Positions 1-64,000 of a stretch of 64,000 nt of DNA are shown piece after piece (position 1 is the first letter of the stretch; every line of letters starts with the position of its first letter). The position numbers and the translations under genes were made by a program. Origin of the DNA: Clostridia bacterium (GTDB lineage: Bacteria > Bacillota > Clostridia > UBA1212 > UBA1255); assembly GCA_016287565.1 (NCBI GenBank), contig JAEFAM010000005.1:11229-75228 (forward strand). Reading direction: 5' to 3'. The notes under the pieces were generated by a model that had not been told where the DNA came from, did no database searches, and saw only the letters and a program-made list of their open reading frames with translations.

Positions 1-91
1 TATACGAAAAGCTGTTTTTATTATATACTATTTAGCGGAATTTTACAAGGCGATTTTCGGCCGGGGAGCCGGAGGCGCCTGAGGAGGTCAT

Positions 92-1300
92 ATGTCCGGA
101 GGTTTTTCTTATAGCGTTTCCGAGCTTAAAAATCTGTTCGAGTCCGTGTTCGGCGGCGGCCGGGAGCTTCGTGTGTTCACCGCTCCGGGGCGGGTCAATC
201 TCATCGGAGAGCATATAGATTATTGCGGCGGCAAGGTGTTTCCCGCGGCGCTGACGCTTTCCAACACCGTGGTGGCGGCGGTCAACGGCACTGACAGGGT
301 CCGGCTGTACGCCACGGATCTTAAGGAGATATTCGAGTTTTCTCTCGGCGATATCGACGGGGCGAAGGGGCTGCGCTGGGGCAAGTACCAGGCGGGCGTC
401 GCCAAAGAACTTAAGGAAGCGGGCTGCAGGCTGAAAGGCGTTGACATGCTGTTCCACAGCACGCTGCCTTTCGGGTCAGGCCTCTCCTCTTCCGCGTCCA
501 TCGAGCTGGCAACCGCGTTGACCCTGCTGAGCTTTTCCGAGAACGCCGAAGAGATGGCCGGGAAGCTGGACAAGGTGCGCCTGGCCGTTCTGGGCCAGAG
601 GGCCGAGAATCTGTTCTGCGGCGTCAATTGCGGCATAATGGACCAGTTCGCTTCCGCGATGGGTAAAAAGGACAACGCCATCCTCCTTGACTGCGCCACC
701 CTCAGCTACGAATACGTCCCCCTGGAGCTGGGCGATTATTCGCTGGTGCTGGCCAACACGTGCAAAAAGCACGCGCTCGGGGCGTCCAAGTACAATGAGC
801 GCCGGGCAGAAGTGGAAAAAGGCCTTAAAATGATGCACGAGGCATTGCCGGAAGCCCGGAAGGCCCATCTGTGCGACTATACGGAAGACGAATTTACAGC
901 CGCCCGCGATCATCTTAAAAGCGATCCGGTGGTTTCGGCCAGAGTCGAGCACGTGATAAGGGAGAACGCAAGAGTTTCCAGAGCCGCGGAAGTGCTTAAA
1001 TCCGGAGATCTGTTCAAATTCGGAACTATTTTAAAAGAGGCCAACGATTCGATCCGCTACCTGTACGAGGTGACGGGCGACGAACTGGACGCCATGTTCG
1101 AAGAAGCCGGTTATTTTGACTGCTGCCTGGGCTCCAGGATGACGGGAGCCGGATTCGGCGGCTGCACCGTGAACATCGTGCTTACGGCAGAAACGGAAAG
1201 ATTCTGCAGCGGCCTTAAAGAGCGCTACGAAAAGCGCACCGGCATCACGCCGGAGTTTTACGTATGCTCCATCGGCGACGGAGTCAGGGAACTCACTTGA
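92..1300 (+). CDS. galK: Galactokinase
   Basis: GRVNLIGEHIDY signature, GHMP motif PFGSGLSSSA, CGIMDQ, GSRMTGAGFGG; GAGGAGG RBS upstream. Confidence 0.97.
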   Translation: MSGGFSYSVSELKNLFESVFGGGRELRVFTAPGRVNLIGEHIDYCGGKVFPAALTLSNTVVAAVNGTDRVRLYATDLKEIFEFSLGDIDGAKGLRWGKYQAGVAKELKEAGCRLKGVDMLFHSTLPFGSGLSSSASIELATALTLLSFSENAEEMAGKLDKVRLAVLGQRAENLFCGVNCGIMDQFASAMGKKDNAILLDCATLSYEYVPLELGDYSLVLANTCKKHALGASKYNERRAEVEKGLKMMHEALPEARKAHLCDYTEDEFTAARDHLKSDPVVSARVEHVIRENARVSRAAEVLKSGDLFKFGTILKEANDSIRYLYEVTGDELDAMFEEAGYFDCCLGSRMTGAGFGGCTVNIVLTAETERFCSGLKERYEKRTGITPEFYVCSIGDGVRELT

Positions 1301-1342
1301 GGAAACTCACTTGAGGAAACTCACTTGATGGCGCTCACTTGA
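1287..1342. repeat. 14-bp tandem repeat x4 at a convergent gene junction
   Basis: GGGAACTCACTTGA / GGAAACTCACTTGA / GGAAACTCACTTGA / TGGCGCTCACTTGA; invariant core CTCACTTGA. Confidence 0.9.
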
Positions 1343-1928
1343 GAGAGTTCGCGTGAGGATATATGGTTCCTTCGGCCAGCTCCAGCGCTTTGCTTTCGCC
1401 GAAAAGTTCGCGCACCAGCGTAAGGCCGAACAGGAACGCGCAGCCTGCGCCCCTGCCGGTGACGAGTTTTCCGTCGGTGACCACGGGATCCTTACTGTAA
1501 TTATAATCAGTCGAGTTTTCGTCAAGGCATCCGGGATATGAGGTCACGTTCCTGCCCCGTATGATCCCCGCCCGTTCCAGAGCCGTGGGAGCGGCGCATA
1601 TGGCGGCAATATATTTCCCTGCCCCGAACGCTTTTTTCAGATATTCCAGCACCCGTACGTCTTCTCTGAGGCTCTTCGAATTGGGGCCTCCTCCCGGCAG
1701 GAACACGCAGTCGCACGCCGCGCCCGGGACCATATCCTCCCACAGCTTGTCCGCGCCCAAACCGATATCGTGGGCGCCTTTGAGAGTCTTCCTGCCGGTC
1801 ATACTTATAACGGTCACTTCGGCTCCGGCTCTTTTTAAAAGATCCACCGGGGCGATCAGCTCAGTCTCCTCGAAACCGTCGTGGACCAGAACGTTGACGC
1901 GTATCTTTTTACCGAACAGCTTTTCCAT
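1335..1928 (-). CDS. DJ-1/PfpI (ThiJ/YajL) family glyoxalase/deglycase
   Basis: GFEETE, LPGG, AICAAP (nucleophilic Cys), TSYP, VTGRG. Confidence 0.92.
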   Translation of the reverse strand: MEKLFGKKIRVNVLVHDGFEETELIAPVDLLKRAGAEVTVISMTGRKTLKGAHDIGLGADKLWEDMVPGAACDCVFLPGGGPNSKSLREDVRVLEYLKKAFGAGKYIAAICAAPTALERAGIIRGRNVTSYPGCLDENSTDYNYSKDPVVTDGKLVTGRGAGCAFLFGLTLVRELFGESKALELAEGTIYPHANSLK

Positions 1929-1937
1929 AATTTCCTC

Positions 1938-3332
1938 CTACGCTTCCGTGCTGCCGATCTCGGACGACAGCTCCAGAATATTGTCCACGAAAACGATCCG
2001 CCCGGGCCGTCCCGAGGAAGTCAGATTCTTTTTGTTGCCCGCGGGCACGTATATCTTCTCGAATCCCAGCCGCACCGCTTCGTTGACCCGCTTCTCTATA
2101 TTGGTGACGGGCCGTATCTCGCCGGTGAGCCCCAGCTCCCCTATATAGACGGCGTCCGACGGCAGCGGTATTCCTCTGAAGGATGACATTATTGCCGCGC
2201 ACACCGCCAGATCGGAGGCAGGTTCGTTAAGCCTGATGCCTCCCACCACGTTGATGAACACGTCGCATTTGCCCAGGGCGTAACCCGCGCGCTTTTCCAG
2301 CACCGCGATCAGCAGGGAGATCCTGTTGTAGTCGAGGCCGGTGCACATTCTTCTGGGCATATTCAGGGAGCTGCCCGTGATCAGGGCCTGTATCTCCAGC
2401 ATCATAGGCCTGCTGCCTTCCATTGCCGCCACCACCGCGGTGCCGCTGACGCCTTTGGGGCGCCCCTCCAGCATTGCATAGGAAGGATTTTCCACTTCGT
2501 GGAGCCCGGTGTCACGCATCTCGAAAACGCCTATTTCGTTGGTGGAGCCGAAACGGTTTTTCACCGCCCTCAGGATGCGGTAGCTCAGGTGCCTCTCCCC
2601 TTCGAAATAGAGCACGGTGTCCACCATATGCTCCAGCACCCTGGGCCCGGCGATGGCTCCGTCTTTAGTAACGTGCCCCACTATGAACACGGTTATGCCC
2701 AGCACTTTGGCGATCCTCATGAATTTACCCGTGATCTCTCGCACCTGGCTCACGCTGCCGGGAGCGGAAGTGAGCTCGGGATCTTCCAGCGTCTGTATGG
2801 AGTCCAGGATGATGTAGGAAGGCTTCACCGCGTCTATCTGAGACACGATGCTGTCCACCGAAGTCTCGTTGTATATAAACAGTTCTCCCCGGTTCACGCC
2901 CAGCCTCTGGGCCCTTAATTTGATCTGGCTCTCGGATTCCTCTCCCGAAACGTACAGCACTCTTCCGGCGGACAACGCCAGATGCCCCGATATCATCAGC
3001 ATCAGCGTGGATTTGCCGATGCCCGGATCTCCGGCCACCAGCACCATTGAACCGCGGACAATTCCGCCGCCCATCACTCTGTCGAGTTCGCTGATCCCGG
3101 ACGAATCCCTGACGCCTTCGCTGTCGCAGCTGATCTCGTCGATCCGTACCGGCTTCGTGTTCTCTCCCAGCCCCATCTGTTTAAGGGGGCCCGAAGACTT
3201 CTTACCGCCGCCCGTTTCCTTAGGCTCTTCCACGAAGGAATTCCATTCGCCGCAGCCCGGGCACCTGCCCAGCCAGCCGCTGGATTCGTATCCGCATTGA
3301 GTGCAATAAAAAACCGTTTTCTTAGAAGCCAT
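1938..3332 (-). CDS. radA: DNA repair protein RadA/Sms
   Basis: N-terminal CxxC..CxxC Zn finger, GDPGIGKST, KNRFG motif, Lon-like C-terminal domain. Confidence 0.97.
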   Translation of the reverse strand: MASKKTVFYCTQCGYESSGWLGRCPGCGEWNSFVEEPKETGGGKKSSGPLKQMGLGENTKPVRIDEISCDSEGVRDSSGISELDRVMGGGIVRGSMVLVAGDPGIGKSTLMLMISGHLALSAGRVLYVSGEESESQIKLRAQRLGVNRGELFIYNETSVDSIVSQIDAVKPSYIILDSIQTLEDPELTSAPGSVSQVREITGKFMRIAKVLGITVFIVGHVTKDGAIAGPRVLEHMVDTVLYFEGERHLSYRILRAVKNRFGSTNEIGVFEMRDTGLHEVENPSYAMLEGRPKGVSGTAVVAAMEGSRPMMLEIQALITGSSLNMPRRMCTGLDYNRISLLIAVLEKRAGYALGKCDVFINVVGGIRLNEPASDLAVCAAIMSSFRGIPLPSDAVYIGELGLTGEIRPVTNIEKRVNEAVRLGFEKIYVPAGNKKNLTSSGRPGRIVFVDNILELSSEIGSTEA

Positions 3333-3334
3333 TT

Positions 3335-6157
3335 TCAGATCTCCCCGGCCGCACTGCCGTTGACCGTCCTCTTAAACACCAGCCCCGTGCCGTCTTCCGA
3401 CAAGGCCACCGTAATGCCGGCCCTGTAATTGACGCCGTTCTCTCCGTCTTTATCCGGATCTGCAGCGGTGTTGACGCCCGATGCTCCTTCGGCGTTTTCG
3501 CAGGGGCTTTCCGGCAATATCAGCCTCAATATCTCTTCGGACAGCGCGTCCTCGATCTCGCGCCTGATGACTCTCTTAAGCGGCCTGGCGCCAAATTTCC
3601 TGTCGTACCCTTTCCTCGCCAGATACCCGGCAACTTCCGGCTCGAAAACGATATCGATGCCGTTCTCTCTGCCGCGGCTGCTGAGTATCTTGAGCTGCAG
3701 TTCGGCGATCTTCACAGTCTCCTCAGGCGTTAGCGGCCTGAATATGACGGTCTCGTCCACGCGGTTCAGGAATTCCGGCTTGAACACGCGCTTGAGCTCC
3801 GCTTTGACCGCCTCGGCCATGGTCTCGTAGCCGCTCTCTTCCGTCTCGATGCCGAAGCCCAGGAAGCGCCTGTCCGTGATGTCCTTGGCGCCCACGTTTG
3901 ACGTCATTATTATGACCGTGTTCTTGAAATCCGCGGTCCTGCCCTTGGCATCGGTCAATATTCCGTCTTCCAGCACCTGGAGCAGTATATTGAACACGTC
4001 CGGATGGGCTTTTTCTATCTCGTCGAACAGCACCACACTGTAGGGCTGGGTCCTCACCCGTTCGGTGAGCTGGCCGCCGTCCTCGAATCCCACGTATCCC
4101 GGAGGGGAACCGATCATTTTGGAAACGCTGTGGGGCTCCATATATTCGGACATGTCCAGCCTGATCATGCTCTTTTCGGTGCCGAAAAGGTTTTCCGCCA
4201 GCGCCCTCGCCAGTTCGGTCTTGCCCACGCCGGTGGGCCCCAGGAACAGGAACGATCCTATAGGCCTGCCGGGATCTTTCATTCCGGCCCGGCCTCTTCT
4301 CACGGCCTTGGACACTAAGGACACCGCTTCGTCCTGCCCCACGAGCCTCACGTGGATGGCCTTTTCGAGTTCCAGCAGTTTTCTGGTATCGTCCTCTCCC
4401 AGTTTCGCCACGGGGACTCCGCTGAGCTGGGAAATGACCTGACGGATGATGCCGGCATCGACGGTGGAAACGTCTTCTCTTTCTTTCTCTATAAAGGCGG
4501 CCTTCAGCGCTTCCAGCCTGTCGGCGAGCACCTTTTCTTCATTGTCCAGTTCCGCGGCCCTGGCGGTGTCTCCCGCCTTTATCGCTTCGATCTTTTCTTT
4601 ATATTTGGCCTTTATCTGAGCTTTCAGACTGCTTCCGCGCCCGTCGGTCAACGGCGCTCCGGCCTTCCCGCCTGCTTCGTCCGGCCCGCCGCTTTCGGTC
4701 TTTCCGGAGCCGCTCCGGTCAATACCTTTTCCCAGCCTGGCCAGGGTGGCGGCTTCGTCGATCACGTCGATGGCTTTCTCGGGCAGATACCTGTCGCTGA
4801 TAAATCTGGCGCTGAGCCTCACGGCCTCCCTCAAAGCCACCGGATCGAAGCGCACTCCGTGGAACGACTCGAACCCCGGCGAGAGCGCGGCGATCATCCT
4901 GAGCGCGTCCTCCTCTCCCGGCTCCTTCACCTGGATCGGCTCCAGCAGCCTTGAAAGTGCGTTGTTCTTCTCGAATATTCTTCGGTAATCCTGGGTGGAA
5001 GTGGCTCCGATGATCCGCACGCCGGTCTGCGAAAGGGCCGATTTCAGCATTGCCGACGGATCGCCTCCCTCGGCGGAACCGTACGACAGCACGTGAATGT
5101 CATCGATGAACAGTACGGTGTTCTTGTCCGCGGCGGCCTCCTCGATTATCATCTGCATCCGCTCTTCGAAGTCTCCCCTGTACCTGGTGCCCGCCAGCAG
5201 CGACACAGTATCGATCCTGATGAGCCTGAGATTCCTGGCTATATCCGGAGCGGCGCCTTCCGCTATCATGGCGGCCAGCCCCTCGGCCACCGCCGTCTTG
5301 CCAACGCCCGTCTCTCCGATCAGGCAGGGGCAGTTCCTGGTTTTCCTGAAAAGGACGCGTATCATCCTCTCGATCACGTCGTTTCTGGCAGCCACGGGGC
5401 TGTATCTTCCTTCCCGGGCCTCTTTTACCATGTCGCGGCCGAAATATGAAAGAGGATCGGCCTGCTGAACGTTCTCTCTGTAGCCGCCCTTGCCGTCGTC
5501 CTGCTGCCTCATGAACAGTTCCCGGAACGCCTGGGAAGTGGCCGCCTGCTCGTCTTCGTCGGGAAGCTCCACGCCGTCCATCTGGAACATCATCTTTTTC
5601 TTCATCAGCTCGTTGGTGTTGAGGAGCTGGGTGACCTCGGTGGCGAAGGCCCTGTCGTCCACGCCCAGGTCTCCGATTATATGGAGCGCGAAGGAGTCGA
5701 TGGTCAGCAGCTGCATCAGCAGATGGAGCGTACCGATCATTGCCCGCCTGTCTCCCTGCGTGCGCTGGACCGCCCCTTCGTAGCTGCCTTTTATGGCTCT
5801 GAAAGCGCCGTAGCTGTAGCCGAGCGCCCCGGACCCGGGATCCGCGTTGACGCCGTATCGTTCTTCAGCCTCGCCGTCTTCTGTGGGGATGAATTCGTCC
5901 TGCCCCCTTTTAGGCCTTTTTCCTGACTTGTATATGATATCGAAGATCTCTTCGCGCTTAATGCCGTAATCGTTCATTATGCCGGAAGCGGTGCCGCTCC
6001 CAAGCCGGGCAAGGCCCCAGAGCAGGTGGCCGGTATTGACCGTTTCCGAACCGAGAAAGACGCACAGGTTTTCAGCCGCGGCAATGGCGGCCAGGGCGTT
6101 TTCCGTAAAATTCTCTCTGTGTTCGTTTATGAACCGGCAGGCAAACGTTCTTTTCAT
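3335..6157 (-). CDS. clpC: ClpC-like ATP-dependent Clp protease ATPase subunit (first AAA module degenerate)
   Basis: Clp N-domain repeats (TGHLLWGL, IGTLHLL), [42 protein letters not shown] ClpP loop; directly upstream of radA. Confidence 0.88.
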   Translation of the reverse strand: MKRTFACRFINEHRENFTENALAAIAAAENLCVFLGSETVNTGHLLWGLARLGSGTASGIMNDYGIKREEIFDIIYKSGKRPKRGQDEFIPTEDGEAEERYGVNADPGSGALGYSYGAFRAIKGSYEGAVQRTQGDRRAMIGTLHLLMQLLTIDSFALHIIGDLGVDDRAFATEVTQLLNTNELMKKKMMFQMDGVELPDEDEQAATSQAFRELFMRQQDDGKGGYRENVQQADPLSYFGRDMVKEAREGRYSPVAARNDVIERMIRVLFRKTRNCPCLIGETGVGKTAVAEGLAAMIAEGAAPDIARNLRLIRIDTVSLLAGTRYRGDFEERMQMIIEEAAADKNTVLFIDDIHVLSYGSAEGGDPSAMLKSALSQTGVRIIGATSTQDYRRIFEKNNALSRLLEPIQVKEPGEEDALRMIAALSPGFESFHGVRFDPVALREAVRLSARFISDRYLPEKAIDVIDEAATLARLGKGIDRSGSGKTESGGPDEAGGKAGAPLTDGRGSSLKAQIKAKYKEKIEAIKAGDTARAAELDNEEKVLADRLEALKAAFIEKEREDVSTVDAGIIRQVISQLSGVPVAKLGEDDTRKLLELEKAIHVRLVGQDEAVSLVSKAVRRGRAGMKDPGRPIGSFLFLGPTGVGKTELARALAENLFGTEKSMIRLDMSEYMEPHSVSKMIGSPPGYVGFEDGGQLTERVRTQPYSVVLFDEIEKAHPDVFNILLQVLEDGILTDAKGRTADFKNTVIIMTSNVGAKDITDRRFLGFGIETEESGYETMAEAVKAELKRVFKPEFLNRVDETVIFRPLTPEETVKIAELQLKILSSRGRENGIDIVFEPEVAGYLARKGYDRKFGARPLKRVIRREIEDALSEEILRLILPESPCENAEGASGVNTAADPDKDGENGVNYRAGITVALSEDGTGLVFKRTVNGSAAGEI

Positions 6158-6172
6158 TCTGGAATTCCTCCG

Positions 6173-6925
6173 TCAATCTTCAAAAAAGCACCTTATCCCC
6201 GACAGCGCGGCCATTCCCGCCGTCTCGGTCCTGAGTATCCTTCTTCCCAGCGAGAAAGCTCTGAAGCCGCAGCCGCGCGCGAATTCCGCCTCCGCGAGGC
6301 TGAATCCTCCTTCGGGCCCGATCACTACCGAAACAGCTCCCCTGAAGTTTTCTCCCAGCTCCGTCAATATCTTTTTCAAAGACGTTTCTTCTTCGTTTTC
6401 GTACGCGAAAAGTTTTACCTCTTCTTCCGGGCGGTTTTCGAGGGCGGCCTTCAGGCTAACGGGTGAAGCCACCCTGGGCACGATGCCTCTGCCGCACTGT
6501 TTCGAAGCTTCTTCGGCGATCTTCTGCCACCTGGCCTGCTTCTTATTTCCTTCGGACTCGTTCAGCCGCACCACCGTATGTTCGGTCATGGCAGGGATTA
6601 TCTCGCAGGCGCCCAGCTCCACCGCTTTCTGGATGATCAGCTCCATTTTATCGCCTTTGGGGACTCCCTGTATGAGCGTCACCCTCACGTCCGGCTCCGT
6701 GGTGTTTTTAGATACGGACAGCACCTCTGCCCTCACGCAGGAGGAGTCGAAGCTCTCTATCCCGGCTTCGAATTCCCTGCCGTCGGTGGCGCAGAGATGC
6801 AAAACGTCCCCTTTTTTCATACGGAGGACGTTAACGATATGGTTGACGTCGCCTCCCCGTATCTCTATAAGTTTGTCCGCCTCGGCCTTCGCGGCCTGAT
6901 CCGCGTCGATAAAAAACTTTCTCAT
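6173..6925 (-). CDS. rsmE: 16S rRNA m3U1498 methyltransferase
   Basis: HIVNVLR, QKAVELG, EASKQCGR, IGPEGGFS, LGRRILRTETA. Confidence 0.96.
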   Translation of the reverse strand: MRKFFIDADQAAKAEADKLIEIRGGDVNHIVNVLRMKKGDVLHLCATDGREFEAGIESFDSSCVRAEVLSVSKNTTEPDVRVTLIQGVPKGDKMELIIQKAVELGACEIIPAMTEHTVVRLNESEGNKKQARWQKIAEEASKQCGRGIVPRVASPVSLKAALENRPEEEVKLFAYENEEETSLKKILTELGENFRGAVSVVIGPEGGFSLAEAEFARGCGFRAFSLGRRILRTETAGMAALSGIRCFFED

Positions 6926-6959
6926 TATCCCTTCTCGCGGCCTTTCCGCTTCCGCCCGG

Positions 6960-7961
6960 TCAACAGGTCACCGCCAGCTCCAGCGCCAGCGATTCGTCTA
7001 TATCTCCCACTTTTATGGCCTGATCCAGTTCCATTATATCCTTCAGCTTTTTCCTGAGCTCCGCTTCGGTAAACCGCCTGCACTGCTCGCACTGCTTCCT
7101 TACGGGATACGGTTTCTGGCCCGTGGCGGCGCCGATCTCGCTCTCCCGCATCCCTTCTGCGAGCATCGTTTTAACGCCCAGAAGGTTTTCCCAGTTCCGG
7201 CCCAGCATGGTAAGTATGCCAAGGGCGGAGGACTTGTCCTTCCTGGCCCCGTCAGTCAGCGCGTGGAGCAACTTGAGAGCGGTCCCCGTGTCGCCTCTGG
7301 ACACGGCGTCCGTCAGATCGAATATGCGCGCGTTCAGCGACAGTTCGCACACGCTGCGGACGTGTTTTTTTTCTATTTTTCCGCCTTCCGGCACGGTCAA
7401 TATCAACTTTTCCAGCTCGTTTTTCAGGCTGACGATGTCGTTGCCCACGCCGCCAACCAGCAGATCCGCCGCGTCCGGCGTCAATATCCTCCCCGCCCTT
7501 GCCGCGTCTGAGGTCAACAGCTTTTTGACCGCCGTCTCGTCCTGCCTGGCGCATTCGAACACCACGCCCATCTTTAAAAACGCCTTGAATGCCGCGGACC
7601 GCCTGTCCACTTCGGCCTCTGAAAATACCACCGCGGTGCCTCCGAAGGCAGCGCCTTCCAGAAAAGATATGTCCGAAGCTTTCTTGAACAGCCCGCTGTC
7701 CCTGATTACGATGAGCTTTTTCTCTCCGAACAGGGATATGCCTTCGATCTCTTCTCTTATCTCTTCCGAATCGAACTCGCCGGTATATGTGATGACGTTT
7801 ATGCTGTCGTCAGCCAGCAGGTTTTTAAGCCTTCCGAGGTACAGTTCTTTTAAGTACAGTTCCTCCCCGAAAAGCAGGTAGCATCCGGAAAGCTTCCCGG
7901 AAGCGATATGGGCTTTCATCTCCTGAGCGGTCTTGATTTCTCCGGTCAAACAGTCTGCCAT
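6960..7961 (-). CDS. holA: DNA polymerase III delta subunit
   Basis: YLLFGEE, SLFGEKKL, NELEKL, IFDLTDA, DQAIKVG; conserved comEC-holA adjacency. Confidence 0.92.
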   Translation of the reverse strand: MADCLTGEIKTAQEMKAHIASGKLSGCYLLFGEELYLKELYLGRLKNLLADDSINVITYTGEFDSEEIREEIEGISLFGEKKLIVIRDSGLFKKASDISFLEGAAFGGTAVVFSEAEVDRRSAAFKAFLKMGVVFECARQDETAVKKLLTSDAARAGRILTPDAADLLVGGVGNDIVSLKNELEKLILTVPEGGKIEKKHVRSVCELSLNARIFDLTDAVSRGDTGTALKLLHALTDGARKDKSSALGILTMLGRNWENLLGVKTMLAEGMRESEIGAATGQKPYPVRKQCEQCRRFTEAELRKKLKDIMELDQAIKVGDIDESLALELAVTC

Positions 7962-10273
7962 ATTTTTATTCTCTTTCTCCTGAATAGCCCGGGCCTTCCT
8001 ATCCTTACGCAGATGCCTCCGCCTTCATCGGTGCGGTAGACCTCGGCGCCGCACTCTTTCAGCCTTTCCAGCGTCTCCGGCGAAGGGTGCCCGTAACCGT
8101 TGTTGCGTCCGACACTGATTATAGCATATTCCGGTGAAGTTAGCGACAGCAAATTTACGCCGCTGCCGGAGGCGGAGCCGTGATGCGGAACCACCAGCAC
8201 GTCCACGTCTTTAAGAGCTCCCGAGCGGCACAGCGCCTCTTCTCCTTCCCTCTGAAGATCCCCGGTGACGGTGAGGCTGCCGAATGCACATGAAAACGTC
8301 ACGCAAAGAGACGCGTTGTTCTCGTCGGCGTCGCTCCTGCCTCCGAAAAAAGGATCCGATACGGCAAAAGTCATCGTCACCCGGCCCAGCGCCGCCCCGT
8401 CGCCTCCGTCGACATTGACCACCTCCCAGCCCGCTGCCTTTGCCCTTTCTCCCGCCTCTCTCAATCCGGAACTCGAGTCCCGGCTTATATAGAGCTGCGC
8501 CGGAGGGAACGCTTCCAGTAAATCGTCGAGGCCTCCCGTGTGATCCGAATGGCCGTGCGTCAACACCACGAAGTCCAGCCGGTCCGCCCCCTGGGCCTCC
8601 GCCACCTCCCCTATATCCGTAATGCCGCCTCCGGTGTCGATGAGCCCCGCGTATCCGTCCGCTTTTACGAGCATGGCGCTTCCCTGCCCCACGTCGATCA
8701 CCAGCGCTTCTATCAAAGGCTTCTCCACCAGGGCGACGGTCACCGAAGCTACCACTGCGGCAGCACCCAGGGCGGCAATTATCCTGTGCCTCCTCCGGCC
8801 GTTTTCCCGGCTCCTGGCCCTTACGATCCGTTCCCTTATCTTCTCCCTCAAAGGCGACAGCAGCACGGCAGCCAAAGCGCAGGCTGCAAACACTATCCAC
8901 CTGAAAGAAGCCGGCACGCTGACGTACCCGAAAGGCGCAGGCAGCCTGCTCCCCGCAAGCGCCAAAAGGTTCAGCGCCGCGCATATACCCTTCAGCAAAT
9001 ATCCGATCACCCAGGCCAGAGGCCTCAAAATAAACAGAGGGTGCAGCGCCCCGCAGACCGTCAGCAGGTATCCCAGCAGGCATACCGCCGCGGCCAGAGG
9101 CGAAGCGTATACGGTGGTCAGGAGCCCAGCTGCCGAAAAGCCTCCGTAAAGGTACACCGACAACGGCAGCAGCGCCAGGTTCACGCTTATTCCCGCCGCC
9201 AGCGACCTCAGGTTTATAAGAGACAGCTTCTTTACGTCCTTTCTCTCTTTATATCTCAAAGACAGAAACAGTTCCGTCACCGACGGGGCAATAAACACCA
9301 GCCCCGCCACCGCCGCGTAGCTCATCAGGAATCCCGCGCTGAACACGGCATATGGGTTAATGAATATCTGCGCCGCCGCGGACAAAAACAGCGCGTTCAG
9401 CCTGTCGTAGGGCCTTGACAATACAGCGCAAACGTACCCGAATACCGCCGCGGCCGAAGCCCTGATAACGGAATATGAAAAATCGGCGATCAGCAAAAAA
9501 GCCGCCAGCGGGAATATCAGCAATATCTGCCTCAGCCTGAAGCCGGTCTTTCTGTTCTTCACCAGGGCCCTGAAAGGCAGCAATATAAAAGTCACGTGCA
9601 TGCCTGAAACGGCCATCAGGTGAGAGATGCCTCCGGTCCTGAAAACGTTTTTGACCTCCCCGTCCAGAGAGCCGGTGTCGCCGGTCATTATTGCCCCAAC
9701 CACCTCCGCCGGTCCCTCTCCCAGGCAGTTTCTCAATATCCGTCCGGTGTGGTACCTGACGAAGGCCCCGGGCAGGTGCAGGACGCCGGGAAAAGCGTTG
9801 TCCCGGTCCACCGGCGTCTTCTCTATGCCGTCTGAAAATATCTTCAAACAGTACGTTACGCCCCTGGAAAGCAGATATCTCCTGTAATTAAAAACGCCCG
9901 GATTCCGGGGCGGTTCGGCCTCGTAAATGTAATAATGGGTCACGTTCACGAACGCCCCCGCTTCTATTTCCGAAAGCTGCTCCGGCTCCAGCCCCGAAAC
10001 GTCCGCCAGCGCCTTGAAGCCGCTGTTCACGAAGACCATCTTGTCTTCTCCGTTCCAGGTGGATCTGTATATAAAACCGCTGAGGCTGCCGGCGCGCTTG
10101 AGCCCCGAAAGCTTCGCCTGGTCCATCCGTCCCAGCCCCGTAAAATGCACTCTGAAACCGCCCAGGGCAATGGCCGAGAGCAGCAGGATCAGGCAGAATC
10201 TTCCCCGGAGAGAAAACCGCTGCCGCCTCGAAGGCGCGCTCCCCGGAAGGGCAAAAAAAGAGTTCCCGCTCAT
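7946..10273 (-). CDS. comEC: DNA internalization competence protein ComEC/Rec2
   Basis: RNPGVFNY, GISHLMAVSGMH competence domain, many TM segments, C-terminal MBL domain (DVGQG, THGHSDH, HHGS, YGHP). Confidence 0.93.
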   Translation of the reverse strand: MSGNSFFALPGSAPSRRQRFSLRGRFCLILLLSAIALGGFRVHFTGLGRMDQAKLSGLKRAGSLSGFIYRSTWNGEDKMVFVNSGFKALADVSGLEPEQLSEIEAGAFVNVTHYYIYEAEPPRNPGVFNYRRYLLSRGVTYCLKIFSDGIEKTPVDRDNAFPGVLHLPGAFVRYHTGRILRNCLGEGPAEVVGAIMTGDTGSLDGEVKNVFRTGGISHLMAVSGMHVTFILLPFRALVKNRKTGFRLRQILLIFPLAAFLLIADFSYSVIRASAAAVFGYVCAVLSRPYDRLNALFLSAAAQIFINPYAVFSAGFLMSYAAVAGLVFIAPSVTELFLSLRYKERKDVKKLSLINLRSLAAGISVNLALLPLSVYLYGGFSAAGLLTTVYASPLAAAVCLLGYLLTVCGALHPLFILRPLAWVIGYLLKGICAALNLLALAGSRLPAPFGYVSVPASFRWIVFAACALAAVLLSPLREKIRERIVRARSRENGRRRHRIIAALGAAAVVASVTVALVEKPLIEALVIDVGQGSAMLVKADGYAGLIDTGGGITDIGEVAEAQGADRLDFVVLTHGHSDHTGGLDDLLEAFPPAQLYISRDSSSGLREAGERAKAAGWEVVNVDGGDGAALGRVTMTFAVSDPFFGGRSDADENNASLCVTFSCAFGSLTVTGDLQREGEEALCRSGALKDVDVLVVPHHGSASGSGVNLLSLTSPEYAIISVGRNNGYGHPSPETLERLKECGAEVYRTDEGGGICVRIGRPGLFRRKRIKIWQTV

Positions 10274-10373
10274 ATCTCCTCCGCGTTTCCAGCCGCTCGT
10301 ATGCGGCCGGCGCTGTCAAAGGAAGCGGAAACTGCCTTTATCTTTATTACCGCGGCGCTCCCCGTCCGGTACG

Positions 10374-10421
10374 ATTATACCACTGGAAAAGCTTGCCCGC
10401 CGTATATTTCCCGGGAAATAT
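10374..10421 (-). promoter_or_regulatory. Extended -10 promoter (TGGTATAAT) for the comEC run, with an upstream perfect 18-bp palindrome
   Basis: TATAAT at 10374-10379 (minus strand) preceded by TG; no consensus -35; ATATTTCCCGGGAAATAT at 10404-10421. Confidence 0.55.
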
Positions 10422-10430
10422 GAGACTGCC

Positions 10431-11261
10431 TCATCCCCCGGCTTTTTCTATCTCGCCAAACAGCTTTTCTATCTTTGAAAATCTGTGGGCCACGCCGGCC
10501 TTGCTCAGGGGCGGAGAACAGAGCTCCCCTATCTCCGTAAGAGACAGTTCAGGATTTTCCTCCCTCAGTTTGGCTATCTCACGGACTCCCTCGGGAAGTT
10601 CCTCCAGCCGCCCCGCCTCCGCGATCCTGCGGATCATGCCTATCTGCTTCGCCCCGGCGGAAAGCGCCTTGTTGATGTTGGCATCGTCGCAGTTCAGCAC
10701 ACGGTTGCTGTTCCTTCTGCCTTCCCTCATTATCCTCACGTTCTCGTATTCCAGCACTCCTTTTATGGCTCCTATCGTCACGAGGAACGCGGATATCTGG
10801 CCGGAATCTTTCAGATACAGAAGATAGCGGCTGCCTTTAATGGTGCCCTTGGGAACGATGTCGCACAGCTCGAAGGCGGCGATGCCCAGTTCGTAGGAAG
10901 TGAGATTCTTAAAAGTGATCTCGATATGTGCAGGGCTGTCAGGATCGTTGACGTATCCTCCCGCCAGGAAGCAGCCCCTCAGAAAGGCGGCGGCGCTGTT
11001 CCTGTCGGTCAATGAAAATGAGCCGCTCCAGCGAAGGTCCACGCCGTACACCGGCCTGGCGCCCTCCCTGTAGAATGTCCTGGCGGCAACGCCTCCCGAG
11101 CGTACGCAGAGCTTCTCGGCCCGCTCCCCCACGCATTTATTGTGGGTCCGGAGCCTGCCGTCGGTCATAACGTATATGCCGTAGAACTCGGCGACCTTGT
11201 CGGATCTCCGCTTGCTCTCGTGGCGCGACAACTGTTCTTTTACGTCGGAAGTGAATGACAT
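10431..11261 (-). CDS. whiA: DNA-binding protein WhiA
   Basis: MSFTSDVKEQL start, FLRGCFLAGGYVNDP, NRVLNCDDAN, ELSLTEIG..PPLSKAGVAHR HTH. Confidence 0.93.
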   Translation of the reverse strand: MSFTSDVKEQLSRHESKRRSDKVAEFYGIYVMTDGRLRTHNKCVGERAEKLCVRSGGVAARTFYREGARPVYGVDLRWSGSFSLTDRNSAAAFLRGCFLAGGYVNDPDSPAHIEITFKNLTSYELGIAAFELCDIVPKGTIKGSRYLLYLKDSGQISAFLVTIGAIKGVLEYENVRIMREGRRNSNRVLNCDDANINKALSAGAKQIGMIRRIAEAGRLEELPEGVREIAKLREENPELSLTEIGELCSPPLSKAGVAHRFSKIEKLFGEIEKAGG

Positions 11262-11279
11262 GCAGCACCCGGCCTTTTC

Positions 11280-13370
11280 TTAAACGCTGCCGTCCAGCAG
11301 GAACAGCAGATGGAGCGCCCTGGTACACGCGGTATACAGGGCAAGTTTGCCTTCTTCGGAGCAGAAATACGGATTGTCCGCGCCGAACACCGCCACGGCG
11401 TCGAACTCCAGGCCTTTTGCCAGATAGACGGGAAGGAAATATCTGCGAAGCGTGCCGGGAGCGTTGCCCGTAAAACCGGAAACGCGCCTGAGCATATCCG
11501 CCTGGGCCCTGGTCATCGTGATGAAAGCCACGCTTTCCATGCCTTCCGAGGCGGCCTGTTCGCACACGCCGTCCACGAGCGCTTTAAGTTCCGCTTCACC
11601 GGCGTTTTCGGGGATCCTTATATGTTCCGGCTCTTTTCCCTCACGCACGGATCTGATCATGCCAGGCTCCCGGCCCAGCACTTTTGCGGAATAGTCCACG
11701 ATCTGCGTAGTGGATCTGTAGTTCGTATCCAGCACGTACCTTTTAAAGGGCCTTCTGGGTATTATGGACCTGATCCTGGCGGCGAAATCTCCCGTGTTTC
11801 CGAACACGGCCTGGTCGCTGTCTCCCACGAAAAGCATGTTAGTGCCCGGGAAGCGCTTCCTCAGCAGTTCCAGGAATATGCAGCTCAGGTCCTGGGCCTC
11901 GTCGCAGATGAGGTAGAACACCCCTTTAAGTTCCGGATCCGCGGCAACGATATGTATGAGCGCCACCGCGCACGCGTCTTCGAACATGTCCCTGAAGAAC
12001 GTGAGCGGCGTCAGGTCAATGCCGCATTCCCGCCCGAATGCCTCGTCGGTGTACATGCGCCTGTAGAGTTCAGGAGCGCTGAGCCCCAGCATCATGGAAT
12101 CCAGCGTGTTGAGGACGTGCTCTTTATTGGCCTCTTTCTGGATACTGTAGCGGCGGCAGAGCTCGTCACGGATCCTGACGTTCCGCTTGAACAGAGGCTC
12201 GTCCGCAAACACGGAATAGAACATGTCCGACAGCACCGCAGCGCCTACCCTGCCTTCCCGCTCCTCCGTAAGTTCTATGTCTTCAGGCACGAAGATATGC
12301 GCCTTAAGATATTCGATATAAGAGGTCACCAGTTTGCTGAAAGTCTCCGAGGACTTCAGCCTGCGGCAGATGGACATGGCCTCGGCAACGGAATTGTTCT
12401 CCGCGGAAGATTCCAGCCCGAATTCTCCGGCGGTCTCCGCCTCGTCCAGGCGGCTCATGAAATCCACTTCGCCTATGTCGTCAAGTATCTCTTTTAAGAG
12501 GTCCTCCTGGAGATAGGGGCGGATGTTGTCCTCGCCCAGGTCCGGCAGCACGGTGGAGATATATTCGGAGAAGTAGTCGTTGGGAGAGATTATTGCCAGT
12601 TCCTCGTCCTTCATCCTGTTTCTGAAACCGTAAAGGATGTAGGCGGCCTTGTGAAGGGCCACGGAAGTCTTGCCGCTGCCCGCGCAGCCGGATATGACGG
12701 TGACTCCTTCTATGTGGTCCCGGACGATCTTGTGCTGCTCTTTCTGGAGAGACTCCACGATTATGCGCATATGTTCCCCGGCGTTTCTGGAAAGGGCTTC
12801 GGACAATATCTCGTCATCCGAGGGCATGCTTATCCTGCTGACTCTTACCAGCTTCCCCTTCTCGAACCTGTACCTCCGCTTTTCTTTGAGGTCAACGTTC
12901 TGCTTCCCCGCGGGAGTTTCGAAGGAGGCCTTTCCGGGCTCGCTCTCGTAATAAAGGGAGCACACCGGCGCCCGCCAGTCGAAGGTGATTATCTCGTCGG
13001 TCTCCGGATCTCTCAAAGTCTCCAGAGAGATGTACACCCGGTTGTTTTCTCCGGGCTCGTCGTCGTATTCGTAATCGAATCCCGCGAAATAAGGCTCCTG
13101 CTGCTGCCTTCTGAGCTTTTTCAGATGGGTCATGCTGCCCAGGTAGTCCCTGGTGTCCAGCGCCTCGTTGCTGAGAAGGTCCAGCTTCTCGTCGTCCTTC
13201 AGCTCCGAAAAATAGTCGCTGAAATACTTGCGCTGCTCCAGGATCTGGCTCCTCCTCTTGCCGGAAGCGGCGATCTCCGCCCCGATGCAGGCGTCGATGG
13301 CCTTCCTGGTCCTTTCCGCGTATTCAAGTTCTCCGGGATCCGTGCCACGGAAATCGTCTTTATAATTCAT
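11280..13370 (-). CDS. helD: HelD-like RNA polymerase recycling ATPase (SF1 helicase-like)
   Basis: EPYFA, DWRAPVCSLYY, IVESLQKEQ, GCAGSGKT..ALHKAAY, VLPDLGE, DEAQD, GDSDQ, NYRST, AKGLEFD, YTACTRA. Confidence 0.88.
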   Translation of the reverse strand: MNYKDDFRGTDPGELEYAERTRKAIDACIGAEIAASGKRRSQILEQRKYFSDYFSELKDDEKLDLLSNEALDTRDYLGSMTHLKKLRRQQQEPYFAGFDYEYDDEPGENNRVYISLETLRDPETDEIITFDWRAPVCSLYYESEPGKASFETPAGKQNVDLKEKRRYRFEKGKLVRVSRISMPSDDEILSEALSRNAGEHMRIIVESLQKEQHKIVRDHIEGVTVISGCAGSGKTSVALHKAAYILYGFRNRMKDEELAIISPNDYFSEYISTVLPDLGEDNIRPYLQEDLLKEILDDIGEVDFMSRLDEAETAGEFGLESSAENNSVAEAMSICRRLKSSETFSKLVTSYIEYLKAHIFVPEDIELTEEREGRVGAAVLSDMFYSVFADEPLFKRNVRIRDELCRRYSIQKEANKEHVLNTLDSMMLGLSAPELYRRMYTDEAFGRECGIDLTPLTFFRDMFEDACAVALIHIVAADPELKGVFYLICDEAQDLSCIFLELLRKRFPGTNMLFVGDSDQAVFGNTGDFAARIRSIIPRRPFKRYVLDTNYRSTTQIVDYSAKVLGREPGMIRSVREGKEPEHIRIPENAGEAELKALVDGVCEQAASEGMESVAFITMTRAQADMLRRVSGFTGNAPGTLRRYFLPVYLAKGLEFDAVAVFGADNPYFCSEEGKLALYTACTRALHLLFLLDGSV

Positions 13371-13466
13371 TTAGGTCTCCTGTCCGGATATGCCGTAAAT
13401 AAGCCGTAAAAAAGTATCTTGCCGCCGCGTTTTTCAGCGTCGCGCTTCACGCCGCACTTGCCGTCC

Positions 13467-15899
13467 TCAGGCTTTGGCCAGCCTGATCTCGCCGTTCTCG
13501 AGGAAGATCCTCACCGTGTCGCCGGAATTGACGTCGCCCCTGAGGTACAGTTCGGCCAGTTCGTCTTCGATGTGCCTCTGGATGTAGCGGCGCATGGGCC
13601 TTGCCCCGTACTTCTCGTCGAAACCTTCTTTGGCAAGTTTTTCGTAAACGCCCTCTTCCACGGACAGTTTCACGCCGTTGTCCAGGCTCTCCGCGGCGAT
13701 CTCCGACACCATAAGTTCGGCGATCCCGGCCATGCTCTTCGGGTCAAGGCTGTCGAACACCACGATCTCGTCGACACGGTTCAGGAATTCGGGCCTGAAT
13801 ATGTTCTTCAGCGCCTCCCTTGACGCGTCCGCCGCCGACGCCTTCTCGTCCGCCGAAAAGCCGATGCTCTTGGACTTGAGGGAATTGCCCGCGTTGGAGG
13901 TCATTATGATGATGGTGTTGGAGAAATCCACCACCCTGCCCTGGCTGTCGGTAAGGCGGCCGTCGTCAAGTATCTGGAGCAGCATATTGAACACGTCCGG
14001 ATGGGCTTTTTCGATCTCGTCCAGCAATATGACGGAATAGGGCCTTCTCCTGATCTTTTCGGTGAGCTGTCCCGCTTCGTCGAAGCCCACGTATCCCGGA
14101 GGGGAACCGATGAGTTTGGAAACGGTATGCTTTTCCATATATTCGGACATATCCAGCCGCACCAGCGCCTCCTGGGTTCCGAACAGCTCTATGGCCAGCT
14201 GTCGCACCAGCTCCGTCTTTCCTACGCCCGTAGGTCCCACGAGGATAAAAGATGCGGGTTTGGTGTGCTTCCTGAATCCGGAGCGGTTCCTGCGTATGGC
14301 CCTTGCCACGGCCTCCACGGCCTTGTCCTGGCCGATGATGTGAAGCTTCAGGCGGCTGTCCAGTTCCATGAGGCGCTTGGCCTCGTCCTCGGAGACCGTG
14401 TGCACAGGGATGCCGGTCCAGGTCTCTATGACGCCCGTGATATCGTCGAAGGTAACGTTGTTGAACTCGTTCTTTTTCAGCTCTTCGAACTGCTTCTCCA
14501 GAAGCGCCGCCTTGTTTTTGTTCTCGGCAACCGTCTTGAACTTTTCGAGCTGCTCCTCTTCGGTCCTGCACTCTTTGCCCTCCAGCGCTTCCGTTTCCGC
14601 GTTCAGGGCGTCGAGCTCTTTTTTCAGCGCGTCAAGCTTTCCCGGCACCTCGTTGCGCAGATTCGCCCGGGAAGCGGCCTCGTCCAGCACGTCAATGGCC
14701 TTGTCCGGCAAAAACCTGTCCGTGATGTACCGCTCGGACAATTTCACCGCTTCTTCTATGAGGGCGTCGCTGACCCTGGTCTTGTGGAATTCCTCGTAAT
14801 GCTCCTTGACGCCTTTCAGGATGTCGATGGTCTCGGCAACGGAAGGTTCGTTGACCATGACGGGCTGGAAGCGGCGCTCCAGGGCGCTGTCCTTCTCGAT
14901 ATATTTCCTGTACTCTTTAAGGGTCGTGGCGCCGATGACCTGTATCTCGCCTCTGGAAAGGGCGGGTTTCAGTATGTTGGCGGCATTCATCGACCCCTCG
15001 GCCTCTCCGGCGCCCATGATGTTGTGGATCTCGTCGATCACGAGGATAACGTTGCCCGCGGCCTTGACCTCGTCCAGCAGGCCTTTCATCCTGCCTTCGA
15101 ACTGGCCCCTGAACTGGGTACCGGCCACCATGGCCGTGAGATCCAGCAGGTAGATGCGCTTGTCCAGAAGCTTTTCAGGCACCTGTTTCCTGGCGATCCT
15201 GAGGGCAAGCCCTTCCGCGATGGCGGTCTTTCCCACGCCTGCCTCGCCTACCAGCACCGGGTTGTTTTTGGAGCGGCGGTTGATTATCTGTATCACCCGT
15301 TCGGTCTCCCGGTTGCGGCCTACTATATTGTCTATCTTTCCTTCTTCCGCCCGGGCGGTGAGGTCGCTGCCGTACATGGAAAGGAACTTGAACTTCTGGG
15401 GCTTCCTGTCGCCTTTTTCTCCCCTGGCGCCTTTGCCGGTCTTTTCCTGGGACTGCCCGGCCCTGTCTCCGCGGCCTTCTCCGGACGGTCCTTCCTGATC
15501 GGAGTTGCCCTGGCCGGCGTTCATATTGTTGGCGATATTGCCCAGCCCTGCGCCGAATTTCTTCAGCAGCTCGAAAAAGTTGGGAGCGCCGGTAGACGAG
15601 GGGATGGCGCCGTTTTCCGTATTCTCGGCGGCCTCGCCCTTGTCCTCGCCTTCTCCGTTTCCGGAGGCGATGGCGTCGTCCATCTGTTCGGTGAGGCTGT
15701 TCATCTCGTCTGCCATGGCTTCCAGCTCGTCGTCAGGTATGTTCAGGTTCTTAAGGAACTGATTTACCTGGGGAAGGTTCAGTTTTTTGGCGCAGACGAT
15801 GCAGAGGCCCTTGTTCACCTGGTTCCCCGCCTGATCTATCTGTGTCACAAATACGGTGGCGATCCTTTTTCCGCACATGGAACATATTTCTCTCTTCAT
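13467..15899 (-). CDS. ClpE/ClpC-type Clp ATPase with N-terminal Zn finger
   Basis: Likely start MKREICSMC at 15899 (ATGA overlap with the uvrA stop); CxxC..Cxx[38 protein letters not shown] loop. Confidence 0.9.
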
Positions 15900-18862
15900 T
15901 TTGCTTTTTTCTCCTTCTCGCTGCCCTTGGAGGCCTTCCTTCCGGAGGCCTTCTCTCTGTCTCTCTCGAAAATCATCTTCAGGAACTCTCCGGTGTACGA
16001 TCCCGGCGTCCGGGCCACTTCTTCGGGAGTGCCCGTTGCCACCACCGTGCCTCCGGCGTCGCCGCCTTCGGGTCCCAGGTCTATAATGTGATCGGCGCAT
16101 TTTATCACGTCGAGGTTGTGCTCTATGACCACCACGGTGTTGCCCGCGTTGACCAGCCGGTCAAGTATCTCTATAAGCTTCTTTACGTCGTGGGTGTGAA
16201 GGCCGGTGGTGGGTTCGTCGAGTATGTAAAGCGTGTTGCCCGTTCCTATCCGGGACAATTCGGAAGCCAGCTTCACACGCTGCGCTTCTCCGCCGGACAA
16301 CGTAGTCGACGACTGCCCCAGTTTCATATATCCCAGCCCCACGTCCACCAGGGTGTCTATCTTCCGCCTTATCTGGGGGATCTCTTCGAAGAACCCGGAG
16401 GCCTCGTCGATGGTCATATCCAGCACGTCGGATATGTTTTTACCCCGGTAGCGTATCTCCAGCGTCTCCCGGTTGTAGCGCTTCCCTTTGCACACTTCGC
16501 AGGGCACGTAGACGTCCGGCAGGAAGTGCATCTCTATCTTCTTTATGCCGTCGCCGGAGCAGGCCTCGCAGCGGCCTCCCTTTGCGTTGAAGCTAAACCT
16601 GCCGCTCTTGTAGCCTCTTGCCCGGCTTTCGGGCAGCATGGCGAACAGGTCCCTTATCTGGGTGAACACGCCCACGTAGGTGGCGGGGTTGGACCTGGGG
16701 GTGCGGCCGATGGGAGACTGGTCGATGCATATGCATTTGTCGATATTCTCCCTGCCCTCGGAAGCGGTGTATTTTCTGCCCAGGGGGTCCTCGTCGGTAA
16801 ACATCATGGAAAGGACTTCGTTTACGAAGGAGCTTTTTCCGGAGCCGGACACGCCGGTGACGCACACGAACTTGCCAAGAGGCACGGTGACGGTGATGTT
16901 TTTGAGATTGTTGACCCGAAGGCCGCTGACGGTGAGCTTTTTGCCGTTGCCCTCCCGCCTGGCCGTGGGGACCGGTATGCGCATCCTGCCGGACAGATAC
17001 TGGCCGGTGATCGATTCGGGGCAATCCATTATCTCCTCGGGCGTTCCCACGGCAACGATCTTTCCGCCGTGCACTCCCGCCAGCGGTCCCACGTCAACTA
17101 TGCAGTCGGCGCTCATCATGGTCTCTTCGTCGTGCTCCACCACTATTAGCGTGTTCCCCAGGTCCCGGAGCTTCTTAAGCGTGGCCAGCAGTTTCTGGTT
17201 GTCCCGCTGATGGAGGCCTATGCTGGGCTCGTCGAGTATGTACAGCACGCCCATAAGTCCGGCGCCTATCTGTGTGGCCAGGCGGATGCGCTGGGATTCG
17301 CCGCCGGAAAGGGTCCCGGAGGAACGTGCCAGCGTCAGATAGTCCAGCCCTACGTTGACAAGGAAGCTCAGCCTGCCTCTTATTTCTTTCAGCAGATCCT
17401 GGGCGATGATCTCTTTTTCTCCCTGAAGTACCAGCCCCTCTACGAAAGCCAGGGCGTCCCTCACGGACTTTTCAGTGAATTCCGATATGTTGACGCCGCC
17501 TACAGTGAAGCACAGGGATTCCCGGCTGAGCCGCTTTCCGCGGCAGTCGGGGCAGACGTTTTCGGACATATAGTACTCTATGGGGTACATCTCGAAATTG
17601 CCCTGGAGCTTGTTGGCGTAATGCTTTTTAAGCACGTTCAATATGCCGGGGTAAGGCTGGCGCAGCACCTTGTAGCCGTTGTTGAAAGGCACGTTCTTGT
17701 CGCCGCTGCCGGACGCCACCACGGAAGCGATCTCCCGGGGCAGCTCGCCTACGGGTGCGTTGACGTCGAATTTGTACGTCTTCCCCAGAGATTCGATTAT
17801 CGCCAGCTTCTCGGTAAGATTGTTGTCCAGCAGCATGGCCATCAGCACGTCGTAGGTGGAGCGGTGGGATATCTTGGCTATGAAGTCTTCTTCTATGAAC
17901 TGGACTATCCTGCCTATGCCGGAACATGTGGGGCAGGCGCCGGCGGGGCTGTTGAATGAGAACATCCTCGGGGAGACTTCGGGCAGGCTGAAGCCGCATT
18001 CCGGGCAGGCGAAATTCTGGCTGAACAGTGCTTCCACCGTTGCCTTTGCGTCGCCTTTTTCTATGATCTCGTCGATCCTGGCGTCCGAACCCGGCAGCGC
18101 CTCCCTGACCTTTTCGAAATCGTTCACGGCCATTCCCGCGCCCAGCGACACGGACACCACCGCGAGCCCCGCGGCCAGCCGGAGCACAGTCTCCAGTGAC
18201 TCCGCCACCCTTCTCTGAAGTTCGGGACGCATGACGAGACGGTCAACGATGACATCTATGTCGTGATTTTTGTATTTCTCCAGCGTGATCTCCTCGTCCA
18301 GAGAGTACATCTCTCCGTCAACTCTCACTCTGGCGTATCCGTTTTTGCGAAGCGACTCGAAAAGCCTGGCGTACTCGCCTTTCCTCCCCCGGACGACAGG
18401 CGCCAGCAGCTGGACCCGCATCCCTTCCGGCAGCTTCATCACCGCATCGGTCATCTGATCCACCGTAGTGGCCCTGATCTCCCGGCCGCATTCGGGGCAG
18501 TGCGGCACTCCGACCCTGGCGTACAGCAGCCTCAGATAGTCGTATATTTCCGTAACCGTGCCCACCGTGGACCGGGGGTTCCTGGAAGTGGATTTCTGGT
18601 CAATGGAAATGGCGGGAGAAAGGCCTTCTATCCCGTCCACGTCCGGCTTTTCCATCTGCCCTATGAACATTCTGGCGTAGGAAGACAGAGACTGCATGTA
18701 CCGCCTCTGGCCCTCCGCGTATATGGTATCGAAAGCCAGGGAAGACTTGCCCGAGCCGGACAATCCGGTAAATACCGTGAGCTTGTCCCGCGGTATCTTT
18801 ACGTCGATATTTTGAAGGTTGTTCTCCCTCGCGCCTTTGATCTCGATATATTCCTGTTTCAT
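15896..18862 (-). CDS. uvrA: Excinuclease ABC subunit A
   Basis: [22 protein letters not shown], two LSGGE ABC signatures, Zn fingers, [10 protein letters not shown]. Confidence 0.99.
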
Positions 18863-18939
18863 CTTATGCCTTCAAAAAACTTCAATGATCTTCGCCTTTA
18901 ACTGCAGCCCTTTGCCTGCAGTTCTTTGCCTGCCGCCCT

Positions 18940-21039
18940 TTATCTGTCCCCGCTCTGCCTGAGCTTTTTGATGATGTCCCTGTATCTGGCGGCTTCTTCG
19001 AACCTGAGCTCTCCGGCAGCCTCCGACATCCTGCCCGTGAGCAGGTCCATAAGCTCGTCTACAGAAAGTTCCAGTTCCTCGTCCGTAAGTATGAGAGCGG
19101 AATCTCCCGACAGGTCGGAGCCCGCGTGTCTGACGCCTCTCCCGGAACCCGAAGTCCTGCCTCTGCCCTTGTCCGGTCTCTCCGGGAGCAGCAGCTTCCT
19201 GAGCGCGTCCCTGCCGTCTTCTCCCGCTATGGCGCCGGTGGATATGACTTCCCGTACGCTCTTTCGCACGGACCTGGGCACGATGCCGTGCTTTTCGTTG
19301 AAAGCCAGCTGTATCGCCCTGCGCCTGCTGGTCTCGGTGATCGCCGAGCGCATTGCCTCCGTCACCGTATCGGCGTACATTATGACCTTGCCGTTCACGT
19401 TTCTGGCCGCTCTGCCTATGGTCTGGATCAGAGAGACCTCGCTGCGGAGGAAACCGACCTTGTCCGCATCCAGTATGCACACTCTGGACACTTCCGGCAG
19501 GTCGAGCCCCTCTCTTAAAAGGTTTATGCCTACCAGCACGTCGAACACGCCCAGCCTGAGGTCCCGTATCAGCGCCATCCGGTCAATGGTCTTCACGTCC
19601 GAGTGCATATATTCCACTTTTATCCCTATGCCCGCCAGATGGGCCGTGAGCTTCTCGGCCATCTTCTTGGTCAACGTAGTGACCAGCACCCTCTCGTGGC
19701 GGGAGACGGCTCCGTTGATCTCTCCGATCAGGTCGTCTATCTGCCCTTCCACCGGCCTCACTTCGATCTCCGGGTCAACAAGCCCCGTGGGCCTGATGAT
19801 CTGCTCCACCACGTTCACGGAGCGGGACCTTTCGAATTCGGAAGGCGTGGCGCTGACGAACACCACCTGGTTCAGCTTGTCCTCGAACTCCCCGAATTTT
19901 AGGGGCCTGTTGTCGAAGGCGGAAGGCAGCCTGAAGCCGTATTCCACCAGCGAGACTTTTCTGGCGTGGTCCCCGTTGTACATTGCCCTGACCTGAGGGA
20001 TCGTGGCGTGGGACTCGTCGATAAACAGTATAAAGTCTTCCGGGAAGTAGTCCAGCAGCGTGTACGGAGGGCTCCCGGGCGCCCTGCCGCTTATGTGGCG
20101 GGAATAGTTTTCTATTCCGTTGCAGAACTTGGTCTCTTTCAGCAGCTCCATATCGTACCTGGTGCGCTGCTCCAGCCTGTACGCCTCCACGATCTTGTTC
20201 TGGGCCTTCAGTTCCGCCAGCCTTTCTTCCAGCTCTTCGCCTATGGTGACGATGGCGTGTTCAAGCTTGGCGTCGGTGGTGGCGTAGTGGGAGGCGGGAA
20301 AGATGGCCGCGTGGTTCAGCACTCTCCTGAGGCTGAAGTTCATAGGGTCGCATTCGCATATGCGCTCTATCTCGTCTCCGAAAAATTCTATCTTAAGTAT
20401 TGCGTCGTCCCGGTCCGAAGGCCTGACGGACAGGGTGTCGCCGGAGACCCTGAACGAGTTCCTGGCGGAGAAATCTCCTCTGTCGAAAACGTAATTCATG
20501 GACGCCAGCCTTTTGGCCAGTTCCCCTATCTCCATCTCCATGCCGGGACGCAGGGACAGCATCAGGTCCGTGTAGTCCTCCGGATCGCCCAGTCCGTAAA
20601 TGCATGAAACGCTGGCAACGATGATCACGTCGCGCCTTTCAAGGAGCGCCGCCGTAGCGGAGTGGCGGAGACGGTCGATCTCGTCGTTGACGCTGGAATC
20701 TTTCTCTATGTAAGTGTCGGTGGCGGCAATATACGCTTCGGGCTGGTAGTAGTCGTAATACGACACGAAGAACTCCACGGCGTTGTCCGGGAAGAACTCC
20801 CTGAATTCCGAGCACAGCTGGGCGGCAAGCGTTTTGTTGTGCGCCAGCACCAGCGTAGGGCGCTGCACTTTCTCGATGACCTTGGCCATGGTATAGGTCT
20901 TGCCGCTGCCCGTAACGCCTAAAAGGGTCTGGCAGACGTCGCCTTCTTCGATGCCTCTGGCCAGCGCCTCTATCGCCTCCGGCTGGTCGCCTTCCGGCTT
21001 GTATTCAGATACAACATGGAATAATTTCTGTTCCATCAC
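18940..21039 (-). CDS. uvrB: Excinuclease ABC subunit B
   Basis: [25 protein letters not shown] beta-hairpin, [14 protein letters not shown]-terminal [12 protein letters not shown]. Confidence 0.99.
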
Positions 21040-21063
21040 GTCGTAAGGGCGCGATTTTCAGGG

Positions 21064-22068
21064 TCAACCGCGCGGGAAACCCACTTTTCCGTACACGTCC
21101 GCCAGCACGCCCCGGGCAATTTCGGAGGCTTTCTCGCTGCCGGTCTTAAGGACTTTATCCAGAAGAGCTCTGTCGGAGACCAGCGCTTCGTACCTCTCCC
21201 GTACCGGCTCCAGCGCGTCGGCAACGGCCTCGCCGACCGCCATCTTGAAGTCGCCGTACCTGGCTCCCCGGAACACGTTCTCCACTTCTTCCGAAGAGAG
21301 CTCCTTTACGGCTCCGTAAATATTCATCAGGTTGCTGACGCCGGGCTTGTGCTCCGGATCGAATCTCACTTCCGCCTCGGAGTCGGTCACCGCTTTTTTG
21401 AACTTCTTCATGATGACTTCCCTGGGCTCGGTGATGAGTATGAAATTGTTGACGTTGGTGTCGGATTTGGACATCTTCTTGTCCGGCTCCTGGAGGCTCA
21501 TTATCCTGGCGCCCTGCCTGGAAATGAAGGGCTGGGGAACTACGAAAGTGTCTCCGTAAACTTTATTGAACCTTTCGGCGATGTCCCTGGCCATCTCCAG
21601 GTGCTGCTTCTGGTCGTCTCCGATGGGCACCACGTCGGACCGGTAAAGCAGTATGTCCGCAGCCATCAGCACGGGGTACGTGAACAGCCCGGCGTTGATA
21701 TTGTCGGCGTGGCGGGAGGATTTGTCCTTGAACTGGGTCATTCTGGACAGTTCCCCGAGGTACGTGTAGCAGTTCAGGATCCAGCTGAGTTCGGCGTGCT
21801 CGTGTACCTGGGACTGGAGGTAGAGGATGCTCTTTTCCGGGTCGAGGCCCACCGCCAGATAAAGGGAGAGCAGGCTGTAGATCCTTTCGCGGAGCTGCTC
21901 CGGGTCCTGCCTCACCGTTAGCGAGTGCATATTGGCGATGCAGAACAGGCAGTCGTTGTCGTCCTGGAGCGCGGGAAAACGCCTGAGGGCGCCGAGATAA
22001 TTGCCCAGCGTCAACATACCTGTAGGCTGGATAGCGCTGTATATTCTTTTATTGCTGATCTCACTCAT
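21064..22068 (-). CDS. trpS: Tryptophanyl-tRNA synthetase
   Basis: QPTG..TLGNYLG (HIGH-like), YPVLMAADILLY, GDDQKQH, KMSKS. Confidence 0.98.
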   Translation of the reverse strand: MSEISNKRIYSAIQPTGMLTLGNYLGALRRFPALQDDNDCLFCIANMHSLTVRQDPEQLRERIYSLLSLYLAVGLDPEKSILYLQSQVHEHAELSWILNCYTYLGELSRMTQFKDKSSRHADNINAGLFTYPVLMAADILLYRSDVVPIGDDQKQHLEMARDIAERFNKVYGDTFVVPQPFISRQGARIMSLQEPDKKMSKSDTNVNNFILITEPREVIMKKFKKAVTDSEAEVRFDPEHKPGVSNLMNIYGAVKELSSEEVENVFRGARYGDFKMAVGEAVADALEPVRERYEALVSDRALLDKVLKTGSEKASEIARGVLADVYGKVGFPRG

Positions 22069-22377
22069 CTGGTCTACCTCCGCATCGCTTTACGTTATAA
22101 AACTCATATGCCCCTTTGGGGGCCTTTTCGCCTGACGCGCCCCGGAAAAAAGCTTCCCGACGGCCCCGGAAGGCGTCTGGATATTATACCACAACGGGCC
22201 TTTCGTATGCAAATGGAAATTGACGGACCGTGTCCGGATCGACTTCAGATCGCCTTCGAAACGCCTCCCGATCGTATCCGGACAGTCTCCGGACCGCATA
22301 CGGACGAATTGACAAATCGCATCCGATCTGCAATAATCTGCAATGATCACAATGCCCTGGACCGGCGGAGGAAAAAT

Positions 22378-24078
22378 ATGAATAAAGATGGACCTTTTGT
22401 AAAGAGGCTGACGCTCTCGGGCCAAAACGTCGGAGAGTTTACGGTGGTGCGGCGTTCGGAAGCGTCCCCGACGGTGGAACGCGCCGCAGCGGATCTGGTC
22501 AAATATATAATGCTGGCCACGGGAAAGCGGCTCCCCGTGCTCACAGATGCCGAAGCGAAGGCGTCCGGGACCGTCAGGCGCATATTCGTGGGCAATACGC
22601 TCTTCGACACCGAAAGGGTCGACAGCGCCGTTAAAAAGCTCAAAAACGACGGATACGCCGTGATCCTGGAAGGCGGAGATCTGTATCTCACCGGCGCCAC
22701 CGACACCGGGGCAATGTACGCCGTGTACAGTTTTCTGGAAGACGCCGCAGGCTGCCGCTTCTACTCTTCGAAGTTCGAGACAGTGCGCAAGGCGGACGCC
22801 ATCGAGATTCCCGAAGGATACGAAGTCTCCTTCTCCCCCCTCATGATCAACCGGGACACCCACTGGTTCGACACCTTCGATCCGGCATTTGCGGCCAAAC
22901 AGAAGCTCAACGGCGCGGTGCGCAGGAATATGGACGGCTACGGCACCTCTATGAAGTATGCGGGGCCCTTCGTACACTCGCTCCCCGCCCTGGCAGGCTC
23001 CAAAAGAGAGCCCAACGTTCAGCCCTGCCTCACCGATCCCGCCGTGTACGAAAAAGTGCTGGAGAACGCCCGAAAGTATTTAAGAGAGACTCCCGGCGCC
23101 AAGATCATTTCCATATCCCAGAACGACTCCTACCCCGAAGGGCGGGGCTGCCAGTGCGAGAACTGCCGCAGGCTTGACGACCGGGAAGGCACCCCCATGG
23201 GGTCGCTTTTGACCTTCGTCAACAGGATCGCGGGAGAACTAAAAAAAGACTGGCCCGACGTATATATCGACACGCTGGCATACAGATACACCAGAAAGGC
23301 CCCAAAACATTTAAAGCCCGCGGACAACGTCATTATCCGCCTCTGCTCCATTGAGTGCTGCTTCTCACACCCCATCGAGAGCGGCTGCGAGCGCAACCGT
23401 GAATTCGCGGAAGACCTGGAAGCCTGGGCCGGTATCAGCAAGAACCTGTTCATATGGGACTACACCACCGACTTCCTGTATTACGTCAATCCCTTCCCCA
23501 ACCTTAAAGTCCTCTACGACAACGTCCGTTTCTTCGTAAAAAACCACGTCATAGGCCTGTTCGAGCAGGGCGCCTACCAGTCTTATTCCGGCGAGTTCGG
23601 GGAGCTCCGGGCATACCTGCTGGCCAAGATAATGTGGGATCCGGATATGAGCCGGGAGCGGTTCTACGCATATATGGACGATTTCCTCCAGGGGTATTAC
23701 GGAGAAGGCTGGAGATTTATTCGCGAATATATTGACCGCACCTCCGAGCTGGCGGCGAAGGGGCATATGGGGATATACTATCCCATCGACAGGATATTGA
23801 ACCTTGACCGGGAAGAGGCCGTTAAGGAGATGCGGGAGTTCCGGGCGCTGTGGGACAAGGCCCTTGCCCTGGCGGAGGGAGAGCAGCGGGACAACGTGGA
23901 AAAATCTTCTCTCCAGGTGCTGTACGCTTATCTCTGCCTCTACTGGGACAACGACGTCTCTCCCAAAGAGAAGGAGCGCCTTTACGAGCTTATGAAGAAA
24001 TATGATATCAAATACTACCGGGAAGGCTGCGTCCTGCCCGAAAACCCGGACTTCACCTGCCCTCCGGACAGATGGTGA
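22378..24078 (+). CDS. DUF4838-domain protein (GH67/GH20-N-like N-terminus, putative glycoside hydrolase-like); no signal peptide
   Basis: Start MNKDG after GGAGG; DGY..G..YAVYSFLE..GCRFY N-domain, QPCLT, SQND..CQCENC, TLAY, WDY..PFPN. Confidence 0.75.
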   Translation: MNKDGPFVKRLTLSGQNVGEFTVVRRSEASPTVERAAADLVKYIMLATGKRLPVLTDAEAKASGTVRRIFVGNTLFDTERVDSAVKKLKNDGYAVILEGGDLYLTGATDTGAMYAVYSFLEDAAGCRFYSSKFETVRKADAIEIPEGYEVSFSPLMINRDTHWFDTFDPAFAAKQKLNGAVRRNMDGYGTSMKYAGPFVHSLPALAGSKREPNVQPCLTDPAVYEKVLENARKYLRETPGAKIISISQNDSYPEGRGCQCENCRRLDDREGTPMGSLLTFVNRIAGELKKDWPDVYIDTLAYRYTRKAPKHLKPADNVIIRLCSIECCFSHPIESGCERNREFAEDLEAWAGISKNLFIWDYTTDFLYYVNPFPNLKVLYDNVRFFVKNHVIGLFEQGAYQSYSGEFGELRAYLLAKIMWDPDMSRERFYAYMDDFLQGYYGEGWRFIREYIDRTSELAAKGHMGIYYPIDRILNLDREEAVKEMREFRALWDKALALAEGEQRDNVEKSSLQVLYAYLCLYWDNDVSPKEKERLYELMKKYDIKYYREGCVLPENPDFTCPPDRW

Positions 24079-24120
24079 CCGGCGAATAAAATATAACTAC
24101 TCGGGAAAAGAGGAAAGACC

Positions 24121-25155
24121 ATGTTAAGATTCGACGAAAAATATTGCATCGAAGCGTTCAAAAAACTGATCGACGTCGACAGCACCACCGGCCAGTACGA
24201 AGAAATCGAGAAAGTGCTCTCGGAGATGCTTGACGGGTACGGCATAAGCTACTTGCGCACTCACAAGGGAGGCGTGATCGCGGACCTGGGCGGCGAGGGA
24301 GATCCGCTGGTGGTAACGGCGCATCTGGACGACATCGGATTGATGGTGCGCCACGTGAATGCCGACGGCACCTTGAATGTCTGCGCCGTGGGAGGCCTGT
24401 ATCCCTTCTACTGCGTCACTGAAAACGTGAGGATATACACCCGTTCCGGGAAAGTTTTCACAGGCTCCGTATGCAGGACGCCCAACTCCATCCACGTCAC
24501 CGAAGAAGAGCTCCGGGCTGTGCTGCCTGACTTCAGGACCAACGTGTGCGTGGTGCTGGACGAGGACGTGAAGACCGCCGAAAACGTAAAAAAGCTGGGC
24601 ATCGACACGGGGGACATGATCGCGCTGGAGCCCCGGTTCAGGCTGGAGAACGGATACGTGAAATCCAGGTTCGTCGACGACAAGGCCTGCGCCGCCGTGC
24701 TGCTGACGCTGATGAAAGAGATGAAGGAAGCGGGGCTCGTTCCCAACCGCAAAGTATACGCATATTTCGCGTTTTACGAGGAGATCGGCCACGGCACCGT
24801 ATGGATGCCAGAGGGCGTTAAAGACATACTGGCGGTGGATATAGCGCCTACGGGACCGGCTCAGAATTCGGACGAGCGGAAGGTGTCCATCTTTGCCAAG
24901 GACTCGCGGTACCCGTACCACTGGGGCATGACAAACGAGCTCCGGGAGGCTGCGATACGGTCCGGGGCAGACTACGTGATGGATATTTTCACGCCGCATT
25001 ACGGCACGGACGGAGACGCCAGCGTTGCCGCCGGCTACGACATCAGGCACGGGGCAATAGGTCCGGGCACGCTGAACAGCCACGGGTACGAGCGCACGCA
25101 TATTGACGGACTTAAAAACACCTTCCTGGTGCTGGCGGAGTATATCGGACTGTAA
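24121..25155 (+). CDS. M42 family metallopeptidase
   Basis: TAHLDDIG, SRFVDDK, YEEIG, LAVD, YGTDG, SHGYERTH metal-ligand pattern. Confidence 0.9.
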   Translation: MLRFDEKYCIEAFKKLIDVDSTTGQYEEIEKVLSEMLDGYGISYLRTHKGGVIADLGGEGDPLVVTAHLDDIGLMVRHVNADGTLNVCAVGGLYPFYCVTENVRIYTRSGKVFTGSVCRTPNSIHVTEEELRAVLPDFRTNVCVVLDEDVKTAENVKKLGIDTGDMIALEPRFRLENGYVKSRFVDDKACAAVLLTLMKEMKEAGLVPNRKVYAYFAFYEEIGHGTVWMPEGVKDILAVDIAPTGPAQNSDERKVSIFAKDSRYPYHWGMTNELREAAIRSGADYVMDIFTPHYGTDGDASVAAGYDIRHGAIGPGTLNSHGYERTHIDGLKNTFLVLAEYIGL

Positions 25156-25233
25156 ATTATCGAAACGGCCAGGACAAGGCGAGATCAAAGCCAAGAGGTT
25201 ATCTGACGTTGACCGCGGCAAGAAAAGCTGCGG

Positions 25234-26589
25234 TCATTCGTTTAATTTCCTGATCCACTTGTAGCTGTTGCAGCGTATGAACGCGGCAATGCATTTCAGA
25301 TACTGGTCCAGATTCAGGCAGATGAGCACGATCTCGGGAGGCCAGCGGAACACGAAGGCGGAGAGCAGCGACGCCGGCATCACTATCCCCCATATAAATA
25401 CCAGATCCATCTTGAATACGAATTTGGTGTCACCGCCCCCTGAAATGATGCCGGTGTTGGTGCACATCTCGTATGACATAAACAGCAATACGGTGGCCTC
25501 GATCAGCATGAACGTCTTAGCCAGGCGGTAGGTCTCTGCGCTGATGTTGTACACGCTGAGGAACGGTATGCGCACGGCAAAAAGCAGGCTGCCCATAAGG
25601 AGGCCGATGGCAACGAACAGCAACTGGAGCGTCCTGGTATTGACCTCCAACTTTTTCATATCGCCCTCGCCCACGGTCTTGCCCGTGATGATGGCTGCGG
25701 CGCTGGCGGCACCCACGGAAGCCACTTTGAAGAACAGGAATATGGTGGACGATATGGAATGGGCCGCGATGGCGCTGTCGGAAAGATGGCCGAGAATGGC
25801 GGTCTGTATGGCGGTATTGAGCCCCCACATAAATGCGGCCGTCAGCAGCGGCAGGCTGACTCTTATATACTTGCGGGTAAGTTCCCCGTCCCGGGACTTG
25901 AGGTCACGGAGACGGAAGCGGAATTTCTTCTCGACCGCCAAAACGTAAACGCACACTCCGGCGCACTCTAAAACTCTTGCCGTAAGCGTGCCTATGGCGG
26001 CACCCCGGACGCCCAGTTCTGGGAAGCCGAAACGGCCGGAGATCAGCACGAAATTGATGGAGCAGTTGATCACAAGTGCGAAAAGAGACGCGATCAGCGC
26101 AGGTTTAACTCTTTCCATGCTCCTGAGGCCTCCCAGCACTATGGTGGTAGCAGCGAAGAAGGGATAGCTGAACCGCACGATGCGCAGGTACGCAGCGCCT
26201 TCGGCAATGATCCCGGGATCTTTGGAGAATATGCGGACAACGAATTCGGGGCTCACGCTCACGAATATCATAAACACCGCTACGATGATCCCCGCCGCTC
26301 TTAAGGCGATGGACAACAGCTTCTTTATGGGGTCCGTCTCCCCGATGCCCCAGTACTGGCTGGCCAGCACGATCATGCCGTTGCCCACGCCGAATACAAG
26401 CTGCTGGAGGATGAACTGGATCTGGTTGACCGCCGCCACGCCCGCAAGGGCAGTCTCGGAATAGCTGCCCAGCATAAGGTTGTCCGCAAGATTTACGCTG
26501 AGCACCACGATCTGCTCCAGCATGAGAGTCAGCGTCAATTTAAAGAACGTCCTGTAGAAGCTCTTGTCCCGGGAAATGAAACCGTCCAT
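25234..26589 (-). CDS. MATE family efflux transporter
   Basis: Start MDGFIS; about 12 TM segments; ADNLMLG, ASQYWG, PELGVRGAAIGT, GGDTKF. Confidence 0.92.
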   Translation of the reverse strand: MDGFISRDKSFYRTFFKLTLTLMLEQIVVLSVNLADNLMLGSYSETALAGVAAVNQIQFILQQLVFGVGNGMIVLASQYWGIGETDPIKKLLSIALRAAGIIVAVFMIFVSVSPEFVVRIFSKDPGIIAEGAAYLRIVRFSYPFFAATTIVLGGLRSMERVKPALIASLFALVINCSINFVLISGRFGFPELGVRGAAIGTLTARVLECAGVCVYVLAVEKKFRFRLRDLKSRDGELTRKYIRVSLPLLTAAFMWGLNTAIQTAILGHLSDSAIAAHSISSTIFLFFKVASVGAASAAAIITGKTVGEGDMKKLEVNTRTLQLLFVAIGLLMGSLLFAVRIPFLSVYNISAETYRLAKTFMLIEATVLLFMSYEMCTNTGIISGGGDTKFVFKMDLVFIWGIVMPASLLSAFVFRWPPEIVLICLNLDQYLKCIAAFIRCNSYKWIRKLNE

Positions 26590-26590
26590 C

Positions 26591-27070
26591 TTACCTGTAC
26601 CTTCTGAATTCCGGATGCTCCGAAACGAGCTTTTCCAGCAGCGCACGGCAGCCTTCCCGGATCTGGCGCCCCACTTTCTCGAAATCTCCCGTGTACCAGG
26701 GATCTTCTATGTCTCCGGGGCTGTCCGTGAAATCTCTTAAAAGGAACGTTTTGTTTTCCATGCCTTTGGGGCAGTATCTCATCATGTTGCGCAGGTTGTA
26801 CCGCTCCATGGCCACCAGCATGTCGTGATCCTCGAAATCTTCCCTGCCCATCTGCCTGGCCCGTTTTCCTGAGGGGTCGATGCCCAGCCTGCGGAGGTAT
26901 GCTTTCGCGGGAGGATAAACGCCGCAGCCCAGCTCCTCGGAAGAAGTCCCGGCGGAGGACACTTCTATCTCGCCGGACAAGCCTCTTTCGGCTACCATAT
27001 CTCTCATTATGTATTCCGCCATGGGCGACCGGCAGATGTTGCCGTGGCAGACGAACAATATTCTGATCAT
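26591..27070 (-). CDS. Low molecular weight protein-tyrosine phosphatase
   Basis: FVCHGNICRSPMAE P-loop, DIEDPWY. Confidence 0.95.
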   Translation of the reverse strand: MIRILFVCHGNICRSPMAEYIMRDMVAERGLSGEIEVSSAGTSSEELGCGVYPPAKAYLRRLGIDPSGKRARQMGREDFEDHDMLVAMERYNLRNMMRYCPKGMENKTFLLRDFTDSPGDIEDPWYTGDFEKVGRQIREGCRALLEKLVSEHPEFRRYR

Positions 27071-27116
27071 ACGATCTTTCTCCTAAAAGCGATGCCCCGG
27101 GAAGCGAAACGTTCTC

Positions 27117-27998
27117 TCACGTAGCGTCGAACAGGCTCATCTGCGTGTACTTTTCCGGAAACTCGTTCAGGAAAGCGAAACATTCATCCGGAGAGCACAT
27201 CATTCCGTACTTTTTGCACAACGAAGTCAATACCTCTTTGAGCTTTCTCGCGTCCGGGCTGGGCAGCTCGTAGGCATTGCCGTACCGGCGGATATATTTC
27301 TCCTTAAGGCCCGGGAAATGTTTGTCCAGCGCGGAATAGTAATATTCCCTGTCCCCTTCCCGCAAAGTCAGACCCATGCCGAAATCCACGATGCCCCTGA
27401 CGCCGGCTCCGGCGCACTCCTCCAGGATCGCCCGGATATTGTCCTCGGTATCGTTTATGAAGGGCAGTATGGGCGTCATCCACACTATGGTCGGGATGCC
27501 CCTGTCCCGCATTTCTTTCAGCACCTGTATGCGTCTTTTCGTGTTGCACACGTTGGGCTCCAGGATGGCGCAAAGGCCGTCGTCGAAGGTGGTGAGCGTC
27601 ATCTGCACCACGCACCTGGTTTCCCGGTTGAGCTCTTCCAGCAGGTCTATATCCTGCAATATCCTGTCGGATTTGGTCAATACCGTGGCGCCGAAGCCGT
27701 ACTTCAGTATGATCTCCAGGCATTTTCTGGTGAGCCTGAGTTTCTCCTCGCAGTGCATATAAGGGTCCGACATGGCGCCGGTGCCGATCATGCACTTTTT
27801 TCGCTTGGACCTGAGAGCGGCCTCCAGCAGCTCGGGGGCGTTGCGCTTGACCTCCACGTCCTCGAAAGGGTGCGTGAACCGGTAGCAGGCGCTGCGGCTG
27901 TCGCAATAAACGCAGCCGTGAGAGCATCCACGGTATATGTTCATGCCGTAATGCCCGCCGTTTCCCGTCAATATCCCTTTCGCCTCTACGAAATGCAT
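27117..27998 (-). CDS. Radical SAM protein, spore photoproduct lyase-like (SPL/Rv2578c-type) family
   Basis: MNIYRGCSHGCVYCD (CxxxCxxC), SDPY, TKS, LEP, PILPFIND. Confidence 0.88.
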   Translation of the reverse strand: MHFVEAKGILTGNGGHYGMNIYRGCSHGCVYCDSRSACYRFTHPFEDVEVKRNAPELLEAALRSKRKKCMIGTGAMSDPYMHCEEKLRLTRKCLEIILKYGFGATVLTKSDRILQDIDLLEELNRETRCVVQMTLTTFDDGLCAILEPNVCNTKRRIQVLKEMRDRGIPTIVWMTPILPFINDTEDNIRAILEECAGAGVRGIVDFGMGLTLREGDREYYYSALDKHFPGLKEKYIRRYGNAYELPSPDARKLKEVLTSLCKKYGMMCSPDECFAFLNEFPEKYTQMSLFDAT

Positions 27999-28264
27999 GT
28001 CCGCTCCCTTTCAATTCTCCCGCGCCGTCGACGACCGGAAGGGTCAAACTAAAAATAATACTTGCGGCCCGGGATGTCAATCGGTTTTTGGCAGATCTTC
28101 CGGCCTGAAACGACGGGCCGGAAGCCTCAGGCGTATTGACAGTGACCGCCTTCAGGAAGTAAAATTCGAAAGCGCGCCCCGGTCCGGCTTTCATATACGG
28201 TCATCGACCCGAACATACGAAGCGCCGCCCGGAATACCATACCGCCTGACGAAAGGAGACCCGC

Positions 28265-29347
28265 GTGAAGAGTGCCGCGCTTTTGATCGGAATACTGTTT
28301 GCCGCTCTGCTGTGCGCCTGCGGGACCCGCAATAACGGGGGCAGGGACAATGAAGGCGGCCAGGTCGTATACGTAACGGCAAAGCGCGTTGACCCCACGG
28401 AAGCTCCCGCCACGGAGCCAAACCACACCGACGAGCCCGACCCCACCGGAATACCGGCGGCAACGGAAACGGCAACGGCAGCGGCGGCTCAAGCGAAAAC
28501 GGAATTGCCCGAAGTGACGGAGGAAGCCCGGACCACTGAAACTCCTGCCCCGGCGCAGACGGACGTTCCCACCGCAGCGCCCACATCAGTTTCCACAGGC
28601 ACTCGGTCGCCCGAGCCCACGAAAGCTCCTACGCAGAAGCCCACGGAGACCCCCACGAATGAACCCACCGCCGAGCCCACGCCCCGGCCCAAGGTAACAC
28701 CCTCCCCCACGCCTGCGCCTACCCCGGAGCCCACCGAGCCGCCGGATTACAGCTACATAGAAAGGGCCATAAGCCCCGTGGACTTCAACGAAAACGGCAT
28801 CGACGACTACACCGACATATTGAACGGAGCCAGGAAAGACGCCATAAACCATCCGCGCTACGATCCCAGCTACCAGCGGAACGGCTATCCCCCGGACGAC
28901 GTAGGCGTGTGCGCAGACGTTATATGGCGCGCCTTCAGGGAAGCCGGATACAGCCTCAGGTATATGGTGGACAAAGATATCAGGGACAACACCTGGCGCT
29001 ACTCTGAAATATATAACAAAAGAGAAAAGCGGGACAACAAGATCGACTTCCGGCGTGTCAGGAACCTGCGTATATTCTTCGACGAATATGCCATATCCCT
29101 GACCACCGACATTTACGACATAGAAGAATGGCAGCCGGGAGACATAGTAATATTCAACAAAAACACCCATATAGGGATCGTTTCGGACAAGCGGAACGAT
29201 AAAGGCATTCCGTATATCATCCACAACGGAGGCCAGGAGGAGCGGGAGCAGGATTATCTGGAAGGAGACCATAAAGTTGCGGCCCATTTCAGGTTCGACG
29301 CTTCCAGGGTGCCTGAAGAGATGCTCATCCCCTGGGAAGGCGACTGA
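28265..29347 (+). CDS. Lipoprotein with Pro/Thr-rich linker and C-terminal DUF1287 (papain/NlpC-P60-like) domain
   Basis: Lipobox LCAC; about 120-aa PT/PE-rich linker; YDPSY, GVCADVIWRA, IDFRRVRNL, WQPGDIV, HIGIVSD, IIHN. Confidence 0.85.
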   Translation: MKSAALLIGILFAALLCACGTRNNGGRDNEGGQVVYVTAKRVDPTEAPATEPNHTDEPDPTGIPAATETATAAAAQAKTELPEVTEEARTTETPAPAQTDVPTAAPTSVSTGTRSPEPTKAPTQKPTETPTNEPTAEPTPRPKVTPSPTPAPTPEPTEPPDYSYIERAISPVDFNENGIDDYTDILNGARKDAINHPRYDPSYQRNGYPPDDVGVCADVIWRAFREAGYSLRYMVDKDIRDNTWRYSEIYNKREKRDNKIDFRRVRNLRIFFDEYAISLTTDIYDIEEWQPGDIVIFNKNTHIGIVSDKRNDKGIPYIIHNGGQEEREQDYLEGDHKVAAHFRFDASRVPEEMLIPWEGD

Positions 29348-29385
29348 GGTCCCGGGCTCCGCGGCGCGGACGGAAGGAGAAAAAC

Positions 29386-30834
29386 GTGAAAAACTTTTGG
29401 CTGAAAGGAATATCGACGGGAAACAAGTCCGGGTGCGCCGGGACAGGATCCGCCGCTGCCTTCGGGCGCTCCTTCGCAAAAGTTTGCGCGCTCTTTATTG
29501 CCGCCGCGGCGTTTCTCACGGTGCTGTCAGGAGCGTTGACGCTGTCCTCCCGCGCAGAAGGACCCATTGACGATACCCAGGAGAACTACCTTGCCTATAT
29601 GGTGGCGGAACAGGATTCGGGGCAGATATTGTACGTGCAGAACGCCCAGGCCGCCTGCGACGCGTCGCTGGCTTCGAGGCTCATGTGCGCAGTGGTGGTA
29701 AGCGAATATACGGTAGACGGAAAAAAGATACTTGTCACCGACTCGGTGACGCCTACGGAAAACAGCATCTCCTCCGACGGCAAATTCCGCCTCTACGCAG
29801 GCACGGGATATACCGTGGGCAATCTCCTCCGGGCCATGCTTCTGGGGGGCGCGGACAACTGCGCCCGGGCGCTGGCATCTTTTGTGAACCCCAACGCGGA
29901 CTATTTCGTCACGCTGATGAACCAGACGGCGGCAAAGCTTGAAATGAAAGACACCTATTTCACTTCCCCGGACGGAGCCAAAAACTCCCTGGCCAGGACC
30001 ACCGTCACCGACATGGCGCGGCTCTACGACTACGCCCTCAAGAATTCCACCGTAAGGAATATCATCCAGAGCGAATTCAGCCACATCTGGAACAACACGG
30101 CCATATTCAACCTGTGTTCCCTTCCCTTCGCGCTCAAGAACACCTACGGCACCGCCACAGCGGGAGGACTTTTCCAGAGCGGCGGAAACGAGGGGCTGCC
30201 GGGGACGATTGCCGTCAACATCACTCTCCCCCAGTCCGCTTCCGGCGACGCCCCGATGAAGCTCCTGGTGATCGTGCAGGACAGCGTTGACGACGAGCAG
30301 CTGAACACGCTGGCAAGGTCTCTCATTGCCGACAGCTTCGTGGAATTCCACAAGGCAAAAGCGTTCAAGGCCGGAGACAAGGTGGCGTCATACGGCATTT
30401 CGGGCCAGTCGCTCTCTATAGTTTCCGAGTCCGACGTTTATCTGGTATTGCCCTCGGACGCACAGGTCTCCGCGTACGTCCAGTCGGTCACATACACTTT
30501 CACGAACGAAGATCCCAAAAACGCAGCCAATCCCCCGGAGCTTTCCCTCCCCGTTACGGAAGGCCAGAAGCTGGGCACCGCCACGCTGCTTCTGAGAGAC
30601 GGCTCCGTGCACGTTATCCGCATACTGGCGGGCAATACGATCCAGACCGACAACCCGCGGTTCAACAGCTTCCTCAACATCCTGGAATCGTACAAACCGC
30701 TGTTCATATTCATTGCCATCCTGCTGGCGGTGGAACTGTTCATCATCGTCGTGGTGGCGGTCAACAAGATCCGCCGTTTTTCCGAAAAAAAGCGCCTGCT
30801 CGAAAAACGTTCGAGCAGACGCGATAAAGCTTGA
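29386..30834 (+). CDS. D-Ala-D-Ala carboxypeptidase (peptidase S11) homologue, probably catalytically inactive
   Basis: SGQILY, FVTLMNQTAAKLEMKDTYFTSPDG, TTVTDMA, PBP5-C-like region and C-terminal TM; SxxK/SxN/KTG not recognisable. Confidence 0.8.
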   Translation: MKNFWLKGISTGNKSGCAGTGSAAAFGRSFAKVCALFIAAAAFLTVLSGALTLSSRAEGPIDDTQENYLAYMVAEQDSGQILYVQNAQAACDASLASRLMCAVVVSEYTVDGKKILVTDSVTPTENSISSDGKFRLYAGTGYTVGNLLRAMLLGGADNCARALASFVNPNADYFVTLMNQTAAKLEMKDTYFTSPDGAKNSLARTTVTDMARLYDYALKNSTVRNIIQSEFSHIWNNTAIFNLCSLPFALKNTYGTATAGGLFQSGGNEGLPGTIAVNITLPQSASGDAPMKLLVIVQDSVDDEQLNTLARSLIADSFVEFHKAKAFKAGDKVASYGISGQSLSIVSESDVYLVLPSDAQVSAYVQSVTYTFTNEDPKNAANPPELSLPVTEGQKLGTATLLLRDGSVHVIRILAGNTIQTDNPRFNSFLNILESYKPLFIFIAILLAVELFIIVVVAVNKIRRFSEKKRLLEKRSSRRDKA

Positions 30835-30853
30835 CCTTTTATAAGTTCTCTCA

Positions 30854-32083
30854 TTATTTGATCTTGGCCAGATGCGCGAACCTGGGAAGCCCGTCTTCCA
30901 CGGGAGGATGAGACTCGCCCTGAATGAGAGGAAGCGCGTATTTCACGTAGTCTTCCGTGATGAAATTGCCCTCCGCGTTGATCCATTCGCGGGGAAGCTT
31001 TTTCTCCGTGTTGGCCACTTCGCTGAGCGGGATCATCTTGGGCAGGCACTTGTAATTGCCCTTCTCGTCCGTCGCGCGCTCGAAGCCGATGCAATAATCG
31101 GTATAGCCTTCCACGGCCTTCTTGACGGCGGTGGCTCCGGCCATATGAGCTTCGTTCACGTCGGTTAGAGAACCGCAGTGAGCGGCGCAGCGCTGAAGCA
31201 GGCTGAATTCGATGCCGCGGACCTTGCAGCCGATGGCCTCTTTAGCGGCGTTGGCCAGAGTGGTGGCAACGCCTCCCAGCTGGGCGTGTCCGAATGCGTC
31301 CCGGACTCCGCTGTCAGCCACGAACCTTCCGTCCGCGTACTGGGCGCCTTCCGAAACGGCAACGATGCACTTGCCCTGCTTCTCGTATACGCGTTTAACG
31401 TCAGCCAGATACTGCTCCATGGAGAAAGGAAGCTCGGGAACGTAGATCAGATCCGGGCCCATTCCCTTGTAAGCCGCCAGGGCGGTGGAGGCGGTGAGCC
31501 AGCCCGCGTGGCGTCCCATGACTTCCAGCACGGCCACCATGCCGGTGTCGTAAACTCTGGCGTCCTGGTAGACTTCCATGGTGGAAGTGGCAACGTACTT
31601 GGCCGCGGAACCGTATCCGGGGCAATGGTCCGTGCCGTACAGGTCGTTGTCGATGGTCTTGGGCACGCCCATGACTCTCATCTCGTATCCGGACTTCTGC
31701 ATATACTTGCTGATCTTGTTGCAGGTGTCCATGGAGTCGTTGCCGCCGTTGTAGAAGAAATAGCGGATGTCATACTTCCTGAACACTTCCAGGAGACGCC
31801 TGTAATCCGTATCGTCCACGTCCGCGTCTTTAAGCTTGTACCTTACGGAACCCAGTGCGGAAGAGGGCGTGGTCTTGAGCAGTTCGATCTCGTAGGGATC
31901 TTCCTTGCTCATATCGTAGAATTCTTCGTCGAGCATGCCTCGGATGCCGTGAGCCGCGCCGTAGACTTTAGTGATGCAATCCTCTTTCAGAGCCGTCTGG
32001 AAAACGCCCGCGGCGCTGGAGTTGATAACGGAAGAAGGGCCGCCGGACTGTCCGAAAATTGCGGCGCCGATCAGTTTAGCCAT
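30854..32083 (-). CDS. 6-phosphofructokinase, PPi-dependent signature
   Basis: Start MAKLIG; GQSGGP, GGNDS, PKTIDND, EVMGRHAGW, VSEG. Confidence 0.93.
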   Translation of the reverse strand: MAKLIGAAIFGQSGGPSSVINSSAAGVFQTALKEDCITKVYGAAHGIRGMLDEEFYDMSKEDPYEIELLKTTPSSALGSVRYKLKDADVDDTDYRRLLEVFRKYDIRYFFYNGGNDSMDTCNKISKYMQKSGYEMRVMGVPKTIDNDLYGTDHCPGYGSAAKYVATSTMEVYQDARVYDTGMVAVLEVMGRHAGWLTASTALAAYKGMGPDLIYVPELPFSMEQYLADVKRVYEKQGKCIVAVSEGAQYADGRFVADSGVRDAFGHAQLGGVATTLANAAKEAIGCKVRGIEFSLLQRCAAHCGSLTDVNEAHMAGATAVKKAVEGYTDYCIGFERATDEKGNYKCLPKMIPLSEVANTEKKLPREWINAEGNFITEDYVKYALPLIQGESHPPVEDGLPRFAHLAKIK

Positions 32084-32180
32084 AGTTTGATACCTCGTTT
32101 TCTTGTGGTTTGTATTTTGCCGCGCCGCCCCTCCGGCCGCCTGTTCAGGAGCCTTAGGGGGCACCGCACCGTTTGCTTAA

Positions 32181-32223
32181 AAAGCGACGCAGGGGCAATC
32201 CGTCGCGTAGATCTGCCCCTGCG
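32181..32223 (-). terminator. Strong hairpin/terminator-like element between fba and pfk
   Basis: Minus strand CGCAGGGGCA...TGCCCCTGCG followed by TCGCTTTTT. Confidence 0.5.
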
Positions 32224-32260
32224 GTCAACATTGCCGATCAGGTCGCCGACCCGAGACCGG

Positions 32261-33199
32261 TCAAGCCTTTCCGCTGCAGCCGAGCACGTCGCGAAGTTTG
32301 TGCCTTACGAGCTCCTTGATGTTGGCGCGGGCGGGTTTCAGATACTCTCTGGGGTCGAACTTGTCCGGATGCTCGTTGAAGAACTTGCGGATCGTTCCGG
32401 TCATGGCCAGGCGCAGGTCGGAGTCGATGTTGATCTTGCAGACCGCGGATCTGGCGGCTTCGCGAAGCTGATCTTCGGGAACGCCGATGGCGCCGGGCAT
32501 TGCGCCGCCGTTTTCATTGATCATGGTCACGTATTCCTGAGGAACGGAGGAAGATCCGTGAAGCACGATGGGGAATCCGGGAAGTCTCTTCTCGCACTCG
32601 TGGAGCACGTCGAATCTGAGCTGGGGCTTCGTTCCGGGTTTGAACTTGTAGGCGCCGTGAGAAGTGCCGATGGCGATGGCCAGGGAGTCGCAGCCCGTGC
32701 GGGTGACGAACTCTTCGACTTCTTCGGGCCTGGTGTAGGACGCGCAGCCCTCGGCTACCTTAACTTCGTCCTCGATGCCGGACAGCGTTCCGAGCTCGGC
32801 TTCCACGACGACGCCGTGCTCGTGAGCGTACTCGACTACCCGGCGGGTGATCTCTATGTTCTCTTCAAAAGGTTTGGAGGAAGCGTCGATCATTACCGAG
32901 GTGAATCCGCCGTCGATGCAGGACTTGCAGGTCTCGAAATCAGGGCCGTGGTCAAGGTGAAGCACGATGGGGATCTCGGGGCACTCGATAACGGCAGCCT
33001 CGACCAGTTTCACGAGATACGTGTGATTCGCGTACGCTCTCGCGCCTTTGGATACCTGAAGAATAACGGGAGCGTTTTCTTCTTTGCAGGCTTCGGTTAT
33101 ACCCTGAACGATCTCCATATTATTCACGTTGAACGCGCCGATGGCGTATCCGCCGTTGTAAGCTTTCGCAAACATCTCTTTTGAAGTTACTAATGGCAT
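32261..33199 (-). CDS. fba: Fructose-1,6-bisphosphate aldolase class II
   Basis: GAFNVNN, HLDHG, SVMIDAS, EAELG, AIGTSHGAYK, VLHGSS, KINIDSD. Confidence 0.97.
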   Translation of the reverse strand: MPLVTSKEMFAKAYNGGYAIGAFNVNNMEIVQGITEACKEENAPVILQVSKGARAYANHTYLVKLVEAAVIECPEIPIVLHLDHGPDFETCKSCIDGGFTSVMIDASSKPFEENIEITRRVVEYAHEHGVVVEAELGTLSGIEDEVKVAEGCASYTRPEEVEEFVTRTGCDSLAIAIGTSHGAYKFKPGTKPQLRFDVLHECEKRLPGFPIVLHGSSSVPQEYVTMINENGGAMPGAIGVPEDQLREAARSAVCKINIDSDLRLAMTGTIRKFFNEHPDKFDPREYLKPARANIKELVRHKLRDVLGCSGKA

Positions 33200-33295
33200 A
33201 TAAAAACATCTCCTTAAAGAATTTGGACGGCGCAGGTCGTTCTCCGGCGGGAAGCGAACTTCGGTGCCTTATAAGAGCCCCCGCGTCCGCCGCAT

Positions 33296-33324
33296 ATTTT
33301 AACAAATCCCCCGGGGATTTGCAA
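33296..33324 (-). promoter_or_regulatory. Sigma-A promoter of fba with a palindromic spacer
   Basis: TTGCAA-17 bp-TAAAAT (TG extended); CAAATCCCC-C-GGGGATTTG at 33303-33321. Confidence 0.6.
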
Positions 33325-33416
33325 CAGATTTTTAAGGCGCGGGCCGCGCCGGAAGCGCAGATCCGCGCCTGTTTTTCACAAGCCCGAGGGCAAGGCGCGG
33401 CACAGCCGCGCGAGGC

Positions 33417-36400
33417 TTATTTCGATACTTCGATGCGGAAGGTCACTGAATCGGAGGGATCCGCGATCTCGTACACGAAAGAATACTCGTAAGTGCCGTC
33501 GGGAGCCATTGCCACCTGGTATCCGTCGTATTCCTCCACGTTGTACACGTATTCCGTCAACGAACCGTCGTTGCCCACCGTGTATATCTTCGGCCTTGCA
33601 AGCACGTCGAAGCCGGATACCACCACCGTGTTGCGGTTGCGGGAACCGGTCAACATGAACTGGGCGGCGTTGTCGACTGCCTCTACCCTGGGGACGTACT
33701 CGTCGGGGATGACCGTGCCGAGAGCAGCGGTAACGCCGAGGGGCTTCAGCACGGAATCTTCGTAAACGTATCTGGCATGGTAGGCGCCCTTCTCTGTCTT
33801 GTCGCCGAAAGGCAGCAGTATCAGGTTCAGGGTAATGGTATCGCCTTTTTTGAAAGAGACCTTGTCCTCGTCGAGGGACAGCACCAGGTCGTCAAGCTTG
33901 CCGTCGAAAGAGTAGTTGACGATGAACTTGGGTTCGATCTCCTTGCCGCCCACCGTGATCCGGGCGGAGCGCAGTATCAGGCCGTAGTTCATTACGTCGG
34001 TGCCGGACTTGCCCTTTGCGCCGTAGATGCAATAGTAGAAGCTGCCCTTGTTAAGATGGTACGTTACCGCGGTGCGGCCTTCGGTAGGAAGGTCCACCGT
34101 CTGTTCCGCGCCGCTTGCGTCAAGGTACGCGAAATTCTGGAAGTTGTTGTCCCGGCTGTTGAACCTGATCAGCGAGAAGCTGTTTGCGAAATCGTTCACG
34201 GTGAGGTCCTTGAGAAACTCCAAAGAGACAGTGTAATAGGTGCGGTTCTCGTCGTTCTGAGGGAATTCCACGTGGCGCAGCGTATATTTGTAGGAGCCTT
34301 CATCGGAGACGTAACTGTACTCGATATCGGCGTAGGTAGGTCCGTAGGACTTGATGTCGGTGCCGGTATATTCGCTCTGGTATTTGTTGCCCTCCTGGTC
34401 GGCGTAAGCGGGCCATTTATGTATGCCAACGGAAGTGAACTGAGGCTGGGAGCTCCACATGACGCCGCTGCAGCCGCGGAAGTCGGGCAGCGTCCAGCCG
34501 TCCTTGCCGTAAACGTAGAAGGGAGCGATGCAGTTGGATTCCGTAACGCCGGTGGACATATGGTAGTAACCGATGAAGAACTGTATGGACGATATCTGCT
34601 TCAGCGCGAAGGCGCCCCAGTTCTGGTAAAGGTGAAGTTCGGTGAACGTGAGGGACTCGCCGCTCTTTACGGAAAGCGGGAAGATGCTGTCGCCGTACTG
34701 CTTGTCCTGGGGATCGTAGAAGGGCTCCTCGTATTCTCCTTCGAAATTCTTGCACACTTCGATAGGCATGGGTACCATCAGCTTGTTCTCGTCCAGCAGC
34801 GCCGCGCATTCCAGGCAGCCGTTGCTGCCGCGGAAATCGAGATAGATCTTGCGGTCCTGGGTGTCGCCCTTCACGGTGACGTCGGTGGTGTAATATTTGT
34901 TGACACGCTTCTTTTGATAAGCGGTGCTGAAATCGGTGCCGTTCTTTTTGAACGTATAGCAGCCTTTTACGCTGTCGTATCCCGCGAATTTGGTCTTCGC
35001 CGTGGTCTCGCCTATCGTGATCTCGGTGAGAGGATTCCGCTCCAGCCAGGCTTCCAGGTCGATGGCCTCGAAGCCGTCGGTCTTGTCGTTGTAGAGCCTG
35101 TTGGCCACGGTCAGGTCTTTGCCTTTCTTAAGGATTCCGTTCGACAGGGAGGATTGCCTGACTTCGTAAAAACCGTCGGAGAGCGTCACGGTCACGCTTT
35201 CGGAGCCGCTGTTCTCGGAGGGGATGATGATGCCCACGGTGCCGTTGTTCCTGATATGGAACGCCACGTATTCCACCGATCCCGGGTCAATGCCGTTCAG
35301 GTCTCCGTGGATGCCGTTCTTGTCCCTGATCTGTATCTTGTCCGCTTTTTCCGCGTCGACTCTCCACACCACGCCGTACTCTTGAATGTTGGCAACGGTA
35401 GCGGCGGCAACGAATCTGAACGCCTGGTGGAGCTTGTCCGAATACAGGTGGTACGTCCTGTCGGTGCGTATATCCATGGTGCTTTCGATCTTTACCGCTT
35501 CGATGCTCGTGATGAGGAACCTGTCCCCCGCCCCTCCGTTCAGGTCGAACCGGATGCCTTTAAGGTCGCCGTCCAGCTGGTCAAGATTCACCACGTAAGT
35601 ATGTTCCTCGCCGTCTCCCTTGACGTTGAAGCCGATATACTGGGAGCCGTTGAAACCTTTGCTGACCGTGTCGTAATAGTATACGGTGGATTCGCAGCTG
35701 ACTTTCGAAACGATCTTCACGCGCACTGCGTTGACCTCGTTTCTGTTAACGGCCTCTTTCAGTTCGTATCCCATATAAGGATCGTCGGAGCTCTCCACGA
35801 TATAGACGAGGCCTTCTTCGGAGGATTCCGCCTTGCAGTTGTGCGGTTTCCATCCCTGGGCGGAAAGGGACGCGATCGGGCGGCTGGAACTGACTATCAC
35901 GTCGTTGTCGGAACTCATTGCCATGCGCAGATCGAATATATGGGCCTCCGTGTAGTAATACCCGAGCCTGAACGTGTTCTGGCGCCCGTCGTAGGCCGAG
36001 AAGCGGTCGGACCATTCCGTGCCGGAGCCGTCTATCACGTACATATCCATGGAATTATCAAAGTAATGCTCTCCGTAATAGTCGCCGAAGTACGTGATAC
36101 CCCGGCCGCCGCTGCCGGAAAGATTTATCTCGAATCTGGAGACCGAATTCGAAAGTGTGAAGCTCTTTCTGTCGGGAGCCGTAAAACAGGTCTGGACTTC
36201 GTTGGCCATGCGTTTCGCGTAGATCAGCGAATCGGCCAGCGGCGTATCTCCTGAAATGTCTCTCATAGGCACCTCCGTGGGTCTCTCCGTGGGCACCGCA
36301 GGGTCCGTCGGGACGTCTCCGCCTCCGCCGTTATTGCAGGCGCTCAGGAAAAGCATAACGAAAAGCAATGCGGCAGCCGCTAAAAGCGCCGCTCTTCTGA

Positions 36401-36452
36401 CGCGGTCTCTCCGCGCTGTATTTCTGCGGTCCGATGATTCGATAAGTTGCAT
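33417..36452 (-). CDS. Large hypothetical lipoprotein (1011 aa) with a CBM-like beta-sandwich module
   Basis: Signal/lipobox FLSAC, short PT linker, aromatic and beta-rich body; GGAGGG RBS. Confidence 0.8.
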   Translation of the reverse strand: MQLIESSDRRNTARRDRVRRAALLAAAALLFVMLFLSACNNGGGGDVPTDPAVPTERPTEVPMRDISGDTPLADSLIYAKRMANEVQTCFTAPDRKSFTLSNSVSRFEINLSGSGGRGITYFGDYYGEHYFDNSMDMYVIDGSGTEWSDRFSAYDGRQNTFRLGYYYTEAHIFDLRMAMSSDNDVIVSSSRPIASLSAQGWKPHNCKAESSEEGLVYIVESSDDPYMGYELKEAVNRNEVNAVRVKIVSKVSCESTVYYYDTVSKGFNGSQYIGFNVKGDGEEHTYVVNLDQLDGDLKGIRFDLNGGAGDRFLITSIEAVKIESTMDIRTDRTYHLYSDKLHQAFRFVAAATVANIQEYGVVWRVDAEKADKIQIRDKNGIHGDLNGIDPGSVEYVAFHIRNNGTVGIIIPSENSGSESVTVTLSDGFYEVRQSSLSNGILKKGKDLTVANRLYNDKTDGFEAIDLEAWLERNPLTEITIGETTAKTKFAGYDSVKGCYTFKKNGTDFSTAYQKKRVNKYYTTDVTVKGDTQDRKIYLDFRGSNGCLECAALLDENKLMVPMPIEVCKNFEGEYEEPFYDPQDKQYGDSIFPLSVKSGESLTFTELHLYQNWGAFALKQISSIQFFIGYYHMSTGVTESNCIAPFYVYGKDGWTLPDFRGCSGVMWSSQPQFTSVGIHKWPAYADQEGNKYQSEYTGTDIKSYGPTYADIEYSYVSDEGSYKYTLRHVEFPQNDENRTYYTVSLEFLKDLTVNDFANSFSLIRFNSRDNNFQNFAYLDASGAEQTVDLPTEGRTAVTYHLNKGSFYYCIYGAKGKSGTDVMNYGLILRSARITVGGKEIEPKFIVNYSFDGKLDDLVLSLDEDKVSFKKGDTITLNLILLPFGDKTEKGAYHARYVYEDSVLKPLGVTAALGTVIPDEYVPRVEAVDNAAQFMLTGSRNRNTVVVSGFDVLARPKIYTVGNDGSLTEYVYNVEEYDGYQVAMAPDGTYEYSFVYEIADPSDSVTFRIEVSK

Positions 36453-36520
36453 AACGTTCCCTCCGTTTTCGTCTCTCCGCGGCCGCGCCGTTTCGGCAGG
36501 GCCCGGTCCGGGTCAATAAT

Positions 36521-36544
36521 AAAAAACGCGGCAAAAGGCCGCGT
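36521..36544 (-). terminator. Rho-independent terminator after the XRE/cupin gene
   Basis: Minus strand ACGCGGC-CTTTT-GCCGCGT-TTTTT. Confidence 0.7.
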
Positions 36545-36551
36545 CAACACA

Positions 36552-37094
36552 TCAAAGAAGAATGGCAAGGAATCTGGCGGGTTTTCCGTCCAGGGATCTC
36601 ATGCCGTGGGGCGTCATGGAATCGAAGTACAGGGAGTCGCCCGGCTCCAGGATGCACTCCTGCCCGTCGATGACTATCATAAGCTTCCCTTCGACGCAGT
36701 AGTTGAACTCCTGGCCTTCGTGGCGGTTCAGATGTATCTCTTCGTCCGGGGCGCTGTCGACGGTAACCAGGAACGGTTCCGCGGTCCGTCCGGCGAAATT
36801 GTACGCCAGATGCTGGTATTTATAGCGGTTGCCGCGCTCGATGTTGATGCCGCGGCCTTTCTTTACGAAACTGAAAGTATGGAGCATGGGGCCGCCGCCG
36901 GAAAGGAGGTCGGTCATCTCCACGTTGTAATATTTGGCGATGTCGGAAAGTTCGCCCATAGGAACGTCCAGCTCGCCGTTCTCGTATTTGAGCAGCAGTT
37001 CGGGGCTGATGCCGGTGCCTTCCGCAGCCTCTTCAATGCTCACTTCCGCGATCTCTCTTAAGTCTTTTATTCTCGCGCCTATCTCTCTGTCCAT
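36552..37094 (-). CDS. XRE-family HTH regulator with C-terminal cupin domain
   Basis: Start MDREIGARIKDLR; YENG HTH; EPFLVT, HEGQEFNY, GDSLYFDS..PH; upstream TTGAAC-17-TATAAT at 37165-37193. Confidence 0.92.
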   Translation of the reverse strand: MDREIGARIKDLREIAEVSIEEAAEGTGISPELLLKYENGELDVPMGELSDIAKYYNVEMTDLLSGGGPMLHTFSFVKKGRGINIERGNRYKYQHLAYNFAGRTAEPFLVTVDSAPDEEIHLNRHEGQEFNYCVEGKLMIVIDGQECILEPGDSLYFDSMTPHGMRSLDGKPARFLAILL

Positions 37095-37220
37095 ATGGTC
37101 TCCCTCCTTCGTAAACGGGCCTTCGGTCAAGGCCGTTTCAGGACCGATATCCTCTCTCTCTTTAATTATACAGTTTCGCGGCCGTCCGTTCAATACTTCC
37201 GGCGCAAAATCGCCCGTGAG

Positions 37221-38825
37221 TCATTCCACCTTGCAGTCAAGCAGCTTCAGGTTCTTGTTCTTGTCCACCGCCCAGTCGATGCCCCATTCGTTTTCGAACA
37301 AGAGCACCTTGGAGCCTTCCCTGTCCACCGCCTTCAGCGTTGACGACGTAAGCGTCAGATCGTGGGGATCGATGGACTGGTCTTCCAGCCATCTGGCGTA
37401 ATGGTAGGGCAGCTGCTGCATCTTGATCTCCACTCCGTACTCGCCCCTGAGCCGGTGTTCCAGCACCTCGAACTGCAGCACGCCTACGGCGCCTATTATT
37501 AGCGTTTCTACGCCTATATCCATCTGCTTGAATACCTGGATAGCTCCCTCTTCGGAAAGCTGTTCTATGCCCTTCTGGAACTGTTTGCGCTTCATTGCGT
37601 CCGCGTACTGCACCCGGGCAAAATGTTCTGAGGGGAACACGGGCATGCCTTCGAATCTGAGGCTCGTGCTGTCGACGCTCAGGGTGTCTCCTATCCCCAG
37701 GATCCCGGTGTCGAACAGGCCGATAATGTCTCCGGCGTACGCTTCGTCGACGATGGTACGCTCCTGAGCCATGAACTGCGTAGGCTGAGTGAGGCGGATC
37801 TTCCTGCCGGTGCGGGTGTGATTGACCTCCATGCCCTTTTCGAAATGGCCGGAGGTGATGCGCAGGAACGCCAGCCTGTCACGGTGGGCCGGGTTCATAT
37901 TGGCCTGGATCTTGAAGATGAAGCCGGAGAAAGGAGTATTGACCGGATCCACCACCACTCCGCCGGCTGCCGCCTTTTCGTGGGGGCAGGGCGCCATCTT
38001 TATGAAATGTTCCAGGAACGTCCTGACGCCGAAGTTCGTCATGGCCGAGCCGAAGAATATGGGAGTCTGCTTTCCGGACAGCACCGCGTCAATATCCAGC
38101 TCGTCGCCCGCCATATCCAGCAGCCCTACCTCTTCCACCAGCCGGTCGTGGTAATAGCTCCCCAGCCTGTTTCTGAGTTCGGGATCGTCAACTTCTCCCG
38201 TGACCGTTGCCGCCTGCTCCTGTCCGTGGTTGCCGCCTTCGTACAGCTCCACCTGCCTCTCCCGCCTGTTGTACACGCCCTGGAAATCTCCGTCGGTACC
38301 GATGGGCCAGTTCATAGCGAAAGATTTGATCCCCAGCACGTCCTCTATCTCCTGCATCAGGTCGAAAGGGTTTTTAGCAGCCCTGTCCATCTTGTTTATA
38401 AACGTGAAGATGGGTATGCCCCGCATTTTACAGACGTGGAAAAGCTTCAGCGTCTGGGCCTCTACGCCCTTGGCGCCGTCTATCAGCATCACCGCGCTGT
38501 CCGCGGCCATGAGCGTTCTGTAAGTGTCTTCCGAGAAGTCCTGGTGGCCGGGCGTGTCAAGTATGTTTATGCAATATCCGTCGTACTCGAACTGGAGCAC
38601 CGAGGAGGTGACGGAGATGCCGCGCTGCTTCTCGATATCCATCCAGTCGGACACGGCGTGCTTGGTGGCTTTTCTGGCTTTTACGGAACCTGCCAGCCTT
38701 ATAGCTCCGCCGTAGAGCAGCAGTTTCTCGGTCATCGTGGTCTTGCCGGCGTCCGGGTGAGAGATGATGGCGAAAGTCCTTCTCCGCTTTACTTCCGACG
38801 CTGTTTTTTCTGTTTCAAACGACAT
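37221..38825 (-). CDS. prfC: Peptide chain release factor 3
   Basis: RRTFAIISHPDAGKTT, QRGISVTSS, DTPGHQDF, NKMDR, FKIQANM..HRDR. Confidence 0.98.
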   Translation of the reverse strand: MSFETEKTASEVKRRRTFAIISHPDAGKTTMTEKLLLYGGAIRLAGSVKARKATKHAVSDWMDIEKQRGISVTSSVLQFEYDGYCINILDTPGHQDFSEDTYRTLMAADSAVMLIDGAKGVEAQTLKLFHVCKMRGIPIFTFINKMDRAAKNPFDLMQEIEDVLGIKSFAMNWPIGTDGDFQGVYNRRERQVELYEGGNHGQEQAATVTGEVDDPELRNRLGSYYHDRLVEEVGLLDMAGDELDIDAVLSGKQTPIFFGSAMTNFGVRTFLEHFIKMAPCPHEKAAAGGVVVDPVNTPFSGFIFKIQANMNPAHRDRLAFLRITSGHFEKGMEVNHTRTGRKIRLTQPTQFMAQERTIVDEAYAGDIIGLFDTGILGIGDTLSVDSTSLRFEGMPVFPSEHFARVQYADAMKRKQFQKGIEQLSEEGAIQVFKQMDIGVETLIIGAVGVLQFEVLEHRLRGEYGVEIKMQQLPYHYARWLEDQSIDPHDLTLTSSTLKAVDREGSKVLLFENEWGIDWAVDKNKNLKLLDCKVE

Positions 38826-38834
38826 AAATGCCTC

Positions 38835-40064
38835 TCATATCCTGATGAATTTTTCGGTGTAGTTGCGGCCCGCCGGGAACCTTGCCGGATCAGACAGGAC
38901 CGAATCGTAGACGCTCTGTGAAACGTTGTCCCAGAGAGCCATTTTAAGGGCGGTGCCGCAGGTCTCTTCTTTTAAGTAGTCTTTTAAGGAGATCACCGGC
39001 GCCGTACCGGAGGAGGCCGCTCTCCTGCATATCTCCGCCAGTACTTTTTCTCCTTTTCCGCTCCCGGCTCCCAGGAACCTCAGGTAAGGGAAAAAGCCGC
39101 GCTCGAATATATTATATCTTTCATCCGGCTCTATCAAGTTTTTTTCTCCGGGCATGACCAGGGCCCATACCAGGAACCGGGAGATCCGGGAGGAGGCATA
39201 CCGCTTCGAGGTGGACTCCGTCACGGCCTTTTCCCAGGAATTGGCGGCGCAGGCGTTTTTCAATATATGCCGGGCAATGCCGCCGCTGCCGAAGGGCAGT
39301 TTTTCCAGCGTCTCCGGATCGGCGGTGCGGAGGCGGACGGACAATTGCGCCGAGAAGTCTTCCGAAGTGACCGGCCTTTCGGTCTCGAGCCATTTGCGGA
39401 GGATCTCCGCCGCCTGTTCCGGCATATACTTCTCCGCTTCCGCCGATTGCCCCTCCGCGAGAAGCTCTCTTATGGCTCCCGCGCTGGCAATATTGCCGCC
39501 TTCCCCGGGCCGCTCTCCGTGGCCCGCTCCGGCTCTGGGCACCATGCAGAATTCCGGAGCCCGGTCAAGCTTCATTGACGCGGCAATATATTCGCAGGCC
39601 AGTATGTCGTTTGGCCTGAGCCTTGCCCCGTCCGACAGCCATTCCGAGGCGGCCCTGGCGTACGAAGCCCCTGCGTCTATCTTTTCCCTGACGGCGTCTC
39701 CGAACGCTTCCGATCCCTTCCTCAGGGCCAGTTCCCGCACCGTCTCTTCATCCGACTCGATGCCGAACGCCAGCACGTCCGCCCCTGCCGCCCCGGCAAG
39801 TCCGACGCCTCCCAGCGCGAAATACTGGGCCGATGAAACGGCGTACACGAAAGGCAATTCTGCCACCGCGTCAGCGCCGCACTTCAAAGCCATCTCGGCC
39901 CTGGCCCACTTGTCGCATACCGCCGGCCTCCCCCTCTGGGTAAAGCTCCCGCTCATAATACAGATAACGCCGTCACATCCGGTGCGACGGCGCGTCTCTT
40001 CTATCAGGTATTTATGACCGTTGTGGAACGGGTCAAATTCACATATTACCGCTGCGATCTTCAT
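38835..40064 (-). CDS. tmcAL: tRNA(Met) cytidine acetate ligase (YlbM-type nucleotidyltransferase)
   Basis: EFDPFHNGH, MSGSFTQRG, RAEMAL, ELPF, PNDIL, ASAGAIR, SKRYA. Confidence 0.9.
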   Translation of the reverse strand: MKIAAVICEFDPFHNGHKYLIEETRRRTGCDGVICIMSGSFTQRGRPAVCDKWARAEMALKCGADAVAELPFVYAVSSAQYFALGGVGLAGAAGADVLAFGIESDEETVRELALRKGSEAFGDAVREKIDAGASYARAASEWLSDGARLRPNDILACEYIAASMKLDRAPEFCMVPRAGAGHGERPGEGGNIASAGAIRELLAEGQSAEAEKYMPEQAAEILRKWLETERPVTSEDFSAQLSVRLRTADPETLEKLPFGSGGIARHILKNACAANSWEKAVTESTSKRYASSRISRFLVWALVMPGEKNLIEPDERYNIFERGFFPYLRFLGAGSGKGEKVLAEICRRAASSGTAPVISLKDYLKEETCGTALKMALWDNVSQSVYDSVLSDPARFPAGRNYTEKFIRI

Positions 40065-40107
40065 ACTTTCAGCTTTTATCAGGCCCTTGTTCAGCCCCTA
40101 TCCGGCC

Positions 40108-41823
40108 TCATTCCTCCAGATCAGCCTGGTTGTTCTGGTTCTCGCCCAGGGCGATATCCATTATCACGGGCAGCACCATTGGATTGCGCTTGGTCTGCTC
40201 GTAAACGTAATCGTGGATGGCGTCCCTGATGACCGTCTTCTTGTAGGCCCAGTCACGCTTGCCTCCGTAAATGTCTCCTCTGGAAAGCGCGTCCCTGGCG
40301 GTCTCCTTGATGTGCTCGATGATATCTTCGGATTCGCGCATGTACACGAAGCCTCTGGAGATAACGTCTGGCCCCGCCATCAGCGCGCCGGTCCTGGAAT
40401 CGACGGTCATCACCACTGCGATAAGTCCGTCTTCCGCCAGATGCTTTCTGTCTCTTAAAACGATGCTGCCCACGTCGCCTACTCCCAGGCCGTCGATGAG
40501 CACGTTGCCCGCCTGCACCATTTCGTCGCAGCGCACCGATTCTCCTTCGAATTCAAGCACTCTGCCGTTCTCCAGGATGAAGCAGTTCTCCTCGGGGATA
40601 CCCAGCTCCACGGCAATGTTTTTATGCCGCATCAGGTGCCTGTACTCTCCGTGCACCGGGCAGAAAAATTTGGGCTTGACGATGGTCTGTATGAGCTTCA
40701 GTTCCTCTTCGCAGGCGTGGCCGGAAACGTGTACTTCCGCCAGTGATTTATGGATGACGGTGGCGCCCCGTTTGCACAGTTCGTCGATCATTCTGGCGAT
40801 GGGCTTTTCGTTGCCCGGGATGGGGCTCGCCGAGATAATTACGGTGTCGCCGGGGACAATGTCTATCTGCCTGTGCGTTGCCACGGCCATCCGGGTCAAC
40901 GCGGACAGCGGCTCTCCCTGGCTGCCGGTGGTGATTATGACCAGTTCTTCCGGCGGGTAGTTGTCGATCTCCTCCAGGTCGATGAGCACGTCCGTATCCG
41001 TGATGTAGCCCTTCTCGATGGCAACGTCGATGACGTTGACCATGCTCCTGCCGCAGATGACGCATTTGCGCCCGAACTTTACGGCGGTGTTGATGATCTG
41101 CTGGACCCTGGAAACGTTGGACGAGAACGTTGCCACGATAATGCGGCCCTTCGTCCTGGCAAATATCTCTTCGAAGGTGCGGCCTACCGTGCGTTCCGAC
41201 ATGGTAAACCCTCTGTGCTCCGCGTTAGTGCTGTCCGACATGAGCAGCAGCACGCCTTTTTCGCCCAGTTCCGCCATGCGCATCAGATCGATGGGCTGCC
41301 CTTCTATGGGAGTGTAGTCCACCTTGAAGTCTCCGGTGTGAAGGATTATGCCGCAGGGCGTGATTATGGCCAGTGCTGCGGAGTCCACGATGCTGTGGTT
41401 GGTCCTTATGAACTCCACGCAGAAATCGCCTTTGATGACCATCTCTCCGTAATGCATCTCAATCATTTCGATGCCGGAGGTGCTCATACCCTCTTCTTCC
41501 AGTTTCTTCTCCACCAGGCCCAGAGTGAATTTGGTACCGTATATGGGAACGTTTATCTCTTTGAAAAGGTACGGAATGGCACCGATGTGGTCCTCATGGC
41601 CGTGCGTAAGGAAAAGGCCCCGGATCTTCTGCTTGTTCTCCGTAAGATAAGTCATATCAGGTATGACCGCGTCAACGCCGGGCATATCCAGGTCGGGGAA
41701 CGCCACGCCGCAGTCAACGATGATCATGTCGGAATCCGTTTCAAATACAGTCAGGTTCTTTCCTATCTCACGGATACCGCCCAGCGGAATTACTCTAAGT
41801 TTTCTATTTCTGTTAGGCAACAT
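40108..41823 (-). CDS. rnj: Ribonuclease J
   Basis: PLGGIREIGKN, THGHEDHIG, HTGDFK, TGSQGEP, HVSGH, PVHGE, SRGFVY. Confidence 0.98.
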   Translation of the reverse strand: MLPNRNRKLRVIPLGGIREIGKNLTVFETDSDMIIVDCGVAFPDLDMPGVDAVIPDMTYLTENKQKIRGLFLTHGHEDHIGAIPYLFKEINVPIYGTKFTLGLVEKKLEEEGMSTSGIEMIEMHYGEMVIKGDFCVEFIRTNHSIVDSAALAIITPCGIILHTGDFKVDYTPIEGQPIDLMRMAELGEKGVLLLMSDSTNAEHRGFTMSERTVGRTFEEIFARTKGRIIVATFSSNVSRVQQIINTAVKFGRKCVICGRSMVNVIDVAIEKGYITDTDVLIDLEEIDNYPPEELVIITTGSQGEPLSALTRMAVATHRQIDIVPGDTVIISASPIPGNEKPIARMIDELCKRGATVIHKSLAEVHVSGHACEEELKLIQTIVKPKFFCPVHGEYRHLMRHKNIAVELGIPEENCFILENGRVLEFEGESVRCDEMVQAGNVLIDGLGVGDVGSIVLRDRKHLAEDGLIAVVMTVDSRTGALMAGPDVISRGFVYMRESEDIIEHIKETARDALSRGDIYGGKRDWAYKKTVIRDAIHDYVYEQTKRNPMVLPVIMDIALGENQNNQADLEE

Positions 41824-42018
41824 TCAACCAGCCTCCTGATCAGTTCGGTAACGATCTTAAAGCAACAACGCCAATATCGAACACGCTTTTTTATTTACGC
41901 CGCCATTATATCACAGGGCCCCGGGAAAAAGGAATACGTTATATTTAAAAAAATCCGAAATTTTTTGTGTTAAAAATATGACCGCAGGCGGCAGAACAAG
42001 GCGCTCCTGGCATTTGAA

Positions 42019-42066
42019 ATTTTTCTGAAAATTATAGTTGCATTATTTTCTCGCCGGTGGTAGAAT
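42019..42066 (+). promoter_or_regulatory. tRNA promoter with upstream AT-rich (UP or CodY-like) element
   Basis: TTGCAT(42038)-17 bp-TAGAAT(42061); ATTTTTCTGAAAATT at 42019-42033. Confidence 0.6.
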
Positions 42067-42096
42067 ACGCGTTGCCGAAAGAAAAAACGGCATGAT

Positions 42097-42167
42097 TGCG
42101 GAATTGTGTAATGGCAGCACGAATGACTCTGACTCATTTTGTCTGGGTTCGAATCCTAGTTCCGCAG
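42097..42167 (+). tRNA. tRNA-Gln (anticodon CTG), CCA not encoded
   Basis: Acceptor stem TGCGGAA/TTCCGCA, anticodon arm AATGA-CTCTGAC-TCATT, T-loop GGTTCGAATCC. Confidence 0.95.
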
Positions 42168-42170
42168 CTG

Positions 42171-42208
42171 AAAAAACGCGTGGTCTGGCTTACAGATCAC
42201 GCGTTTTT
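42171..42208. terminator. Bidirectional terminator after the tRNA
   Basis: AAAAAACGCGTGGTCTG-GCTTA-CAGATCACGCGTTTTT. Confidence 0.8.
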
Positions 42209-42210
42209 GA

Positions 42211-42385
42211 ATGATGCGTGCTTCTCACATGATGTGTGCCCTTCGGGCAAAGATGCGTGCTTCGCACATGATGCCTGCCCTGACGGGCAAATGATGCGCG
42301 CTTCGCGCATGATGACGTTCGCTTCGCTCACTAATACAGCGGTATCAATCCATCATCAGCGCAGCGACATCATCAGCGCAGCGCC
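42211..42385. repeat. REP-like array of ATGATG-delimited small hairpins, plus a distal inverted CATCAT doublet
   Basis: Six units of (A)TGATG/AAGATG plus short GC hairpin (mostly CTTCG-containing), then CATCATCAGCGCAGCG x2. Confidence 0.8.
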
Positions 42386-42386
42386 A

Positions 42387-43760
42387 TTATTTCTTCTTCT
42401 TTTTTATCACCAGCAGCGCAACTACGGCGGCGGCAACGACTACGACACCGGCAACGATACCGATGATAAGGCCGGGATTGACGCCGCTCTTTTCGTTGAC
42501 GTCAACTTCTTTGGGCGCCTCGGTAGCCGGCACTTCCGTGGCAACGTACGTAGGCGGAACGTAGGTGGGCGGCACGGGAGATGTGTACGGGGTGGCGGCG
42601 GTGGCGGGCGCTTTGGTGGGAGTAGCCTCCGGTGTCGGGAACGCGGCGTTTCCTTCGGCCAGCCACTTCTCACCGAACGCCTTGGCGTCGGCTTCGGTGG
42701 CGAAGAAAGCTATGTAATACAGTTCATACTCGCAATGGGCGTTGGAGGGCGATAAGGGGTCCAGGCGTGAATCGGCCAGGTAGCCTTTCCAGTTCTTGTT
42801 CTTGCCCATATTGACCGTAACGTACTGGCAGTCGTCGGTGTTGGCGTAGGTGAACTTCATATCCTTGGGCTCGTCGAATCCCATGTTTTCATCTGTCTGG
42901 AAGAAGAACTGTCCGTTCCTCCCCGCCTCGGAAACGTTAAAGCGGACGCCGATCTGGAGATATTTATAAATCTCGGAATTGACCTCGTATGCCTCGTCGT
43001 CCATACCCACCTGCCCCAGAGGAAGCCCGAAGTACGGGTCGCCGGTAGCTTCCATAACGATGACTTCGCACTTTTTGTCCGGGTCGAAATCGATCGATTC
43101 GATCTCGTTTCCGCTTGACGGGAAGAAAGTGCCGTCGAGGAATCTTTCGTCGTCATCGAATGCGAAAATGACGGGGGGAACGTCGGAGGACTGCTCGGGT
43201 TCTTTGGTAGGCGTCGCAGGCAATTCGCTGCCGGAAGCGTTGTAATAGACTTCCAGGTCCATATTGAAGGGGGTGGTCATCTTGACGATGGTGCCGTCAG
43301 CAAGTTTGCAGAGGAACGTATATTTATGGACGCCCTCCAGTCCGGAAGCGTCTACAGTGATCCAGTAGCGGGAGCAGTACTCGAAGCCCTGTGAAGTGGC
43401 CGCGTTGACAACGTCCTCGCCGGTGGTGGCCTTTTGATCGGGGCTCATCTGGGGAACTCCGTCATCCACCATATAGCCGAAGGAATCGATGTCCTGGCTG
43501 CCGGCCACCCAGCCTCTCACGCCGAAACTCTCGGCGGGGCCGTTGATCACGGAATCGTGGTCGGTCAGATAGTCCGCGCCCTGGCCGTCTACGCCTACGA
43601 CTTCGTTGTTGATCATCACGGAGTCGAATACCACGACGAATTTATTTTCATCGTCTACATAGTCGAAATAGTCTGTGACAGTATCGTCCGCGAAAGTGTG
43701 GATCAGCGCCATTGACGCCGCAATGGCAAGTACGAGAACGACCGATAGCAGTTTTTTCAT
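42387..43760 (-). CDS. Secreted, C-terminally membrane-anchored surface protein with a CBM-like module
   Basis: Start MKKLLSVV after GGAGG; signal peptide; PT-rich stalk; TM followed by KKKKK; no LPxTG. Confidence 0.85.
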   Translation of the reverse strand: MKKLLSVVLVLAIAASMALIHTFADDTVTDYFDYVDDENKFVVVFDSVMINNEVVGVDGQGADYLTDHDSVINGPAESFGVRGWVAGSQDIDSFGYMVDDGVPQMSPDQKATTGEDVVNAATSQGFEYCSRYWITVDASGLEGVHKYTFLCKLADGTIVKMTTPFNMDLEVYYNASGSELPATPTKEPEQSSDVPPVIFAFDDDERFLDGTFFPSSGNEIESIDFDPDKKCEVIVMEATGDPYFGLPLGQVGMDDEAYEVNSEIYKYLQIGVRFNVSEAGRNGQFFFQTDENMGFDEPKDMKFTYANTDDCQYVTVNMGKNKNWKGYLADSRLDPLSPSNAHCEYELYYIAFFATEADAKAFGEKWLAEGNAAFPTPEATPTKAPATAATPYTSPVPPTYVPPTYVATEVPATEAPKEVDVNEKSGVNPGLIIGIVAGVVVVAAAVVALLVIKKKKK

Positions 43761-43798
43761 CTGTCCGACCTCCAAAAAAGTTTTAAAAGTATGATGAA

Positions 43799-43888
43799 AT
43801 TATAAACTTTCCGTCAAAACGTGTCAAACGGGATCTTCGCGCCATCAGGGCGGCCGGTATTTACAAAACACCGCGAGACAGGTATAAT
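43799..43888. promoter_or_regulatory. Divergent sigma-A promoters (surface protein on minus, glpK on plus)
   Basis: Minus: TTGACA-17-TATAAT (43799-43827); plus: TTTACA-17-TATAAT (43860-43888). Confidence 0.75.
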
Positions 43889-43945
43889 TTGACCAGACTA
43901 CCCGGGTACGCATCCTACAATTTGTAAAAGGAGAATAAATTCAAT

Positions 43946-45427
43946 ATGAAAAAGTACATTCTTGCGTTGGACGAAGGAACCACGAGCGCCAGAGCGATAT
44001 TGTTCGACAAAAACATGAACGTCGTCTCCATAGCTCAGAACGAATTCCCCCAGATATTCCCGAAGCCGGGCTGGGTGGAGCAGAATCCCCTTGAAATCTA
44101 CGCCAGCCAGTATGCGGCGATGACCGAATGCGTTGCCCTTTCAGGAGCGGCCCCCGAGGAGATCGCGGCCGTAGGCATCACCAACCAGCGCGAGACCACC
44201 ATTGTCTGGGAAAAGAGCACCGGGCGGCCCGTGTTCAACGCCATCGTGTGGCAATGCCGCCGCACCGCCGGCATATGCGAAAAGCTTGAAGAAGCCGGGC
44301 TTGCCGATAAGATCGCGGAAAAGACGGGGCTCAAGATCGACGCCTATTTCAGCGGCACCAAGATCAAGTGGATCCTGGACAACGTAGAAGGCGCCCGTGA
44401 AAAAGCGGAAGCGGGAGAACTGCTGTTCGGCACCGTGGACACCTGGCTCATGTGGAAACTCTCCTCCGGCCGCATCCATCTGACGGACCACACCAACGCC
44501 TCCCGCACCATGCTGTACAACCTCCGCACCGGAGACTGGGACGAGGAGCTGCTCAAGATACTGGGCATCCCCCGCTCCATGCTGCCCGGGATCGCCCCCA
44601 GCGGCCACCTGTACGGAAACATTGACTTCCTGGGAGTTTCCCTGCCCGTATGCGGCGTTGCCGGAGACCAGCAGTCCGCGCTGTTCGGTCAATGCTGTTT
44701 CGCGCCCGGCGAGATGAAGAACACCTACGGCACCGGCTGCTTCCTGCTGGCCAACACCGGCAGCGACATCGTGCGCAGCAAGAGCGGCCTCATCACCACG
44801 GTGGCGGCAACGCTTGACGGAGAAGCTCGCGAGTACGCGCTGGAAGGCAGCGTTTTCGTAGGCGGCGCCGTTATCAAATGGCTCCGCGACAGCATGAAGC
44901 TTATCGATGAAGCTCACGACAGCGAATATTTCGCCAGAAAGATAAAGGACACCGGCGGCGTATATATGGTACCGGCCTTCAGCGGCCTTGGCGCTCCCTA
45001 CTGGGATATGCACGCCCAGGGCACCATAGTGGGAGTCACCGGCGGAACGGGACGCGCCCACATCATAAGAGCGGCGCTGGAATCCATCGCGTATCAGACG
45101 GAAGACGTTATCCGGTCCGTTTCATCGGATATGGACAAACCTCCCGTGTCCCTTAAAGTCGACGGAGGCGCTTCTGCCAACGGCTTCCTGATGCAGTTCC
45201 AGGCGGATATTTCAGGCCTCGACGTGGTGCGGGCGGATATGAAGGAAGCCACCGCTGCAGGCGCGGCTTATCTGGCGGGATTGACCTGCGGATTCTTTAA
45301 AGACCGCGAAGAGATCAAGGCGCTGGCCTCGGCGGCGAAGATATTCTCCCCCGAAATGGACAACGATACCAGAAAGCAGAAGCTGGACGGATGGCACAGA
45401 GCCATAAAGGCCTGCAGAGCCTATTGA
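43946..45427 (+). CDS. glpK: Glycerol kinase
   Basis: [55 protein letters not shown]. Confidence 0.98.
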
Positions 45428-45474
45428 CGAAGCGAAAAGCGTGAAGCCCGGACCGGCCGGAAGGAGCGAGTCAG

Positions 45475-46395
45475 ATGGAAAAAAAAGAATTCTCGGCAAT
45501 GTCTTCGGACGAAAAGCATCTCCTTAAGGGAGTAGTATACGTGCCTGACGGGCGGCCCAAAGGGCTGATCCAGGTGATCCACGGCATGGCGGAGCACATA
45601 GGCAGGTACGACTACTTTATGACGAAATGCTGCGAGGACGGCTGGCTCGTTTTCGGGTACGACAATCTCGGCCACGGCCGCACAGCCATCGGGGACGGAG
45701 AGCTGGGCTTCATCGCTAAAAAGGACGGCTGGAAATATCTGGTCAAGGACGTTCAGATATTCAAGGAAGCGGTGGTGAAAGAGTACGGCATAAGCCATCC
45801 GTACGTTCTCATCGGCCACAGCATGGGATCGTTTATTGCCCGCCACTCCGCCGTGTCCAATCCCAGGCCGGATAAACTGATCCTGCTGGGTACCGGCGGA
45901 CCTCAGTCCGGCGCAGGAGCCGCGGCCGCCCTTGCCCGGACGCTCAGCGCGGTGAAGGGCCCCGAGCGCAATTCCAAAATGCTGGAGAAGATCATGTTCA
46001 AAGGCTACAACGACCGGTTCAGGGACGAGCCGGACGCGGACGAATACAGCTGGCTCTCCAACGACAAGAACGTCAGGATCAAATATATGACCGACAGGTT
46101 CTGCGGCCACCGTTTCAGCGTTTCGGCCCTGGGAGATCTGCTCAAGCTGGTGGAAAACACGGGAAAGAAGCAGTGCATCGACGCTACCTGCAAGACCATG
46201 CCCATATTCCTGGCTTCGGGAGAAAACGATCCCGTGGGAGACTACGGCGAAGGCGTTGCCAAGGTGGCCAGGATGTTCCACGACAGCGGGGCCAAGATGC
46301 GGCTCAAACTGTATCCGGGCATGAGGCACGAGATATTGAACGATAGTTCCCGGGACGAAGTCATACGGGACATTCTGGAATTCTGCGACAAATAA
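45475..46395 (+). CDS. Alpha/beta hydrolase (lysophospholipase/monoacylglycerol lipase, Hydrolase_4 family)
   Basis: IHGMAEH..RY, GHG, GHSMG nucleophile elbow, DPV, RHEILN. Confidence 0.9.
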   Translation: MEKKEFSAMSSDEKHLLKGVVYVPDGRPKGLIQVIHGMAEHIGRYDYFMTKCCEDGWLVFGYDNLGHGRTAIGDGELGFIAKKDGWKYLVKDVQIFKEAVVKEYGISHPYVLIGHSMGSFIARHSAVSNPRPDKLILLGTGGPQSGAGAAAALARTLSAVKGPERNSKMLEKIMFKGYNDRFRDEPDADEYSWLSNDKNVRIKYMTDRFCGHRFSVSALGDLLKLVENTGKKQCIDATCKTMPIFLASGENDPVGDYGEGVAKVARMFHDSGAKMRLKLYPGMRHEILNDSSRDEVIRDILEFCDK

Positions 46396-46440
46396 CGAAT
46401 AAACCTTGACGCTCCCCCTAAAGGAGCGGCGGACGGTTTT

Positions 46441-46473
46441 TAAAGACAGGTCAAGTACAGGTTAAAGACAGGT
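46441..46473. repeat. 11-bp direct repeat x3 immediately upstream of the SGNH gene
   Basis: TAAAGACAGGT CAAGTACAGGT TAAAGACAGGT. Confidence 0.85.
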
Positions 46474-46480
46474 GACGACG

Positions 46481-47032
46481 ATGAAAAAGATAACATTGCT
46501 TGGAGACTCCATAAGACTTAATTACGAAAACAGAGTGAAAGAACTGCTGGGAGACGGATACGAAGTATTCAGGTACGACGACAACGGCAGATTCGCCCAG
46601 TACACGCTGCGGTCGCTGTTCGACTACCGCCCCTTTATAGAGGGCAGCGACGTGATCCACTGGAACAACGGCCACTGGGATCTATGCGACCTTTTCGGAG
46701 ACGGTTCCTTCACCGATATCGGCCAGTACGCGGCAATGCTCCGTCGCATCGCCACGCTGCTGCTGAAGATCACGCCCAACGTGGTATTCGCCACCACCAC
46801 CCCCGTGAGACCCCAGAATCCGTACAATTCGAACGACGTGATCGACAGGTTCAACCGCGCGGCGATCGAGACGCTGGAGCCCATGGGCGTCAGGATCAAT
46901 GACCTCAACGCGGCGCTTCGGGGAGATATTGACCGTTACATCTGCGACGATCTAATCCACCTCACTCCGGAAGGCATCGAACTGTGCGCCGGAAAAGTGG
47001 TCGAAGCGGTGAAAAGCTTCGAGCTTCAGTGA
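46481..47032 (+). CDS. SGNH/GDSL hydrolase
   Basis: LGDSI block I, WNNGHWD, TTTP, DLIH (DxxH). Confidence 0.9.
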   Translation: MKKITLLGDSIRLNYENRVKELLGDGYEVFRYDDNGRFAQYTLRSLFDYRPFIEGSDVIHWNNGHWDLCDLFGDGSFTDIGQYAAMLRRIATLLLKITPNVVFATTTPVRPQNPYNSNDVIDRFNRAAIETLEPMGVRINDLNAALRGDIDRYICDDLIHLTPEGIELCAGKVVEAVKSFELQ

Positions 47033-47098
47033 CGGGCGGCGCGTTTTTAAAGCGTTTTCCATGTTATTTTAAATTTTTATCTTTTGATCCGAAAAAGC

Positions 47099-47129
47099 GG
47101 AACTGAAGCCTTCTCCCGCGGGTCTGTAT
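47099..47129 (+). promoter_or_regulatory. Candidate ECF-sigma (autoregulatory) promoter
   Basis: GGAACT-17 bp-GTCTGTAT preceded by an AT-rich tract, upstream of the ECF sigma gene. Confidence 0.4.
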
Positions 47130-47203
47130 CAGTGAGGGTCGATTTTAAAACGGTCTGACCTCGAGGGGTTGAGCCCGGATCCGGAATCAGAGAAGGTGTT
47201 TTT

Positions 47204-47755
47204 TTGACCGACGGCGAGATCTTAAAAATGATATCAGCGCGTGATGAAAGCGGTCTGGCGGAGCTGGAGCGCAAGTATTCCGGCTATTGCCGCACCGTTG
47301 CGTTCAACGTTTTGGGAGACCGGGACGAGGCGGAAGAATGCGTCAACGACGCCTTTTTAAGGATCTGGAACGCCACTGGGAGAGAAACGCCCGAAAAGCT
47401 GAAACCCTACCTGGGCAAGACCGTCAGAAACATTGCCCTCAACCGCTACAGGGACAACAACAATTCCAGACACCGTGTGCTTAGCGCCGCCGGGCCTCTG
47501 GAAGACGCGGACCGCCTGGCCGCGCCTGAGGTCAATTACGACCGCGCCATCACGGTGGCCGCGCTGATCAACGAATTTCTGCACTCTCAGCCCGAGAAGA
47601 AACAGAAGCTCTTTGTAGCGAAATACTATTACGAAATGACGGATGAGGAGATCGCCTCCCTGCTGGGTATCCCCCGGGGCAGCGTCAAGTCCGGCATCAG
47701 CCGTATGAAAAAGGAACTTCGGAGCCGTTTCGAAGAGGAGGGCATCAGCGTATGA
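47204..47755 (+). CDS. ECF-type RNA polymerase sigma factor
   Basis: DEAEECVNDAF..IW, YL..TVRNIALNRYR (region 2); EIASLLGIPRGSVKSGISR (region 4); TTG start. Confidence 0.93.
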   Translation: MTDGEILKMISARDESGLAELERKYSGYCRTVAFNVLGDRDEAEECVNDAFLRIWNATGRETPEKLKPYLGKTVRNIALNRYRDNNNSRHRVLSAAGPLEDADRLAAPEVNYDRAITVAALINEFLHSQPEKKQKLFVAKYYYEMTDEEIASLLGIPRGSVKSGISRMKKELRSRFEEEGISV

Positions 47756-49308
47756 ACGACGACAAGCTTAGATATTACTCAAAACTGATATCCGAGGATC
47801 TGGTTTCAAAAGTGGACCCGGAAAACCCGGAAAAAAGTTCTGAAAAAAAAGGTGCCTCAGGCCGGGTTTCAGGCGGAGTGCTTTCGGCCGTGATCACCGT
47901 GGCGCTGTTTGCGGCGGGAATAGTCATTTCCGTTACGCTGGCTGCCCGGTCCGGGAGCAGGAACAGGCGGGGCGGAGATCAGGAAGGACCCGTTGCCGGA
48001 GCCACCGGCGACGTCTCCCCTGCCACAGCCACTCACGACCCGGAGGAAGAGGATATGGCAGAGTTCGAGAACGCAAAAAAGATAACGTTGACGCTGCCCG
48101 CCGGTATCCTTCCGGAAGGCCTGGAAGGAGGAGCGTACGCGGCAGATATGCGCCAGGTCTATACCGATCTTTTCCTGTCATACGGCCTTCCCTCCTTTGA
48201 CGAAGTGGAGATCAGCGAGACAGGCCGTTTCAGGCTCTTCGTCGACACCTCCGTCCAGTCTATTTTTCAACCTGCGTACCGGAACTCCATAGCGTTTATG
48301 CCCGCAAGGATATGCGTCACAGGAAGGATCGAAGCCTCTCCGGGCAGCGAAGGCGAAGAACCGGAAGGCGCCGCTTTCACAGGACTTCACGCGGGACGGT
48401 CATTTTCTCTGGTGGTCGAAAATCTCGTTTACAGATACGAAGACCAGCTGCCGGAGCATCAGATCCTCGACGCCATCAACTACGAATTAAAACATATGGA
48501 AGGCGCGATCGTCGGCTCGAAAGGGCAGTCGATCGAATGGACGACTCCGGGAAGGAACCGCCAGATCAGCGAGGAAACGCTGGAAAAGTACGTCAACGCA
48601 TTGATAAGCAACGGCGGTCGTTACTCCCTTTCCGCATCCACGTTCAAACGGCTGGACGTCCGGATGATATCCGGCAACGCATTTCTGGTGGAACGTTTAA
48701 ATATGGCTGAAGGCGGAGATCTGTCTGTAGACAGAGGAGACCGGGTATTCGTATACGGTGAAGGGGCCAGACCCGCCTCCATTTCCTACGAGACCGCCAT
48801 TTACGGGGCCACCAGAACGTATACCTTCGATGAAAACGGCCTCCTCACGGGAGCGGTATATCTGATGTGGGACGCCCAGTCCGCGTCGTATAACGTAAAT
48901 TATACCATAGAGACGTTCTCCGGCCCCGGCGGCGAAGAGAACGTGAAGGTCACCCGGGAGGGACCGGATGATCGACGGATCGTCATTCTCAACGGCTCCG
49001 GAAAAGAGATCTACAACGAAACGCAGAAGGACAACACTAAATTTTTCAAGTACACCGCGTACGTGCCCTATCAGCTTCCGGGCAACGAGAATATCACCTG
49101 CATGATCTCAAGCCTCACCATACGCTCCGGCCCGAGGCGGGCATATGCTTACGAAGACCGTTATCTTGCCAACGACTACGGGGCGCTCTTAAATACGCTG
49201 TTGACGGAGGCGGAAGTAGATACGACAGGCTGGGACGGCGCGGCCTTCGAAAGGTATTGCCCCGGAATGACGTTCGACCCGGACAAGGGCTGGCGCCTCG
49301 AGGGCTGA
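47752..49308 (+). CDS. Putative membrane-anchored anti-sigma factor with an unknown extracytoplasmic domain
   Basis: ATGA overlap with the ECF sigma; short cytoplasmic N-terminus, single TM (VLSAVITVALFAAGIVISVTLAA), about 450-aa outer domain. Confidence 0.6.
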   Translation: MNDDKLRYYSKLISEDLVSKVDPENPEKSSEKKGASGRVSGGVLSAVITVALFAAGIVISVTLAARSGSRNRRGGDQEGPVAGATGDVSPATATHDPEEEDMAEFENAKKITLTLPAGILPEGLEGGAYAADMRQVYTDLFLSYGLPSFDEVEISETGRFRLFVDTSVQSIFQPAYRNSIAFMPARICVTGRIEASPGSEGEEPEGAAFTGLHAGRSFSLVVENLVYRYEDQLPEHQILDAINYELKHMEGAIVGSKGQSIEWTTPGRNRQISEETLEKYVNALISNGGRYSLSASTFKRLDVRMISGNAFLVERLNMAEGGDLSVDRGDRVFVYGEGARPASISYETAIYGATRTYTFDENGLLTGAVYLMWDAQSASYNVNYTIETFSGPGGEENVKVTREGPDDRRIVILNGSGKEIYNETQKDNTKFFKYTAYVPYQLPGNENITCMISSLTIRSGPRRAYAYEDRYLANDYGALLNTLLTEAEVDTTGWDGAAFERYCPGMTFDPDKGWRLEG

Positions 49309-49482
49309 ACCCGCCTGCGCTCGACCTCACGCCCCGAGGAGCAATAGCCCGGGCGCGTTATCGCTCCCCTCCCTTCCCCCCTATGGCAGAAAAAGCAGTT
49401 GACAATTTCGCGAAAAAAGGGTAGCATAGGAACGGTATTTTTTGGCCGTGACGTTGCCAAAGGGCGGAAGGAGTTATCCCTG

Positions 49483-50037
49483 ATGAAGAAACTGGTATTA
49501 TATACGAGCGTTGACGGAAATACGGACGCGGTGGCTCATGCGATCGCCGAAAGGATCGGAGCCGATACTGCGCGTCTGGTGCGCGTTAAGCGCGTTAAGG
49601 GCTTCGGCTTTTTCAACAATCTGAAGCTCCGTATGGAAGTGCTTCACCATAAGAAGCCCGACATATTCCCCTTCAAATGGGACCCCCGCGACTACGACCT
49701 GATCTTTATAGGCACGCCTGTGTGGTACGATTCGTACAACCCCGTGTACAACACCCTGTTCAACGTCATCAAGATCTACGACAGAAAAGTAGCTCTGTTC
49801 TCCACCGGCGAGAAAGAGGACACGAAAGCCCTCACCAAGCTGGCCAACGACTGGCTGAAGGAGTCGGTGGTGCTGGACACGAAGCACTGCGTGGAGCCCA
49901 TCTGGTGCGACGAGGAATCCGAGACCCAGGCCATCCTGAACGATATGGCTGACTGGGCGGAAAGGATCTCCGAGCGCGCCGAGAAGATGATCGAGCAGGA
50001 AGAGCTGGAGCGCAGAAAGACCATCTACAAGTACTAA
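49483..50037 (+). CDS. Flavodoxin-like protein
   Basis: YTSVDGNT FMN loop, YDLIFIGTPVW, VALFST; upstream TTGACA-17-TAGCAT at 49399-49427. Confidence 0.82.
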   Translation: MKKLVLYTSVDGNTDAVAHAIAERIGADTARLVRVKRVKGFGFFNNLKLRMEVLHHKKPDIFPFKWDPRDYDLIFIGTPVWYDSYNPVYNTLFNVIKIYDRKVALFSTGEKEDTKALTKLANDWLKESVVLDTKHCVEPIWCDEESETQAILNDMADWAERISERAEKMIEQEELERRKTIYKY

Positions 50038-50038
50038 T

Positions 50039-50812
50039 ATGGAATTCAATGATTTGCCCGGAAATTACAGGGAGATGCGGCTTCTTCCATACAAGAAGGA
50101 TCTCGGATATTCCTACGTTTTCGGTCTGTTCCCGGTGATCGAGCTGGCGGATAATCTTCCGTCAGCCCTTTTTCGTATCGTGACCTCTTCCAGGCTGAGC
50201 GAGTCCAACCGGAAGCTGCTGGCCGAAAAAACGGAGTCCCTCGGATTGGCCGTCACTGAGGACGACAGGGCGATAGAGCGCCTCTCTCCTAAAGAGAACT
50301 GTTTCGCCATAGGCGTTTTCAGAAAGTTCGAAGCGGCCGCGGATACGGAGCGGGATCACGTGGTGCTGGTGGATCCGGCGGACAAGGGCAACCTGGGCAA
50401 CATCATAAGGAGCGCCGTAGCTTTCGGCATCAAGGACGTCGTACTTGTGGGCAGGCCCGCGGATCTGTTCGACCCTCACACGGTGCGCGCCTCCATGGGA
50501 GCCATCTTCCGCGTGCGCCCCTCCTTTTACGGTTCCTTCGACGAATACGCCGCTTCGTTCCCCCGCCGTCAATACTACCCCTTTATGCTGAAAGGGAGGC
50601 CCATGGAAGACGCGGTCCCCCGCCGCGATTCGCCGGTATCCCTGATATTCGGCAACGAATCCTCCGGCCTCGACGACAGCTTCCTGTCCGTGGGAGAACC
50701 CCTCCGGATAGGCCAGACGGACGAAGTGGATTCTCTAAATCTTACAGTGGCCGCCGGGATCGCCATGCACTGGCTGGCTTTTTCGGAGCCTTCCCGAGGT
50801 GAACGGAAATGA
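50039..50812 (+). CDS. TrmH/SpoU family RNA 2'-O-methyltransferase
   Basis: GNLGNIIRS, VRASMGA, IFGNESSGL, DSLNLTVAAGI. Confidence 0.92.
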   Translation: MEFNDLPGNYREMRLLPYKKDLGYSYVFGLFPVIELADNLPSALFRIVTSSRLSESNRKLLAEKTESLGLAVTEDDRAIERLSPKENCFAIGVFRKFEAAADTERDHVVLVDPADKGNLGNIIRSAVAFGIKDVVLVGRPADLFDPHTVRASMGAIFRVRPSFYGSFDEYAASFPRRQYYPFMLKGRPMEDAVPRRDSPVSLIFGNESSGLDDSFLSVGEPLRIGQTDEVDSLNLTVAAGIAMHWLAFSEPSRGERK

Positions 50813-51660
50813 AAGAATTACCGGAAGCGCTGCAAAAAAAATCGAGGCTGGCCGGCGTCAACGACCAGAAAGTGAAAGACGCCCGTGATATGCTGCTGGG
50901 CCGGTACAAAGGCGACGACGGGCTTTTTATTTGCGAAGGCCTCTGGGCCGCGGAAAAGCTGCTCTCGAAGGGGCTGGAGATCGAAACGGTATATTACGAT
51001 TCCGTTTATTTTTCTCCCGAGGGAAAATGCACGGAGGAAGAGCTGAGGCAGTTGACGGCGGTGGCCGGCGCGGCGGCGGAAGTATTGTCCGTTTCTCCGA
51101 AAGCATGCGCCAGGATCAGCGACAGGGACGGAGCGGACGTTTGCTTCATCGTGGCAAGATTGCCCGAATACGACCCTGAAGCGCTGGAGCTCCGGGACGA
51201 TATGCTCGTAATGATACTCGACGGGCAGGAGCAGCCGGGCAATATCGGGGCGATCCTGAGGTCTCTTGACGCGGCGGGAGGCGATTTCGCCATCGTCACA
51301 CACAGGCGCGTGAAACTCACCCACCCCCGCCTGATCCGTTCCAGCCTGGGCAGCGCGTTTATGATGCCCTTCTTCGAGATGCCCTTCGAAAAACTTACGG
51401 CGTGGCTGCAGGACAAAGGCTTCCGCACCGTGCTCACCGACCTCACCGCCACTAAAAATTTCTGCGATATCTCCCCCAAAGGCCGCATCGCCGTGGTGGC
51501 GGGCAACGAGCATACCGGCATCTCTCCGGAATGGCGGGAAATAAAAGGATCCGAGCCGGTGATAATACCGATGCTCGGATCTGTGGAATCTCTCAACGTA
51601 GGCTTCGCCTCCACGCTGGTGGCGTACAATATCGGGCTCAGGCAGAAGGGCCTGATGTGA
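50809..51660 (+). CDS. TrmH/SpoU family RNA 2'-O-methyltransferase (TsnR-like N-terminus)
   Basis: FICEG, PGNIGAILRS, IRSSLG, GNEHTGI, IPMLGSVESLNV. Confidence 0.92.
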   Translation: MKELPEALQKKSRLAGVNDQKVKDARDMLLGRYKGDDGLFICEGLWAAEKLLSKGLEIETVYYDSVYFSPEGKCTEEELRQLTAVAGAAAEVLSVSPKACARISDRDGADVCFIVARLPEYDPEALELRDDMLVMILDGQEQPGNIGAILRSLDAAGGDFAIVTHRRVKLTHPRLIRSSLGSAFMMPFFEMPFEKLTAWLQDKGFRTVLTDLTATKNFCDISPKGRIAVVAGNEHTGISPEWREIKGSEPVIIPMLGSVESLNVGFASTLVAYNIGLRQKGLM

Positions 51661-51717
51661 CCGGAAGCCGCTTGATACGGAAGACAGTGCACGTCCGCGC
51701 CGAACCGGAGTCCCTTA

Positions 51718-53058
51718 TCACCAGTAATCCTTCAGATGGCCGCTCCGTCTCCCCTGGCGGAGCTTTCTTTTTGCCTTGGCCTCTATCTGACGGATGCGTT
51801 CCCGGGTCACGTTGAAATAGCGTCCCACCTCTTCCAGCGTATGCTCCACGCCGTCCTCGAAGCCGAAGCGCATCATTATGACCTTGCGTTCTTTTTCGCT
51901 CAAAGTGTCAAGAACTTTTACGATCTCTTCTCCCAGGATGGAATTGGCGGCGATATCGAAGGGCGAAGGCGCCTCGTCGGCGATCGTATCGCCTCTCACT
52001 CTGTCCTCGTCGTCGCCCAGAGGATCGTCGAAGGAGACCACGTCCTGGCTCGCGGCCATCATCCTGACAACTTTATCTTCGGGAATGTTCAACTCTTCCG
52101 CCAGTTCTTTATAGGAGGGTTCCCTGCCCAGCTTCTGGGTAAGTGATCTGGAGACGCGGTTCAGCCTGTTCATTGACTCCACCATATGCACCGGGATCCT
52201 TATGATCCTGGTCTGGTCCGCTATCGCCCGGCCGATGGCCTGGCGTATCCACCAGGTGGCGTAGGTGCTGAACCTGTAGCCTTTGCGGTAGTCGTATTTC
52301 TCCACGGCGCGCATCAGGCCGATATTGCCCTCCTGAATCAGATCGAGGAGCCCCAGGCCCTTGCCCATATAATGTTTGGCCACGCTGACCACCAGGCGCA
52401 GGTTGCTCTCGGCCAGCACGTTCTTGGCCGCTTCGTCTCCGTTCTCGATCCGGATCGCCAGTTCCTGCTCCTCCTCTGCGGTGAGCAGAGGGATATTGCC
52501 GATCTCCCGCAGGTAAAGGCGCACGTGGTCTTCCAGGCCGAAGCCTTCTATCAGGTGCTCGAAATCGCCGTTTTCGTCGCTTTTAGGTATGGGATCCTCT
52601 TTTTCGGGGGCAACGGCTACGCGGATGCCGTTTCCGGCGATCACGTCGTACAGCCGGTCGGCAACGTCTCCGCTCAGCTGCACGTCCTCGGTCACCGCTG
52701 CGATCTCGTCCACCGTCACGTACCCGCGCATCCTGCCGCTGTGAAGCAGGCGCAGCACTTCCTCGCTGCCCTCGAAGAGCCCTGCGTCAACAAAATCCGC
52801 CGCCTCTCCCGCGCTGGCGAACACCGCCGCGGGAAGCTCTTCGGGGCTCTTTTCATCTTCGGACAAGGAATTTTCAGAGAATACGAGCGCGTCGACCCCG
52901 TTAAAATAAGAGAATTTATCGGGATCGAACCTATCGCCGTTGACCTCGCCGGATCGCTCTTCCTCCCTCAGGAGTTCATCGTCCGGCTCGATCCAGCCCA
53001 GGTCCTCTTCATTGTCCGCGCAAGCTCCGCCGGGACGGATATTTTCGCCGTCAGACAT
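51718..53058 (-). CDS. Second RpoD/SigA-like sigma-70 factor (tandem paralogue)
   Basis: [63 protein letters not shown]. Confidence 0.93.
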
Positions 53059-53145
53059 ACGTCAGTTTCCTTCTTATATACTTTCTTAAAACGTGACCGG
53101 CCGCAGGGCGGAATGGAAAAAGGGAGGCGTCCGCGGCGGACTTTC

Positions 53146-55605
53146 TTACTCGTAGAAATCCTTGAGCTTCTTGCTTCTGTTGGGATTCTTAAGCTTTCTG
53201 ATGGCTTTCGCCTCTATCTGCCTGATGCGCTCCCTGGTGACGTTGAATTCCTTGCCCACTTCTTCCAGAGTACGCTGCCTGCCATCTTCCAGGCCGAAGC
53301 GGAGTTTCAGCACCCGCTGTTCCCTGTCGGTAAGCGTCTCCAGCACTTCCATAAGCTGTTCGTGAAGCAGCGTCTGGGCGGCGCTGTCGGAGGGTGAAGG
53401 AGAGCTTTCGTCCTTGATGAAGTCGCCGATGTGGCTGTCTTCTTCTTCGCCTACGGGAGACTCCAGGGAGACGGTGTCCTGGGAATATTTCATTATCTCC
53501 CGGACTTTATATACGGGCATGCCCAGTTCTTCCGCGATCTGCTCGGAAGTGGGATCCTTGCCCAGCCTCTGCGCCAGCTCCCGGGAAGTCCTTTTCAGCT
53601 TGTTGATGTTTTCGTTCATGTGCACCGGGATGCGGATGGTGTTTGACTGGTCCGCGATGGCCCTGGTGATGGACTGCCTGATCCACCAGGTGGCGTAGGT
53701 ACTGAACTTGCAGCCTTTTCTGTAGTCGAATTTGTCCACCACTTTGAGAAGGCCCAGGTTGCCCTCCTGGATCAGATCCAGGAACTGCATTCCCTTGCCC
53801 ACGTAGTGTTTGGCGATGCTGACCACCAGGCGAAGGTTGGCTTCGTACAGCCTGTTTTTGGCGTTCTCGTCCCCTTCTTCCACCTTCTTGGCCAGTTCGA
53901 TCTCTTCCTCGGCGGTGAGCAGCGGCACTTTTCCGATCTCTTTCAGGTACATCCTGACGTGGTCTTCGAGCCCAACGCCCTCGGTGAATTCGTCGTAGCC
54001 GTGCTCGTACAGCTTTTCGGAGGCGCCGTTTTCGTCAACGATCCTGATCCCCAGCCTGAGGCACAGATCGTACAGCTTTTCCACCGATTCCGCGTCAAGG
54101 TCGATCTCGCCGGTGACCTGGTTGAAGTCTTCTACGGTGATGGAGCCCGTCACCCGGCCCTGCTTCAGCATCTGCATGACCTGAACGTTGTCCTCGAAGA
54201 TGCCCAGCTCCATTTTTTCCAGGTTTTCCTCTTCGTATTCGCCGTCGATCTCGTCTTCGTAATCGCCTTTTTTCGCTCTGGTGCTGCCGGCGTCATACTC
54301 GTGGTCCAGCTCGGCGATCTTGTTGAGGTCAATGGAATCCAGATCCATTTCTTCTTTTTCCAGTTCCTTGTCCTCTTCGAGATTGGCGTAGTCCGGCTCG
54401 ATCTCGTCTTCGTTTTCCTCGTCTTCGTCCTCGTCTTCTTCCGGGTCGATGCCAATGAAGTCGTCTGCCAGGTCGTCATCGATACCCGTAAAGTCGTCTT
54501 CTTCGGGCGCGGCGGCAGGCTCCGGAGCGGGAGCCGCGGTTTCCGCGGTGGCTTCAGGAGCTTTTTCCTCAGGCTGCTCCTCTTTGGGAGCGGCATTTTC
54601 GGCCGGAACGATCTCCGGGGAAGCGGTTTCGGATGCATTCTCTTCTGCCTCTTTTGCCGCTTCGGCCGCAGGTAGTTCAGGTGCTTTTTCCTGCTTTTTA
54701 GCCTTTTTAGCGGAAGTTTTAGGCGCCGCTTTTTTGGCGGGCAAAGCTTCCGGGATTATTATTTCTACTTTTTCGGCAGCCGGCTTTTCTTCGGTTTTTT
54801 CAGACTTGGGCTTCGCTTCTGCCGCTTTTTCTTCGGGCTTCTCCTCAGGCTTTTCCTCGGGTTTTGCCTCGGTTTTCGCTTCGGCGGCCTTTTTCTCCTT
54901 TTTCTCGGCCTTTTTAGGCTCTGCCTTGGGCTCTGCGGCTTTCTTTTCAGCCTTTTTAGCCTCGGTTTTGGGCGCGGCTGATTTAGCCTCGGCCTTTTTA
55001 GGCTCCGGCTTCACTTCGGCGGCTTTTTCTTCGGGTTTCTCCTCGGGTTTTTCTTCGGCTTTCGCTTCTGCAGTCTTTTTCTCCGTCTTTTTAGGCTCTG
55101 CTTTGGGAGCTGCAGCTTTCTTCTCGGCCTTCCCGGGTTCGGGCTTTACTTCGACGGTCTTCGCTTCGACGGCTTTCTTTTCAGCCTTTTTGGGCTCAGG
55201 CTTTGCTTCGGTGGCTTTAACTTCGGCTTTTTTCGCCTCGGCCTTCTTCTCCGTCTTCTTAGGTTCGGCTTTAGGCGCGGCGGCTTTCGCTTCGGCCTTT
55301 TTAGGCTCGGCTTTAACCTCGGTCTTCTTTGCCTCGGCCTTCTTCGGCTCGGGCTTCGCCTCGACGGCCTTTTTCTCCGCCTTTTTAGCCTCCGCTTTAG
55401 GCGCAGCGGCTTTCGTCCCGGCAGCCTTGACGGCAGTTTTGGAAGCAGACGGTTTCTCCCCGGTTTTCGCAGGAGCGGTCTCTGCGGCAGCTTTGGCCGT
55501 CGCCTTCTTCGTCCTGGTTCTGGCCTCGGCAGTCTCCGCCGGAGCTTTCACCGTCTTTTTCGTTTCCTTTTCCGCGTCTTCAGCTTTCTTCTTAGTTGCT
55601 GCCAT
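53146..55605 (-). CDS. rpoD: Primary sigma factor RpoD/SigA with a very long low-complexity N-terminal extension
   Basis: Follows dnaG; regions 1.1, 1.2, 2, 3 and 4 present; [49 protein letters not shown]. Confidence 0.95.
54500..55590 (-). repeat. Degenerate coding repeats (A/K/E/P-rich) in the rpoD N-terminus
   Basis: Many EPKKAE(K/A)K units; [12 protein letters not shown] x2; [14 protein letters not shown] x2. Confidence 0.85.
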
Positions 55606-55673
55606 ACGTATCGATCCTTTCCCCGGGGATCCTTCCCCGGATCAGAGGGCAGAAAAACCTGCCGGAAGTATTA

Positions 55674-57491
55674 TTAAGCCCTGTTTCTCAGCACGAGTTC
55701 GTTGAGCTGCTTCATAAGCCTGCTCTTCTCCACCGGGTCCGAAGCCCTGCGGAACTTGTCCGATAAAACAGAATAGTCATATTTGAAACGGTACTTTTCA
55801 AGATTCTTTTGTAACTCCGCCAGAGTGGTCTGGCTTCCAACCTGGTCAAATTCGTCCGTAAGCTCGGAGGCCAGCCCGGTGGGACAATCCTCCAGGAGCG
55901 TATCCCGCCCGATGGCGTACCCGTTAATATACCACGAATGCACTTTATTAGCAAGATTTTTGTTGTCCTCGAACCTGAGATCTTCTCTCAGCCGGTCAAT
56001 TACCGAGGGGATCTCGGAGGGGTTGTCCGCCAGATAGATCAGCATCCTTTTTTCTGTCTTGTCCAGCTGCTTTCCTTCCGGAGAAAGCGGCCTCGGCCCC
56101 TCTTCCGGTTCCGCGGCGTTGCCCTCCTGCGAATACCTGACGCGCTTGTAAGCCGTCTTGGCCCTCTCGTCGGTGACTTCGCCGCCGCCGGCGACTTTTG
56201 CGTCCACGTCCTGCCTAAGCGACAGTTCGTCGATGCCGTAGCGCTCAGATACTTTGGTGATATACGTGCTCCTGACGGAAGCGGAAGGCTCTTCGGATAT
56301 GATCCTGACGGTCTGCCTTAAAAAGTCCGGAAGCGTGGCGCCGGAATCCGGAGGATACCTGCCTGCGGCCAGTTCGATCTTGAAATCCACCAGCGTCTCC
56401 GCCTTTTCAACGCATTTGATGAACTCTTCGGGAGAGTGCTTGCGCAGGAACTCGTCCGGGTCCTTGACCTCTTTGTCGACCACGCCCAGCTTCAGGATAC
56501 GCACCCTGAGGCCCTGGGATGAAAGTATCTCCATCCCCCTGACCGTGGCGGTCTGGCCTGCGGCGTCGCTGTCGTATCCTATAATGACTTCTTCAAAATA
56601 TCTTTTCATCAGCCTCGCCTGGCCCAGGGTGAGAGACGTTCCCAGGGAGGCCACGGCCCAGTTTATGCCTTTCTGGTGGAGCGCGATGGCGTCCATATAC
56701 CCCTCTACCACGATCACCTGCTTAGAGCCGGATCTCCTGGCGAAATTCAGGGCGTACAGATGGCTGCCTTTATTGTACGCAGGCGTCTCGGGGGAATTCA
56801 TATATTTGGGCTTGGAATCGTCCATCACCCTGCCTCCGAAGGCGATCACCCTGCCGGTCTCGTCGAATATGGGGAACATGACTCTGTTCCTGAAGCGGTC
56901 GTAATAAGTGCCCTTTTCGCTGCGCATCGACAGGCCCGCGGACACCATCAGTTCGCCTGAAACTCCCAGAGGCCCGTAGGTGCAGGTCTTGGTCAACTGA
57001 TCCCAGCTGTCCGGGGCGAATCCCAGCCCGAACTGGTCGATTATGTTCTGGGAAAGGCCTCTGCGGGCAATATACTCCCTGCCTTCCGCGGACCTGGCCA
57101 GTCCGTCAACGAAGAATTTCTGCGCCCTGTTGTTCAGCGAAAGTATGTCGTTCCGGAGCTTGGACCTATCGTCATCCTGCCTGTCTCCGCCTTCGTATCT
57201 CAGCTCCACTCCCGCCCGTTTGGCCAGGAACTCTATGCTTCTCACGTAGTCGAGATTTTCGGCCAGCATAATGAACTGGACGACGCCGCCGCCTTTGCCG
57301 CAGCCGAAGCATTTGAATATGCGCCTGCTCTCGTTGACGTTGAAAGAAGGCGTTTTTTCGTTGTGGAACGGACAGAGCCCGGTATAGTTTGCCCCGGAGC
57401 GCTTTAACTTTACGTATTCGCTCACGACTGACACTATATCGTTCTTCTCGATCACTTCTTCGATCTGCGCCTGTGGGATCCTTCCGGCCAT
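55674..57491 (-). CDS. dnaG: DNA primase
   Basis: CPFH..CFGC Zn finger, DRFRNRVMFPI, KYMNSPET, VEGYMD, YDSDAAG (TOPRIM), KDPDE. Confidence 0.98.
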   Translation of the reverse strand: MAGRIPQAQIEEVIEKNDIVSVVSEYVKLKRSGANYTGLCPFHNEKTPSFNVNESRRIFKCFGCGKGGGVVQFIMLAENLDYVRSIEFLAKRAGVELRYEGGDRQDDDRSKLRNDILSLNNRAQKFFVDGLARSAEGREYIARRGLSQNIIDQFGLGFAPDSWDQLTKTCTYGPLGVSGELMVSAGLSMRSEKGTYYDRFRNRVMFPIFDETGRVIAFGGRVMDDSKPKYMNSPETPAYNKGSHLYALNFARRSGSKQVIVVEGYMDAIALHQKGINWAVASLGTSLTLGQARLMKRYFEEVIIGYDSDAAGQTATVRGMEILSSQGLRVRILKLGVVDKEVKDPDEFLRKHSPEEFIKCVEKAETLVDFKIELAAGRYPPDSGATLPDFLRQTVRIISEEPSASVRSTYITKVSERYGIDELSLRQDVDAKVAGGGEVTDERAKTAYKRVRYSQEGNAAEPEEGPRPLSPEGKQLDKTEKRMLIYLADNPSEIPSVIDRLREDLRFEDNKNLANKVHSWYINGYAIGRDTLLEDCPTGLASELTDEFDQVGSQTTLAELQKNLEKYRFKYDYSVLSDKFRRASDPVEKSRLMKQLNELVLRNRA

Positions 57492-57556
57492 CTCTGCCTG
57501 CTTTCTCTGCGTTGTCTACGCCGTCTGTTCTGTATAAATTTCTGTTTTCTGGCTCC

Positions 57557-58678
57557 TCAGCCTATCCGGAGGGGCACGTCTTCTGCCATATCCGCGGCTT
57601 TTTCCTCCGCCAGCGCTTCCCTCACGGCCCTGGACAGTTCTTTGTCTTCGATATCCTCGAAGCTGAACTCCGATATGCCGCTTAAGTATACCACGTAGAC
57701 GTTCCCTTCATAGGCCAGCGCATACGCCGAGCCTTCGTGAGCTTCGGCTTCCTCCAGCACTTTGGCGTAAAGGCCGGAATACTGCCTGCCGCAATAAAGT
57801 ACCGCGTGGCCCGCGTCGTCTCCGTCGGGATACAGCTCGGAAAACCGCTCCGAGAGCGCATCCGCCGCGCCGCTCCTGTCTCCGGAGCCGTTGACCTCCG
57901 CCGCCAGCTCTGCAGCCTCCGCCAGGGCACCGTCCGCGTTTTCCGGAGAGGAGGCGGTCAATACCACCGTGATCTCCCTGTAGTCGTAACCGCTCCGGTG
58001 GGCATCGTACCAGTCCCATACTTCCTGATCCGCAAGCTCCGACAACGCCTTTTCACGAAGCGCGCCCAGATATTTGACGGTGACGGCCTGCTGGTATTTT
58101 ATTATAGCATATTCTTCAGGATCCACGCCGTAAATAAATTCAGAGAACTGTCTGGTATCGTACAGATCGTATTCCCTGTCGTAGGCGGTCCTGACCTCAT
58201 CTTCCGTAAGATAAGTCAAATAAAGCTCGTCGGCAGCGGTCCTGCGTATTTCTTCCGCTTCTTCCGGGTCGAGACCGCAGCCCGCCTTCAGCGCCGCCGC
58301 GAACCGTTTCTTCACCGTGGTCAACCTGTCGACGAGCTCCGCGTCTTCGAGAGTAATCTCTCCTTTGTTCCCGTAATATCTGATTTCGCAGGAAAGCACG
58401 TGGCGCAGGAGCATATACGCGTCGCTCCCCTCCTCCGTCTCCGGAAGCTGAAACCACTCTTCGTATATCACGTCCGCGGCAATTATATCCGCCCCGGCTT
58501 CTTCGTTTTTCACGCCGCATCCCGCCGACATCGCCGTCGTCGCCGCCAGCAGGAGCAGCGTCAATACCCTCAAGGCCCGCCGGGCCGAAAGCGCGCGTTC
58601 CGCTCCCCTGCCTTCCGCTCCGGAGGCAGGTCCCGAAAACGATCTCTTATCAGGGAATGATCTCATTGACCGCACCAC
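57557..58678 (-). CDS. Hypothetical lipoprotein, possibly PrsA/SurA-like foldase (start uncertain)
   Basis: Hydrophobic segment plus SAGC lipobox; acidic helical body; EVWDWYDAHRSGY resembles the PrsA linker; no clear parvulin motif. Confidence 0.5.
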   Translation of the reverse strand: MVRSMRSFPDKRSFSGPASGAEGRGAERALSARRALRVLTLLLLAATTAMSAGCGVKNEEAGADIIAADVIYEEWFQLPETEEGSDAYMLLRHVLSCEIRYYGNKGEITLEDAELVDRLTTVKKRFAAALKAGCGLDPEEAEEIRRTAADELYLTYLTEDEVRTAYDREYDLYDTRQFSEFIYGVDPEEYAIIKYQQAVTVKYLGALREKALSELADQEVWDWYDAHRSGYDYREITVVLTASSPENADGALAEAAELAAEVNGSGDRSGAADALSERFSELYPDGDDAGHAVLYCGRQYSGLYAKVLEEAEAHEGSAYALAYEGNVYVVYLSGISEFSFEDIEDKELSRAVREALAEEKAADMAEDVPLRIG

Positions 58679-58708
58679 CGCACCGGCCCCCGGGACCGGG
58701 CCCGCTGA

Positions 58709-59641
58709 TCAGTCGTCGAACACGGACAACTGGAATTCGTTCAGGATATCGATGAACGAGGCTCTGTACTTGTCGTATGCGGCAGGTACCGTCCCCTCGG
58801 AGATATCGCACTTGCTCTCAAACGTGATCACCAGATAATTGGAGCTTCTGGCGACTATATAGACATCGGTCTTATAGGCCTCGGTTGCCTCCCCGATGCC
58901 CGCCGTATGCGAATACGTGAACCATTTGAAGGTATAGCCGTATCGCCCGGTCTTAAGTTCCTTGATCTCGCCCACGTTGGCGGTGTACCTGACCACGTAG
59001 TCGTAATAGGTGGCTTCCGCGCAGACGTCCAGCAGCCGGATGTCCGTATTGACCGCGCTGCCCTGCTGAAGGTCTCCGGTGGCGGAGGATGCGGTGTCTG
59101 CGGTGGCGCCGGTGGCCTCGGGGGCCCGGGTCGCGTTGACGCTGAGGTCGCCTGAAGCTTCCGGCTCTTCTTCCGGCTCCTGCCCGGCGTTCAGCATCTC
59201 CTCGGTGTATTCCCTGTAGTAAAACCTGGCGGTGACGGAAGGATCCCGGACCTTGTCGTAGACGATCACGGCTGTGGCGGAAGGATCCGCATCGGGAGCG
59301 GGAGTCACGGGATCGGCGTATACGAGAGGATACATCTGGGCAACTTCGCCCGTTTCCGTATCGGTCATAAATCCGAAATCGCCGCCTTCCACGGCCCATT
59401 TGTCCTCCGGATAGTAGATGCGGAAGAAATACCTGGAAGCGTTGTACATCGTGGAATATTTGTGCTCTTCCTGAGGCGCCTCGAAAATGTTCTTCAGATT
59501 CTCGAAATCGATATTGTCCTTGATGACGCGGACGCCCATGATCGCTACCATAACGACGGCAAATAAAAGCAGCATCGATACTATCGTGCGCTTTCTCTCA
59601 TGCCATATTTCGTTGTAGGATTTGACGTATTTCTTTTTCAT
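58709..59641 (-). CDS. Membrane-anchored hypothetical protein, possibly PsbP/DcrB-like fold
   Basis: N-terminal TM; FRIYYPEDKW and C-terminal LVITFE..YDKY..FIDILNEFQL pattern; upstream TTTACA-18-TATAAT at 59668-59697. Confidence 0.55.
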   Translation of the reverse strand: MKKKYVKSYNEIWHERKRTIVSMLLLFAVVMVAIMGVRVIKDNIDFENLKNIFEAPQEEHKYSTMYNASRYFFRIYYPEDKWAVEGGDFGFMTDTETGEVAQMYPLVYADPVTPAPDADPSATAVIVYDKVRDPSVTARFYYREYTEEMLNAGQEPEEEPEASGDLSVNATRAPEATGATADTASSATGDLQQGSAVNTDIRLLDVCAEATYYDYVVRYTANVGEIKELKTGRYGYTFKWFTYSHTAGIGEATEAYKTDVYIVARSSNYLVITFESKCDISEGTVPAAYDKYRASFIDILNEFQLSVFDD

Positions 59642-59757
59642 CTCCGGCTGCGATCCTCCTTCCGCGTATTATACCATTTTAAGGGGTCGTTTGTAAAGCC
59701 GAAGAGGCCTTTTCCGGTCGATACATAAGAGGCCGTTTCAGGTCCGTTTCTCCGCTC

Positions 59758-61173
59758 TTATTTTTCTATCCCCCAGCCTTCCACCAGGGCAACCGCGTTC
59801 CTGTACCGGTCAACGCAGTAGGTGCGGAAATATATGCCGTTTTCCTCCACGTCGCATATGCAGAAAGTCGGACCTGACATCAGTTCGGACACGGCGGTCA
59901 ATATCTCCGGCATGTCTCTGAAGCCTTTGTTATGCTGCTTGACGCCCGAAGCGCCCGGCATGAAATAGAACACTCCGGATCCGTTCTCACCGTCTTCGCC
60001 GGACAGTTTGAACGCGGTCACCTCTTCGCCGTCTATGGTTTTGACCGAAGTAGAATAATCGACTTTCACCAGGCCGCCTCCCGTCGCCGGTTCGGAGCGG
60101 AAATAGTAATGGTCGTGGCCTTCCAGCACCACGTCCACGCCGTATTCCTCGAATAGAGGCAGGAGCTGGGCCCTTATCTCAGTTATTTCGGAATCGTCCG
60201 CGTGGTTCCTGTCGGAATAGGGCGCTTTGTGGATAAGCACGATGCGGTGCGCGGCGCCCCGGGCGCTGTCGGAGGACAGATCCTTGGTGAGCCATTTTAT
60301 CTGGGACTTCGAAAGGTCCTTGCTGCCGTCGCCCGTATTCAGCACCGAGAAGTGCACGTTCATATAGTCGAAAGAATAATAACCGTTGAGGCCCGTGACG
60401 CCGCCCTGGGTGCCAAGGAGGAAATAATCCAGAAAAACTTCGTCGTCTTTATTGCCCGCCACAGGGACGGTGGTCAGGTCCGCCAGGCCGGAAGCCAGGG
60501 TGAAATAGGACTCCCAGAGAAGGGCGTTGTCCTGGTTTTCCGTAAAATCTCCCAGATGGACCATAAAAGCGGGAGCTTCGCACTGCTCGGACGCCTTGCG
60601 GAACGCCGCGGCCCAGAACTCGTAGTCGCTCTTTACGAAGCCCTGCGTATCCGCAACTATTATGAAGGAAAAGCCTCCGGTGTCTGCAAGAGTCCCCTCG
60701 GGAGCGGTTGTGAAGGTGTGAGAAGCGCTCCAGTTCTTTCCGTCTCCCACACGGTAAAGATAGGTGGCGCCGGGCTCGAGCCCGTCTACGTATACCCCGT
60801 GCCTGTACAGAGTCACCTGCTCCAGCTTCCCGGAAGCGGAATTTTCTTCTCCCTCTTTGGGACAATTGGTTTCAAAAGCGTCCGTAAAACCTATAGAGCT
60901 CGCCGCCCTGCTCTGGTCGAAGGCACTGCCGGGCTCCGCGTCGGAGATATAATACTCCACCACCGCTTCGCATTCGGCTTTAGTGAACCAGGAAAAATTC
61001 TTCTGGGTGCGTGGATCGTCTCCGAAGGTCAGCGCCAGGTCGAAGGGCGCGTTGCCCCCGTTTTCGCCTTTTTGGGGGAGCGACGCCACAATAAATACCA
61101 CCGCGATGATCACGATGAGCAGTGCGATCACGGCGCCGAATATGATGATTTGCTTTTTGTTCTTCTGGTCCAT
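59758..61173 (-). CDS. Membrane-anchored metallophosphoesterase (purple-acid-phosphatase-like, FN3 N-domain)
   Basis: N-terminal TM; [13 protein letters not shown]; ADTQ, HLGD, GNKD, HKAPY, GHDH. Confidence 0.88.
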
Positions 61174-61320
61174 TGACTGCCTCCTGAAGGGATCACGGCC
61201 GCAACGGTATGAATATAGCAGAAACGGACCGTTTTTTCAAGTGGGCGCCCGGAAACGTCCGGAAAGATGCTGCGTGCATATATTCAGCCGTTATTCATCT
61301 TTGCGTGAATGTTTTTCAAA

Positions 61321-61387
61321 AATTTTCAAAAAATTTGAATATTTTTTCATTTTGGGTATTGACAACGGAACGATCGGGGAGTATTAT
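61321..61387 (+). promoter_or_regulatory. argG promoter with ARG-box-like and CodY-like sites
   Basis: TTGACA(61359)-17-TATTAT(61382); TGAATATTTTTTCA at 61336-61349; AATTTTCAAAAAATT at 61321-61335. Confidence 0.65.
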
Positions 61388-61471
61388 CCGTCACAGATCC
61401 CGGGCCTCGAGGGCGCCGGGACCGGAAAAAAGAAAGCGAAAACGCAAATATATAACGCGGGAGAGAACGAA

Positions 61472-62707
61472 ATGAACAAGAAAGATATCAAAAAAGTAGT
61501 GCTGGCTTATTCGGGCGGACTTGACACGTCCATAATCATCCCCTGGCTTAAAGAGAATTACAACAACTGCGAAGTGATCGCCGTTTCCGGAAACGTGGGA
61601 CAGGCGGACGAACTGGAGGGGCTGGAGGAGAAGGCGCTGAAGACCGGTGCTTCAAAGCTCTACATAGAAGACCTAACGGACGAGTTCGTGAACGAATATA
61701 TAATCCCCACCGTGCAGGCTGGCGCCCTTTATGAGGGATACATGCTGGGCACCTCTTTCGCACGGCCGGTCATCGCCAAACGGATCGTGGAGATCGCTCT
61801 CAAGGAAGGAGCGGACGCCATTGCCCACGGCTGCACCGGAAAAGGCAACGACCAGGTAAGGTTCGAGCTGGCCATAAAGGCGTTTGCCCCGGACATGCCC
61901 GTTATCGCCCCCTGGAGGGAATGGTCCATCAAGTCCAGGGAGGAAGAGATCGACTACGCGGAAGCTCACGACGTTCCTCTTAAGATCAACAGGGAGACCA
62001 ACTATTCCAAAGACAAGAATATGTGGCACCTCTCCCACGAAGGCCTCGACCTGGAAGACGCGGGCAACGAGCCTCAGTACGACAAGCCCGGCTTCCTGGA
62101 GATGAGCGTCTCTCCTTTCCAGGCTCCGGACAAACCCACCTACATAACCCTGGACTTCGAGAAAGGCGTACCCACCGCGCTGGACGGCGTCAAGATGTCG
62201 GCCAAGGACATCATCCTGAAGCTCAACGAGCTGGGCGGCAAGAACGGCATCGGCCTCCTGGACATCATTGAGAACAGGCTGGTGGGAATGAAATGCAGGG
62301 GCGTTTACGAGACTCCCGGCGGAACGATCCTCTACGCGGCCCACAACTACCTGGAGACGCTCACCCTTGACAAGATGACCGCCCACAAGAAGCAGGAGCT
62401 TTCCGTCACCTTCGCGGAACTGGTATACAACGGCCAGTGGTTCACGCCCCTCAGGGAGGCGCTCTCCGCTTTCGTGACTTCCACCCAGCAGAAGGTCACC
62501 GGCACCGTGAAGCTGAAGCTTTACAAAGGCAACATCATCAAGGCCGGCGTGTGGTCGGACAACGCCCTCTATTCCGAAGAACTGGCTACATTCGGCGCGG
62601 ACAACGTTTACAACCAGGCCGACGCCACCGGCTTCATCAACCTTTACGGCCTTCCCATCAAAGTACAGGCCCAGGTGGGTCAGAAATGCAAAAAATGCGA
62701 TAAATAA
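61472..62707 (+). CDS. argG: Argininosuccinate synthase
   Basis: Start MNKKDIKK; [39 protein letters not shown]. Confidence 0.98.
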
Positions 62708-62734
62708 CCGTTTTTCCGCTTTTATCGGGACCGG

Positions 62735-62772
62735 CGTGCCGCTATAATATATCTGGCGGCACGTTTGCTTTA
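62735..62772 (+). terminator. Hairpin/terminator between argG and argF
   Basis: CGTGCCGC-13 nt-GCGGCACG-TTTGCTTT. Confidence 0.55.
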
Positions 62773-62847
62773 CGGGCCTCGGAGCGCGGCGGGAACGGCA
62801 GGCAGGGGCGATCGGCACAGGATACGACCGGCACAGGAGACGAGAAA

Positions 62848-63891
62848 ATGAATTTACAGGACCTGAAATACAAACTTGCAAAATTGTCGGGGCTCAGCGG
62901 AAAAAGCTTTTTAAAACTGCTTGACCTCTCCCCCGAAGAGATCGGCGGCCTCATCGACCTGGCCGGGATATTGAAAGAATTAAAAAAAGCCGGGGTGCCC
63001 CACCGGATATGCGAAGGCAAAAACGTTGCCCTCATATTCGAGAAGACCAGCACCAGGACGCGCTGCTCTTTCGAAGTGTCGGCGGCGGATCTGGGGATGC
63101 ACCCGGTGTATCTCGACCCTAAAAGTTCTCAGATCGGTAAGAAGGAGAGCATAGCGGATACGGCCAGGGTGCTGGGCAGGATGTTCGACGGGATCGAGTA
63201 CCGGGGATACGGCCAGGAGATCGTGGAGGAGCTGGCGAAATACGCCAAAGTGCCCGTGTGGAACGGCCTTACCAACGAGTTCCATCCCACCCAGATACTG
63301 GCGGATTTCATGACCATAAAAGAGCATTTCGGCGCCCTTAAGGGCAAAAAGCTGGTATATATGGGAGACGCCAGGTACAATATGGGCAATTCTCTCATGG
63401 TGGGTTCGGCGAAGATGGGGCTTCATTTCACGGCCGCGGCGCCGGAAAAATACCGGCCAGACGCAGGCCTTACGGCGGAATGCAAAAAGATCGCAGCGGA
63501 AACCGGCGGCTCCGTGACGTTCTGCACCGATCCTTACGAGGCGGTCAAAGGCGCGGACGTGATCTATACGGACGTCTGGGTGTCTATGGGAGAGCCCGAA
63601 GAAGTATGGGCTGAAAGGATCGCGGAGCTGTCGCCCTACAGCGTTACCGCTTCCCTGATGGACGCGGCGGGACCTCAATGCAGGTTCATGCACTGCCTCC
63701 CCGCGTTCCACGATCTCAAGACGTCCATAGGCGCGGAGATATATGCAAAATACGGCCTCACGTCAATGGAAGTCACGGACGAGGTGTTCGAGAGCAGCCG
63801 CAGCATCGTGTTCGACGAAGCGGAAAACAGGATGCACACTATAAAGGCGGTAATGGCGGCAACGCTTTCGCCGGCAACGTCCGGAGAGTAA
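62848..63891 (+). CDS. argF: Ornithine carbamoyltransferase
   Basis: [33 protein letters not shown]. Confidence 0.97.
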
Positions 63892-63915
63892 TGATCAACT
63901 ACGGCGGAGAGGACA

Positions 63916-64000
63916 ATGGCAGCGGCATATCTGGTATTGCAAAACGGAATGATCTTTAAAGGAGAACGGTTCGGCTCGGAGCGCGACAGCATCGGAGAAC
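63916..64000 (+). CDS. carA: Carbamoyl-phosphate synthase small subunit (5' fragment, runs off the window)
   Basis: After GGAGAGG: MAAAYLVLQNGMIFKGERFGSERDSIGE matches the CarA N-terminus (A.LVL.NG..F.G..FG.....GE); follows argF. Confidence 0.8.
   Translation, partial: MAAAYLVLQNGMIFKGERFGSERDSIGE

What the first reader, a model, noticed from the sequence alone, without database searches (positions are those of the whole stretch)
51718..55605. Tandem pair of primary-type (RpoD/SigA) sigma factors behind dnaG, with shared idiosyncrasies but a different -10 recognition helix
Seen: two full group-1-like sigma genes, 87 bp apart on the same strand, directly after dnaG. Both carry the same non-canonical features: GLEDHVR(M/L)YL(K/R)EIG where SigA normally has DPVRMYL, and KHY(V/M)GKG where SigA has KRYVGRG. 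Both also have a similar region-1.1-like segment (G(I/L)FE..V..L..GR..G..TV..LYD..GIR). Each copy then departs from consensus in different places. Copy 1 reads [24 protein letters not shown]; copy 2 reads [24 protein letters not shown]. Copy 2 also has an altered sigma-finger ([16 protein letters not shown] versus [16 protein letters not shown]). The region 4.2 helix ([10 protein letters not shown]) is identical. Knowledge: the Thr in RQAIT (E. coli sigma70 T440) contributes to -12 base recognition, and region 3.2 affects initiation. Inference: a lineage-specific duplication of the housekeeping sigma produced a second sigma with the same -35 but an altered -10 or initiation behaviour. This could be an undescribed two-sigma housekeeping switch.
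Basis: partly seen in the sequence, partly recalled or inferred. Interest (0 to 1): 0.78.

Follow-up and report, generated by a model that had tools for sequence, protein, structure and literature searches.

The report
Tandem duplicated primary sigma factor genes
An uncultured genus of rumen Clostridia carries two full-length copies of its main transcription-initiation factor side by side, both kept by selection, a rare but recurring way for bacteria to gain a second housekeeping-like sigma factor.

Summary
On the minus strand dnaG (55674-57491) is followed by two full sigma-70 genes, copy 1 (53146-55605, 819 aa) and copy 2 (51718-53058, 446 aa). They lie 87 bp apart and are 54% identical over 363 aa.

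The pair is a genus-specific tandem duplication of sigA. All 8 of 8 genomes of the window's genus have it, and none of the other 33 relatives searched do. The two copies are sister clades (96/91).

The T440G change in copy 2 is private to this species lineage; 7 of 8 genus genomes keep the canonical helix. The genus-wide fixed changes in that helix (Y425C, A438S, A447S, R448N, V457N, T459N) are in copy 1.

Both copies are under strong purifying selection (dN/dS 0.015-0.055) and have high codon adaptation. The genome's dominant promoter motif is canonical TTGACA-17-TGnTATAAT.

Independent dnaG-sigA-sigA pairs exist in two other Clostridia genera. No usable expression data could be obtained.

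Verdict: a real, functional primary-like paralogue, a new variant of a known kind.

The parts
55674..57491 (-). dnaG (DNA primase, 605 aa), first gene of the dnaG-sigA-sigA2 row
   Evidence: Pfam finds Zn_ribbon_DnaG, DNAG_N, Toprim and DnaB_bind. The gene is syntenic where the contig reaches it: in all 4 of the 7 other genus loci that extend that far, and in most relatives.
53146..55605 (-). Copy 1 (sigA, 819 aa): positional orthologue of the single SigA of related genera; probable principal sigma
   Evidence: Pfam finds r1.2, r2, r3 and r4. RpoD_Cterm scores 383 bits against a cut-off of 354. Orthologues are 92-99% identical over the last 345 codons, with dN/dS 0.015. CAI is at the 98th percentile.
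54205..55605 (-). N-terminal extension of copy 1 (residues 1-467): a Lys/Ala/Glu/Pro-rich stretch (1-300, net +28) followed by an acidic stretch (301-467, net -51)
   Evidence: Composition. Imperfect tandem repeats with periods of 12-69 bases. Extensions of the same type and of 221-474 aa occur in the copy 1 ORFs of all 8 genus genomes; 3 of these ORFs are cut at a contig end.
53602..53688 (-). Copy 1 region 2.4-3.0 helix (E. coli 433-461) carrying the genus-fixed A438S, A447S, R448N, V457N and T459N; Y425C lies just upstream
   Evidence: Alignment and fixed-difference count. Numbering was checked against the residue list in Table 2 of PMC11217687. The Asn-448 form was found in 3 of 401 class genomes, all of this genus.
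53059..53145 (-). 87-bp spacer between the copies; it has a ribosome-binding site (GAAGGAAA) but no terminator or consensus promoter
   Evidence: Sequence. The scan found no minus-strand promoter-like or terminator-like site here. The fold is no more stable than shuffles (z +1.6). Orthologous spacing ranges from a 4-nt overlap to 92 bp.
51718..53058 (-). Copy 2 (446 aa): full-length primary-like paralogue with an acidic N-terminus (1-92, net -21), region 1.1, and regions 1.2-4
   Evidence: Pfam finds r1.1, r1.2, r2, r3 and r4. RpoD_Cterm scores 334.5 bits, below the 354 cut-off. dN/dS in two unsaturated orthologue pairs is 0.021 and 0.055. CAI is at the 82nd-87th percentile.
52168..52254 (-). 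Copy 2 region 2.4-3.0 helix; in this species it carries T440G (codon 52231-52233), A447T, T449I and T459S
   Evidence: The same states occur in P0001 (95% identical). P0003 has T440S and T449I. The other 7 genus genomes keep T440 and the canonical helix, apart from a few single substitutions elsewhere.
51982..52035 (-). Copy 2 sigma finger (region 3.2), [18 protein letters not shown], with Arg at two positions of the normally acidic DSH(I/L)GDF tip
   Evidence: Alignment. The altered form occurs in 5 of 8 copy 2 orthologues. A near-canonical form ([17 protein letters not shown]) occurs in the other 3 of 8.

Best explanation
In the ancestor of one uncultured rumen Clostridia genus, sigA was duplicated in tandem inside the dnaG-sigA operon. 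Both copies have been kept through the whole radiation of the genus.

Copy 1 lies next to dnaG and has a long Lys/Ala-rich plus acidic N-terminal tail. It is extremely conserved and has the highest codon adaptation, so it is most likely the principal sigma.

Copy 2 is a full-length primary-like sigma. It resembles group 1 in architecture because it keeps region 1.1, and resembles group 2 in its likely role. It is probably co-transcribed with copy 1 and competes for the same core RNA polymerase.

Both copies keep the identical -35 helix and the main -10 determinants (W433, W434, Q437, R441, R451, H455, E458). I therefore infer that both read the canonical TTGACA-17-(TG)nTATAAT promoters that dominate the genome. 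The labour would be divided by finer properties rather than by a different consensus:
- contacts with the duplex just upstream of and within the -10 element (positions 425, 448, 457 and 459 in copy 1; 401 and 462 in copy 2; also 440, 449 and 459 in this species);
- the sigma finger (copy 2 in 5 of 8 species);
- the flanks of region 4.2;
- the very different N-terminal tails.

Shown: the duplication, its age, the selection on both copies, the residue changes and the promoter consensus. Inferred: co-transcription, which copy is principal, and the kinetic or regulatory division of labour.
For: Distribution and synteny:
- The tandem pair is present in 8 of 8 genus genomes and in 0 of 33 other relatives.
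- The genus order is dnaG-sig1-sig2-<spoU-<spoU. The neighbouring genus has dnaG-sigA-<spoU-<spoU.

Phylogeny (careful tree, 29 rows, 353 columns):
- The two copy clades are sisters at 96/91, with congruent internal topologies.
- Three shared derived residues are absent from 15 outgroup SigA.

Selection (NG86, pairs with unsaturated dS):
- G001-G002: copy 1 0.015, copy 2 0.021, dnaG 0.044, spoU 0.069.
- G003-G004: copy 1 0.015, copy 2 0.055, spoU 0.106.
- In the window's own lineage, P0001 differs from copy 2 at 24 residues. Only 4 of them fall in the 276-aa core, and Gly-440 is retained.

Expression proxy and operon structure:
- CAI against the ribosomal-protein cluster plus EF-Tu puts the copy 1 core at the 98th percentile, the copy 2 core at the 87th and dnaG at the 61st, out of 1333 long ORFs.
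- There is no terminator or promoter in the spacer.

Promoters in this genome (1067 upstream regions):
- The top hexamers are TATAAT (189 observed, 42 expected) and TTGAC-type.
- The spacer is mostly 17-18 nt (20 of 36 TTGAC hits).
- TGn precedes TATAAT in 40 of 135 cases, against a TG background of 4.9%.

Other sigma factors: the genome has only these two large sigma factors plus 11 small ones in open frames of 189-226 aa.
Against: - There is no usable expression or binding evidence of any kind, so which copy is principal rests on proxies (conservation, position, CAI).
- Copy 1, not copy 2, carries 27 fixed derived states. These include four at positions that Table 2 of PMC11217687 lists as DNA-interacting (Y425, R448, I457, T459). 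Copy 2 keeps the ancestral residues there in 7 of 8 species. That fits a model in which copy 2 holds the ancestral role.
- dS is saturated in most orthologue pairs, so dN/dS rests on two close pairs.
- Both copy stems are long (0.44 and 0.81), so long-branch attraction could inflate their sisterhood. A first tree with a distant outgroup left it unresolved.
- The promoter analysis used crude ORF calls and no mapped transcription start sites. It cannot see a minor second promoter class.
Confidence: 0.6

Rival explanations
1. The roles are reversed. Copy 2 kept the ancestral housekeeping promoter recognition. Copy 1, freed by the duplication, became a specialised sigma. It would have altered -10-proximal contacts and a histone-like basic tail that tethers it to DNA or to particular promoters.
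For: Copy 1 has 27 fixed derived states against 13 in copy 2. They include Y425C, R448N, V457N and T459N. The Asn-448 form was found in 3 of 401 class genomes, all of this genus. The canonical Arg form was found in 53 of 61. Copy 2 keeps the canonical helix in 7 of 8 species. The genome's dominant promoter is canonical. The copy 1 tail has a net charge of +28 over 300 aa.
Against: Copy 1 sits in the ancestral position and is far more conserved (dN 0.008-0.068 against 0.010-0.343). It passes the RpoD_Cterm cut-off where copy 2 does not, and it has the higher codon adaptation. N-terminal extensions also occur on the single SigA of related genera, which are 407-966 aa long. The residues shown in print to recognise -12 and -14 (Q437, R441, E458) are intact in copy 1 (PMC4593229 passages).
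Confidence: 0.22
2. Copy 2 is a redundant spare that is drifting towards loss.
For: It evolves about five times faster than copy 1 in amino-acid sequence. In this genome it has the longest tip branch (0.57), and it falls below the RpoD_Cterm cut-off.
Against: The reading frame is intact in 8 of 8 species. Its dN/dS of 0.021-0.055 is lower than that of dnaG and spoU in the same pairs. Its core is 98.6% identical to P0001. Its CAI is at the 82nd-87th percentile.
Confidence: 0.04
3. Copy 2 was acquired horizontally, for example from a phage or another Clostridia lineage, and landed next to sigA by chance.
For: The window's copy 2 core is slightly more identical to the SigA of other genera (up to 65%) than to copy 1 (61-62%).
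Against: The trees place it inside the family's SigA clade and sister to copy 1. It shares derived residues with copy 1. Base composition is uniform across the region. The nearest non-orthologous homologues are ordinary SigA at 57% identity or less.
Confidence: 0.03

Closest known systems
Group 2 (primary-like, non-essential) sigma factors: RpoS, Streptomyces HrdA/C/D, mycobacterial SigB, cyanobacterial SigB-E. Family properties are recalled. PMC7527412 and PMC1087845 were seen only as search listings.
   Same: It arose by duplication of the primary sigma gene. Regions 2-4 are very similar, so the promoter consensus overlaps. It coexists with a more conserved principal sigma.
   Different: Copy 2 keeps region 1.1 (Pfam 34.3 bits) and an acidic N-terminal tail. 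It lies in tandem in the dnaG-sigA operon. It is confined to one genus of Clostridia. It does not reach the RpoS or SigB model cut-offs. Here the principal copy also changed at conserved DNA-contact positions.
SigA of Firmicutes in the dnaG-sigA operon. The best solved relatives are the SigA chains of PDB entries 7l7b, 8x6f and 7ckq; I recall their organisms as Clostridioides difficile, Staphylococcus aureus and Bacillus subtilis.
   Same: The gene order is dnaG then sigA. The region architecture is complete. Matches to these SigA chains have E-values of 1e-127 to 1e-132.
   Different: There are two copies instead of one. Copy 1 has a 467-aa N-terminal extension and six fixed substitutions between positions 425 and 459. 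Neither copy reaches the full-length RpoD equivalog cut-off (526 and 429 bits against 572).
Independent dnaG-sigA-sigA pairs found here in two other Clostridia genera (G122 and G151; G139)
   Same: The same tandem architecture sits directly after dnaG (G151 was seen only as tandem hits). Each pair is its own clade. In G139 the distal copy is the fast-evolving one and also carries T449I and T459N.
   Different: The copies in those pairs are 358-369 aa long, with no long tails. In G122 they are 80% identical and both canonical. In both pairs the proximal copy keeps the canonical helix. In the window's genus, both copies diverged.
About 300-aa RpoD/RpoS-like sigma without region 1.1, unlinked to dnaG, in many related genera of the same order
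   Same: It is a primary-like second sigma in the same order (about 240 bits to RpoD_Cterm).
   Different: It is only 36-41% identical to copy 2. It forms a separate deep clade. It was not found in the window's genus (0 of 8) or the neighbouring genus (0 of 3) at E <= 1e-40.

Membership tests
Group 1 / RpoD-SigA primary sigma | Regions 1.2, 2, 3 and 4 all present | tested here: met
   Pfam r1_2, r2, r3 and r4 are all above their cut-offs in both copies.
Group 1 / RpoD-SigA primary sigma | Region 1.1 present | tested here: met
   Copy 2 scores 34.3 bits on Pfam Sigma70_r1_1 against a cut-off of 22.5. Copy 1 has no Pfam hit. However, its residues 468-541 align with region 1.1 of copy 2 and with the N-terminus of solved SigA chains. 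The feature is therefore met for copy 2 and probable for copy 1.
Group 1 / RpoD-SigA primary sigma | NCBIfam RpoD_Cterm (TIGR02393) score at or above the 354-bit cut-off | tested here: inconclusive
   In the protein scan, copy 1 scores 383.2 (met) and copy 2 scores 334.5 (not met). In the genome scan, copy 2 orthologues pass in 3 of 8 genus genomes (369-370 bits) and fall below in 5 of 8 (337-348 bits).
Group 1 / RpoD-SigA primary sigma | Full-length RpoD equivalog NF006666, cut-off 572 bits | tested here: not met
   Copy 1 scores 525.9 and copy 2 scores 428.9. Both are RpoD-like, but neither is a curated equivalog.
Group 1 / RpoD-SigA primary sigma | Essential; the cell's main sigma | not testable with these tools
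   The organism is uncultured and I found no usable RNA data. The only proxies are the CAI percentiles of 98 and 87.
Group 2 primary-like sigma | High similarity to the primary sigma in regions 2-4, with the same -35 helix | tested here: met
   The cores are 61-62% identical and [10 protein letters not shown] is identical.
Group 2 primary-like sigma | Lacks region 1.1 (recalled definition) | tested here: not met
   Copy 2 has region 1.1.
Group 2 primary-like sigma | Dispensable; used in stress or stationary phase | not testable with these tools
   There are no genetics or expression data.
RpoS (TIGR02394) | Score at or above the 378.7-bit cut-off | tested here: not met
   Copy 2 scores 308.1 and copy 1 scores 318.2.
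MzaA (anti-phage system sigma, NF041931) | Score at or above the 800-bit cut-off | tested here: not met
   The scores are 346.8 and 339.5, and only the shared C-terminal sigma core matches.

The most novel reading that the evidence does not exclude
An obligate two-primary-sigma system produced by reciprocal divergence. After the duplication, the ancestral SigA function was split. Copy 1 is frozen at 92-99% identity over its last 345 codons. It lost an aromatic residue that I recall as lining the A(-11) pocket (Y425C) and a near-invariant Arg (R448N), and it carries a histone-like basic tail. Copy 2 kept the ancestral DNA contacts but rebuilt its finger, its region 4 flanks and an acidic tail. 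On this reading neither copy alone can run the housekeeping programme. The three independent dnaG-sigA-sigA duplications in Clostridia would be snapshots of a general route by which Firmicutes create primary-like sigma factors.
Probability: 0.2. Interest if true: 0.75.

Novelty: new variant of a known kind. Interest (0 to 1): 0.5.

Why it matters
Primary sigma factors are among the most constrained bacterial proteins and are normally single-copy. Here one genus has kept two full-length copies for its whole history. The more conserved copy is the one that changed residues that touch promoter DNA, yet the genome's promoter consensus stayed canonical.

That makes a natural experiment on three questions:
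- How much of the -10-proximal interface can change without changing the consensus.
- How duplicated sigma factors partition promoters.
- How primary-like (group 2-type) sigma factors originate.

The same architecture arose independently in three Clostridia genera at different stages of divergence (80%, 57% and 54% identity). Together these offer a time series. The practical reach is limited because the organisms are uncultured rumen bacteria.

Tried and rejected
- **Expression.** No RNA holder was listed for 51600-54300. Laying four runs gave only fragmentary contigs. Two of the runs are labelled 'RNA?', with a library described as genomic. This gives no verdict on transcription or relative level.
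- **Separate promoter or terminator for copy 2.** The consensus scan found none on the minus strand in the spacer. The spacer RNA folds no better than shuffles.
- **Shifted promoter consensus in this genome.** Rejected. The top upstream hexamers are TATAAT and TTGAC-type, with TG enriched at -15/-14. I did not run the same analysis on a single-copy relative, so subtle shifts remain untested.
- **First phylogeny with the distant ~300-aa sigma as outgroup.** The quick tree gave sisterhood at 88. The careful tree left it unresolved, with one very long row. I replaced it with a closer-outgroup tree on a longer alignment. No AU test was run.
- **dN/dS in the window's own lineage.** The metagenome scan returned only 3 loci at 61-66% identity, so this was not possible. 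I used two substitutes. One was the amino-acid comparison with P0001. The other was the 10 contig variants in copy 2, of which 6 are synonymous and 4 are not.
- **Horizontal origin and MzaA or RpoS membership.** Rejected.
- **Literature.** Three searches found no description of tandem sigA or rpoD genes in Clostridia or Firmicutes. 'sigA2' mostly returned immunoglobulin papers. PMC8716302 had no passage on these residues.
- **Earlier notes of this scan.** There is nothing at this place. One loosely related note concerns a truncated sigma paralogue between dnaG and rpoD in another phylum.
- It was rejected for a term format and was re-sent.
Full report
**1. What is there**

The minus strand of the window carries three genes in a row:
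- dnaG, 55674-57491, 605 aa.
- An 819-aa sigma factor, copy 1, 53146-55605.
- After an 87-bp spacer, a 446-aa sigma factor, copy 2, 51718-53058.

Two convergent SpoU-type methylase genes follow on the plus strand, at 50039-50812 and 50809-51660.

Pfam finds regions 1.2, 2, 3 and 4 in both sigma factors and region 1.1 in copy 2. The copies are 54% identical over 363 residues, and that stretch includes the region-1.1-like segment. NCBIfam's RpoD C-terminal model scores 383 bits for copy 1 and 334.5 for copy 2 against a cut-off of 354. Neither copy reaches the full-length RpoD equivalog cut-off.

**2. Where it occurs**

The window's genome is a 2.65-Mb assembly in 143 contigs, 96% complete. It has only these two RpoD-like genes, plus 11 small sigma-70-family genes in open frames of 189-226 aa.

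Among 41 genomes (the window's genome plus 40 relatives), the tandem pair is present in 8 of 8 genomes of the window's genus and in none of the other 33.

Synteny in the genus is (373-aa gene)-dnaG-copy 1-copy 2-<spoU-<spoU. The neighbouring genus has dnaG-sigA-<spoU-<spoU with no second sigma. So copy 2 is an insertion at the 3' side of sigA.

Public records for five of the genus genomes are rumen or omasum metagenome-assembled genomes from yak, sheep, buffalo and a rumen collection. They are labelled 'Clostridia bacterium' or 'uncultured Ruminococcus sp.'.

A protein search found about 20 clusters at 59-95% identity that are copy 2 orthologues. Below that come ordinary SigA at 57% or less.

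**3. Origin**

A first tree rooted on a distant ~300-aa sigma gave sisterhood of the two copy clades at 88 in the quick tree. It was unresolved in the careful tree.

A careful tree on 29 rows and 353 columns, including region 1.1 and closer outgroups, gave these results:
- Copy 1 clade 100/99.
- Copy 2 clade 100/100.
- Union of the two 96/91.
- The two clades have congruent internal topologies.
- The neighbouring genus's SigA is the next branch (81/51).

Three derived residues are shared by all copy 1 and at least 7 of 8 copy 2 sequences, and are absent from 15 outgroup SigA: R393H in 'KHY', P504T and A530S. The last two are numbered by offset only.

The duplication therefore predates the radiation of the genus. 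Horizontal origin is rejected. One caveat is that both stems are long (0.44 and 0.81). Adding another very long sigma (the G139 distal copy, tip 1.71) did not pull copy 2 away from copy 1.

**4. What changed, and in which copy**

Residue numbering was transferred to E. coli sigma-70 by alignment. It was then checked against the residue identities printed in Table 2 of PMC11217687 for positions 393-466 and 580-591.

[10 protein letters not shown] is the norm in this order: EDHVRMYL occurs in 13 of 20 outgroup SigA. Only the His of 'KHY' is pair-specific.

Copy 1 carries 27 states that are fixed in 8 of 8 species and absent from 15 outgroup SigA. Among them are Y425C, A438S, A447S, R448N, V457N (Ile in E. 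coli) and T459N. Copy 2 carries 13 such fixed states. In the DNA-contact part of region 2-3 these are only F401L and K462R.

Y425, R448, I457, T459, F401, K462 and T440 are all listed as DNA-interacting in that table.

In 7 of 8 species, copy 2 keeps T440 and the canonical [24 protein letters not shown], apart from a few single substitutions elsewhere in the helix. The same states occur in the 95%-identical P0001. P0003, which is 66% identical, has T440S and T449I.

The altered finger (D-R-T/V-R-G-D in place of D-S-H-I-G-D-F) is found in 5 of 8 copy 2 orthologues.

Both copies retain the following:
- W433, W434, Q437, R441, R451, V454, H455 and E458.
- The whole [10 protein letters not shown] helix.

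For six of these residues, PMC4593229 (passages read) describes contacts with -12 to -17.

The Asn-448 form of the motif was found in 3 of 401 class genomes, and all three belong to this genus. None of the 398 others, across 215 genera, has it. The Arg form was found in 53 of 61 genomes in a smaller sample. It was not found in the window's genome, because copy 2 here has T449I.

**5. Selection and expression proxies**

dS is saturated in most pairs. The two close pairs give these dN/dS values:

| Pair | Copy 1 | Copy 2 | dnaG | spoU |
|---|---|---|---|---|
| G001-G002 | 0.015 | 0.021 | 0.044 | 0.069 |
| G003-G004 | 0.015 | 0.055 | not available | 0.106 |

Across the genus, dN is 0.008-0.068 for copy 1 and 0.010-0.343 for copy 2. 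The copy 2 range is similar to dnaG and spoU.

In the window's own lineage, P0001 differs from copy 2 at 24 residues. Twenty of these fall in the first 160 residues and only 4 in the 276-aa core.

Codon adaptation was measured against 28 minus-strand ORFs of the ribosomal-protein cluster plus EF-Tu. Percentiles are among 1333 long ORFs:
- Copy 1 core: 98th.
- Copy 1 tail: 89th.
- Copy 2 core: 87th.
- dnaG: 61st.
- The SpoU genes: 39th to 50th.

I found no usable RNA evidence (see Tried and rejected).

**6. Operon and promoters**

The spacer has a ribosome-binding site. It has no minus-strand terminator-like or promoter-like site and no stable fold. In orthologues the spacing runs from a 4-nt overlap to 92 bp. 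Co-transcription is therefore inferred, not shown.

I analysed 1067 upstream regions of this genome, taken from crude ORF calls:
- The most over-represented hexamers are TATAAT (189 observed, 42 expected), GTTGAC, ATTGAC and TTGACA.
- The preferred spacer is 17-18 nt.
- TGn precedes TATAAT in 40 of 135 cases, against a TG background of 4.9%.

The dominant promoter class is thus the canonical Firmicute one. The copy 1 substitutions have not shifted the consensus visibly.

**7. Context in the class**

Many related genera have an unlinked ~300-aa RpoD/RpoS-like sigma without region 1.1 (about 240 bits). It was not found in the window's genus (0 of 8) or in the neighbouring genus (0 of 3).

In a sample of 121 genomes of the class (87 genera, E <= 1e-95), tandem full-length pairs occur in three genera. 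These are the window's genus, one genus with two genomes (G122 and G151), and one genus with one genome (G139).

In G122 and G139 the pair follows dnaG. In G122 the copies are 80% identical and both are canonical. In G139 they are 57% identical, and the distal copy reads [24 protein letters not shown].

Each pair is its own clade (100, 96 and 93 in a quick tree). These are therefore three independent duplications.

**8. Reading**

The duplication, its age and the selection on both copies are shown. I commit at 0.6 to the following:
- Copy 1 is the principal sigma.
- Copy 2 is a co-transcribed primary-like sigma that reads the same consensus.
- The two differ in -10-proximal duplex contacts, finger-dependent initiation, region 4 flanks and N-terminal tails.

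The main rival, at 0.22, reverses the roles. Its basis is that the conserved copy is the one that changed DNA-contact residues.

I found no description of such a pair in Clostridia in three literature searches. The kind of event, a primary-like sigma arising by rpoD duplication, is well known from other phyla (recalled). I therefore rate it a new variant of a known kind, with moderate interest.

Noticed in passing
window 54205-55605 (-): Copy 1 has a 467-aa N-terminal extension. Residues 1-300 are 28% Lys, 26% Ala, 19% Glu and 10% Pro (net +28) and are built of imperfect repeats. Residues 301-467 are acidic (net -51). The type is conserved in all 8 genus genomes. From memory, it resembles the Lys/Ala-rich tails of actinobacterial principal sigma factors and of histone H1-like proteins.
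   Followed up: partly
L043 (G122) 2988-6955 and L044 (G139) 2317-6392; G151:C19 392-2258: Independent dnaG-sigA-sigA tandem pairs occur in two other Clostridia genera. The copies are 80% and 57% identical. In G139 the distal copy carries T449I and T459N, as copy 2 of the window's lineage partly does.
   Followed up: partly
L028-L034 (e.g. L030 2690-3598, L031 2676-3560): Many related genera carry an unlinked ~300-aa RpoD/RpoS-like sigma without region 1.1, below every NCBIfam cut-off. It was not found in the window's genus or in the neighbouring genus. The tandem copy may have replaced an older primary-like sigma.
   Followed up: partly
window 47204-49308 (+): A 183-aa ECF-type sigma gene (Sigma70_r2 hit) overlaps by 4 nt the start of a 518-aa gene. 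By eye, that protein has a hydrophobic segment after about 40 residues. This looks like a sigma/anti-sigma pair.
   Followed up: no
window 50039-51660 (+): Two adjacent SpoU-family RNA methylase genes overlap by 4 nt. They are convergent with copy 2 and syntenic across the genus and the neighbouring genus.
   Followed up: no
protein P0002: A 696-aa database protein contains the SigA core from region 1.2 to region 4 twice, in one frame and letter for letter. This is probably an assembly artefact of a repeat or a circularised read.
   Followed up: no
G000 upstream regions, genome-wide: Besides the promoter and ribosome-binding-site words, TTTAGC/ATTTAG/TTAGCT and GTCCCC/CTGTCC/CCCCGT are over-represented upstream of genes (z 7-9). 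These are unexplained motifs or repeats.
   Followed up: no
window 55926-55954 (-): A promoter-like site (TTGCTA-17-TATATT with TG) lies inside the 3' part of dnaG, about 320 bp upstream of copy 1. It could be an internal promoter for the sigma genes. The number of such sites in the region is not above shuffles.
   Followed up: no
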